Notes: generated from the letters alone by a model not told the origin. A DNA stretch of 64,000 bases from Adineta vaga (GCA_021613535.1 CP075497.1:1240001-1304000), one strand, 5' to 3'; shown: positions 1-64,000, numbered from the stretch's first letter. Numbers and translations are program-made.

Positions 1-2498
1 GAAGTGATCAATTCTTAAGTATCACACAATTAAATGATGGCACGTATCTTGCTGCAGGTAAGGATAATCTGCTATACACACGGGCCACTTCGACAAACAG
101 ATGGACAGCAGTCCAAAATAGTGGAAACAGTATAGGAGCAATCCAGCTTAATGATGGCACGTTTCTCGGTGTTGGTACGGATAATATGCTGTATACAGCC
201 GGTACTCCAGCAAGCACGTGGGTCATAGTAGCTAATAGTGGTTCAATCATTGATGTTTCTCAGCGAAGTGATGGCACTATTATAGGTTTGCGTACGAATA
301 ACGTCATGTACACGCGTAATAGTGTAACCAGTGACTGGGTGATAGCCCCAAGAAGCGATATGTTTCTGAGTGTCTGTCAATTGAACGATGGCACATTTCT
401 TGCTAGTGGCACCGATCGTATGCTCTATACACGCAATTCATCCACAAACCGATGGACTGCAGTGCCAAACAGCAGCCCGAGTATTGTAGTCACACAGCTC
501 AATGATGGCACGTTTCTTGGTGTTGGCACAGATAATTTGCTATACACACGTGCCAGTTTGACAAGCCCTTGGGTTATTGTACCGAACAGCAGCCCCACCG
601 TCGATGTTTCTCAACGAAGTGATGGCACTTTTCTCGGTGTGGGAACAGATAATTTACTCTACATTGGTTCTACTTTAACGGGTGGCTCGATCACAGTTCC
701 AAGAACTGATCTATTTCTCAGTATTAACCAATTAAAAGATGGCACGTTTCTTGGTGTCGGCATAGATAAAATGCTCTACACGCGCGCCACTTCGACGGAC
801 AGATGGATAATGGTACCGAACAGCGGCACGAGCATTGTAGTGGCTCAACTGAATGACGGCACGTTTCTAGGTGTTGGTGCTGATAATTTGCTATATACAC
901 GCGCCAGTTTGACAAGTCCATGGGTCATGGTACCGAACAGCGGCCCGACTATTGATGTTTCTCAACGAAGTGACGGCATTTTGCTCGGCGTGGGTACAGA
1001 TAACTTGCTTTATACACGTACTACTCCAACGAGCAACTGGGTGATAGTGTCGAGAACCGATGTCTTTATCAGCATTAACCAATTAAAAGATGGCACGTTT
1101 CTTGGTGTCGGCAGGGATAGAATGCTCTACACCCGCACCAATTCGACCGACAGATGGATAATGGTACCGAACAGCGGCACGAGCATTGTAGTGGCTCAAC
1201 TGAATGACGACACGTTTCTAGGTGTTGGTGCTGATAATTTGCTATATACACGCGCCAGTTTGACAAGTCCATGGGTCATGGTACCGAACAGCGGCCCGAC
1301 TATTGATGTTTCTCAACGAAGTGACGGCATTTTGCTCGGCGTGGGTACAGATAACTTGCTTTATACACGTACTACTCCAACGAGCAACTGGGTGATAGTG
1401 TCGAGAACCGATGTCTTTATCAGCATTAACCAATTAAAAGATGGCACGTTTCTTGGTGTCGGCAGGGATAGAATGCTCTACACCCGCACCACTCCGACCG
1501 ACAGATGGATAATGGTACCGAACAGCGGCACGAGCATTGTAGTGGCTCAACTGAATGACGGCACGTTTCTAGGTGTTGGTGCTGATAATTTGCTATATAC
1601 ACGCGCCAGTTTGACAAGTCCATGGGTCATGGTACCGAACAGCGGCCCGACTATTGATGTTTCTCAACGAAGTGACGGCATTTTGCTCGGCGTGGGTACA
1701 GATAACTTGCTTTATACACGTACTACTCCAACGAGCAACTGGGTGATAGTGTCGAGAACCGATGTCTTTATCAGCATTAACCAATTAAAAGATGGCACGT
1801 TTCTTGGTCTCGGCATAGATAAAATGCTCTACATGCGCGCCACTTCGACCGACAGATGGATAATGGTACCGAACAGTGGCACAAGTATTGCAGTGACCCA
1901 GCTTAATAACGGCACGTTTCTTGGTGTTGGCACGGATAATATGATGTACACACGTACCACTTTGGGAAGTCCATGGATTATGGTACCCGATAGCGGTCCT
2001 ATGATCGATATTTCTGAACGAAACGATAGTACGTTGCTGGGCGTCGGCATAGACAACTTAGTCTACATTCGCACTACCTTAAGCAGTAGCTGGGTGTTGA
2101 TACCAAGAACAGATCTCTTCAGCAGCATCTGCCAATTAACAGATGGGAGGTTGCTTGCAGCTGGCATAGATCAAATGTTGTACACACGTTCTAGTTTGGC
2201 GAAAAATTGGGTGATGACGCCAAATAACAATTCTATCATTGGTGTATCTCAGCTGATCGATGGAAGAATATTGGTTGTGGGATCGGATTACGTCCTTTAT
2301 ACACTTGCTAGTTTGAATAGCAGTCGAGTGTCGTTGGGCAGTAGCAGTTTTGCTATTGCAACTACACAGCTGAAAGATGGTACAGTTCTGGTGATCGACA
2401 AGAATAATACGCTCTACGCATGGACCAGTTTTGATAGTGAATGGATTCTAATTCCGAACGGAGATGGGATGATTGGTGTGGCGGCTCTGTTATCTTAA
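1..2498 (+). CDS. Tandem 39-aa repeat beta-propeller protein (tectonin/tachylectin-like), 5'-truncated by the window edge
   Basis: The frame is open from position 3 (SDQFLSITQLNDGTYL...), upstream of the annotated Met at 186. About 21 repeats of consensus QLxDGTFLGVGTDNxLYTRxxxxxxWxxVPNS; no introns; stop at 2496-2498. Confidence 0.7.
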   Translation, partial: SDQFLSITQLNDGTYLAAGKDNLLYTRATSTNRWTAVQNSGNSIGAIQLNDGTFLGVGTDNMLYTAGTPASTWVIVANSGSIIDVSQRSDGTIIGLRTNNVMYTRNSVTSDWVIAPRSDMFLSVCQLNDGTFLASGTDRMLYTRNSSTNRWTAVPNSSPSIVVTQLNDGTFLGVGTDNLLYTRASLTSPWVIVPNSSPTVDVSQRSDGTFLGVGTDNLLYIGSTLTGGSITVPRTDLFLSINQLKDGTFLGVGIDKMLYTRATSTDRWIMVPNSGTSIVVAQLNDGTFLGVGADNLLYTRASLTSPWVMVPNSGPTIDVSQRSDGILLGVGTDNLLYTRTTPTSNWVIVSRTDVFISINQLKDGTFLGVGRDRMLYTRTNSTDRWIMVPNSGTSIVVAQLNDDTFLGVGADNLLYTRASLTSPWVMVPNSGPTIDVSQRSDGILLGVGTDNLLYTRTTPTSNWVIVSRTDVFISINQLKDGTFLGVGRDRMLYTRTTPTDRWIMVPNSGTSIVVAQLNDGTFLGVGADNLLYTRASLTSPWVMVPNSGPTIDVSQRSDGILLGVGTDNLLYTRTTPTSNWVIVSRTDVFISINQLKDGTFLGLGIDKMLYMRATSTDRWIMVPNSGTSIAVTQLNNGTFLGVGTDNMMYTRTTLGSPWIMVPDSGPMIDISERNDSTLLGVGIDNLVYIRTTLSSSWVLIPRTDLFSSICQLTDGRLLAAGIDQMLYTRSSLAKNWVMTPNNNSIIGVSQLIDGRILVVGSDYVLYTLASLNSSRVSLGSSSFAIATTQLKDGTVLVIDKNNTLYAWTSFDSEWILIPNGDGMIGVAALLS
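716..1880 (+). repeat. Intragenic near-identical 351-bp (3 x 39 aa) tandem repeat, about 3.3 copies
   Basis: attaaccaattaaaagatggcacgtttcttgg recurs every 351 bp; the antisense shadow ORFs repeat at 724, 1075 and 1426. Confidence 0.95.
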
Positions 2499-3682
2499 TA
2501 GTACTAGTGGTTTGTGGTTTTTTATTCGGATCGACAGCGACGATGAATACTCTTTGCAAGCTTCTTTTCTAATTGTGACATTTTGTCACTCCTCTGTTCA
2601 TTTGGATAGCTAGTGTTGAGGAGCAGAACTGTCCGTTTTATGAAAGTTTTACTGTATTTTTTAGATGTCTACTTGCAAAGTTATTTTTCTGAAATTTCTT
2701 TTTTTAAATATTCATTCAATTTTTTGTTTTCTTCTTATCTCTGACACCATGTAGGTGGTGTTCTTTATTATTTTTCTGTGGCGTGGTGTGTATTTTTCAT
2801 TTTTCTTTTTCTCAAGCAACATTGCCAATCTTTGTTCTTTTCAATGGCATGTGTCTTCATGGGTTTATCGTAATAAAAGAAAGAAACTATTCCACTGATT
2901 AAAGTGTTCAAATTCTCGATGAGGAATTTAAAATGATGTGGGTGTAGATACGCATAGAAATAGTACATGATAGAAATACCTCCATCAACATCCATCGTTC
3001 AGGAGATTGAGTAACACAAATGTATGGTTTTATTCTTAATGCACATAATTCAATATGAAATTTTGAGAGTGTTGGTGAGAATTTTGCCCTGAGACTTGCA
3101 GTTTTATTTTCTGTTGACATACATCCACCCATCTACTCTTAAATCAAGCATTCCCTTCTTTATTTAGTCTTCATTCAAGCATTAATCACGTACATTAATG
3201 TAAACTTTAACGAAGAAACAATACATTAATACAAGAAGCAACGTTCCTTAAAACTACGATCTCCAGTCGAAATAATAAATGAAAAATTAAAATAAAATTT
3301 CATGACAATATCGAAGAACAACGATAGATAAACAAGTCGATAGCGGAGAAAGCGGATTTTATATACCCACATTTTCTTGGATTTTTCTTATATAGCCCAG
3401 ATTTCAAGGATTCTCAAGATTTTCAACGTACACCAAAAATTTCATATAGGCGATATTTCTAATTCCAAGAGTTTTTCTGCATAGTTATTGAATTTTCTCG
3501 ACTGCTCAATGATTGTTTAACAAATCATAGGTACGTTCACATATCTGACAGTTAGAAATAGAGAATCTTTGTGATCTTTTGATGAAAATTCTCTACAAAC
3601 TATCGAATATTTATATGTGACTAGATTTTATCTGTCTATTTTCACAATTCCATGCTCATTAAAACAAAGTTATACTTGATAT

Positions 3683-3993
3683 TAAGGAGGAAAAATCTCA
3701 TTCCGGGGCATTCCGAATGCCATAGAATGCGTGGGAAGGCAAGAGAATTTGTCCGAATGCGCCAGAATACCTTATGTTGATTTAAAATCCCACCCTTTGT
3801 CTTAACATCCATCGAATAATGAAATAATAAGCTGAGAAGCAATTCCCGGTTTTAATTTTCAACACGTCCGTTAGAAATAGTTTTTGGATATATACCAATG
3901 ATTCGGAATGTAGAAGAATGCCAGAGAATGGCTGAAAATGTGCGAGAATGCACCAGACTACCGGAATGCCGGAATGAGATTTTCCCCCCCTTG
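3683..3993. mobile_element. hAT-like MITE (311 bp)
   Basis: Imperfect TIRs (taaggaggaaaaatctcattccgg / ccggaatgagattttcccccccttg), 8-bp TSD CTTGATAT at 3675-3682 and 3994-4001, internal GAATGC(C) subterminal repeats. Confidence 0.85.
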
Positions 3994-5430
3994 CTTGATA
4001 TTCATTTTCAGAAAACAAGAAATGATCGAGAATAATTCAAAATTAACGTATGAAAATATTTTTATGAATGATTTCAAGATAATATTCGTAGATGATACAA
4101 ATCATTCATTACAATCTACGTAAATGTCTTTTCTTATGAATTTCATTGTCATATAAAACGATGCTTTCTCTTTTGAAAAGAAAAGTCCAATGAACATCTT
4201 TCGAACAGATCATCATTCTTCAATCATTTTGTTTTCCTTTTTTTGAAACGATTCGCAAATAAATAAATCTAATATATATTTGTTAATTCGAATATTTCAT
4301 AAGAAGAAAGGGTGTGGGTGAGTTCGAATATAGAAACACCATGACAGTTTCGGTTTATTTCAAAGTCTCATCAGATGATTTATTTAATTTGCTTAATGGA
4401 CATTTAATTCATATTGATTTGATAGTATATTGGTATGGGTGAAACACATCTATCAGCCACAGCCACACCCGTTATCAAAGAAATAGAACTAAAAATACCT
4501 CTATCAGGTACTTATATGCTATCAAATGGCATCATAATAATGAAGGCCCACATGTCCATGAAGCTGTCCTCGATTATCTTCGCTCAGAAGCAGTTACCAT
4601 GTATTCTTTGGATACAGAAAAATATAAAAGAACGTGTGAAAAATGAATTTAAAAAATGCAACTGTGTGTAAATAATGAAGGGCATTGTTTTGAACATTTA
4701 ATGAAATAAAAACTTCTTGAATTCGTTTAGGCATTTTGAATTTCTGGGTATACTAATAGAGATGAACGATAGAGCCTCAGAAAAGGTGAGAGAAAAGAAG
4801 CCTTATTAGGATTTTGTTATTCTGATGGCAACGGAACTACACTCATATTCTCACCTACACTAATACTTTCAAGGATAACTCAAAATGTCAATAATTCAAT
4901 ACATGTTTCCTTTATTTAATTGAAATATGTATATAGTCAGAACTAGCTCTTTGGTTTTTCTCATTTTCTGTGATATACAAAGAATTAATAGTTAAGTACT
5001 AAAAATATCCATCAGCGCAGTACAGTGTATTCATTGTGATTTCTGAGAGTTTTAAGAACCAATGACTACAAGCTGAATTGCAATCGGAACGATTTTGTTC
5101 TAAAAGCACTCGCATCAGAACGGTATCAAAGGAATACAATTCATTCATAAGTAGAACTGCTTTTTAATTAATCTGACTTTGAAAATCAACAGCAGTGTGT
5201 AGGACTTCTTCGATGCACTGTTTGCTGATTAGTTTTTATACAATGATTGAAGAGTTCGCTCATGAAAAATAAAATAATATAATAATGTAAACAATACAGT
5301 ATGATGAAAAAAGACTTATAAATTCATACAAAATTTGTTTTACTTTCATTAAAAAAAAACAATCAGATTCTTTTCATTCCTTTTTGATAACAGTATTTCA
5401 TTGTTAAAAGTAGGTGAACTATTAGTAACA

Positions 5431-8400
5431 ATGATTTATGGGTACATTGTTCTTGGACTACTCTTTAACTTTGTCAAAGTCCTCGAAAGCACTCATTTTC
5501 TCGGTGGCAGTATCACATGGCGTGTACTCAATACGTCCGCCATCGGAACACCCGTCGCCATTGTCATTACTCAGACATATTCTTGGACTTGGTCGTATGC
5601 CAAATGCAACTCTACGCAAATTGCCAATAGTGAACCGTTACCTATCGTTCTTACTTACAACGGTGTTAGCAATACACTCGATTGCATTATTAACTGTGGT
5701 TCTGGTTCAGTTGGCTATTCAGCGCCACCCATACTTCCTGATTGTACTGATGTGTCACCCATACAGGGTACCACTGTTGGTCAACGCTCAGATATCGTTT
5801 ATCTGCAACAGAATGATGATTTCACTGTTGCTTTTCAAGACACTGGCTGGCGTCCTTTAGCATTTAATTCTTCAGGAGATTGGTCTCTTGCTTCACGCAT
5901 CGCTGTGATACAGCGACCTGATAATGGCCTCTACAACAGTGCACCAGTAGCTACCGTAATGTCTCCGATCAATATTCCGTGTAATCAATCAACAGTTATC
6001 ACTGTACCATTGGGTGATCCTGACGGAGATACTATGAGATGTCGATGGGCAAGTGGTTATAGTGAATGTGGTGGTGTGTGTCCACCCAGTTCGCTGCCAC
6101 CAAATACAATTATCTTCTCGAATTGTACGATTGTGATAACAGGTGAGAACATCAACGATTGGTTTGCTGTGGCACTCATGGTTAGTTTGTCTCTATGTAG
6201 AAAAAAAGTAGTGTTACTCTTCCTATTACAGGTTGAAGATTTTATCAATTCATCGAGTACCACTCCGCTCAGTTCTGTACCTGTTCAATTTCTTGTGCGC
6301 GTAGTTTCTCCACCTTCGTGTACAATTCGACCTGATATCATCGGATTGCCTGCTGAACAATCATGTACAGTAGTCAAAGTTGGTGACAGCTTTATTTCGC
6401 AGTTAATTGCAATTAACCATTGTGGACCTAGTGTAAGAATCATCGAAATTGCAACACTGTCTTTTTCAGGCATGGTTCAGAGCGATATTATAAATCAGAG
6501 TTCGACGACCTATTATAAGAATATTACGTGGATTCCAACAGCAGCTCAGCTCGGCTACCAAGTCATGTGTGCAATGGCACTGAACAGGTGCATATACTCT
6601 CAACAATGATGATGATAATAAGGATAAAAAATATTGTTTTTGTTTACTAGTCAAAACTTTCAATCGGCACAATATTGCTTTACATTCTATGTATCGGAAA
6701 ATGGCGCCGATGATTGTCCCAGCGATGTTCTTCTTACAACAAGCACAACGTAAAAAAATGTCGATGTCAAATCTTCGTATATCTTTTGTTTGTAAGGACC
6801 AGCACAACAACTTCATTGACAAACGATACAACGCATACAATAATAACAAGCATAACATCGTATGTATACTCAAAATTTTCGTATCTTATATGCTTTATAT
6901 CATGTATTTTATAGAGAAATAACAAGTGATACAAGGTGAACACAAGAATGAATAGGTTTCATTGATTTTAAAATAGGATTACCCTAATAATTCTACGAAA
7001 TACACATTGTGAAAAAAAATCATAGATCTTTTCTCGAGGGTGAACATAAAAAAACACTAATACAGATCTCTTAATGAATTGTAATCACTATTAAACTCGC
7101 CTTCTCTCCCATGTTGTTCTTATTATCGGTAAGTCAGGAATCGGACGATAGAAGAAGTGGGGATCTTTTTTAATAATGTTATTCATCGAATAGTATATAT
7201 GAAAGTAATAAATTCTTTTGAGGTCTATTACTTGTAACATATTTTTCCAGTACTTGTATGTGTTCTTCATCTATCATAGAAATTATGTATTTTATTTGTA
7301 ACTCTAGTTTCACAACAAACAATAGTTCGGCAACGTAAGGCAAATCTTCAATCAGAATATATTTCTGTTTTTCATTCGCAGATCAACAACATTGACGAAA
7401 ACAACAAGCATACCACACAAAGGTATGTTGTTTGTTTTTATCTATAGAATCGTAAGACATTGCCTCGTTTAATATCAGTCGATTTCATCAATTGGCCTCT
7501 GTTCGGCAGTCTTATTGGTTTAGCTCTGTTGGGAACAACTGTTCTATGTTGCTGTCTGTGTTGGAACTTTTGTCGGTCTGTTCATTGTTTATAATAGTCT
7601 TGCCATTGCCTATTTTGTTGTTGTTATAGTTCACCTAATCGTCGGAGAAAGCATAAGCGTGATCGAACGTTGGACAACTATTGTTTTGAGCGACGTACAG
7701 ATTCAGACAATCAATGGTCATATACGCCAACAAATTTACTTTCTGACTCATTAAAAAACTACTTCTTCGACAATATTTCGAATGAGCGCACAAACAATTC
7801 TGCAGACAGTCAAAGAACATCATTAACTGAAATTACTAATGGACCATCAGATTTGAAAGAGAACAGTAAAGATTTGGGCTCAATGGGCTTTCATCGAACT
7901 AGTTTTCTTTCAACGAACAACAAAACATCAATTTCGAAAGAAACAGTAAATACAGGGATACACACTACAACAAGTGCTGACATCAAATCGCTCTACCGAA
8001 AGTCGAAAGAAAATAAACTTCTGTCTGCCAGCAAGCGAAAAAGTATTGAAAATGTGACGGTAACTCGAGTTAAACTGTCTACAAAACAAAGATCCTTGAG
8101 TAACAATGCCAAGGCAGAATCGGAACAGCATCTGACAACACGTGTCAACAAGCAGACTTGCTCAAGTCGAGCAAACACCGAAGCGACAAATGTTGTTCGC
8201 ATTATTCGTGTACCTTCTCATCCGTCTACGAAGTGTCGTTCATCAATTGCCGAAAACACCATTCGATTAGATGATATTGATAAAATACAACAAACACTTT
8301 CGACGCTGAAAACTGCGAAAGACTTGTCATTAGCTGACACACGATCACAAGAGACGATGATTGATAACACTACTAAAACATTACCGACAGGGATTCATAT

Positions 8401-8437
8401 TGATCGGATGCGAACGTTCAAGATAAAGCGTTTCTAG
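5431..8437 (+). CDS. Multi-exon type-I membrane protein: signal peptide, Cys-rich ectodomain starting HFLGGSITW (Sib/'integrin beta-like' type), Ser/Thr stalk, TM, low-complexity cytoplasmic tail
   Basis: ATG at 5431; introns 6181-6231 and 6588-6650 plus further short introns around Thr-rich microexons; TM exon 7479-7575 (WPLFGSLIGLALLGTTVLCCCLCW) splices in frame at 7630 into ORF 7670-8437 via basic RRRKHKR. Confidence 0.7.
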
Positions 8438-9395
8438 AATTTGTTGAAGAAGACACAGAAGAATACGTATCACACTTGAACGAATATCAAAAGAAACAGT
8501 AGTAAAAAGATAGTATCCAATATTTATATGTTCTGAACACTACTTCTCCTTTAATAAATTCTTTGATCTTTTCTTTTGACCAGAATTTCAATTGTATGTA
8601 TGGAAATTCGAAACATTTTCATTCATATTTTTCTACATGAATTTTCTCGAATCTTCTATTTGATTACGAATAAATCAAATCCAAGTTCACTTGGTTTGAT
8701 TGTTTAAACTCTGATTATCTCTTAAGATTAACATCAATGTCAGATAATAAAATATTCTTAAAATTGATCAACACAAGTTGGTGGAAAAAAAAGAAATATG
8801 ACAAACATGTTTCTCGAATATTCTCTAAATATATTATCATTTTCAAAATATTTTAATTGAAAACACATTGATCGTATAAGAGCAAAAATCTATTCCTAAT
8901 CGAACATCTTGTCAACCGATAATTGAGATCTTGTATGATATGATATTTCCATCTAGGATTCAAAATAATAACAAATATTTGAACATTAAATAAAACTGAA
9001 AATTACAAGAAACCGTTAAATATAATAAAATATTAAAATATGAGAATAATCTTTTCTAATTCACATTTTAAATCATTTTCATCATATATTCTAACAATAC
9101 AGATGATTACTAATCAACGAATCTTTTATACATTGATTAATATATAAGGATTTGTTTGTATACATTTACTGTCTTTATGTTTATTCTTTGTTCTTATTGT
9201 TTCATATCAATGACTGGATACTTATTAGTATATTGCACTGAAGTAAAATGTACTATGTGTACATCTAAACGATTTCACATCCCACATCTGTTTTGATTTC
9301 GAAATTATAGTAAAATACTAAGTATATTGTACTGAGTCAACATCCATCATACAATTAGCTAAGTATATAAGAAGTATTTGTACTAGAACTTGTAC

Positions 9396-9777
9396 CAAAG
9401 GGGAAAAAGCGAAAAGTCGGTACTCCAGTATACTCTTTGTACTCCCGCGATAAATTATGATTATTCTTGAGAGGTTTTTCAGTATTTTCAAGTCCACCGG
9501 TGATCAGTGTTACAGTGCACCCGCTGGAGAACAATGTAACTAACACTAGCGAGCAGAAAGCCTCAAATACTCCATGATACTTCGAAACTGGAGTATTTTG
9601 GAGTATTTGAGGCTTTCTGCTCGCTAGTGTTAGTTACATTGTACTCCAGCGGGTGCACTGTAACACTGATCACCGGTAGACTTGAAAATACTGAAAAACC
9701 TCTCAAGAATAATCATAATTTATCGCGGGAGTACAAAGAGTATACTGGAGTACCGACTTTTCGCTTTTTCCCCCTTG
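9396..9777. mobile_element. hAT-like foldback MITE (382 bp, almost fully palindromic)
   Basis: Arms of about 180 bp are near-perfect reverse complements; termini CAAAGGGGAAAAAGCG / CGCTTTTTCCCCCTTG; 8-bp TSD ACTTGTAC at 9388-9395 and 9778-9785. Confidence 0.95.
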
Positions 9778-10427
9778 ACTTGTACTCATCCAATCAAACT
9801 GTTTCATATAATGAAGAGTGTTAGACATGTTTTTTTCTTATTCGATATGATTTATATATGTTTTTGAAAAAATAATTAGAATTTTTCAATTAATTATATG
9901 ACTTTAGTTTATTCAAGATCTTGACAGAAGATAATTATAATATAATTTTTCTTTAATCATTTTCACATCTTGTGATCTTCTAGATAGATCTTTTCAAGAT
10001 TTGTTGTACCGACACATAAGATATATTCCAGGTATTCTTTTTTAGAAGAAAAAAAATAAACAACAAATGGTTTTGTTAAGATCTTTGTTTACAAAGATTA
10101 CATTCTATTTAGGATTAAAATAAACATTTGATAATCACGATTGTTTATATATTGCAAAAAAAAGTCAAATAAGAACGATTGAATATTTCCTTTGATTTAA
10201 ACTATTTATATAAAATAGATACTGTTCATTGTAATTGATCAAGAAGAACTTTCTATTAAATTTCTGTCGTTATTAATCTTTTGATTCTCTATTAATACAA
10301 ATAGATGACAGAAATCTGTCAGAGACAGGAAATTATTTCTCTTTTTCTTTTTTGGTTAATTAATTCTACAAATAAAAATATAAATGTATATAAGATTTAA
10401 AAATTCTTCATTGAATAAACTACAGAA

Positions 10428-11534
10428 ATGTCTTCTAACAACAGTACTGTGTTTGTTATCGCTACAACTTCATCGAATACAGTTGTCAATATTCTTAATT
10501 TGATTAGTACTCGATTTGTTAATTATCTTCCATTGGTATTCGTTATTCTTGGTTTTATTGGTTTTATTGGAAATAGTATAACTTTTCTTCAACCAACACT
10601 TAGTAAAAATACGTGTTGTATTTATACTCTTTCAAGTTCATTCATTGATGTTTGTAATCTTTTTATCAATCTTTTACCAAATTATGTCTCACGATATGAT
10701 ATTTCTTGGGATTCATGGCAATTTTCACGTATCCCGTGTAAACTCAAACTATTTTCAATTGTTTTTCTTCCACAATTATCAATTAATCTTCTGCTATTAT
10801 CTTTGATCGATCGATTTGCTTCGACATCAGATTTAGCATCACCGATTCGTCGAATATTTCAACGAAATATGGTTCCATATTTAATTATATTAACTATTAT
10901 CATAAGTGGTATTATGTCATTACACTCGCCTATTCTCAATGATTTAATTCCTTTCTATGGATGTTCTTCAACAAATCCATTGGTTTCTAGTGTATTGTAT
11001 ATAACTTTTCATGGTATTGTAACACCCATTGTAATGTTAATTTTTATATTACTCACTTATCGAAATGTTGTTCGAAGTCGTCAACGAGTGGTAAGGGTTT
11101 TTTTCTCTCTCGTAGTATTGTGTCTTTCGAAATAATATTTGAATTGTATATGTGATATTTAGGGTATGATAGCAACGAGAAATCCAAATCAGTCACGAAA
11201 TCGATTTGTTGGAATGATATTCGTTCAAATATTTGGTACAACTTTCTTTTGTTTACAATGGTTAAGTATGTATATATACTGGGCAGTAACTCTGAATAAT
11301 ATCAAAAGTTATGAACAATGGATGATTGATTTTTTTGTTTATATTTTAACAAATTATTTTTATTATCTAAACAATGTTAAATCATTTTATTTGTCAACAT
11401 TAGTGAGTCATCGATTCCGAAAGACGTTTATTCAAGGTGTGATCAAAGCAGTGACTTGTGGTCAATATCGACAACGTACAGAAGATCACAGACACATTTT
11501 TCGGTTACGAACAAAATGCAAGGTGTTCATATAG
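10428..11534 (+). CDS. Orphan rhodopsin-like (class A) GPCR, 2 exons
   Basis: TM1 GFIGN, TM3 IDRF, 7 hydrophobic segments, C-terminal SFYLSTLVSHRFRKTF; phase-0 intron 11091-11162 joins the two ORFs. Confidence 0.85.
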
Positions 11535-11701
11535 TACGACAGCAATTTTGAAGGACATACAATGAATATTTGTTGTAATGAATGTTGTTCAATCAATGTT
11601 GTGTGTTTGTGTCAGAAAAAAAATCATATCTGTTGTGATGGTGAAAATAAATTTATTATGACGAATACTGACTTTGATATGTTAATGTCTACGACTACAT
11701 C

Positions 11702-11749
11702 TTGAGGGTGTGGGTGTGAAACATGTAGAGATATTCTCATCACCCTCAA
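11702..11749. repeat. Short hairpin element with telomere-like arms (TTGAGGGTGTGGGTG...CACCCTCAA)
   Basis: Inverted TTGAGGGTG / CACCCTCAA ends; member of a family dispersed through the window. Confidence 0.7.
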
Positions 11750-12587
11750 TATGAAGAGGTATAGCTTTGACAAGTTCATTTTCGTGTACGTTCAGTCTTT
11801 TGAAAAACGCACTTATTGGTCTATTCGGTATATTCTACCAGTTCTTGTGCTTTTTTGTTTACATTATTGCATGGGCGATCCTTTTTCAGAACTCTTATAT
11901 ATCGCACAGTAGGAATGAAATAGTTCCATTCTTTTTATAACGTTATCTTTTACTTTTTTCTCTCGAACTTCTAAAAACAATGAAATTTCTCGGTGAATTG
12001 TGTTACAATGTGAGTCATTATAATGCATTTTCTTCTTTATTTCCTATGGTAGCACAGGTGATGTGTATGATATACATATAATTATGTCTTTTCTTTTCTT
12101 TCATTTACGATCCGATATATTCAACACATTCATCTTTCTTTTCATATTGTTCAGAGATATTCCCACTGTTTTATGGTATTATTTCCTAGTTCTTTGCGCA
12201 TATATATATTCCGTCACCGATTATGGAATACGTCAAAGAAATACATACAATTAGTCAGATTTGTTCTCACTTGTTACATAAACTCGCATAAAAAATTTGG
12301 AAGATTTAACGCCAATAATCGTTCAGGATTATAGAGTGTACAAACAAAGATCGAAATAGTATAGCATAATCCACGCTTATTTTGACATAATTAGTAAATA
12401 TATCATATAATTAAAGAAACAATAGAGAAAATAATAGATGTCACTACTTTGTTTCAATTTTATAATCATATCTAATTTTCAGCATTAAAAAACCCGACTA
12501 TATTTTGTTGTAAATATTCGTTTATACATTTTTTTTCTTATATGAGAACTGTCTGATCTCGTCTTCATATCATTCTTATAATATCAG

Positions 12588-12606
12588 CACGTGTAAATAG
12601 CACGTG
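12588..12606 (+). promoter_or_regulatory. Tandem CACGTG E-boxes upstream of the Gly/Ser-rich gene
   Basis: AGCACGTGT occurs twice 13 bp apart (CACGTG at 12588 and 12601), about 115-130 bp upstream of ATG 12720. Confidence 0.35.
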
Positions 12607-12719
12607 TCTGGATCGATGAGTGTGTCTTCCTATCGATTCTTTCTTGTATATATTTTCATCATTTCTTCATTCTATCGTTACGTTTTTTTGATCATTTATA
12701 ACAAGTAACCTATTATATT

Positions 12720-13322
12720 ATGGCTAATAATTTGACACGCGTTTTCTTATCCAGTTCAAGGAGTAATGGAAAAGTTTAATATATATTAGTTTATTTGAAT
12801 CAAGATTTTTTTCATACCCTAGGTATACAAACTGGTTTCATACGTAAGGTTACTACTAAAGGTTCAGACAATAGTAGTAACAGTGGTTCATCAGAGCATC
12901 ATGGTGGTGCTGGTTCATCTTCTCAAACATCAGGTGCATTTGGTGGTAGCGATACATACTCTCAATCATCTGGAGGTCATGGTGCATCAGGTAATTCATC
13001 AGGTGGTTATGAAGATAGCTCTAAAAATCAAGATAATCGAAGAACGAAAGCATCTGTTGGTGGTAAAGATGGCGGTTCTAAAGCTGGTCAAGGTAAATTG
13101 ATTTACTACGGAGTTGTTATTTGGCTTATCTTGTTCTTTTATAGGTACTGATAGTGTAAATAATTCTGCTAAAAGTAAGACAGATGTTTTTTAATTAAAG
13201 ATGCGGATTTTACATATTTGTTTCATTTCTAGACACGACTGATAAAACTAAAAAGTCTTCTGTAGGTTATACTATTCTTTATCTGATCTATCTAAATTTC
13301 TTTTTCCGTCTACTTGTAGTAA
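12720..13322 (+). CDS. Small Gly/Ser-rich hydrophilic disordered protein (about 124 aa), possible mitochondrial presequence
   Basis: Phase-consistent exons 12720-12762, 12823-13092, 13145-13174, 13233-13261 and stop 13320-13322. The N-terminus MANNLTRVFLSSSRSIQTGFIRKVTT has no acidic residues. Confidence 0.6.
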
Positions 13323-13590
13323 TTAAATGCAGATACGGTCTTCAAAATGCGTCCATAACTATTCTTCTTTATTTTTATCATATATAATCAAGCAACAAGT
13401 CGATACAAAACCATTTGTTGATGTAATAGTTTTGGTTTTATACAGAAAAATAGAGTTTGTATATTTCAATAAAATCTTTACTATGTTTCTTCAGATAATC
13501 AATCTATAAATGTTAGTACGATTGTTAATAACAGTTTATTATGATAGAATATATTATACAAAATGTCCACCGTAAAACACGCAGAAAACT

Positions 13591-13653
13591 CTTGAGGGTG
13601 TGGGTGTGGGTAATGAAACAAACAGCCTCACACTCGTCACCCACACTCTCAAG
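13591..13653. repeat. Short hairpin element with telomere-like arms
   Basis: CTTGAGGGTGTGGGTG ... CACCCACACTCTCAAG, 15/16 inverted match. Confidence 0.8.
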
Positions 13654-14010
13654 ATGGGGGATGCGGTAACTTCGCATAAAAGAGTGGAAATCCGAAAACA
13701 GATCTATGAGGTTCTATGAGAGGTACGAGAACTGAAAGTTGAGATAGGTCTACCTATTTACCTACGGATCAAAACCGATATATCGATGCTTGTTGTTAAC
13801 AAGACTCTTGGGGAAGCTAGAGAAGAAGCAGTGGATGGCTTGCTTTTATCGAAAATTCGATCTCCATTACATGTGCACTAGCTAATGTTTTTGGTCAGAT
13901 GTGAGTGGATGAGTGAGAATAAGACAAACACTCACACCCACACTCACTCCCTCAACAACAAGAGAATACGACGACGACCAACATGACAATACAACAACGA
14001 CAAAATCTTC

Positions 14011-15493
14011 TCATTGTTCTGTTTGATTGATGAAAGAATTGAGAATTTCTTCATGTTGACAATCATTCTGCATGACAGCTAGAGAATTTTGAGCAATGAT
14101 AAAACATCGAATCAGATTGTCAAAACGTCTGACAACATCTTCAAATGAATATCGATAAATCAAATATTTCCATGTCACTTCCGTATACACGTTCTGAATA
14201 CGAAATAGAGACATGGCTGCATTATCATCGTCGCACGTGAACATTTGTTTTGAACGAAAACTTGTACAACTACTCGACGAGAATATGTATATGGCCATGA
14301 CAAACATGATAAAATAAGGATCATAATCTAATTTTGAGGCGATAAATTCTGAACATTGTCGATTTTTGACACCAAAACTGAGATCGAGAGCAGTAATAAA
14401 TCCTTGATTTTCTAGCAAATGCAGATGACGTGCGACAACCGGTCCACAAAACATGGCTAGATTATTATAACCATGATGATGAACAAGTTGACGTTGTGAT
14501 TCCGGCAGACAGGAAACATCGTGATTATTATCAATGAAGGAATGTGTTACACTGTACATAGTCGTAATGAGATCATTGTAATAATCAGGAATCTTAAAGC
14601 ATATCTTTGGATATAAATCGGCCGTATGTTCGGTAATAAATCGATGAGCCAAAGTTCGAGGCCGATTGATGTCGAAGGAACAGACGAGATTATTGAGTAA
14701 TATCCATTGTTCACCTGCCAAAGATGATACATCTCGACCGAGTAAGTTAAGCGTAGGAAGCTAAAAAAATCATCAGCATTTGATCAATTAGGCGAAGCAG
14801 TTATTTTAGTATCGTAGGTTTCAACGTCTCATACTTCTACAAAAAATCTACTTTCTTGCTCGATTTCTTCAACACTTTTTCAATTATGTTTCTTGTTAAA
14901 AACAAACTTTTCTTGGATACGGACCTGAATCGGTTCTTGTAATATTCGTTCGGCTCGAAGAAATCGAAAACAAGGTTCCAATCCAACAGCGAAGCATTTC
15001 TTTAGACGACATGCTGGACACATTTCAAGGTTGAAAGATCGTAGTATACAATAACCATCAGCACAACATGTTGAAGAAACCTACAGAGGAGATAAAGAAA
15101 AAATGAGATTAAGCATCAAATAGAATTTACTTTATCTTGTTTGAATGCAGCTCGAAGAAAAAAGTCTTTGCATGCATGACAAAGAATCACTCCGTAATAT
15201 CGAACTTGTGCTTGAGCATAACATACACGACACCATTCATTGGCCAATTGACGATTAAAATGCGTAGCGAGAAATTTGCCGAGCGGACCAACCGATTTTC
15301 GAAGCAAGGGAACCATGATCGATGAAAAAGTTTTTCTTCGACGAATTTGACTTTTTTCTTCACTTCCTGTATTAGGAAACTGATTATCCAACGAGATAGA
15401 CCGATCCATACCAATCTCCTTTGCCTTGATTCTGTTCTCGTTAGCATTCGATGAGCTGAACTGTTCGTTTTTCTTGTCATTGATATGTAGCAT
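14011..15493 (-). CDS. Divergent nuclear hormone receptor (C4 zinc fingers plus LBD-like region), about 422 aa
   Basis: CRVC...YYGVILCHACKDFFLR, then CADGYC...CPACRLKKCFAVGL; phase-0 exons 15493-15131, 15080-14925 and 14760-14011. Confidence 0.8.
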
Positions 15494-16510
15494 CTTTTGA
15501 ACGTCGACGACTGAAACTTGTTACTTGAGAGAATCAAGAATATGAATTTCAAACAAACAGCTTATGATGAATTAAAAACAGCTTCCTGTTTCTAAAGCAC
15601 GTTAGAAAATATCTCTCTCTGCGACTAGCATTCTCCGTGCAAACTGCGTTCATGTCACGCGATTTCATGCGTGATAAAGAAGATAATTGGAAGTAATTCC
15701 CTGTGTTGCATTTCGTGTCAATGAATGGAGTAAATAATGAAAGATGCACATGCGCGCAATTCCTTTGACAAATGCAGACCAAATGATGACGAAAAAAGGA
15801 TGCATTCTAGAATTAAATTCATTTCTTTCCATGATGAAATATAATGAAAAATAGACATCTTCAATTAGAGGTGTCTTCTATATTCTGTCATTCCTTTTTA
15901 CATCAAAGTCCCTCGATTCTTTCATAGACGGATGCTTAGTTTCGATGAACAGCTGCTTCTTTGAAGATTAAAGTTGAGAAAAACAAAGAAAAAGTTCAAA
16001 AATTCTCTGTAATTTGTCATGCCTGTACAGTAAAATACAACCATCATGATTTCAGCTCGACTTTCGAACAAGAACTGATATACAAATGGTTTCTCAGGTG
16101 GGTGTGGGTGTATGTGAAGGTATCTCTACTACTTTCACACCCACCCCACATCCACCCACATCCACCCACATCCACACCCAAACCCTTGCCCACCTTTCTG
16201 CTTTATCAGTACATATTGTTTCATCAGATTTTACGAATAGTTACCTATGAGTATGAGTATATTTTTTAAAGCTTATGTCAATAAATGTAAAGGTGAAGTA
16301 CTCTTTTCAGCAGAGCACACATTCAGGGTTTTTTTTCTTCGATTTTTTTCTTTCATGTCATTACTTGCAGAGAGAAAGAGTAGCGTACAAAGTGGATGGA
16401 AGTATTTCTTAGAGAAGTGACTCCGAGGTTTGATGAATTAGTAATGCGTCGATATTTTGTGGCATTTTCAATTCTACTTTATATTTGTCAGATAAATCCA
16501 TTTTACTAAC

Positions 16511-16710
16511 TTATGGAAATCGAACAAGACGGAAAAGATTGACTGTTTGTCGGCATTTTGGGCATCGTCGCGAATCTTGTAAGATAATATTTGCACAGTT
16601 CTGGCATAATGGGTGCCCACATGTAGCAGCTTCGTTTTGGTTACCGTGCAGAAAACCTTCATTATCGCGATCGCGACATATGGCACATTCACCCAACCAT
16701 AAACAACCTA
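16511..16710 (-). CDS. C3HC4 RING finger exon; upstream exons unresolved
   Basis: CAIC...CGHPLCQNC...CPKC pattern, preceded by a pyrimidine tract and an AG acceptor (ttccaatag). Confidence 0.6.
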
Positions 16711-19560
16711 TTGGAAAAAGGTATACAATATAATGAGTAAATTATTTAAACCGTGGTCAAAAGTACACTATTGAGTCTGACGTTAGAATTGAAGTTTTAC
16801 AATTCTTTTAGAATCTGTATGGATTCTCAATATTTCATAGCCACTATCTTTCAATATCAAGATGTTCGCTTGAAATTCTTATTATTAACTCTTTTGGAAT
16901 GAGACATGCTGGGCATAAGCTGGTGCTATTTATTCGGAAACTTAATTACTACAGTAAGCGATTCAAATTAAAATCGCCTAGCGTAGATCGTCGTCCTACC
17001 CTTATTTCACTTTCTGAAAAGACGATTCTTTTACTATGCTCTTTCAATTATCAGCACGATATATAGATCTCACGCATCTGTTACACACACTCACACATTT
17101 TTTGACATCCGGCTCGGTTTATGAGCTTTCACATTAATGTATCAATCTGATTTTCTGATAGCATGCTGGTCTACACTGAAGGACCAGCACCTTAAAATAT
17201 GAGATCATTCTGAGCATCCTAAGTGCCTCAAAATTAGTCAACAAAAAACTTTCACAGCGTTACATTTGTTTTTTGCATTTTCTATTCGAAGGAAAGGGCA
17301 GAAAAGAAAATCTTTTTTTACCATCAGAAAGCTCATCCAAAGCTCTACCACTTTTGTCCTCACAGTCTTTCGATTTTTATGTGTCTTGCGCAAGAAATGA
17401 CAAAGTAAGGTGGATTACTCGATACTAAGGGTCTTTTTAAGTAACAGCGTTACGCGATCTTAAATTCTTAATAGATACTCGACGACAAAACCAAATCCAT
17501 TCATTCTCGCATCCCGTGTAGAACAAACCGAGCCTCATCGAATACCGTTTGAATGAACCATTCATCTGTTTTCGTTCAAGAGACAATTAAGAAACAATAT
17601 GTTAAAAATGTCACATCGTTGCGTTTGGACAAGTCCTGCATATATTCGATGAGAAGATCTCCCATATTGCCTATTTTTTAACGACTGCTACACAGTCACG
17701 TACCGAGGCTATTTCGCGTCGCAACTGTGCCGTAGTCGCCGTGGTGAGTAACTAACGCTAAGAAGCTTGCATTTACTGCGTCTCAACTGCGTCGCAATTT
17801 CATCGCAAGAGAAAACGTGACCTATTACCTGGTGTCGAACGCTGATCGGGTATTTGACGCAATATTGGTAAACGAGGATTAACGGCCTGTTGTACCGCTG
17901 GCATTGACTGACGCGGATGTAGCTGTACAATATCGGCACAAATCAAAGCATCGATGTCTAATTCCGAAGGATTTGTTCCATTTACGCTATTCGGCCGATT
18001 GATCTCCGTGACTTCTATACTGATATTGAGTTGTTCATTAGCCATTATAGTATCTATAGAAAGAAAGACATAGTTGTACACAAAAACCACGATCTTCTGT
18101 CTCATATCGTCAATCTGTCTGTATTTGTTGCGAAATATACTTAAGAGCATCGCTTATCATCGATGGGTATGTTACACCAAATAATGCTCGCTTTTATTTT
18201 GGAAAAGTATAGATGTTTAAATTAGTTAGATATAATTTCTGAACTATGTTTTGAGAATTTTTCGCCGAAAGAGACTTCGTATCCATCTCTGCCCCGGTAC
18301 GTTATTTATTACCATGGCTCGTAAATAGCCGTTTTTGAATTACTCTAGAAAGACATGTTAACGCAATTTTCGAATATTCCATTTTATCTACAGACCTCCA
18401 AGCATAGCTGTAATTTATCACAATGTTGAACATATCTAATCCGCACCATTACGAATAATTTAGCTAATAATACTTCAATAATCAGACATCGAATCAGGGC
18501 CTCATTCGCAATTTGGTTTATAATATGGAGTCGGGTGGGGCTGAGTTCGTGACAATCACGCTAAACTCTACTATAAAATCAGAACTCTTGGAATAAGATT
18601 TATCTCTAGTTCCAGTAATCTTAATAGTTATCGTTATCTTGCAAGTATTTATATGACTGCTCAAGTGAAAAGAAGTTCGAAAATGCGTCTTTATACGCAT
18701 TAGCCTGAAGCTACAGTTATGAACTACATACAATGATAATCCACGTTTTCCATTGCGATCTCTTTGCACAGTTACGCAGAACTCCGATGCATAATAGTAA
18801 ACGCAGATATTTTTTCTCAGCGTGGGTCAAAATTGTAACAGGTCCAAAAGTTTGCGACCCATCTGGTTCAGTCGATCGAAGTTTCCCTCCATTCTGGTTC
18901 GATTGATGGCTCATCGTATCCTGAAACAACGTTTTTAGAAAACGTACACCATTGTAATCATTTTTCATACACAGGATTTTGCGACGCTTCTGTCTAAAAA
19001 AAAGTCATAGAATCGACAGTTAACTGTTTATTTACAGGAATATGACTTTTACTTAGATTTACCAGGTAAAACTAATGTTTCTCTTTAATGGCGTGTTTAC
19101 TACTAAATGTGGCCACCATCAGAACATCAACAAGATTCGTCGGGTATTTTACACATAATAACACAGTTTTAACTAAATCTAGCGACGCAAAAAATCCTTC
19201 TGAAGATCTGAATTTGGTACCCAATTCAATGTATTTGTATTTGGATGATGGATTTATATTTATATTTTACATTTAAAGTCTAAAGTTGTGATGAAACTAT
19301 GGTTGAGTCGCCAGAAATTTACCTGCCTCTGGAAACACTTTGAATCCTTCACAAAGATACTATAAGGGTTCCAGATTTATGTGAGGCCTTTTTAGGAAAG
19401 TCGTAATAGATCTGAAGCTCCTTTGAACCCTTTTCAGTCATGAAACTAGTTTGAAGTTTAGATTCTACTGCTCGTATCGATGAACGTCATATAGGGCTTA
19501 AAATGTAGATTAGTAAAGCACCCATATCTTACAATGGAGTTACAGTAGAATACTTCCTAT

Positions 19561-19806
19561 GTTACTCGACAAATAAGTAGAAATTTTGTGATTTTTCGAA
19601 TAATTTATTAATATATTCCGTGGTGATGTAGGTAAAATCTGTAATAATTCGTTTTCATATTCGATTATTATTTCGCAACTGATGATGAGTCTGTAGACTC
19701 GAAAGCTCTTATTTTCAATATATTAATAAATTATTCGAAAAATCACAAAATTTCTACTTATTTGTCGAGTTTCAATCAAAATCCTATATTTCAATTCAAT
19801 TTAATC
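19561..19806 (+). mobile_element. Short Penelope-like/retrozyme-like insertion with an inverted terminal copy
   Basis: 12-bp direct repeat AATACTTCCTAT at 19549-19560 and 19807-19818; perfect 54-bp inverted repeat 19564-19617 / 19717-19770; internal hammerhead motif and AATAAA. Confidence 0.7.
19672..19716 (+). ncRNA. Minimal type-I hammerhead ribozyme motif
   Basis: CTGATGA (19679-19685), T, stem II GAGTC-TGTA-GACTC, GAAA (19701-19704), GCTC giving a palindromic AGCT minimal stem III; stem I is weak. Confidence 0.65.
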
Positions 19807-22617
19807 AATACTTCCTATATATTGTTTGATAATTGAACATGGAAATTTCTTCTTCTGTTCAGTTGATACGGAACTTCAGACCCAAATCCAAATCTGTTAA
19901 AACAAATCCAAGTCTTTGGATTTGTTGACCCCTAACTAAACCACGACGGTATCAAACGCACATCGGTTAAAAAGACGAAAACTTCTGGGAAAAGAAAACG
20001 GTAAAAACACAATTCTGAGAAAAAAACAAAAGTATTGTACGAGTATCCTTGAAAACTATTCTAGTCATAGTTAAAGAGAAAAATTTGTCATCTTCGAAAA
20101 ATCATGAAACAGAATTTTTAACTGAAACATGAAAAGAACCACATCTATTTATACAGTTTTGTTTTATAACGGTGAAAAACAACAAAAACTAGCGGATCCA
20201 ATGAATGGAACCGATATAATCCGCACCTTTTTTGTTGTACTGACTATAACCCTTTCGATCAAATTTATTTTTGTTTCCAGTGTGTTACAAATGAGTTATT
20301 GAATTGAACACTCTACTAAACCATAAGAAGTCCAGTACGTTGTCTTTATTTGCGTTAGATTTGAGTAAATATCCATGTTGAACAATTTCATGATGTGCCT
20401 CATGAAAAAATGTGGAATCTCTGCACCTAGAAAGAATTCAGATCTCAAAACTATTATAAGGTCTGTTCGACTGGGCATTACCTGAAGGAAGCGGCGAAAG
20501 ATACGCTCACTAAAGATATTATGTGTGTTTCGTAACATGAATTCTACATAAGACTTAAAGCTGTTCAGTGAATTTTATTTAAACTCCGGCAGAAATCGGT
20601 TTATCGAATTTCTTAACTCGCTATGTGATTATTTCCTATCCTGACGATCAGAACTATCAATAGTGAGACGATTATATGGAAAGTGTGGTATTCGGTAAGA
20701 TCACGGTATGAATCATGATACGGACATTAGGAAATAGTAATAGATAAGACTATCGGTAAATTCAGATGTATATTCAGACTTTTAGATGTTTGTCTTCGCA
20801 TCTGGAACGCATAGCCTCATATGAGGTTTATGTATCTCTGCTGCTAGACTTTTTGTTTGTCGTAAGATTTTTTCAGTTCCTAAAATGTTCTATTTCTTCT
20901 TATAATAGTGCAGCTACTCAAAGAAACTATATCTCACGATGATACCATTACATTGTTGATCGCTGAAGGATTTACTATACTATCTTCCTTCCTACATTTT
21001 TCTTGGTTAAAGTAATCTCAATTTTGCTTACGATCCTTTTGATATTTCTGAAACTATTTATATTTGTAATTGTTTTTAGAGTATATAGTCTTTGAATATT
21101 TGCTGTGTGAAATATAACTATCAATACGCATAGAAAATAAACCAGACGAACAGACCCACTGTTAAGAACAGGTATGGATTATAACAAAATACATTCACAA
21201 TGAAACCCCCTCACTAAGATCTTCGGCTATCTGTTCTTTTCATAAACAATCGACCATAAAAATCTAGAAAATCTGATGTGGGATTCAAGGTCCTTGACTT
21301 AAAGAACGTTTAATTGAGTATGACAGGAATTTCTATTTCTCTTTCTCCCATTGTTTTCTGATCGATCGGTTCAGTACACACATACAAGCAAGCAAACAAT
21401 TTATGTTTACTGGAATCTTCTACATGAAAAAGAGAATAAGTATATGTTTATTCTCTCCGAAGTCTTTTTGGTGAAAATATCTTCATAAGATGGATGCCTT
21501 TCTATGAATCAGAATGCATATACTGAGAAAAATACCAATTTATATTTGTTCTTTCTTTGATGTTCGTCATCATTGGATGACAATGAAAACAAATATAGAA
21601 ATATTCTCGTTTTTCGATCTTTTGCAAAGAATGAAAAAAGAAAAAGCAAACATCTATATTAGAGCTCTCATAAGAGAGATAGTGTAAAGAAGGAGAACGA
21701 AAGAACCAGTAGAATTCCAGCTACGAAAAATACACATTTTTAGAACAAATAGAAAGGAATGAAAATTCCAACTTGCATATATATATATATATAAATAGAA
21801 AATTATGAAAAAGTAAATTTTACTGTATAATCATACATTATACTCAAGAGAGCAACGTGATAATATTAGTCACCGAATCAGCGAAAGAATTTTGGTGATG
21901 TTATAAAAAATCGAAAAAATTCTTAAGTGTTCTAGTTGTGCGATGAAGAAACTTATTTAAAACCATGGAGAATTCTGTCTAAACGATCTTCTCTGTATAA
22001 ATAATCGAATACAGCGTATGAAGCAAAATAAAATGACATGTATTCTGTAACAAAAACTCAGTATTATCACTATATTTTACTACGTAAAAGGAAATCTACT
22101 GGTTTCAGAGGGTGATGAACGACTAAATGAAATGAAATGAAAATATATGGTAATCATTTTGATATTGATTGTCTAAAACTTTCTTCATATAAAATATTTC
22201 CCTATATGATACGGGATAAACGAAATTATGTCGAAAAAACTAAAAAGATCACAAATAATTTTATTCTTACAGAGAAAAGCTACGATGTTGATTACGGATA
22301 CGAAGCGACGAGAAAATAAATGAGAAGATACTGATATATTTTAAGCGTCAACAACCTTCGTCTTCAACAAAGGTTTTCATGACGTAGGTAAAGAAAAGAT
22401 TTCGTTTCTGTTTTTTTCCTCTTCTCGTGATAAAATCAACGTTTACTGTGGTGGGTAAAAACCACTTAACTGCAAATATGGCCACATGATTTAAAACATC
22501 GTCATTATATGTGAATAATTGTTACTGAGTCGGTTAAAAATTTCAGATGCTATATTATTTGATGGTCACAATACCTAAAAACAACGAATGTAATAAGAAG
22601 AAGACGTAATAAGAAAA

Positions 22618-23538
22618 TGACGAAGAGAAAAAACAACCAATTCCGAAGCATCTGTTGTTTTATTCATTCTTTTCATTATATCGACGACCAATCATGAAAA
22701 AGCAAAATGAAAAATATTTTGTGGACTTATATTTGATCAACTGATCATGAAGAAGTTCTGATACCATTAAGATTATGATAAAGAAATCTGAGAATCAACC
22801 TTTTATAAACATTCGCCGTTGCGTTATGAGTGATCTCCATAATATACAGAAATCAATTTATTTTATAATCTTGGATGACATAGCAATCTTTTTATGATTT
22901 GATGTACAGGTTTCATTAGAAAAAGATTTTTATAATATATCTTATGGTTCAAAAACAGGCAGATATTCTCTAATGGGTTGATTGCAATTTAGAACTGGAC
23001 AGATATTGTTGATAGTCGTAGAGCACTGACTGCAACAAGCTAGATGATTGCATTCGATAAAAAGAATGCATCGCTTACTAATGTTACATATGATGCAAGG
23101 ACCAAAATTTGCCTGAACTGGATTTTGTCGTATTTGATTAGTAGATGCAACTTCGTCTATGAAAAGGCAAAGAAGAGATGAACGAATTTTTGCTCAGTTA
23201 TAAATAAACTATAATACCTAGAACTGATTGCGAATTATTGGAGGAATCATTCGATGCATGAAGTTGACTCACTAGATTTACTATGCCAAATTGAATTGAT
23301 TCTTGAGAATTAGGTGGAGTTTCTTGATCCATATTTTATTAATTTCTTCAGGGGAAAAATTAAGAAACCAAAAGAAATGCACAATTATATTTCAATGGCA
23401 ACCTGCTCATTCTTTTTCCCACCGAACTTATACATGAATTTCGTCACCAAATGGTTTTCTACCTTCTTACCGTCAGATATACATCTTGCGCAACGACTGT
23501 CGTCTTTTTGGCAAGCCATACAGAATGCAATAAAATGA
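22618..23538 (+). pseudogene. Degraded coding remnant of unknown family
   Basis: Protein-like fragments in shifting frames with many stops, including LVDATSSM (vWA-like DxTxS) and the terminal ORF 23314-23538. Confidence 0.25.
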
Positions 23539-25171
23539 CAAACTTTTTTCCATTGAAATTTTAAAAGAAAAGGAGAGGTAATCTTATTGTCGATGATATG
23601 AAGGTTTTGCTTTTGTGTCATGCTATCTAGTGTAAAAATCGAAAATTATAAAAGATGTGAATAACTAATTAATTTCAGATTCGCATGTATCATTAAGTTA
23701 AAGATTGTACGTTAATCTAACATACTGTCATACTTTTCATGTAAAATTTTGCCCTTTTTTCACTGATTCCGTAACTCATTGAGAACAAAGTAAAAAGTTA
23801 ATAAACATGTCTATGCAGTCAAAGCTGGTAAAAGCTAAGCGTATATATATATATATATCATGTGAAAGTTATGAATACTAACATGTATGTTGTGCAATAA
23901 CTTGTTTCGTCTATCAATCTTTTAAACACCTAAAGAAAAAGAAGATATAGTTCCTTTGGATTTTTTAATTGAGATAAATAGATTTATTTGAAACAGTGTC
24001 ATTTGGACGAAGTTTTTCCAGCAAAGAGGTGAGGGTGGGTATTGAGAAAAACAGTCCCAGATTCTTCACCCACAACCACATCCTTAAACAAGTATTTATC
24101 AGTTATAGCAAAGAGCAAGATTTTTTCATTAATGAATAGTTAACTTTTAGTCATTCCATTGTCAAAACTTCTCATATGATTAATATAAAACGACATTTTT
24201 TTTGATCAAGTCAGTTTTATGATACTTCTGGAGAAGATTTGTGTAGAAAACTATCTGTCAATTAAAAAGAAACACTATTTATTAATTATTAATGAACTGA
24301 GAATGTGGGTGAAAGTAAGAGTAGAATAATATATTTCCATTGAAACATTATAATTTAAATCAACCACCCGAACGAAAATTTTTCACTCTAAACGGGTTTA
24401 GGTTTTTTTTGCAAAAAAGCTCCTATTCACGCAGATTTGACCTACATCATCTTTCTTTCACACTCTCAAGATGAGCGTAACTCCCCCTTGCTTTGGGAAA
24501 ATTTTGTTCTTTTTGCTGCGTTCCCTTGTGTTTGGCAGCTCGGTACGCCCCTGCAAATCCTATATAGGTCGACATTAACATTGAGCTAACAGTTGAATAG
24601 TATACTTTATGTATCTCTCTTCTCTGAATCATTTTCGATTCTATTTTTGAAGAAAGAGAACCAATAGTAATCATAGTTACACTATATGGTAAAAACGTAC
24701 GCAATGATCCGGATTTTTTTCTAGTTCTCTTTTCTATTTCCATCAATGAAAAGAACGTTTTGCTATTGTTTACTGAACTTTGATGAAATATTGATGCTGT
24801 CTTTAAATCAATCTTCATCAGAATTCAATTTTTAATTCAATTATTAACTGATATTTCATTCCGTAATAGAATCGATAAAGACAACAAATCTCTCATATCG
24901 TATGTAAACCATACCTTTCTTGTTTACATCTCATTTCACATCTTTCTTTGGTAGTTCATATAGTTAGCGTTGATTTAAGAGAAATCAAATTCATATATGG
25001 ATCTGCTTTATTTTAATTTTATGATAATGTAAGTTCTGAAAAGAACTCGAAAAAGAAAGAGTAGTAAAAATACAGATCAAGAAAACGTCAGTTGAAAACT
25101 ACAACAACGTTTTTTCGCTCATATAGAAGAAAAATATTAGTTCATTAATTTTATACATTGTATTTAACATT

Positions 25172-25532
25172 TTAGTGATGTTGATTGTTTTTTCCAGACT
25201 TGCCATTATTGCCAGATTTATCCGATTTACCACTTTGACCGTGTGACCCAGAGTTTCCGCTGTTGTCAGATTTATCTGATTTACCACTGTTGTCAGATTT
25301 ACCCGATTTACCACTTTGACCGTGTGATCCAGAACCTTAAACAAAATGAGATATATCACATCAAATAGTATCATGTTTGACAAATCGATGTTATTCTTAT
25401 TTTTCAAAAAAAACAACAACTAATGACCATATCTCAACTGCTTTAACTTTATTCACATTGATGTGACATACCTGATTTTTCCGATGATGAACCTGTCTGT
25501 TTGGATGTCTTTTGATCGCTAGTTGTAGACAT
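25172..25532 (-). CDS. Tiny Gly/Ser/Lys-rich hydrophilin-like protein (about 74 aa), 2 exons
   Basis: Exons 25532-25472 and 25335-25172 (phase 1) give MSTTSDQKTSKQTGSSSEKSGSGSHGQSGKSGKSDNSGKSDKSDNSGNSGSHGQSGKSDKSGNNGKSGKNNQHH*; minus-strand TATATAA at about 25610-25616. Confidence 0.65.
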
Positions 25533-26999
25533 TGTAAATATTTTATTCAAATAAAAGAATAGATGCTGCTTGTTCGTTTGTATATGGAAAATAACGTTAA
25601 GAACGCGTCTTATATAGGAGACAAGAAAGAGAGAGAGAACATGGGTAAGTGAGTGTGATTATTCTATCCGAATGTTCCTTTGACCCGCCTCGAAGAGAAA
25701 ACTAGAGAAGAGGAAAATAATAAAATGATCGAGCGAAGTAATGTCATTTTTCTTCGTATAAGAGGCCACTGAGGTCTATTTTATTCCAATACTAAAAATA
25801 GAGGGATGAATGAGAACATTCTTTTTGTTATTTTATTCGTGTTTCGAGACGAACGATATACTCATTTAAACATTGCTAATTAGAGCAGCTATTTTCAATT
25901 GAGCAAGTTATCTGAGAAAAGGTCTTCCTTTCTTTTTATTATGATTTTTCGTATTAACAAAGTGCGTTATGTACGAGGAATATTATGAAAAGAAAGATAG
26001 TTAATAATATTTTTGACGTAATCACAGATGACAAACAGAAATATATCTTTATTGAATCAAGGATATTTATGTTTCTCAAAAAAGTTAGAACTCTGTATGT
26101 GTGCAAATAACCTGTCAAAATGTATCCTTAATAATTGAAATTGTGTAGCTGGAATTGCACCACTGAATGAATTAAGTAGCAGAATTGATATTAATCAATC
26201 TTCTTCTTAAGCATTTTCAATAGCTTTACCCAAAAACTATATGTAGTTTTACTTGTACTCGAGTTCTTAGAACTGAAGAGTAATAAGAAAATATTAAAAT
26301 AAATGGACGTAATGACTTCTCAACGTGATCACAAATGAACGACGGAGAAGGAAAGAAAGGAAAAATTATTTTTATATTTGTTACATGAATGTCACCGCGT
26401 GTATTTTAAAGACGATAAAACTAACGGAAACTTACATCTACGTCTTTACTCTGAAAATCTTTCAGTAAAGATAATAGAAAAACTTATGAAAGAAGAGAGA
26501 TGCAAATCTAATTTTTGTTAATTACATAGTTGCGCTCTAATTGCTGTAGATAATCAAAAATTTTCTCTTGTTAATTATTTCATTGATAATATCGAAAGAT
26601 ATATCTTATTCCAAATGATCAACTAACTTTGATATAAATAAATAAAAATTAAGAGAGTGTGGGTGTGAAAGAAGTAGAGATATCTTCACTCATCCACACT
26701 AACACCCGTATTTAAACCTGAATTAGTTTTCAGAGTAGCACACAGTAAATACCATATTGATATCTGACGTCTTGACTATATGATGAATGAAATTCTCGCA
26801 GAATCTTTCCTTCTATCCTTACAGAGATCTACAAAGTTTTGATCAAATGTTTTCTGTAAGGCGATGTGAATTGATTCAAAATTTCGCTCATATGATAGCT
26901 TATACGTTCTGCTCTATCAGTGCATATGCAATCATATAGTGTCGTCTATCGAAAGAAAAAAAATCTGTTCATATTTTCTTTTCTCATTGGTCAAGTTCG

Positions 27000-28513
27000 A
27001 TGTTTATACAACAAATTCATTCGTTACATTTATCTAATGAAAATACATTACAACAAGCAGAAATATTTCTATCATTTTTTTCATTAAATGAATTTCCTTC
27101 TCTTGAATCATTAATTTTAAAAGGAATCAACTGTAGTGATTATGGCACATATAGTATGGAAGATATTATTCAATTATTTCCCAATCTCAAGTGCCTCATA
27201 TCAGACACGTGTAGCCTTTTCGATTTCGAAATACTATCTGATATCCCGGTTTGTCAAGAATTCAGCGATTATCATTCCCTTATTTGCATGATGGTTATCC
27301 TATGTTCAATCAAACATGGTTAACAACAAGTTTAACGCTTACTTTGACTACGATTCGTCAAATAATGAAAATATTTCAATGTGCAATAGAACTACGAGAT
27401 TTTCGCATCGAATATCTTCAAATAAGAAATTCATTATTCATTGAGAAACAACTAGAATATTTACAAAGATATTCTGCAACACATCTCAAACAATTATATA
27501 TAAATATGTATGCTGGTTGTTTTCCAGTGATCGAATATCTTCTTCAATGTACTCCCAATCTGAAAGGTTTCACTCTTATTGCAAATAAAGCAAGAAAAAT
27601 GATCGATGCTAATCGATGGAAGAAATTAATTAGCTCTTCATTGATTTATTTAGCTAATTTTCAATTTCGATTTTTAGTTACTGGAACAACATCTAATCAT
27701 ATCAAAGCAAATTATCTTGACAAACTTCAACGATTTCAAGATGATTTCTGGATAATAGAACATCAGTGGATAGTTCGATATGAATATTCGACATCAACAG
27801 TTCTTGTCCATACAATTCCCTATCCATGTCATGATTACAAATTATCTTTCACAATTCAAAACTATTCTTTACAATTAAATGATACGACATCCGTATTCAA
27901 TCGTGTTACTAAAATACCGATTTTGTATGAAGCATTGGAAGAAGCAAGGTCTCAAAATTTCTCGAATATTATATTTTTGAGATTGAAAGAGAATACAATG
28001 TTGTCTCCTAGATTAAATTTTGTTTTACATCATAAACAAATCGAATCTTTAATATCGATGGTTTGTTTATATAATGTTACTAATCTTTCGATTGATAGGA
28101 GTTATTCATTGGAATCACCGGCAGTAATGTTAAGATTATTAAATGAACCTTCGAATATTTCATGGTTGACGATCGATCTACGTATGTTTCGATGCATGTT
28201 TTTCTCTAATAATTACTCATTTGAAAAATTTTATGAAACCTTTTCCGAACTTGAAGAATTGGAATGCGATCTAGATAATATATCTGAGTTTATTCCATTA
28301 ATGCATTCTTTATCAAAGTTATTGAATATTGCAGTGCGCTTTGTAAAATATTATACTGAACGTGATTTTGATGGATCATGGCTCCGTGACTACTCGTGTA
28401 CAGTTACCAAAGATTTCCACTATATTAATGAAGATACTGAATCGCCTTATATGAATAGTTATACTGAAAGATTCGTCTGGAATTTTAAGCGACATGCTAT
28501 TTCCTCAGTATAA
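27000..28513 (+). pseudogene. RNI-like LRR protein (F-box/LRR-type family), frameshifted and 5'-incomplete
   Basis: Overlapping ORFs 27000-27323 and 27251-28513 in different frames; LRR-like motifs FPSLESLIL and TPNLKGFTL, and FQDDFW...HQW...HTIPY; no F-box seen. Confidence 0.55.
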
Positions 28514-29163
28514 ACGAAGATGGACGTATAAGTATTGAAAGCCGATTAGGTAATGACAACAATGGGTTTTTTTCATTTTATTCTTGAAAATTATTAATAA
28601 AGTTATGTAGTAAATGAGCTCTTGTCCAAATTTACATTTGTTGGAAAAATAAAGATGAACAAAAATCTAAACTTTCTCTCCAAATGGGTATGATTTCACA
28701 AGAGCATGCTTTGCACTATATGAGGAGATTTCAATCAACTATATATGCTTCATTCTCTTTTACTTGAAATTGATGATATAGTAACATGAATGAAGACACT
28801 GAAACACATGCGTCAACAACTTGATACAGCAAAGACAATTCGAATATCGAATATGATGAGGAAATGCTACTCATTCAAATGATCAAAATCAAACATAACT
28901 TCAAGGTATAAACGTTAACAATATGAAATGATATCATATTCGTAATAGATAAGTGTACATAAGAAAGAGAGTATTAGTATGAGAAATGAATGAATAATTC
29001 TAGTTTATTAGCGAAATTTATCGTCAAGAACTGTTGATCATTTATTGAAGTTCATTGAATCTACACTACCAAAACTTAATAATGAGAAACGATTCTATGA
29101 CTATTCACCCTCAACTACAAAAGTATTTACTTAAAAAATAGCAATGTTCGCATGTACATAACT

Positions 29164-29810
29164 CTACATATTGATAGCCATATCGAGAAGTTTCTTTATA
29201 CCATCATCAGCAAACAACAATGCTTGTCGACGTTTTTCCAATTCGATTTCCTCATCATGAATTTCCTCTATTTGTTTAACAATAGATTCTTCAACACCTA
29301 ATTTTCCGATAGCTTTTCGTTCTGCCTCATGCAATTCACCATCAGCAGATACAGCTTGCAAACTCTCGTAGATTTTCACTCGATTTACCAAAGATAAATA
29401 TTGTTTGTATTTATCTTGAAGTAATCATTCAAATTCATCCGGTAGTGGTTCATGTTTCTAATTCAGCCAATAGTTTCTCCGAAGCACCTATATACAAATG
29501 TAAAAATTGAATAAATCAGAAAAAAAATCTTATCAAAAACTGCTCGATTTCCTACAATCCAATTTCGTTCACATTCAGAGAAAACTCCATCAGCTCCTGC
29601 ATTGAAAATAAAACAAAGTTGTTTATTGAGTTCGAATAGGAAACATATCACAAAAATTCAAAAATCTTTGAAGCAGTTGTTGAAATTTGTTCTTTATTGT
29701 CTTTTTCATATCAAATTTGTTTAGCAAGAAGCTCACGAAGAATCAAATTATCTTTAAATTTTTATTATAATAAACAAAATAATAAACTGTACCTGTCAAA
29801 TATTCATTGA
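29164..29810 (-). pseudogene. TerB-like (bacterial/fungal-type) double-domain protein remnant
   Basis: Two ADG motifs, AGADGVFSECERNWIVG and AVSADGELHEAERKAI, followed by KLGVEESIVKQIEE; upstream frames are broken by stops. Confidence 0.5.
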
Positions 29811-30439
29811 GTGTTTCTGCTTGAGTATCTATTAGTGTCAATGAATATATAGTTGAGGATAATTTGAAGCAAGATGAATTTGTTTTATGGAGTATTCTTC
29901 AACGGTGAGTTTATGTACATGTGAATGAATTCTAGGTAAGATGTTTTTACAAATTCTTGAAAGAATATTAAAGGATCTATTAAAGAAGTTTTATAATAAA
30001 AAGATTTGATGTTTATATTTGTTCTCATATTAAGATCATGAATATATACAGAGAATCAAATACTAATCGGTTAAATCGAGTTGATTTACATTTACAAGTG
30101 AATAAAAAACATCGGCCATATTAAGTTTTTCAATTATGAGACATAAGATTTCATCGGATAAATCAAGTATATTAAGACAATTGTTATTTAAATTGTTCAT
30201 GTTTAATTCATATAATATTTTCATAGCATTCCTATATACATGTCGTTATTTTTATACTTTCACCTATAAAAATAATAACGAACAAATATTCGATACCGTC
30301 ATGTTATTTTATGATGAACGTAAAGAAACTGACTAGACTAATTGAAAATGAACTAGCCAATAGAATTAGCATTTCTAGGTGAAAAACATGAATTGTAATT
30401 TCTTAATAATCTATCCATCAACTTATTACTGTCGTCACT

Positions 30440-30750
30440 CATGGAGTTTATTTTGCTTGATCATCAAGAGAAGGTTCAAATAACAAAGCAAATCGTCATG
30501 GTGCTTTTATGTGTGCTGAAATAGGTCTACATAAAAGAATTTTGTATGTTGGTAAAAAAATGTTAGTGGGAAACACATGATACAGCATATTGTTTCCATA
30601 ATGATCCAAAATTAGACGAATTTTGTGTGAAAAGTTCAGATCAAAGGTTAAGATGGATTGTATAGTAATTGAGAAAGAATTTGACGGAAAAGTTCAAAAA
30701 TATGGATTAAATACAGAATTCAATGACGCCAAATGTAAAGAATTATAATT
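30440..30750 (+). pseudogene. PARP-like (GIG2-type) ADP-ribosyltransferase remnant
   Basis: HGVYFA*SS...KANRHGAFMCAEIG and DEFCVKSSDQRLRWIV, with stops and frameshifts. Confidence 0.5.
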
Positions 30751-31056
30751 TGAGTACGATAAAAGCAAGATAAAAGTATATAAATTAGGCAGAGAGAAAA
30801 AAGCAAAGCATATAATCGTAAGAGTTCAATTAAAATAAAATCATGAAAAGTTACTTTTAGCGAAAGTGTTTGAATAAGGTTGCATTCATCTGTAGCATAT
30901 TGTGTAATGAATAGGAATAACTTAAAACGTTGCCATCAATGAAGAAAGGACAAAACTAAAGGTATTCTTCAACAAAATCCATTCAGAATGTTTATACAAT
31001 GATATTGTTCTTGTTTTTATATAATGAGTACTTTATTATTCTAGATAACTCGTTTT

Positions 31057-32061
31057 TTAATTTGTTCGAATATGTCCCATATTTTGTGCTTGATGATTTA
31101 ACGGCAATATCGTATTTTTATGATTTTTAATTTGAAAACGTTTTTTGAATTTCTTTTTAAGTTCAGCTGTTGCCATACAACAAATAAATGGAAAGACAAA
31201 TATCAATTGAATGGAAAAGTAAATAAAGTGAGTATTTAACTTAATGAATATATATGATGTCATACCACTTAGTAAAAGTACTCGAATTATCGATCGAGGA
31301 AAATTGAAGAAGGAATAAAGAAGTGAGATGGATAATAATTGAATTGTTAATTTACGTTGTTGTCGCCAATGAATCGATCGATTTAAGCGACGTTTTTGCC
31401 ACATGACTCGAATAAAAAGAGCGATACTAGAAGTAACAATAAGAAATGTTGGTATTAGTTGATTAATAATTGAATCATATGCTCCCCAAAATGGTAAAGA
31501 GAAAGTACATGTGCCAGGAACACCGTTCATTGGAGACAGTATAGCTATATTTTGACAAGGTGAAAAAAAGACAATGATAAACCAATAGGTGTAACAATAC
31601 GTCAAAATTAATATGAAAGGAAGGTAATGAATGAATAAACGTTGTCTTTTTGTCGTCATCCAATTCTGATTAAATATAAGAATATGTCGTTCAATGGTAG
31701 CCCAAGCAAAACCTATTAATACTGATATAAACGATGAATTGTCAATGAAAGTCCAAAAGTTGGCAAAGCTAGATGTGATTTTCCAAGAATATCCAACATG
31801 AAAGTAATGAAGCATGAACGGAACAGTGATCAATTGATAAATTAATCCAACACTGAGTAGAACAATGATAAAATGATTATGTAAAGCTTGACGAAGTGCA
31901 CGATCAGATAATAGATGGCATAATACAAAACCAGAACATAATATTGAAATTGTATCCAGAATGAGATAATTCCAAAATCGAACAGAGACAGGAATGACTA
32001 TATCATATAAGACCAATAATGCAGCAACTTGTTGTGCAGTGAAATTAGCATAGTTTTCCAT
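31057..32061 (-). CDS. Orphan class A GPCR, intronless, 334 aa
   Basis: 7 hydrophobic helices, AWATIERHILIF (ERH in place of DRY), RKLTIQLLSIS, FPFICC...ELKKK. Confidence 0.85.
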   Translation of the reverse strand: MENYANFTAQQVAALLVLYDIVIPVSVRFWNYLILDTISILCSGFVLCHLLSDRALRQALHNHFIIVLLSVGLIYQLITVPFMLHYFHVGYSWKITSSFANFWTFIDNSSFISVLIGFAWATIERHILIFNQNWMTTKRQRLFIHYLPFILILTYCYTYWFIIVFFSPCQNIAILSPMNGVPGTCTFSLPFWGAYDSIINQLIPTFLIVTSSIALFIRVMWQKRRLNRSIHWRQQRKLTIQLLSISLLYSFFNFPRSIIRVLLLSGMTSYIFIKLNTHFIYFSIQLIFVFPFICCMATAELKKKFKKRFQIKNHKNTILPLNHQAQNMGHIRTN

Positions 32062-33299
32062 CGTGGCAAAATATATTCTCAGTAATTGATATTTGAGAAA
32101 TGATCTGTAAGATGTATAAATGTGATTTGATTCACTGCGCAGAAAATGATGAAAGTGTTACAAGTACTTTTGGATTGAAAACGAAAAGCACATCGGATAT
32201 TAAGGATGCGACAATATAAGTGCTCCTATAAAAAGAATACTTTCGATTATGGATATGTTTTATAGGTCTTTTATATAAGCGCTGCATCTATATTATTTTT
32301 AGAGAGAGAAAAAATGACTATATTATATGAAGAAAAGTCAAAGTGTCTTCTCTGTTATTGTGTATGTCTAAATATATACCGTCATCTGATTTGAGATGCT
32401 CCTGATGTCCTACTTCTCTTAAATATACTCTTTTTTAACACAGTGATGAAACTGGCTAATGTGCCTTTTATATATAGAGATGAACAAAACAAAGAGATAA
32501 AAAAAACCAAAAAGATTTCTAAGCAATTGTCTTTTGATTATGATAATAAAACATCAAATTGAGGGTGTGGATAGTGGGTAGTGGAGAAGAAAAGGAAAAA
32601 GACAATTACTTACATCGTCTACCATGATATCCTCACTCAAAAAATCACTTGAATTCGCTGTGGTCACATCCATTTATACTCCACCATTCGTTTTTAGTTT
32701 TCTGGATTGAAACTTTTGCTTCGATAACAGATGCAAATGGATTAAACAGGAAATATTTTGAATAAAGTTTACTGTTGCTTATCAATTATTTAATCTTTTC
32801 ATTTCATATATTATTATACTCTGAGAGCCAACATCAGCAGATATGAATACTCCCAATTGTTGCGATATTTATTCATAAGAAAATTTATCGTCGCATGTAC
32901 TCAAAGGTGAAAAGAATCACACAAAGAGTCTATGATCGTTCAAGCACAGGATTTTATTCGATTTATTTTCATAGTACAAAACAAAAAAAAGTATTTTATA
33001 TTTTTATTAAAGAGTTGTGTCTTCCATAGTATAATACTTGGAATATTCGTTGTTAATTGTTCCGAGGGTGCATTAACATATAAACAAATCGTTGAATAAA
33101 AACTTGTTTTCGTTTTGTCATTAATTTCTCTCGTCGAATTGTTTGTCGTTCTTCAGCGACTGGATCAATTCCAAGATCATATTTCAATATGAGAAAATGA
33201 TTTCGAAATAAATTTAAAACTTATCATTTTTCTTGATGTTATTTCACAATGACGATCAAAATAATTATTCTTACCAAGACATTCACATGTATAATTGAG

Positions 33300-33768
33300 T
33301 AACAATAGTCGACAAACACAGTATTATTATGACATGAACTGTAAAAGGATGAAGTAAGGATTACAGATTGTATATAACTATTAACTTGCGTGCTGTGTTG
33401 CAGTAATCGGTTTAACGACAACTGATACAACCTTGGAAAATGGCATCACCACATGAAATAACGCTTAGCGATTGATTTTGACAATCTACAAAGAATGTTT
33501 GTATAGTAAACGGTGGATAACTTCTATTGCTGATTATAAATCCTGCCCTGTTAAACCAATGATGGACTAAAAATATTTATACTCGAAACAAGAACAGTTG
33601 AACATTTCTTTTGATAAGACTTGAAGGCATAAACATCATGTACTTGTCTTTATTACTAATTATAAAATTCGACGAAAATGAAACGCTAAACTTTGATCCT
33701 CCGCTACACATGTAGCATTGAATAATTATCGAGATCAAAATTGAATTAAGACGAGAAAAAAGATTCAT
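33300..33768 (-). pseudogene. Ly6/uPAR three-finger protein remnant
   Basis: Signal-like N-terminus followed by IQCYMC; last exon GCISCR*TDYCN (a degraded CCxTDxCN motif with an in-frame stop) and a hydrophobic tail. Confidence 0.45.
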
Positions 33769-34116
33769 CCAGTGAATCGAATGACTATAATACTCCGCAA
33801 GCTTTATTCAACCGCATTGTAAAATTGCCTCGTGCGAGAGAAATGAGAAAAAAAACATACACAAATAGTGCCCTAGATTGTATATCTACATGAATGCTTT
33901 TGCTTCTTCGTGAAAGATAAGAAAAGAAAGAATACTATTGAGATGATCTTTAGATTACATTGCATTTTGTTCTCTACACTTTATACGCATGAAAAAGATC
34001 AAATAATATGAAACTTTCAACTATATACTCGATGTATTGTATATAGACTTCAAATTATCGTTTTTCTTCTTTCCATTAAGAGATCTAATGTCTATTTTTA
34101 GTACATAATATAAATC

Positions 34117-35927
34117 ATGCAACAACAAACACAACGTTCACTCAAAGATAATGGATTCATTAATAATTCTTTCTCAGAATTTCAAGAAACTGAGCGTACT
34201 CCAATATCAGGTTATCAAAATCTACCTCTTCAATCATTAGAACAAGCTTTAGAAAAAGTCATTCCAATCGTTCCTGACCTTGGACATTATGTTGGTCAAG
34301 CTAAACAAAAATGTAATCGAAATGATCCTATTCTCACTTGTGATGAATCTGCTGCAGTTTATCTCTATACGATGCCAACGCCTTTTTACTCATATTTGAA
34401 TAAAGCGCTTAGAAATGAAAATCGACAAATGTTAAAGCCATGGTTCTCTTTTTTAAGATTAATTATTCATGCTCTCGAAAAGTTACCATCACTCGAAACG
34501 AACGTATGGCGAGGTATGCACATAATATTGGTTCGCGTATTCATAAGAATGATGATTTTATATGGTCGAGTGTGACTTCATGTTCAAAGAATCCTGAAAT
34601 TGTAAAAATATATTTGGGAATAGAAGGTACGCTGTTTGACATAAAGTCACGTAATGGTAAAGATATTTCTTCGTTCTCGGCATTTCCTGCAGAGTGTGAA
34701 GTTGTGCTTTTGCCAGAAACTCGTCTCTATGCTATGAGCGATGTACTCAGCTGCAGAGATTGCGCTTTCATTGTAGAATTAGAAGAAAAACAACAACAGT
34801 CACTAAAGCATCGTTTGACTGATGACAATGCCTTTGGTTTCATTTGAAGAAGCGGTTCAACCGCTTGTATTTCTTCTACCAGTTGTTCAAATTCATGCTC
34901 ATTCAGCTAAAAAGGAATGTATAAATCCTGCCGATAATTTGGCACCAGATGAATCAGCTGCGATCATGCTCTATACTTTGAGTTGGGAACCACTTGATAA
35001 GTGTCTTTATTATATTTTAAATACTACTCTACGATCATCTAACAGAGAACATCTTCGTCCATGGTTTCTCTATTTGAAATTACTGCTGACTGCATTATTT
35101 AAACTTCCATTGACAGGAAAACAAACCGTCTATCGTGGTATAAAACTAGATTTTAATAAACAATATTCTAAAGACGATACAATTGTTTGGTGGAGCTTTA
35201 CATCATGTACCGCATCGATTGGTGTTTTAAATTTTGAACTATTTCTTGGCAAAATAGGCAAAAGAATAATGTTTGCTATTGAAACTGATTCAGGAATCAA
35301 CATTCGTAATCATTCCTGTTTCAAGGAAGAGAATGAAGTTCTTCTTCTTCCAGCCAGACAATTCGAAATTCATGACTGTCTTGATCAAAATAATGGACTT
35401 TATGTTATCCAACTTCGAGAAATACAGTCATCTATTTCTCTCTTAGAACCAGTTACTATAGGTAAATGTTCAATAATTTACATATCTACTTGACTTATTT
35501 TATTGTAGAGCGTATCTATCCAGATGGTAGTCAATACATAGACAATTTGAAAGGTAGTAAAAGATATGGAATAGGCACTTATTTATATACTAATGGTGAA
35601 AAATATCAAGGTGAGTGGTTTAATGACCAAACAAACGGAAAAGGAACTAGTATATTTCCAAATGGAAATCGATATGAAGGAGATGAAAAAAATGGGAAAC
35701 GACATGAGTATGGTGTCTGCTATTGGGCTAATGGAGAAAAGTATGAAGGTACTTGGTCTAATGATAAAATGAATGGAAAGGGTAAATATTCATGGCCAGA
35801 AAAGAATATTCAATATGAAGGATCATTTAAGAATGATAAAAAGCATGGACAAGGTACATTAAAGTACGCCAATGGACGTATTAAACAAGGTATTTGGGAA
35901 AACGATTAGTTCAAAGGTGGAAATTAA
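34117..35927 (+). pseudogene. Tandem Arg-type (R-S-E) ADP-ribosyltransferase domains plus MORN repeats, disrupted
   Basis: Domain 1 has VWRG / SVTSCS / ECEV; domain 2 has VYRG / SFTSCT / ENEV; intron 35462-35507 leads to MORN repeats (YEGxWxNDKMNGKG). Frameshifts at about 34517 and 34820, and an early TAG at 35907. Confidence 0.75.
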
Positions 35928-37495
35928 GTACATCAAAGTATATCCCGGGTGCATATAGTCACTGTTCTAAAAGAATTAGGCAAGATCATCGACTAGTGTA
36001 CACTCTATAAAAGTCAAAACTCTCAAACCATCCTCGAACTATCTTGTCAATGTTTTGAAATTTTCCCTAACGTAGGATACTTCTTGAATGAATGAACATT
36101 TCATTAGGTACATCAAATTTTGTCAACGAACTGAAATTCAAATCGTTGAGATCTTTAGTTAAATTGTTTGTTATTTCCATGATTGATATGGATTTAATAC
36201 AAAGTTATGAGAAATGAGGTAAATAAGAAGTCAGATAAGAAAATGTAAGTAATGTTGATGAATATTGTTCAACGGTAAGTTTATGCACTTGATGATGAAT
36301 GTGAGATAGAATATTTTGATATATGCTTGAAATAACTTGAGTTTCTATTGAAGACAATTGGTCATGTAATGATTTAATAATCATATTAAGATCATGAACA
36401 TAGAGAGGATGCGATTGCTAAGCGAAAAAAGTTTCGGATTGTTGATAGCTCGAAATAAATTGCGGATTAGATTTTATTGTTGTTCTTCATCATCAATTAA
36501 ATAATAATATACAGAAGAAAAGCATCTTTTTCATTGCTTTTGATTAACTTATCTAAACAAAATAAACATAGAAATAATTTAATAGGAAAAAGATATCAAA
36601 ACTGAGGTTAAGATGATTCTTTCTTGTGTGTATACTCATTCGAGACGATCTCTTATTTCAATTGAAGAAGTTTTTAACAATGGATGATTAATATTATCAC
36701 AAAAAGCTCAGAGTACATTTTCATTTAATGTATTGTTTTTATCCAAACTGAAATAATGGCAATACAACTTAAATAGAGTTCTAGGAGCCACTTTATTGTA
36801 TTATGGTAACAGCTGAAGAAATATTTTAGTATAATTAAAAATTAACAATCAAATGCAAAGAGAATACGCTAAACTTGTTAATTCCTCATACTGAGTGAAT
36901 AACGACCAATCACATCATTCGCGTGTTATTTATTTCAATGGCCAACAAAGCGCTGTTATAACCCATGAGTATTCTCTTGGATCTGTTCGATATTGCTTAG
37001 GTATTGATCGTGTTGCATTCAATTGTATCTCTGCAATATTTGATCCCGTTAAATCACTTTCGTTAAGTTTAGAATAGACAAAATTAGCATTATGAAGATA
37101 TCGTCTAAAATAGTACCAGATAAGTCAACTGGATCGCGACTAACGAGAAGATCTTGTTCCTGCTGCTTATTTGGGATCTGCAAATGCCAAAAGTGCAATC
37201 ATAAGCGGTACGGAAACTGAAGAACAAACTCTCATCATGTTCTCAAGTCTGCTGCAACGTGGTTCATATGATCCTTTCATTTTCGATAAAGATGTTTGTA
37301 CAGTCTGTTGTTTAATGGAATTCCTCCTTAGAAAACCCAATTTTTTGAAAAAAAAACAAAGTTGATTTTTTTCTACATAGAAAGATGCATTGATAATGAA
37401 CATTAGTTGTTTTTGTTTTAAAAATCAAACAGGTTCTTTTCTTTCTTATTTGTCAAAAATAAACTCTTATTGACATATATTTACATAATCATTTA

Positions 37496-38807
37496 TTATG
37501 TACATTTCAATCTACGCTGTATAAATAATTGAATAAATGTTGTTCGTAATTCTTTCGAAGTTGAAACATAAACAAGAACATCTAATGCAGAATTCGTATA
37601 ACCTAACCATGAAAATATTTTAAATAAAAGTTCATGATTTTGTTCATCTTTTAAACGAATAAGAAATACACCACTAAGAAGAAAATAAACAAAATATGGT
37701 AACCAACAAAAAACGAATACACCCATAATAATTCCAATAAATTTCGCTGCTTTTTCATTTTTAGAAAATTTCTTCCAAAATGTTTCTGTTTCATTATGTT
37801 TTCTTTTAATTCGATGTAAAGATTTTTTTCGACTAATATTTAACAGTTCAACGTTAGGATTTTGATATTTACCATGATGAATACGAAGTGTTATTAATTC
37901 TGGTGATAATCGATGATTTTCCAATAAATTTGTTGATATTTCATGTGTAGGAATATTATCTTTATTTGTTGTTGATTGATTTTCAACTGATGTTTGTTTG
38001 AAACGAAATTTTGGAATGAATGATTTAGGTGATTTTATTCGATGATGATGATGTTTATAACCTGAATAAAGTGCTGATGCTTGTTTTCTAGCTGCTAAAT
38101 AAACTTGAATATAAACATATATCATTACAATTAATGGTAAATAAAATGAGACAATTGAAATAAATAATATATAATAGGGATTATTTGGAAAATCACATTC
38201 TTTAAATATTCCTCCAGTTATTGTTTCATTGAATATCATTGATTGTCCTGTGAGAAAAATAAAATATAACAATTCTATAATCTTTTTTATACATACGAGT
38301 AATGGTTTGTCTTGTACCAAAATAAAGTACGGGTGGAAATGAAATAATTGCTGAACATATCCATATCATTGGTAATACATAATACCATTTTTTTGATAAA
38401 AATGAATTTGAATATTTCATTGGTTTAGTAATAGCTATATAACGATCTAAACCTATAGTACATAATCCGAAAATAGATGCTGTAGATGCAAATACATCCA
38501 TCGAATGCCAATAATCACATAGAAATGTAAGATGCCGTCGAAATAACCAATATTCATCATCTGTCATTTCAAATATAAATGCAAGTGGCATAACAATTAA
38601 TCCAACTAAAAGATCAGCAAATGCTAATGAACCAATATAATAATATGTCGATGTATGTAATGTAGATTTACAAATAATAGCACAGATAATTAAGATATTA
38701 CCCAATACAGTTAATAAACATAATAATAATGAAAAGAAAGCAACTGGATATGCTTGCCATTGTATATCAGTAATTGTAACATTGGTCGTTAATGAAAATA
38801 ATTCCAT
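37496..38807 (-). CDS. Biogenic amine GPCR, invertebrate D1-like dopamine receptor (Dop1R2/INDR-like)
   Basis: CDYWHSMDVFASTASI (Asp3.32), LDRY, SFYLPL, ITLRIHHG, EKAAKFIGIIMGVFVFCWLP, WLGYTNS; short intron at about 38249-38296. Confidence 0.8.
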
Positions 38808-41092
38808 AATTACACGCTTTTTTTTGTTGAAGAAACTTTTCGTTATATATGTATGTATCTAAAAGGGTAAGTTTTTGTTTGCTGTCTCGTTTCATTCGAA
38901 TTAAAAATATATGAATAACTCTCTTATTTACTTGACAAGTCAATGTTTTCTGTTGGTTGTGCAAAAAAGGAAAAAAGACGGAAAGAATAAAATATAATAT
39001 TCATGTATAGACAAGAGAAATGCTGTATTCTTTTTATCCTATTTGAATAGTAAATCGCTATTATGTGTTCTAGTATATATTTGTACGGTATAAACAGCTG
39101 TTGTCAACAGACATATTGATACAAACTTTTCTTCTTTTCTTCCTTCTCCATATTCTAATGGTAAATATGTCATAGGTCTATTAACCGTACTTATTGTCAA
39201 CATAAGCAATCAACGTACGAAATAATTGATTCGATCAAGTCAAAACTCAGACATATATCTGTACTTTTCAGTAACATTAACAATAATACTGTAAACGTTT
39301 TTTTTATGAATTTTATTTGTACTTACTCTTCACTATAATCAAACATAAATATAAAATAACAAATACTTACATTCGAAAAACTATTCTGTTTGATATATGA
39401 AAAAGAGCGCTAGAGCGTAAATCGATGCTGCATCATTAACATCATTGCTCTCTAACGTTGATATTAAAAAATGTGACTATTTACCTGTCACCTATACTCT
39501 AATGAATATATGTAATAAGAAGCACATGTTTGTATAATGAAAAATAAGTTTCATTCATGTGCGCATTCTACCATCACAAGTGCAAAACAAATATATATTC
39601 TCCATGTACGGATGTGTTGGAGGTAATGTTTCACGATCAATTCCAATTGCTTTCTTCAGATATGACAACGCTTCATCGACTGGACCCGTATCTTCTTAAA
39701 TATAACCAATATTTCGATGATTGGGAGGAAAGCAATATTATACTGAGATGTTTCTCACAAATTGACGAAGCTTTCAGATGATATTGGAGTGCTTTCTTAT
39801 ATTTATCTTGTTTTCGATAAATAGTACCAATACAGTTATAACTATATGTACTTGATCAAACTCGTTTATAAATATAAGTTGTGCGCTTGTTAGTGTAAGA
39901 GAAAGAAGAGAGTTTGAGAAGCTAATCTATCTGTTCATGGACTATGGAACTGTATGATGATCTCACAAACACTCGTCGTTCATAGTCCACTGTGCCGTTT
40001 ATGAGTTCATTGAAAAGCATATTCACTCGCTTAGAGAATGTTGCAACAACGACGACTTGAGCAGAATCTTGAAGATGATATATTGATTATCATATCGTAG
40101 TACTTTGGCTCATGTAGAAATATAGCTCAATTCCGTTCTTTAAACTGATCGTCTATTTCTGATCCAATTATCATTAATTTGAAAGAAGTCCAAACTATAA
40201 CGTTGCTGCTGTTTCAATGATTAGATGTCTAATTCGAGTTCGATTGTAAATGTTTATTTCAAAAACAAATCTTAACATAAAATTAATTCATCAGGAAAAC
40301 ATGGTTTTAGTTGTACGTACCTATGATTCATATTCGGACATAGTTATATCTGTATATATGAGTTAGAATTAAAAAAAAGGCCAAAATAAATCTATTCCTA
40401 ACAATCCCTATTTTTACAGAAGTTCATAGGAATGCGCTATAAATGTATCAAATTAAAATTACATCTACCCTTATGTTATCTTCAAATTATAGTTGTCTTT
40501 TTCACAAATTACTTTCGAAGTTATAACAAACAGCTGAATCTTCATTTATATTCTAACTCATATTAGGCAGCTCATGTAAAATTTGTTTAAATTGAATAAA
40601 ATCAATAAATGGTGTGTCTTCTAAAAGATTTACAATGTCGATCCATTTTTCATTTAATAACAATTCAATTAAATAAGAATAACGTAATTCAATGTCATAT
40701 TTATCTTTTATCAATCGTTGTTTTAACAAATCCATTTCTTAATTAAACGTTTATCTATGCGCCTTTTTCCAATGAACAGAGAATCTTCTGTTTTTTCTCT
40801 TTTCAAGTCCAAAATTCTTGGAACCTTATCTTTTGTATATACGCTATAGAATCGACCCGTATGTCCGTCTTTTTACTCATATAACTTCAGAAGATAGAAC
40901 TCCAATAAAAACTGCCTACATGAAATACTTATTAATGAAAAGAAGTTTGTTTCAGCCAAAGACTCTTTCTTGAAAAACTTTAGATTTGAATCTGAGATTT
41001 TCACATTTTTTATTGTCCATAATTTGTCTGATGATAGATATATACATTTGGATCAATAATTGTTTCTAATATTTTATTTTTGATAAGAAAAA

Positions 41093-42152
41093 TTAATGAC
41101 TTTGTACATTTCTTTGTACTAGTTTTTGAAACAAATGACGATACAAAATAATTATTCTTTCATAAAATATATTTCGAAAGAATTTACTTGAAATAATTGA
41201 TACGAAGAAAGATAAAGCATAATTGACAAAATATAAAGAACCACCCAATGTTTCAGCAAACACTACTGCAGCACGATGAGCAACTGTTGGAGTAATAATA
41301 TTAAAGACAATATTACGATAAGTAAAAGAACCAAAACGTAAGAGAGAAAGTAATATACTTAGAAAAACTTGTATTAAAATGATCTATAATTTAAAAAAAT
41401 TTACATGAATTGATTTATTTATTGATAAGAAATATTAATAAAATCGTACCTTTAGAAGTTTAATTTCGAATGTTTTTCGACGATTTGATGTACGATTTTC
41501 TGTTATTGCAGGAAATACACGTTGTTGTGATTGTTTAAAAGTATTTATAGTCATAAGAGAAAAGATTAACATAAGAATATGAGGTAAAAATATGACAACA
41601 ATAATTGTATAAGATACATTAATATATATATATATAAATACTTGAAGGTTGAATTTGACACAGATTATTATAAATATTATAAAAGATAAGAATATGTATT
41701 GGTATTGTAATAGAAAGTATTAACATAAGAGTTGATATTCGTTTTGCAATTTTAATTTGACTTCGTGCACGTACTTTGGCATTATGTGATATACAAAAAT
41801 ATCGATCAAGTATAGATAAAAATATGTAATAAGAACAAATTGTAGGTAATGTCAATGCAAAATAATAACGAAATTTACAAAATAAAGATGATTCATTTAA
41901 TAAATTACTTCCAGAACGATCATAAAACAAACGAAATAAAACACATATTAAAATAGTTATTAATTCAGATATTGTTGCACATAATAAATAGAATACAGCT
42001 GAAGACTGACGTATTTGTCGATTAGTAAATGTTATTAAATTACCAATACAACCAATTATACCAAAAATGAAAGTAATAAGATCGATACTTAATGTAATGT
42101 TAGAGAGAATTTGGGATAATGTAGTTGAATAGAGAGCCACTATTGAGGACAT
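41093..42152 (-). CDS. Orphan class A GPCR with a frameshift inside a (TA)n tract
   Basis: GCIGN, LDRY; the ORF stops at 41619 but TM5-7 continue in another frame; intron 41384-41449; last exon 41383-41093. Confidence 0.7.
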
Positions 42153-42969
42153 CTTTTTATATTTAATATAGATGATTAGTTGACGAACGAAGAGTTCAAA
42201 TGTTGACGAGAAATAATAAAATGAAATGATATCTTATACTTTCTCACAAAACGCGTAGATCATTAATTAATTCTATTATATGTGTTGGATTATAATATAT
42301 TGAAAGTGGTAAATAATGAATGACTTATATATATATATATGAATGAAAGATAAAATGAGATTAATGCACGATTTATTTTAGATCAAACAAAAGTTGTTCA
42401 AAAGAATATATAAAATAATAATCGAGAAAAGAATCCGAATATAAATCTAGAGAGGGTGAGTGTGAGATTGATTGTGGATATCTCTTCTTCATTCACACTC
42501 ACTCAAGATCCAAAATAAATCTCAACATATAAAACTATGGGCAACCTATGAAATGATATTTTGATTGAAGAAGTATAAATCCTACTAGTTCCTAAAAAGT
42601 GCTAATGATTTTCATTTAAGATATGATTTATCCTCTTGGTCTTGTCATGAATACTGTTTTGAGTATCTAGTTTAGCAACTCATTCATCGTTCGTTTCATA
42701 TGCTGTATAAGAGCGATATTAACTCTATTATATAGACGATTATAGTTTAATAAATTGATATACCCTTCGTGTATAGCTTGTTGACAACTAAGACAAAGAT
42801 AAAATGTATCCTCGTGTAGTGATGCGAACTTGCAAAGGAATTTTACAATGATTTATTTTGATAAATAACGATTGGATATTGATTACAATAATTCTTTTCA
42901 AAAGAACAAATGAAATAAATTAATAACAATAAACGACAAAATATTACTTCTGTTATATTTCTAAATCTC

Positions 42970-45900
42970 TTACACCCACGGTATGATTTCACCTCCATCG
43001 GTAGAAGAATTGGTCATCAACATTCCTCTATAGTATATTGTAGCATTAAATGTTGCGACTGCATAAATTTCATTGGTAGCACAAACATAGACCACTGCTC
43101 CATCTGTAGCTGTTACGTTAACAGTCGACGAGCATCTTGATGGATCTGTCAAAACCATCGCATTGTTAGCATCAATCGAGATATTCACATTTGCGCAAAC
43201 ATTGAAAAATTTGCTACTATCACTGACAGTTATATTGAGTTCTTTAGGGCACACTTGCGTAGAATCGTATACGAATGATGAATTAATACCATAAATGTTC
43301 ATCGAATTCACAGCACAAAAAGATACTGACTCATTAACATTGGTAGCAGTTACAGTTGTTGTTCCAGGACATGGCCAAGAAGTATTGGCGGTAACAATAG
43401 CTAAGTCATAAATATCGATATTCAGCTCAACACTAGCACATAGATTCGAAATACGAGCTCGATCAAAGGCAACAGCATACGTAGTCTGTGGACATACAAC
43501 AGAAGAATTAACAACAATATCGGATAAATTAGTTATATACATCTGAAGTTCATTATACGCACATACACCGGCTATGGACGTATTGCTCGAACTATTGACG
43601 GATGCGTATTGTGGACATGGCCAAGTCTGATTAATTGAAACATTCGCCCCGTCCGTCATCTGAATATTCAACTGAGCCATAGCACACAGATTTGAAATCG
43701 TTGCACTTTCTGAAACTGTCACACTTGTATTCTGTGGGCATATAACCGTTGTATCAACAATAAGTTTGGATAAATTGCTAGCAGTCAACTGCAATATCTT
43801 TTGTGCACAAATGTCAGAAATTGGAATGGTATTAGAACTAGTAACTGTTACGTTTTGTGGACATGGCCACGTATGATTAATTGACACGTTCGCCATATTT
43901 TGAGCTCGAATAGTTAATTGTGAAGTAGCACATATATTTGGAATAATAGCACTTGCTGATGCCATAATAATTGCAACCGCTGGACATATCGCCGATGAAT
44001 CGACAATGAGACTAGATGAATCGCTAGCAGTCAAATGAAGTGTATTCTGTGAGCAAATGTTAAATATTGGAATGATAGTAGAACTAGTAATTGTTGTGTC
44101 GTGTGGACATGAAGACGCTTGATTGATAGAAACATTCGCCATATTTGCAGCTTGAATAGTTAGTACTGTTGAAGCACATACTTCAGGTATAATAGTAGTA
44201 TCAAATGCTACAATATGTGCTGTTTCCGGACATATATTACTAGAACTAACGAAGAGACTAGAAGAACCACTACCAGTCAATTGCAGATTATTTTGTGCAC
44301 ATATATGAGCAATTGAAATATTACTTGAGCTCGTGACAATAGTATTCTGTGGACATGGCCATGTATAATTAATTGAAATATTTGCTGTATTTGCAGCTTC
44401 AATACTTAACTGTCTTGTAGCACAGATGTTTGAAATCGATGCATTTTGTGAAGCTTTGACAATTGTATTTTGTGGACATAACATAGATGAATTCACAACA
44501 AGATTAGCTGAGCTACTACCAGTTAACTGTACTGTATTATTTGCGCATATGTGAGCAATTGGGACTGTAGAAGAACTAGTAATTATGGTGTATTGAGCGC
44601 ACGGCCAATTTGGATTAATTGAAACATTAGCCGAATTTGCAGCGTCGATACTTAATTGAATCGTACTACAAAGGTTTTCAATCACCGTACTTTGTGCGGC
44701 TATAACACTTGCATTGTGAGAACATGTAACATTCGAATTGACGATCAAATTAGATGAGTTGCTAGCAGTCAACTGTAAGATTTCTTGTGCACAAATATGA
44801 GCAATTGGAAAAGAACTCGAACTAGTGATTGTTGTGTATTGCGGGCATGGCCATGTCTGATCAATTGACACATTTGCATTGTGTGCAGCTTGAATGGTTA
44901 GTCGAGAGATCGCACAAACATTTGGTATCAAAGCACTGTCCAAGGCGTTAACAGTCGTTGTCTGCGGACATACGATAGTTGAATCAACAGTAAGATTTGC
45001 GGTTGCGTTCCCAGTTAACTGTAATGTATTGTTTGCACATATATGAGCGATAGGAACATTACTAGAACTTGTGATGGTTGTATTCTGTGGACAAGGCCAT
45101 GTCTCATTAATAGAAACATTGGATGTATTAGTAGCTTGAATATTTAATTGAACTGTCGCACATAGATTAGGAATTGACGCATTTTGGGAAGCTACGGCAA
45201 TTGTGATCTGTGGACATACAACAGAAAAGTTGACAATGAGGTTGGATGAACTACTAGCAGTCAACGATAATGAATTTTGTGCACAAATATAAGCGATGGA
45301 AATATTACTAGAACTAGTGACTGTAGTATATTGTGGACATGGCCAAGTTTGGTTGATGGAAACATTCGCCGCGTTTGTAGATTGAATCGTTAGTCGAGAA
45401 ATGGCACAGAGATTTGGTATAAGCGCATTACCAGATGCGATAATAGTTGTTGTTTGTGGACATACACTAGTTGAATCGACATTAAGATTTGCGGTTGCGT
45501 TCCCAGTTAACTGTAATGTATTGTTTGCACATATATGAGCGATAGGAACATTACTAGAACTTGTGATGGTTGTATTCTGTGGACAAGGCCATGTCTCATT
45601 AATAGAAATATTGGATGTATTAGTAGCTTGAATATTTAATTGAACTGTCGCACATAGATTAGGAATTGACGCATTTTGGGAAGCTACGGCAATTGTGATC
45701 TGTGGACATACAACAGAAAAGTTGACAATGAGATTGGATGAGCCACTAGCAGATAATCGCAACGTGTTTTGGGCACATATATAAGCGATGGAAATATTAC
45801 TAGAACTAGTGACTGTAGTATATTGTGGACATGGCCAAGTTTGGTTGATGGAAACATTCGCCGCGTTTGAAGATTGAATGGTTAGTCGAGAAATGGCACA

Positions 45901-48383
45901 GAGATTCGGTATAAGTGCGGTGCCAGATGCGGCAGCAGTAGCGATCTGTGGACATAAGACAGTTGAGTCCACAGTAAGATTCGAACTTGTGCTTCCAGTT
46001 AATTGTAATGTATTGCGTGCGCAAATGTAAGCGATGGGAATATTACTAGAACTAGTGACTGTAGTATATTGTGGACATGGCCATGTTTGATTGATGGAAA
46101 CATTTGCCGCGTTTGAAGATTGAATGGTTAGTCGAGAAATGGCACAGATATTTGGTATCAGCGCATTACCAGATACAATAATGGTCGTAGTTTGTGGGCA
46201 AACGCTAGTTGAATCGACATTAAGATTTGCGGTTCCGTTCCCAGTTAACTGTAATGTATTGTTTGCACATATATAAGTGATGGGAATACTACTAGAACTT
46301 GTGATGGTTGCGTTCAGGGGACATGGCCATTTTGGGTTGATTAAAACATTCGCTGTGTTGGCAACTTGAACAGTTAATCGTGTGGTAGCACAGAGATTTG
46401 AAATCAGTGTAGTTTCGGATGCGATAACAGTGACTATTCGCGGACACGTGAGACTTGTATTGACAATGAGAGCAGACGAACCATTCGCAATCATCTGTAA
46501 TGTATTTTGTGCGCATATACGAGAGATTGGAACAGTACTGGAACTAATAATGTATGTATTTTGTGGACATGAGCATGTTTCAATCAGGGTTACATTTGCG
46601 GCATCGCGAACCTGAATGGTCAATGTCGAATAGGCGCCAACATTTAAAATTTGTGTTTCATTAGAACCAAAAACTGCAGTATTGTTAGGACAGCGTGACG
46701 ATGAATCAAAATTGATTGTTGATAAGTCATTACCGGTGACATTCAATATACTATCAGTGCAGAGATCGTTTATTTCCGTTGTACCAGAAGCCACCAAAAC
46801 TGTCGTTGTTGTACATTTGATGGATGCATTGAAATTAACGGTAGAATTACCAGTGATAGTAAGTATTAATACTTGAGAATGGCATATATTAGTAATAGGT
46901 ATACTGCTTTCATATTGAATATGAAGTATTTTTGGACACGGAGCAGTATCATTCATGGTAATTGCAGCTGAATCTGTAGTTCGAATGAACATCTGATCGA
47001 TTGCACAAATGTTAGAAATATTGCTGTGTCCGGAACCTACTGCCATAGTATTTTGTGGACAAACCCATTCTGAGTTAACGTTTACAGCAGATTGTTGTGT
47101 TGCAAATATGCTTAGTAAATTTTTAGCACATATATTTGACATCATCGCATCATTGGTTGCATTAATTACGGTTTGATTAGGGCAAATATGTGTTGAGTTC
47201 ATTGTAATGACGGCAGATTGCTCGCCATTTATATTCATTTCTTCAGTAGCACAAAGACCCAATAGTTGTACTGAATCAAAAGCATGCACAATAGTTTTTT
47301 GTGCACAGCAGATGGATGAGTCGACAGATACTTTAGATAATTGTGTACTTATTATATTCATTATTTGATTCGCTGAAATATTAAGAACTTGTGTTTGATT
47401 TGTTGTTTCAATATTTGTTGTCTTTGGACAAACACATGTTGAATTCATAGTAATTAGAGATGAATCCTTGCCTGTGATATTCATCTCAGTAATCGCACAA
47501 ATATCTAATATTTGACTGTAATCTTCTCCAATTGCAACAGTTCTCTGTGGACATACCAATGATGAATCCATAGTAACTAGAGATTGTTCTTCGGCTTCCA
47601 TACTTGCCGCAACTATGGCACAAACATTATTAATATGTGCCATATTGTGACTATGAACAGTGATTGTGTTAGCACATAATGATTGTTTCATGAAAATATC
47701 ACTATTGTTACAAGCATCAACACTTAAGTAATCATTTGAACAAAGATCATATACTGTCGCATTATTGATGGTTGTAATGTTGACTGACGGTATGTTACAT
47801 GAGTAAGTGTTTGCCATATTAATATTGTCGTCATTTTGTAAGAGCAGAGATAGAAATCGTATCGTTTCTAAAGAAAAGTTTCCTTGATCAATGCATCTGG
47901 TGAATATTTTGAATTGATAATTACCTGTTGTTGTAGCTTCAGGTATTGTTGTCGACGTTGCATCAACATATAAATCTACACAAAAAAAGAAAAAAAAAAC
48001 TTTTAATCGTATGAATATGAAAGTGAGAGCACGAGCCAGCTTATACTATTTTGAAGAATAAATCGATCTTTTTTCTACTCTTTGTTAAACTTACAATTTG
48101 TTTGTAATGATTGATTAATTAATATCAATAAAGAATCAAGGTGCAATTGAATTTTGATTGAATTATTATTTGAAGAAAATAATTGACATGTTTGATTGAC
48201 TGAAAAATAATTCAATGCACTGATTGATTCATTGAATTCGATCATATGACATATACATTGATCTCGAGTTTGATTTACGAAGAATTGATTAATATTTCCA
48301 ATGATAATTGTATTCTGTATTTGATTAAGTAGAATACAATTATTCAGAGAAAATAAATAAAAAATACAAAGTATCCATAACAT
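42970..48383 (-). CDS. Giant secreted Cys-rich beta-solenoid protein: signal peptide, PAN/apple-like domain, about 38 x 41-aa repeats, GIN/DUF2807-like C-terminal cap
   Basis: Exon 1 (MLWILCIFYL...DQCIC...LNYF...TCQLF), a microexon at about 47976-47925, then a long exon. Repeat CPQxTxVxAxxxAxIxNLCAxxxLxIxAxxxxxVxIN; internal 492-bp nucleotide duplication (45061 vs 45553). Confidence 0.75.
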
Positions 48384-48969
48384 ATTTCTAACTTCTTTTT
48401 TCTGAAATATTTCTTGAATGTCTTAACACAATATTATTTCAATTGTTTTTTTCTCATTTTATTAAAAAATCATTTTCAAAATTAATATTTAATGAATTGA
48501 ACAAAAAAAAAGTTTAAGACGTCATAAAAAACAACCCGCCATACTCTGCTTATTAACTTGAGCGGAATGAATATATTTATAAGAGTAAAAGACATCAGTC
48601 AGTTGTGATTTTTCTTCTTCTTCTTCAATGAAATGTTTCTTATTTAATTATATTCATTTTCAAAATATTCTTCCGACATAAAGAAGAGAAAAAAAATTTT
48701 GTTATTAAATGAATTACTTGATTAATATATTGAATAGAATGATTTTACTCGTATATAGAGCATTGCGTTTGTTATAAATCAAATGTATAGAGTGCTTATA
48801 GTTTTCTTCTTTTAATATAGAAATGATGAATAGATTGTTCTTTAACAAGATTATTAATTTTCAAACAAAAAATAATCGAGAGAAAAAGAAAGAATTTTCA
48901 AGATGTATTTATTAAACTTGATTAATATCAAATGAAAAGAAAAGATTCTGTTTTGTTTCATTATATTAA

Positions 48970-49820
48970 TTAACTGATAGTACATAATTTTGATTGATGA
49001 TTTGTTAAATCTTTTTTTTCTGGAATAAAATTTTTGTCATTAAAAGTCGTTTTTTTTATTAATTGATTTGAATTTTGATTTGATAGTTTCATGAATGGTG
49101 CATATGGACATATTTCAGTTAATTGTGTAAATAATTGTGTTGGATCATAGAAGACTTGTAAATCTTGTATTTGATATTGATCATTTATTGTAGCAATACA
49201 CATTCCATAAATTTTAACCATTTTATTTGTTGGATCAGCTTTATAAACTAAGCCAGATAAACCAGTACATGAAAAATAATCTGTCATTCTTCCAAAATGT
49301 CTCCATGTAAATGTAACTGTTGGTGGACCTGAAAAAACTTCTAAAACTTCCCAAGCAAAACCTTCACCTAATGATCTTCTAAAAACTAAATGTGATTCAT
49401 CAAATGAAATTAAACTTGAATCATAATAATTTGTTTGACCAATTAAAGCATTATATGTTCCTTGTTTGACCATATCCCATCCATTATATTTTTGTTGTCC
49501 ATTACATGAAAAACGATAGTTATCCAAATCAACTGTTGTCCATTGTCGTGGATCAATTTTATGACTAACTTCTAAAATGAAAGATTTTTCTTGTTCCTTC
49601 TTTTTTTTATAATGAAATAAAATTTCGAACCTTTTTCCCAATTTTTAACGATATTTTGAACAATAAACGGTAATGAATTTTGTTGATGATCAGTTGATTT
49701 ATATTTTTCAAAAAGTGAATTTGCTCTAGAATAATTGGGAATACCATTTCTCCATTTCGTTTCATTTGACGTATCTTTTAAAACAAAATCTCTATCAAGA
49801 CAAAATGGTGGAATCGACAT
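48970..49820 (-). CDS. Plant/fungal-type 'pathogen-related protein' (SnoaL/NTF2-like fold), 2 exons, C-terminal CaaX
   Basis: WRNGIPNY, VQNIVKNWEKEVSHK, GTYNAL, FAWEVLEVFSGPPTVTFTWRHFG; intron at about 49572-49629; ends CTIS*. Confidence 0.8.
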
Positions 49821-50206
49821 GTTCGTTTAGATTTGTTATCAAATGAATATGAAAAAAAAGAGATAGAAAAGACTTTCTTATATAGAAAAAGAAAATCATT
49901 TCCGTTTGTATAGTTTTTTTTTTCTTTTCACTAAGGAAAATCTCATTAATTCCTTTTCTATTTTATTTGACATTAACAATTCTTTTTCTTCTTTTTTTTA
50001 ATTAATCTTCCAATGAATTAAATCTTACGACGTATTACTCAAATTAATTACTTTCTTTTTTTCTTTTCTCGAATATTCTTTTTCGTATTATTTTTCATCC
50101 GATTATTAAGTACATTGAATAAAAACAAATCTTTTTCGTTCTTATTTATCTCTTCATACACGTGTTTAGTTTTTATCAAAAAAAAAGAAAAAGAATCATT
50201 GTCGAA

Positions 50207-51999
<1,793 letters not shown>

Positions 52000-52008
<9 letters not shown>

Positions 52009-53886
52009 TTCATTTTGAGAAATGAAACGATGAAGTTGAAAATGAATTGAACATTGAAATGGTTGAAGAATTTCTTTGATATCGGATTTATCTTTAAAAT
52101 AAATTGAAAGAATTTTATCTTTTATTTAAAAGATCATCAAACCTTTGACTTTTTCTTTCGTTTTATCTTTTATTGAATCATTTTTCTTTATTTCTTTGGA
52201 TTTTTTTGATTTTATTTGTGAATTATCTTGTTCAATTATTGGATAAATATCTTCTTTAATAGAACATTTATATGGAAATAAGATTTGATAATCTCCATCA
52301 AGAAATGATCGAAGTTCAATTGTAAATTCACATAAAACTGTTTCAATTGGATTTTTTCGTTGAATTAATTTATTTAAATCTTCATTTCGTTTCTTTTTCG
52401 GAGATATTTCTGTTGTTTTCTATTTCAAAAACAAGAAACTATTTTTAAATTTATTTCAATTCTTCTTGTTTTCTTACTTTCTCAGAATTTTGATTCGATT
52501 TCTTTTTTGAATCTTTGATTTCTTCTGGTGGCCAATATTCTGCCTAAAGAATTTCATATTAAAATCAATTCATAAGAAGAAAATAGATATAATATTATTA
52601 CTAATTGATGAATAAATTGACATTTTGTTCCATGAAAAAGAAAATCACGAAATGAAATTAAATTACGAATTGTAAAATCCATATGATTGGGTGATAAATC
52701 CATATTGATTTTATAATCGGAATGTTGAAAATCTAAATAAGTCGAATTAAATCGATTAAAATTCGCAAATTTATCAAATGGAATATCAATTTCTTCTTCT
52801 TCTTTTTCGTTTTCATCAAACCAATTGAAACGTAATTTATATCGATGAATTTGTAATGGCCATTCTTCCTTTTCCAAAAGAAAATAATGAACAAAAACAA
52901 ACTTCATTTATTTATAAAGAAATCAAACTTGATGAACAGGTGGTGATGGAATATTAAGTAAATTTGATAATTTAATTGTTAATTTTGCATAATCATTTCG
53001 ATGATTTTTATTTGTTGAAAAAGATCTTGCACGAAATCTTTCTTCTCGTGTTATTGTTATATCATCAAGAATTGCTAATTGATCAAGAGAATCAATAACA
53101 AATAAACGATAATCAACAATTAACTAAATAGAGAAGAGAACGAAACATAGAGAGAGAGAAAAGAAAAGAAAAGAAAACAAACTGATAAAGGATTTCCATG
53201 TAAATATAAAATTCTTAATTGATTTAAATTTTTTAATGATTCAATTGTTTGTTCAATTTTATTTAATAAATTATAACTTAAATCGATTAAATTTAAATTT
53301 AACCTAAAATAAAACGATTGTATTTGGAAATAAAACAAAAAAGAAGAAGAAATAAACCATTTTTGATTTAAAAAAATCTTTTCAATTGAAGATATTTCAT
53401 TAAAAGACAGGCCAAGACTTTGTAATTCTTCACAATGATTTTCAATTCCATTAAGAGAATTAAGAAAATTTCCGGATAATTCTAAATGCTAAAAAAAATA
53501 GAAAGAATTTTGATTTAACGAAAAAAATGGGACAAGAACACTTGAAGATGTTTTGATAAATATTTCCATTGAATATTTTCATTTTTATTTAATAGATTTG
53601 TCGAAAGAATAAGATTTTGAATTGATAATGGAAGATTTTTTGGTAAATTTTCAATCTGTTGATCAATTAAACGAAGAGATTTTGAAGAATTTAATTGACG
53701 AGATTTATTTAATAATTCTTCAAGATTTAATTGATTATCATTTGAATATTTCTTATTTTCACCTAATTGATTTATTAATTCAATTGTTTCATTTTCATCT
53801 AAATATTTTATACGAATTCAAATCTTTTCTTTGTTAGAAAACTTACTCGAGATTTCATCAGAATAAATTTCATTTTTTTTAAACAT
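52000..53886 (-). CDS. LRRC43: Leucine-rich repeat-containing protein 43-like
   Basis: LRRs (SLRLID, LELSGN, LGLSFN, IDLSYN, LYLHGNPL), LRR cap DYRLFVIDSLDQLAILDDITIT, Lys-rich C-terminus; multiple phase-consistent short introns. Confidence 0.65.
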
Positions 53887-54582
53887 TTTCTTTCTTTTTT
53901 CTAAACAGTTTATTCGAATATTTTAAAGAAATAAAGAAATCATTTTTTTATTCTTTGTCATATAAACAATCCTCTTTCTTCTTATTTTCTGCTAGATGTC
54001 ACTTTTTAACACACAAGTATTCTAATAACATCAATTATAAAAGTATCGGCGGAAAATCACAATCTGCATAAAAATGACAAGATTGATTAAAAAAATGTCT
54101 TTCATAATATTGTCAATGAATTCAACGCTTGATTAATCTTATTTGTTTTGACCATATCATATCTAATCGATATACATTCATACTATTTCATTTTTCTATT
54201 TATCAAAGGTAAGAGTAGACCCATGTTGCCTATTTTTAACGACTGTACGACATTTACATCGTAAAAAATGATAAAAACAATTCTTTTTCATTTCGGTATA
54301 ATATATCGATAATGTACTTTAATATCTGTACGACTAAATTTTGTACATTTTTAATATCAGGTCAAAATCATTGATCCGTATAGCGTAAGGACAAAATTTT
54401 ATATCTGAATATTCGTATCGATAAAATCGTGATTGATTTTCATAAAAGAATATATAATAAATTAGTATGCATATCATCATTTCTCTTCGAACTAAATGTT
54501 AAAAAATATTCAGATGAAACAATATAAAAGGAAACAAGAAGATTAATCTATTGATTTTTCATAAATTATTTTAGATAAAAAG

Positions 54583-57500
54583 ATGAGATTGGTATCTTTA
54601 CCGATTGATGATACATTTCTCTTGAATAAATTAGTTCTTCTCGGTTGGTTCTCATTAATTTTTCGACCTCGACATCAAATAACTCGTTATCTTGTTAGTT
54701 TTCCATTAATTGTCTTTACAATTCGATGTTTAATAACATTTATTCATTTATTTATTCAAGAAAAATCCAAAGAAGGTTCATTAAAATTCTCGAATTTGAT
54801 AAATATTTATTATGATGCATTTTATATTGTTGCAAGTTTAAGTCATTTTCGTGTAACTGAATTATGGTTAGGTCTTTGGATGGTTAAAGATTTTAATCGT
54901 CGATATACATGTGCATATAATGTTAAATTAAACAATGATGGAAGTATTTCAACTTATAATTATTGGTCAGAAGAAAATATTGTTTTTACAATAATTCTTA
55001 TTTTGACTTATTTTCTTTCACCAATTGGTTTAATTGTTTATTTTTTATTAACAAAAACGTATTTTTATCGATTTAGTTCTCGTCAAACAATTTATTGGAA
55101 AAATCCTCAAAATTTAAAAATAAAAAAAACTGTTTCATCAATTGATTATGAATTTTATTCAATAAGAAATATTCGTTTTGGTGATTCATTTCCATCTCAT
55201 CTACGAAAATGTTATCGATTTATTCGAGGAATAATTGGAATTCTTTGTAGTTTAATTATATTTCTATTCTATCTTTTCTATATTATTTATTGTTCAATAT
55301 TTCATCGTCAAAAATCATCAAATGATTTTGATAAAACTCTTCGATGGCCACCTTCATCTGTTCGATCACATACAGTTAAATCTTGTTGGAAATCTCTAAT
55401 AACACCTGAAGAAAAACGAAATTGGTTATGGAAATTAAAATCTTATTGGTTACAAATCTGTACTTTGATTCTATTTGGGCCAAATGGTGAAAAACCATTG
55501 AATCTTTTTCGTGCAATGCAAAATGATTTTTCATTAAATTTAAATAAAAATGATACAAATGGTTTCTTTCCATTTGGTGATGGAATTGGTGTTAGTAAAC
55601 ATAAATATGTCAAAGAATATTTAGAAAGTCGTCATCCACTTATTATAAAAGATTTTCAAACAGTTGGGTGGTCAGTTTCAAGTTCTTTAATCAAATTTTC
55701 ACAATTTATTCATATATTTTATCCTAATCAAAATGAACCCATCGCTGATCGTCATTTACTAAGTCGAAAAATTGTTCATCAATGGTTAGCATCATTTCCT
55801 CATCAATTATCAAATGAAACATTAACAGAAACATATCAACATCTATGTCATATTGTTCCTCGTCAACCAAATAATGAACCGAATAAAGATTCTATTTATT
55901 TAGCTGTTGGTGAAACAATTTTCTATTTAGCAACTGGTGGTTCATTAACACGTGATGAACGTGATGCTTATTTAGATTGTGTTAAAAATCCTTCGACATT
56001 TCTACCTGATTGGTTTAATTTTTTTATTGCAGGAAATTATTTAGAAAATAAAGGTTATGAAAGTCTTAATAAATTTCAAGGAGCATTTGCACGACATATT
56101 CACGGACCTGCTATACAAGCTGCATTTCAAGTTGCTGAAGGTCATATGTCGAAAAGTGAAGTAGTAAGATTAATTACAAGTGCTTTTTGTATGGGTGCTG
56201 CACCGGGACCAGCGAAACTTACAGCAAATATTATTCATCGATTATGGTCAGATCAATCAATGGAAATTTATTCAGAAAAAGAGAAAATGATTGATTTATT
56301 TCATGAAAATCCTCGAAATTTTATTTTAGAATCTGCTCGTATGAATTCGGTTTTACCAATGGTTAGTTTAATTTCAAATTCAAAGATTAATAATGATATT
56401 AAAACACATACTGGTTATGATATTCCATTAAATACACGAATTCATTGTTCTCTTCCTGATGCTAATCATGATCCAGAAGAATTTATTTTACCAAATGAAT
56501 TTAATCCCAAACGTTCATCTCTAGAATTTGATAAAATTATGACATGGAATGGATCAATTGGTGGAATTAATCAAGAAAATGAAGATTTAAGACCACCTCG
56601 TTATTGTCCTGGTCATCATCTATCTTTAAAAGTAATGGAATTTTTAGCTTTTAGATTTGCACCAATTGTTACTTGGAGAAAAGAAAACTTGTTATCAAAG
56701 AATGAAATCTCATCGTTTGATAATGATAATGACGAATCTGAAATAGTTATTTCAATACGTGAATTAAATACACGTTATCATTTAGATGATAAAACAAATA
56801 ATTATTATTTGTCAAGTCTTGATGGTTATACAAGATTAATAATGTTTCTATCGAAATTAGCTTTACAAGGATGGAATAAAAAACCACCACGTGCAATTGA
56901 TATTGGTGAACCATCAAATTTACCAACACAAGATCTTCATATAAAACGTGTTGATGGTGCAAGATATGTTGCATCATGGGATGAAGATGATCATAATGAT
57001 TGGCATTTTCATACAAAATTTGTGAATAAAATTTTAAATTCAAGATCTTGGCCATTAGAAGATCATGAATTACAATTTAATTCTATTGATGATATGATTG
57101 CATGGAGATGGAAACATTTTCCAACAATGCCACCAGCAAATAATCCATTTTGGTTCGGTGATAGTGATGAATTAATGAGTCATTTTGCTTTCTATGGTCT
57201 TGCTTGTCATCATACAAGAAAATTAAATTTAAATGAAGAAAATATGGAATTACATTGTGCAACATTAACACATCCTATACTTAAAATAGCTTCATATGTT
57301 AATGATATGACTGATCTTTCATTGTTTTCTGTTCGTCAACCATTTGATCGTTATGGTGCTGCTGCTTATTTTGATAATCAACGTCGTTTAATTGGTATTT
57401 ATTTATCTCATCGTAATCAATTAATAATTCCAATAAAAGATTCTCGAAGTATTGATAAAGATTGGATTTATGCTAAATATATGTGGAGATCATCAGCATT

Positions 57501-58578
57501 AGCAATGGTTACAATACGTGATCATTTATTAACAACACATTTTATTGAAGCAAATACATTAACACATATTTCAAGAGAATTTCTTCCAACAACACATCCA
57601 TTACGAACATTTCTTAAACCATTTACTTATCGTACAGTAACAATAAATTATTCGGCAGCAACATCATTAATTAATCAAGGTGGTCTTTGTCATCGTATTT
57701 GGGCTTTTGAACATGATGAATTTCTTAAACTTTGTGATTATGTTATTGCTCATTATCGTTTTCGTATTATGCCAAATTGGATTCATCGAAGTATGAAATT
57801 AGAAAATCAAAAACTTTGTTCAACTCCTTGTCAAGAAGATAAAAAATGTCCTAAATGTGGTTATAATTCAAATGATTCAAATCATGAAGAAAATTCCAAA
57901 GAATTAACTAAAGAACAATTAGAATGGATTAAATATTATCCAATTTCAGATGATTTACCTTCATATTGGAAAATTGTTCGAAATTATGTGAGAAGATTTT
58001 TTGAAATTGAATATGGAAAAGAAGATTTAGAAAATGATGATGAAATGACAACTAAAAGAATATTTATGAACGAACCATATGAACAAAGATTTATTGCTGA
58101 ATTATGTAAACCATTAGGATTAAATGGAATTCCTAATCGTGCTCGTTTAATTGATGTTTTAACACAATTAATTTGTTCTTGCACTGGAATTCATGAACAT
58201 GTTGGACATGTTGGTGATTATTTATATGATCCAAATTTTATCGGAACAAAAATACGAAGAGATTTATCATCTTTATTACCTTCTGTTCAAAATTATAGTT
58301 TAATGCTTGTTTTAACTGTTCTAACTGCGATGAAAATGCCTGGATTAATGGAAGATTGGAGTCATCTTATTCCAAGAATTGATTCGGATAATCAAATAAA
58401 TAAATTTTCATTAATTAAAAGTGAACAAGAAGTTCAATCACATCTTGATAATTATTATTTATTTAAATATCAATTAAATCAACGTTCTATTCAAATTGAT
58501 CAAAGACATCAAACATCAAATACATTTCCATTTCAATCATTTAATCCAAGATTTATGGAATGTTCTGTTTCAGTTTAA
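54583..58578 (+). CDS. Intronless 1331-aa fusion: ABA4/DUF4281-like membrane domain, CYP74-like cytochrome P450, lipoxygenase
   Basis: aa 1-160: WFSLIFRPRHQITR, HFRVTELWLGLWMVKD, LTYFLSPIGLIVY. P450: ESAR (ExxR, aa 583), ANHDPEEF..PNEFNPKR, WNG-x16-PRYCPG (heme Cys675). LOX: WIYAK, H981-x4-H986, HPLRTFLKP, TINYSA, H1204, C-terminal SVSV. Confidence 0.85.
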   Translation: MRLVSLPIDDTFLLNKLVLLGWFSLIFRPRHQITRYLVSFPLIVFTIRCLITFIHLFIQEKSKEGSLKFSNLINIYYDAFYIVASLSHFRVTELWLGLWMVKDFNRRYTCAYNVKLNNDGSISTYNYWSEENIVFTIILILTYFLSPIGLIVYFLLTKTYFYRFSSRQTIYWKNPQNLKIKKTVSSIDYEFYSIRNIRFGDSFPSHLRKCYRFIRGIIGILCSLIIFLFYLFYIIYCSIFHRQKSSNDFDKTLRWPPSSVRSHTVKSCWKSLITPEEKRNWLWKLKSYWLQICTLILFGPNGEKPLNLFRAMQNDFSLNLNKNDTNGFFPFGDGIGVSKHKYVKEYLESRHPLIIKDFQTVGWSVSSSLIKFSQFIHIFYPNQNEPIADRHLLSRKIVHQWLASFPHQLSNETLTETYQHLCHIVPRQPNNEPNKDSIYLAVGETIFYLATGGSLTRDERDAYLDCVKNPSTFLPDWFNFFIAGNYLENKGYESLNKFQGAFARHIHGPAIQAAFQVAEGHMSKSEVVRLITSAFCMGAAPGPAKLTANIIHRLWSDQSMEIYSEKEKMIDLFHENPRNFILESARMNSVLPMVSLISNSKINNDIKTHTGYDIPLNTRIHCSLPDANHDPEEFILPNEFNPKRSSLEFDKIMTWNGSIGGINQENEDLRPPRYCPGHHLSLKVMEFLAFRFAPIVTWRKENLLSKNEISSFDNDNDESEIVISIRELNTRYHLDDKTNNYYLSSLDGYTRLIMFLSKLALQGWNKKPPRAIDIGEPSNLPTQDLHIKRVDGARYVASWDEDDHNDWHFHTKFVNKILNSRSWPLEDHELQFNSIDDMIAWRWKHFPTMPPANNPFWFGDSDELMSHFAFYGLACHHTRKLNLNEENMELHCATLTHPILKIASYVNDMTDLSLFSVRQPFDRYGAAAYFDNQRRLIGIYLSHRNQLIIPIKDSRSIDKDWIYAKYMWRSSALAMVTIRDHLLTTHFIEANTLTHISREFLPTTHPLRTFLKPFTYRTVTINYSAATSLINQGGLCHRIWAFEHDEFLKLCDYVIAHYRFRIMPNWIHRSMKLENQKLCSTPCQEDKKCPKCGYNSNDSNHEENSKELTKEQLEWIKYYPISDDLPSYWKIVRNYVRRFFEIEYGKEDLENDDEMTTKRIFMNEPYEQRFIAELCKPLGLNGIPNRARLIDVLTQLICSCTGIHEHVGHVGDYLYDPNFIGTKIRRDLSSLLPSVQNYSLMLVLTVLTAMKMPGLMEDWSHLIPRIDSDNQINKFSLIKSEQEVQSHLDNYYLFKYQLNQRSIQIDQRHQTSNTFPFQSFNPRFMECSVSV

Positions 58579-58705
58579 TTGTACTTCTATTTACTTTCTT
58601 TTCTTTTCTTTTTTTTTTATCTTTTATGTAACTTGCTTATCTTAGAAATATAAAAAGAAAGATTTTATCATAAAGAGACTCAAGTTTAAATAAAGACAAG
58701 GTAAG

Positions 58706-60346
58706 ATGGATCTATTAATTGATAATATAACAAGTACAACGATACTTCCTCCAACTCAACCCTATCCCATATGGGTTGGTTATTTGTCTGTAATTATATC
58801 AGTTTTATTTTTTGGTTCAAATTTTGTTCCTGCCGCGAAGTTCCCAATTGGTGATGGAGTTTCATTCCAATTCTTTTTATGTTGTGGAATTTGGTTTACT
58901 GGTGTTATTATTAATTTAATTCTTGATAATCCACCTTTTTATCCATTAGTTATTATTGGAGGAGTTTTATGGACAACAGGGAATGTTTTATCGATGTTTG
59001 TTATACCAATAAATGGACTTGGTTTATCAATGTTATTGTGGGGTACATCGAATCTATTTATAGGTATGATTTTAAATTTTGAAGATAAAGAACACTGCAG
59101 GATAAGATCGCAAAACTGTTATCTTCTCAATATTCATACTTTATAGACTGAGGAGATAGAACATGGAATTCTGCACGTTGTTATGCATTTGTTTTGGTTT
59201 GATTGAAATGAAAAAAAAATTCTTAACAATGAAATAGTGCACGACCTTAGTAGCAGTTTTAAGTGTTGAGGATACTCTTTGTGTACCTGTAATTTTTCCA
59301 TTTTAGAACGAAATGAACATCAGAATCAACATAAAAAATGATTCCACAATATACACATCTTATTATTAAGGGGACCATAGGGGTAGTTTTATTAAGAGAA
59401 TGGCTAAGGAGAAGCACAGGGCAGGTTTTGATGGTAAAAGATTCCTAATCAGATGTAAATATATATTATGGAGTCATTTTTTATGTTGATTCTGATTATG
59501 ATGTTCATTTCAACCAATTGAGAATAAATACATAAAAAGGTGCAGAATTCCATGTTCAATCTCCTCAGTCTATAGAGTATGAATATTGAGAAGGTGAGAA
59601 ATTTGCGATCTTATCCCGCAGTATCTTTTGCTTTTTAAAACAAAGGATGGGCAAGCGGACATTTTGGCTGGTTTGGATTAAAATCTGAAGGAGTTGAAGT
59701 ACCGATATTTAATTATCTTGGTGTATCAATTGCAGTCCTTAGTGGTTTAATATTTCTTGGAATACGTAGTCAACAAAATCAATCTTTAGAAGAAGATAAT
59801 TTATCTTCTCAATTAATTAATTCAAATTCGGATGAAAAAAGTCAATTATCAAAACAAAATCGAATGCGTCTTTTAGGATGTTTATTAGCAATTATAAGTG
59901 GAGTTTTATTTGGTTTAGTTTTTACTCCTTCAACATATATTCAAGATCATCATGAGAAATATCCATTATCAACTAAAAATGGTCTTCATTATGTTTTTTC
60001 AATGTATACAGGAATTCTATTTGCATCTTTCTTTTATTTTATGATTTATATCATATTTAAAAAGAATCAACCATATATATCAATTCAAAGTATATTTCCG
60101 GCGTTTTTATCGGGAATTATGTGGGGAATTGCACAAGCTGGATTTATTCTTGCTAATAGTATTTTAAGTCAAGCTATTTCATTTCCATTAATATCAATTG
60201 GACCAGGAACACTAGCAGCACTTTGGTCAATTTTATATCTAAAAGATATTCGAGGTAAAAGAAATTATCTTATCTTTACTATTGGAACAGTCATTCGAAT
60301 TATTGCTGCTATTTTGATTATTTTATCCAAACCAATTTCAAATTAA
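58706..60346 (+). CDS. TMEM144: Transmembrane protein 144 (DMT-superfamily sugar transporter-like), 2 exons
   Basis: FFGSNFVP, GDGVSFQ, GGVLWTTGN, GWASGHFGWFG across intron 59064-59645, PAFLSGIMWGIAQ, GPG. Confidence 0.9.
59093..59623. mobile_element. MITE with long TIRs inside the TMEM144 intron
   Basis: About 85-bp imperfect TIRs (actgcaggataagatcgcaaa...gaacatggaattctgcac / gtgcagaattccatgttc...tttgcgatcttatcccgcagt) plus an internal inverted pair at about 59316-59347 / 59469-59506. Confidence 0.8.
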
Positions 60347-60547
60347 AATATAAAAGAAAAGACAAACTTGTAGTTTAGAAATGAAGATTAATTGATTATT
60401 TTTTTTTCAAATGGTAATATAACATTTGATTTGAATATGTTAAGAAAAAATATTTTATCGATTAAAATCGATGAATGTCATTTTGATATTTTCTTATCAA
60501 ATAAAACTAGATAAAACAAGAAGAAATTCATTTGATACAACACAAAG

Positions 60548-61480
60548 ATGTCATTAACAAATCATATTAATGATATGTAAGTTAAAATCGATTGAAATTT
60601 TAAAAAAATATTTCATTTTCTTAGTGGAACAAGTCCATTATATGTATTTGATACAATATTTTCAAATAAAAAAGAAAAACTTTCCAATGAACAACAATGT
60701 ATTGGTGCTGTTAGTTTATAATTCTTGTTGTTTCAATAAAATATGCGATTTTTATTTTATGTGCTTTATTAACTGGTAAATCTTTTGTTTTTTAAATAAG
60801 AATTTTTTCTTTTTCTAAAATTCAAAAACAAAAGGTGATGGAGCATTAACACCAGCAGTAAGTGTTTGATCAGCTGTTGAAGGATTAGCTTTAAATGCAC
60901 CTAATTTACATAAATAGGTTGTACCAATAACTGTTCTTGTTATATTTTCATTATTCTTTTGTCAACAATGGGGAACATCAAAAATACGTTTGAAATTAAA
61001 TTTGTTTTTTCTCCAAGAAATATATTTGGTCCATTAATGTTAATCTGGTTTTGTTCATTATTTTCTGTTGGAATTCGGCGAACAAGATTAAAAACAAGGA
61101 TTTTATCATATTGGTTCGATTGATCTTTTCTTTCTAGGTGGAGTCTTTCTATCAGTAACTGGAAGTGAAGCTTTATTTGCTGGTTTAGGTTATTATTAGA
61201 TATTTGATTTGAATTATTTCTTGGTTTTTACTTCAAAACTAAACGGTCATATTATGTTTATGGCCGGTTCAAACAAGTTAGTCTTTAGTTGTTTTTCCAC
61301 CAGTTGTTGTTAATTATTTGGGTCAAGGTGTACTTCTTATTCATCATCTTGAATCCGTATATTTAAAACGAAGAAATTTTCAATAATATTAAATTTATTT
61401 TCTTTATAAAAATAGATTTTATCGTTCATTACCAGAATGATTTATTGGCCAATGGTTATTTTAGCAACAATAGCAACAAA
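60548..61480 (+). pseudogene. kup: KUP/HAK/KT potassium transporter pseudogene (intron-containing, truncated)
   Basis: DI|GTSPLYV, GDGALTPAVSV*SAVEGL, QQWGTSKI, FGPLMLIWF, GGVFLSVTGSEALFA, NYLGQG, PE*FYWPMVILATIAT; at least 3 in-frame stops and no C-terminal half. Confidence 0.85.
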
Positions 61481-61926
61481 TTTATTTTATTTTGTTTTTG
61501 AATTAAAATAAAATAATCAAATTATAACAGCGACATTAAATGATTTACCAATGTGATTTGGTTTTTATTCTCAAAGACAAAAATCAATTTTTATTGTTAA
61601 TTATCAACATTTTCATATTCAAAGTAAATATTTTCTTTTGTAGAACTCACATCTATTTTTCTAAGAAAAATTATTTAGTTATATTTCAAATTAAAAACTT
61701 TAACGTCTCGATAAAATTCTTACGTAATTAGGGCGAGTGTGGGTTAGACTATACTCTTAATCTACACCCATTCCAATTCCATTATATGAAAATCAAATAA
61801 CATTTTTTTATTTCCAATCAAACAATATTAATACAAAAAAGTCTTATTCAAAGAGAATCGATTTTAATTAAAATAAATTCTAAAAATACAATTCACATTG
61901 GAATTATTGCTGAACTTTAATTTTTT

Positions 61927-63526
61927 TTATAAAGTTTCTTCTAATTTTGAAATTTGATTAAAATTTGATCTTCGATTTAGAGAAGGATTTATTGTTGTTG
62001 GTACAAGAGATAATCTTCTTTGTTCTTGTTGAATATGATGTGAAACAGAACCGCGAACAATTGTTTGAATTTGTTGTTCAGTTAAAGGTTCACCAATAAT
62101 TGAATTTCTCCATTCATAAGCTTGTTCACCATGTTCTTCTTCATCTAAACCCATTTCTTCATCAAATGAACCTTTTAATCCAACTAATTTATCAATTAAT
62201 TTTAATAAAATAATTGTTATTATTCCTGACCATAAACCAGTTATAACAACAGCCATTGATTGAACACCAAGTAAATATGGACTATGTGTACCAAAGAATA
62301 ATCCATCACGACCATCTTCATTAAATGATTTTTGACCAAAAAATCCAATTGCTATTGAACCAACAACACCTGTTATTCCATGAACACTTGAAACATCTAA
62401 ATAAAAATAGATTTATTTCTTTTTTCTTTTTCTTTTTCTCTTTACCGAGTGCATCATCAATACGTAATTTATGTTTAATTAAAAATATACTTGAATAAGA
62501 AGTAATACCTAAAATAACTCCAAGAACCGCTCCGTATTGTGGATCAATATAACCCGAAGCAGGTGTTATACCAGCTAAACCAGCAATAACACCATTAAGA
62601 ACAGCTGTAGCTGATGGTTTATGTCTTATCCAAGATATAATTAGCCAAATAACTCCACTTGTCACAGCTGATCTTTGTGTAGCAACAACAGTTGAAACAG
62701 CTAATGAACCACTTTGTAAAGCACTACCCGCATTAAAACCAAACCATGCTGTCCATAATAAAGCGCCACCAAGTGCTGCTAATGGTAAATTTGATGGAGG
62801 AAATTCTCCATTATATTTATCGAAGTCTTTTCTTTGTCCTAAAACAATTCCACAAATTAAAGCAGAAACACCCGATGTTGTATGAATAACCATTCCACCT
62901 GCAAAATCCTTTTTTATTCGAAATTGAAAATAAATTTATTTATATATTTGACAAATATTTTACTTGAACTCCAAAATTTTTATTTAACCATCCATCTCCC
63001 CAAATCCAATGTGCAACTGGATAATAAATCAATAATTCCCAACCAATAATAAATAAAACAAATGCTTTATAACGAAGTCTTTCAGCAAATGCTCCTGTTA
63101 TTAATAAAGGTGAAATAGCTGCAAACATCATTTCAAAAAACCCAAATAAAGCTGCAGGAATATTTGGTGAATGTCTACTACAATCTGTATATGGAACATC
63201 TAACATTAATATATTATTTAAACCTCCGATAACTCCACCTACTGAATGTCCAAATACTAATGTATAACCAATTAAATGCCACATAACTGATAAAATAGAT
63301 GCACCACCAATAATTTGTGTGACTAATGAAACTGTATTGATACTTTTTAATAAACCGGCTTAAGAAGATAAAAATAGAAAGAAACAAATCTTTTGAAAAT
63401 TCAAAAATAAAAACCTTCAAAAAAAGCTAAAGCTGGCATCATTGATAAAACTAATATTGAGGAAATTAAAACCCATGTTGTATCACCTGTATTTATACAA
63501 CTAATTGTTTCATTTGGACTTAACAT
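61927..63526 (-). CDS. amt: Ammonium transporter (Amt/AmtB-type), 4 exons
   Basis: GDTTWVL, FEMMFA, GAFAER, YYPVAHWIWG, DFAGGMVIH, WFGFNAGS, GLAGITPASG, DDALDVSSVHG (both pore His present). Confidence 0.92.
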
Positions 63527-63910
63527 TTTTATTTTACATGAAATAAAATAAAAAGATTTCTTTTTTTTTCAGATATTTATTTATTTATTTATTCTTATCT
63601 TATCATTTTGTTTATTTCAATGAAGAAAAAAAAACACATACACAGACGCAACGTTATTTAATTTATAAATTTAAAAAAAAGAGAAGGAAAAAAATGTCCT
63701 CGAAGTCTTTGCTTTATCTTATCATTTTTAAGACAAGATTGTTCTCGTCGTTAGGAAATGAGAAGAGGAAAAGAATTTTCCAGAATTTCTTTTTCATCAA
63801 TCTGAACCAATGGAAAAAAAAGAAAATGCCATCGTCAATCTCGAGTTCATCTCATTCTTTCCTCTTTTTTTTTCTTCTTCGACAGAACATATCTTTAACC
63901 TTCTCAAAAA

Positions 63911-63977
63911 ATGGGTGGAAATAGCTCGAAAAAACCGTTTACTGAATGGGATTTAATTGAATTTAGTAATATAACTG
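63911..63977 (+). CDS. First coding exon of a probably N-myristoylated protein (neuronal calcium sensor-like N-terminus); continues beyond the window
   Basis: MGGNSSKKPFTEWDLIEFSNIT followed by a GT donor; MGxxxS motif. Confidence 0.4.
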
Positions 63978-64000
63978 GTAAAGATATGAATTGTGAGATG

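Follow-up and report, generated by a model that had tools for sequence, protein, structure and literature searches.

The stretch of Adineta vaga DNA that was analysed (the window, 64,000 nucleotides) carries a complete intronless ORF at 54583–58578 on the + strand, which begins with ATG and encodes 1331 aa followed by a stop codon. Its product is a three-domain fusion protein, with an ABA4-like domain at the N-terminus, a cytochrome P450 in the centre and a lipoxygenase (LOX) at the C-terminus. A 100% match is present in the sequence records on a 13.9 Mb contig. At the local base composition the probability of a stop is 0.083 per codon, and 1331 stop-free codons would arise by chance with P ~1e-50. 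The open frame lies in DNA with a GC content of 28%, and the GC and GC3 (0.09) of the gene are like those of the host. The gene is surrounded on its 13.9 Mb chromosome by spliced, multi-exon animal genes; the neighbouring TMEM144, whose start is 128 nt downstream of the fusion gene, is split into two or more ORF pieces, and contigs that are probably RNA stop at the exon edge at 59064. The intronless 1331-aa ORF beside intron-containing neighbours that had originally been noted was recovered with exact ends. Misassembly of the fusion ORF was ruled against because the contigs of an independent DNA run (X8) tile the whole of it co-linearly. Moreover, contigs from runs guessed to be RNA are co-linear over 55489–58561 with no joints, at low depth and with the N-terminal 900 nt outside their coverage.

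The P450 domain (aa ~258–698; 55354–56676, +) is delimited by profile searches, an AlphaFold (AF2) model, Foldseek and VIA-align. With the single sequence, Pfam p450 (PF00067) scored 19.2 bits at aa 580–644, which is under the gathering cut-off of 22.8. The profile of the family matched 402 P450 sequences in the PDB (best E 2.7e-12), and we therefore ascribe this shortfall to divergence, not absence, of the P450 domain. The AF2 model of aa 240–725 (pLDDT 85.8, pTM 0.86) returned P450s for all 500 counted matches in Foldseek. VIA-align, whose alignment covers residues 19–459 of the model, gave 1000/1000 realigned chains that were P450s, with Z of 24–26 over ~340 residues and rmsd of 3.5. Thus, the segment takes the P450 fold that had been expected of it.

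Both P450 motifs that had been named from the sequence are in place. The ExxR motif (E583 and R586; 56329–56340, +) is invariant in the family, whilst the heme-ligand Cys675 lies in RYCPG at the end of the stretch that starts with the PERF-type Arg644 (WNG...RPPRYCPG; 56512–56613, +), such that the domain holds both an ERR triad and an RxCxG heme-thiolate motif. Across 18–23 homologs, conservation is 90% or more, up to complete invariance, at R673, C675, G677, E583, R586 and R644. The Cys loop between Arg644 and Cys675 comprises 30 residues; the best PDB matches to its profile were 9xhp/9xho (BcmD-type P450s, E 1e-6), CYP74A aligned weakly across the loop (E 0.035), the family loop being 5 residues longer, and the peroxygenase CYP152s were among the weak matches (E 0.16 or worse). 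The I-helix segment FCMGAAPGPAKL (aa 536–547; 56188–56223, +; family consensus IAGxxAPAKL) was placed by the family alignment and by HMMER alignment to the I-helix of CYP134A1. No acid-Thr (acid-alcohol) pair occurs in this segment, either here or across the family alignment. A Pfam scan of the fusion protein gave no reductase, flavodoxin or ferredoxin domain, in agreement with the prediction of a P450 that lacks a reductase domain, and no catalase match. Searching with the P450 domain alone returned 6 matches, all of them family fragments; a named P450 that stands alone was not among them, and they pointed to no CYP family.

The description of this P450 as CYP74-like stood in part. The absent acid-alcohol pair, the long Cys loop and the lack of a reductase domain fit a hydroperoxide-rearranging P450, as judged from the motifs. 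The missing acid-alcohol pair and reductase domain, the ERR triad and a physical connection with a LOX are common to the rotifer protein and the CYP74 clan (plant AOS, HPL, DES and EAS; animal CYP440 and CYP443); the Cys loop is lengthened in both, by insertions that may or may not be homologous. LOX2, AOS and AOC of plants are reported to assemble into a complex (PMC6411374). However, CYP74s are stand-alone proteins whereas the rotifer P450 is fused to its LOX, and by its sequence and modelled fold it is placed outside the CYP74 clan. The closest P450 sequences and structures are of bacterial type (CYP134A1, CYP107/109 and P450T2), CYP134A1 being the best profile match in the PDB; CYP74A (2rch, E 3.4e-5) and CYP74A2 (2.5e-4) came behind ~35 other P450 sequences. 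No CYP74 was found among the best 50 VIA structural matches, and in Foldseek the CYP74 structures 3dan and 3dam ranked 17 and 48 with TM of 0.51–0.54, no better than CYP1A. CYP74s, which also carry an F/L toggle in SRS-1, have a catalytic Asn in the I-helix groove and a Cys motif of the NKQCA(G/A) type, whereas the rotifer family has the canonical RxCPG and no conserved Asn in the aligned I-helix segment (the register relative to CYP74 being approximate). As the P450 is not of the CYP74 clan, a role as hydroperoxide isomerase is argued from the missing motifs together with the logic of the fusion.

The LOX catalytic domain (aa ~745–1331; 56815–58575, +) is PLAT-less and extends to the last residue of the protein. 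Pfam Lipoxygenase (PF00305) matched aa 956–1040 with 27.2 bits against a cut-off of 23.6. The LOX family profile matched 55 LOX sequences in the PDB; the best was human ALOX12 (E 2.5e-24), aligned to the C-terminus, coral 8R-LOX was distant (E ~1e-16) and the solved mini-LOX 5med was no closer than animal LOX. A C-terminal LOX with metal-ligand motifs had been predicted, and His981 was confirmed as the first metal His. His981 and His986 (HLLTTH; 57523–57540, +) are invariant, as is the third ligand, His1204, in HEHVG (58192–58206, +). The carboxylate of the C-terminal Val1331 (58573–58575, +) is the expected further ligand; the protein end SVSV aligns with SVTI of ALOX12, and termini in the family are SV or SI. 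Because the terminal carboxylate of a LOX binds the metal, a LOX has to be C-terminal, and this fits the domain order seen here. The metal site is atypical in that an invariant Gly1208 replaces the usual fifth ligand (Asn/His/Ser), and its activity is a predicted one. In HMMER a 2-residue gap falls at HEHVG relative to HAAINQ of ALOX12, and no usual fifth ligand was found at this position.

The bacterial and cyanobacterial mini-lipoxygenases resemble this domain as PLAT-less catalytic domains of ~540–600 aa, but they are stand-alone proteins whereas the rotifer LOX is fused. The closest bacterial relatives are stand-alone LOXs of 536–602 aa in Myxococcota MAGs, with 27–28% identity, and at one such locus (L006) the LOX adjoins a patatin-like phospholipase. 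A scan of bacterial genomes with the LOX alignment (two peptide patterns) gave three stand-alone LOX loci only and no P450-LOX fusion.

At the N-terminus, the hydrophobic domain that had been likened to ABA4/DUF4281 was borne out by Pfam PF14108, which scored 33.6 bits when searched with the full protein and 37.7 bits with aa 1–250 alone (cut-off 27). The same family matched 13/18 homologous N-termini (best E 4e-11), and thus all three of the predicted domains find support in a single chain. The ABA4-like membrane domain (aa 15–153; 54625–55041, +) comprises four to five bundled helices, the structure model (pLDDT 78) having helices at 9–27, 32–64, 69–83, 86–107 and 130–158. An additional long transmembrane helix in the model (aa 205–244; 55195–55314, +) lies between this domain and the P450. 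Its hydrophobic core, aa 217–235, gives a Kyte-Doolittle peak of 2.83, and the helix is conserved among homologs and, as modelled, resembles a P450 membrane anchor. An ESM Atlas feature search with aa 1–250 gave no usable match. With the N-terminal model, an Atlas fold search reached TM <=0.35 and a wide PDB fold search Z <=7.5 to generic helical bundles only, and no structure explained the role of the domain. A resemblance to EXPERA-type sterol isomerases was considered and found no support in the Atlas or PDB fold searches. The rotifer domain shares PF14108 membership with plant ABA4, a neoxanthin-synthesis factor. The plant protein is small, stands alone in plastid membranes and is linked to carotenoids, whereas the rotifer domain is part of one chain with two putative lipid-oxidising enzymes, and the organisms with the fused domain are, unlike plants, non-photosynthetic. 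A connection of the ABA4 family of plants with carotenoid (neoxanthin) metabolism is documented (PMC9499517).

The gene is not unique; the fusion family occurs widely among bdelloids and protists. The Adineta vaga genome holds three paralogs including this gene, the two others also being intronless and all three uninterrupted. Orthologs exist in other Adineta species, and full-length homologs with 38–65% identity were found in Adineta, Rotaria and Didymodactylos. Outside the bdelloids, a single transcript of Soliformovum codes for the complete set of three domains, and P450-LOX is found in Acrasis and Bolivina. P450-like and LOX parts occur together in 60/170 fetched relatives. The ABA4-like domain is present in 23 of the 170, spanning bdelloids and Soliformovum, whilst Acrasis, Bolivina and many metagenomic members have P450-LOX with no detectable ABA4-like domain. 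A profile search for further named fusion proteins returned bdelloids only, and two further cluster look-ups yielded only a second and a third Bolivina protein.

From this architecture we infer the following chemistry. The PLAT-less LOX would oxygenate a polyunsaturated fatty acid (PUFA) to a hydroperoxide, whose stereochemistry is probably S because Ala1025 occupies the Coffa position. The adjacent P450 would then take the hydroperoxide itself as substrate and convert it to an allene oxide, an epoxyalcohol or a hemiacetal/aldehyde, a step that would need neither a reductase partner domain nor an O2-activating acid-alcohol pair. The enzyme may be kept in the membrane, beside its lipid substrate, by the helices of the ABA4-like domain together with the additional transmembrane helix. 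We hypothesise, with somewhat better than even confidence, that this intact gene is functional and of foreign ancestry, and that its product is an oxylipin synthase with two activities and a membrane anchor. From its sequence, the fusion protein probably makes oxidised-lipid signals.

Other readings of the same protein were weighed against this hypothesis. The P450 may instead be a conventional monooxygenase (e.g. a PUFA epoxygenase or hydroxylase) that depends on a separately encoded NADPH-P450 reductase of the rotifer and acts on the fatty acid or on the LOX product in parallel. Its nearest structures and sequences are indeed ordinary bacterial-type monooxygenase P450s, and its RxCxG Cys motif is canonical. 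However, the I-helix segment has neither an acidic residue nor a Thr family-wide, and the Cys loop is greatly lengthened; this loop determines the form of the proximal face, on which redox partners dock. Moreover, the P450 domain almost never occurs without the LOX, the stand-alone matches being few and on short contigs, and we regard a conventional monooxygenase as unlikely. A peroxygenase-type P450 is distinctly unlikely. Here, the hydroperoxide made by the LOX would be the oxidant for a second lipophilic substrate, such as a carotenoid or isoprenoid presented by the ABA4-like domain. The carotenoid link of the plant ABA4 family (PMC9499517), the retention of the domain in bdelloids and Soliformovum and the presence of CYP152s among the Cys-loop matches are all in keeping with such a scheme, but those matches are no better than E 0.16, the P450-LOX pair persists with no detectable ABA4-like domain in Acrasis, Bolivina and many metagenomic members, and nothing points to a second substrate.

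A further reading concerns the LOX, which may not be a dioxygenase but an eLOX3-like hydroperoxide isomerase or a lipid-binding module, with hydroperoxides made elsewhere. The invariant Gly1208, where Asn, His or Ser is usual, could be read in this way. Against this, the three His ligands and the position of the terminal carboxylate are conserved, canonical LOXs bind the metal weakly through the fifth ligand, and a patatin-like phospholipase is a neighbour among the stand-alone bacterial relatives, a setting that would suit enzymes acting on free PUFA; such a non-dioxygenase LOX is very unlikely. Lastly, RNA support is thin, which would suit a horizontally transferred gene that is now an inert relic, or an artefact of assembly or contamination. 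This reading is effectively refuted by the 1331-codon open frame in DNA of such low GC, the host-like GC and GC3, the spliced animal genes on both flanks, the coverage by an independent DNA run and the orthologs in other Adineta species.

An oxylipin synthase of the kind that we favour would be a variant on a known theme. Fusions of a dioxygenase with a hydroperoxide-converting heme enzyme, such as coral AOS-LOX and fungal Ppo, are key systems for oxylipin chemistry. The rotifer protein would follow the two-step logic of the coral catalase-type AOS-LOX and the fungal DOX-CYP fusions with different parts. Catalase-related AOS-LOX fusions are found in corals (Plexaura homomalla; the Capnella cAOS/HPL-LOX) and cyanobacteria (Acaryochloris, Nostoc). 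Like the rotifer protein, they have an N-terminal heme domain, presumed to metabolise hydroperoxides, and the LOX at the C-terminal end, and they share the logic of a single chain that performs two consecutive oxylipin steps with no redox partner, steps which in the rotifer are putative. However, their heme domain is a small catalase whereas that of the rotifer is a thiolate-ligated P450, and the rotifer protein differs further in its PLAT-less LOX and its polytopic ABA4-like membrane domain. The fungal dioxygenase-P450 fusions (PpoA, 7,8-LDS and 9S-DOX-AOS) likewise join a fatty-acid dioxygenase to a self-sufficient P450 that isomerises hydroperoxides, the activity predicted for the rotifer. 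Their dioxygenase is an N-terminal heme peroxidase/COX-like domain followed by a C-terminal P450, in contrast to the C-terminal non-heme LOX found here. The literature that we searched holds no description of a P450-LOX fusion, nor of one with an ABA4-like domain, in line with the suspicion that this architecture is uncharacterised; the family is unstudied.

If the proposed chemistry is true, P450 plus LOX would add a third solution, assembled independently, to the dioxygenase-heme enzyme fusions, and a non-CYP74 P450 lineage minus the oxygen-activation motif would mean that "class III" P450 chemistry had arisen a second time. The enigmatic ABA4/DUF4281 domain would also gain a new, biochemically testable context. 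Plant ABA4 family members are needed for the conversion of an epoxy-carotenoid to an allene (neoxanthin). By analogy, the rotifer domain might be a third working module rather than a passive anchor, one that takes what the P450 makes, an unstable epoxide or allene oxide, and binds or transforms it within the membrane. This would make the protein a three-step single-chain line for oxylipin signals or defence compounds of a class not yet described, passed horizontally between amoeboid protists and bdelloid rotifers, which is a rather unlikely extension of our hypothesis.

Regarding selection, dN/dS is 0.33 between paralogs C1 and C5 and all three copies are uninterrupted, from which the family is judged to be under purifying selection. 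Comparisons of this gene with its paralogs gave dN/dS of 0.62–0.67, values that are uninformative given the high divergence, the GC3 of 0.09 and the saturation of synonymous sites. The suggestion of horizontal acquisition is plausible, and a foreign origin is likely because the gene has no introns whilst the animal genes beside it have several exons, and because, bdelloids aside, the homologs with a named source come from amoeboid protists. Either one or two acquisitions are compatible with the AU test in which the bdelloids were held to form one clade (p = 0.19). The fusion family joins the candidates for metabolic gene families that bdelloid rotifers gained by horizontal transfer and kept in several copies, and it hints at unexplored lipid signalling in amoebae and foraminifera.

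The fusion gene is a single ATG-initiated ORF of 1331 aa (54583..58578, forward strand). It lies in a region of 26-29% GC where a random codon is a stop with a probability of 0.083, and 1331 uninterrupted codons would be expected by chance with P ~1e-50. Its base composition (GC 0.279, GC3 0.086) agrees with that of the AT-rich host. The window is part of contig 6 (1,240,001-1,304,000) in a genome of 100.8 Mb and six contigs. As originally predicted, the ORF is intronless among intron-bearing neighbours, standing beside ordinary animal genes: a TMEM144 transporter split over two or more ORF pieces (58706-59146 and 59864-60346, forward strand) that begins 128 nt past the fusion-gene stop, an ammonium transporter (62321-62893, minus strand) and a rhodopsin-type GPCR fragment (41619-42152, minus strand). 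The multi-exon TMEM144 gene (58706-60346) shares the strand of the fusion gene, the gap between them being 58579-58705. In X8, an independent DNA run, four co-linear contigs tile the ORF (54386-55758, 55760-57275, 57277-57593 and 57595-58561), which rules out misassembly, in the form of an assembly join, as the source of the fusion. One X8 contig (depth 103) omits 161 nt towards the 3′ end of the LOX coding sequence (58365-58527), whilst a second X8 contig and one contig from run X3 pass through without a gap. With a side of just 30 nt, the skip may reflect a repeat artefact; alternatively, it may mark an allele with a frame-breaking deletion.

Pfam matches to the single sequence fall in the expected order, with ABA4-like at aa 15-153 (33.6 bits, cut-off 27), p450 at aa 580-644 (19.2 bits, below the cut-off of 22.8) and Lipoxygenase at aa 956-1040 (27.2 bits, cut-off 23.6). 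The N-terminal assignment was borne out, PF14108 (ABA4-like/DUF4281) exceeding the cut-off in the window protein and in 13/18 homologous N-termini. The N-terminal model (pLDDT 78) is a bundle of helices (9-27, 32-64, 69-83, 86-107 and 130-158), beyond which a short hairpin and a linker lead to one long helix (205-244); hydrophobicity peaks most strongly at aa 40-58, 133-151 and 217-235. Structure searches with the N-terminus gave no informative match. In plants, ABA4 is needed to form neoxanthin (PMC9499517).

An alignment of the middle region from 23 homologs (A1) retains, invariant or nearly so, the ExxR residues E583 and R586, the PERF-type region (F634, F640, P642, R644), N656 of WNG, and R673, C675 and G677 of RYCPG, so the central P450 with ExxR and heme Cys stands. 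The A1 profile matches 402 PDB P450 sequences, the best being CYP134A1/CypX (E 2.7e-12), with P450 BioI, CYP107B1, XplA and P450nor also among the top matches. AlphaFold modelled aa 240-725 with confidence (pLDDT 85.8, pTM 0.86). Foldseek with this model returned P450s only (TM ~0.5), guayule AOS appearing at ranks 17 and 48, and VIA-align (Z 24-26, ~340 residues aligned, rmsd 3.5 Å) matched bacterial-type P450s throughout (P450T2, CYP107/109/134, BioI, XplA). Taken together, profile and model comparisons indicate that the middle domain is a genuine P450, though a highly divergent one, and lies outside the CYP74 clan. Membership of that clan by sequence or fold was rejected: Arabidopsis AOS (CYP74A) reached only E 3.4e-5 in the A1 profile search and no CYP74 was among the top 50 VIA-align matches.

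What survives of the "CYP74-like" label is the missing acid-alcohol pair and, less surely, the long Cys loop. The I-helix segment is FCMGAAPGPAKL (family consensus IAGxxAPAKL), with no acidic residue and no Thr at the pair site in either plausible register. Thirty residues separate Arg644 from Cys675. The Cys-loop profile best matches the BcmD-type P450s 9xhp and 9xho (E 1e-6 and 9e-5), and, with a weak E of 0.035, spans the whole CYP74A loop, which is 5 residues shorter than that of the family. Moreover, Pfam finds no reductase, flavodoxin or ferredoxin domain in the fusion protein, and searches with the P450 domain practically never met it without LOX. From these three features we argue that the domain is probably no classical monooxygenase in its mode of action.

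The C-terminal LOX was confirmed. A profile of this region from 20 homologs (A2) matches 55 PDB lipoxygenase sequences, best of all human ALOX12 (E 2.5e-24), whose alignment reaches the final residue (SVSV vs SVTI). Three metal-binding histidines, His981 and His986 of HLLTTH plus His1204, do not vary among the aligned homologs; the C-terminal residue is Val1331, and all family members but one (K) finish in V or I. The usual fifth LOX ligand is Asn, His or Ser; at its place, four residues past the third His, Gly1208 (HEHVG) is invariant, and two residues are missing compared with ALOX12. We flag this atypical metal site as the main doubt over LOX chemistry. The Coffa position, the Ala/Gly determinant of stereochemistry, aligns with the nearly invariant Ala1025, from which S-oxygenation would be predicted. 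No PLAT domain was detected in the fusion protein. Since LOX coordinates its metal through the terminal carboxylate, any fusion partner must sit N-terminal to it, as is the case both here and in coral AOS-LOX.

Runs X1-X3 are labelled "RNA?". Contigs of X1 and X2 break at a TMEM144 exon edge (59064) and continue into unrelated sequence, whereas X8 crosses it uninterrupted; these two runs thus behave as spliced RNA. Across the fusion gene they give short, co-linear, low-depth contigs (55489-58260), and X3 gives one (57715-58561), all without joints, and therefore the P450 and LOX parts are likely transcribed, albeit weakly. None of the X1-X3 contigs covers 54583-55488, and only for the Soliformovum homolog was one transcript seen to include the ABA4-like part.

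The best reading, to which we give somewhat better than even chances, is that the LOX domain would convert PUFA to a hydroperoxide and that the fused P450, its oxygen-activation apparatus lost, would isomerise this, giving an allene oxide, epoxyalcohol or hemiacetal, while helices at the N-terminus would position the enzyme in a membrane. The architecture is well founded and testable; the function we infer throughout. The protein is classed within the known theme of heme-enzyme-LOX fusions. A full-text literature search found published LOX fusions of the catalase-AOS/HPL type only, which likewise join a heme enzyme to LOX but lack a P450 as the heme partner, and P450 fusions of the fungal DOX-CYP type only, where the partner is not LOX. 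The suggested novelty holds in that this search, which covered few subscription journals and so leaves room for an earlier description, found no paper on a natural P450-LOX protein or a DUF4281-lipoxygenase link. Databases name the homologs "Lipoxygenase domain-containing protein" or "unnamed protein product".

An exhaustive homolog search gave 969 matches at E 0.001 or better, from which 170 sequences were fetched; 60 carry P450-like and LOX domains, and 23 of these 60 the ABA4-like domain too. Full-length homologs (38-65% identity) occur in the bdelloids Adineta ricciae, A. steineri, A. vaga, Rotaria spp. and Didymodactylos. Soliformovum irregulare (Amoebozoa) has all three domains on one Trinity transcript, Acrasis kona (Heterolobosea) and Bolivina argentea (Foraminifera) have P450-LOX, and many homologs are unnamed metagenomic proteins. 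Among the named matches (most of the 969 being unnamed) there was no animal outside the bdelloids. The bacterial scan, which relied on two peptide patterns, found only stand-alone LOX relatives (536-602 aa, 27-28% identity) in Myxococcota MAGs. In one, from Myxococcota (Deltaproteobacteria), a 536-aa relative (5905-7515 of locus L006) overlaps a patatin-like phospholipase ORF (7467-9044) by 49 nt on the same strand, which suggests a two-gene module of PUFA release and then oxygenation. A further LOX relative (29% identity, tblastn; L008, 5670-7565) lies on a contig whose binning as Bifidobacterium breve looks doubtful; its 631-aa ORF has no Pfam match at E 0.001.

The A. vaga genome holds two further intronless paralogs (C1:15074872-15080223 and C5:3723160-3728493; 1233 and 1222 aa), equal in length to the NCBI proteins I4U23_004988 and I4U23_022920. 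They share 41-44% identity with the window protein and 75% with one another and look like a retained duplicate pair; their dN/dS of 0.33 points to selection on the fusion family. No second copy of the window gene's clade was found in this genome. The LOX-domain tree splits the bdelloid sequences into two clades, each with full support. Clade A contains the window gene and, among named species, Adineta alone; its sister (100/94) is P0022, which has all three domains and comes from a eukaryotic contig of 60-68% GC bearing retrotransposon genes. Clade B, comprising both paralogs, Rotaria and Didymodactylos, is sister (91/72) to Soliformovum. Homolog distribution and tree together make horizontal acquisition plausible, perhaps from a protist-like donor and in one event or more, which softens the "probably" of the original prediction. 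Monophyly of the bdelloid sequences was not rejected in an AU test (p = 0.19). Bdelloids are well known for acquiring foreign genes (e.g. PMC11258130), and the horizontal reading fits.

Elsewhere in the window, positions 1-2000 have a GC of 0.47 vs ~0.30 over the remainder. A second long intronless ORF (42970-47817, minus strand, 1615 aa) consists of tandem Cys-containing repeats of ~45 aa, rich in Ser/Thr/Asn/Ile with a recurring ...CPQxT...ICA... pattern, and matches no Pfam family above cut-off. GC is raised to 0.36-0.38 over this stretch with a strong GC skew (0.16-0.22), and the product may be a secreted or mucin-like surface protein.
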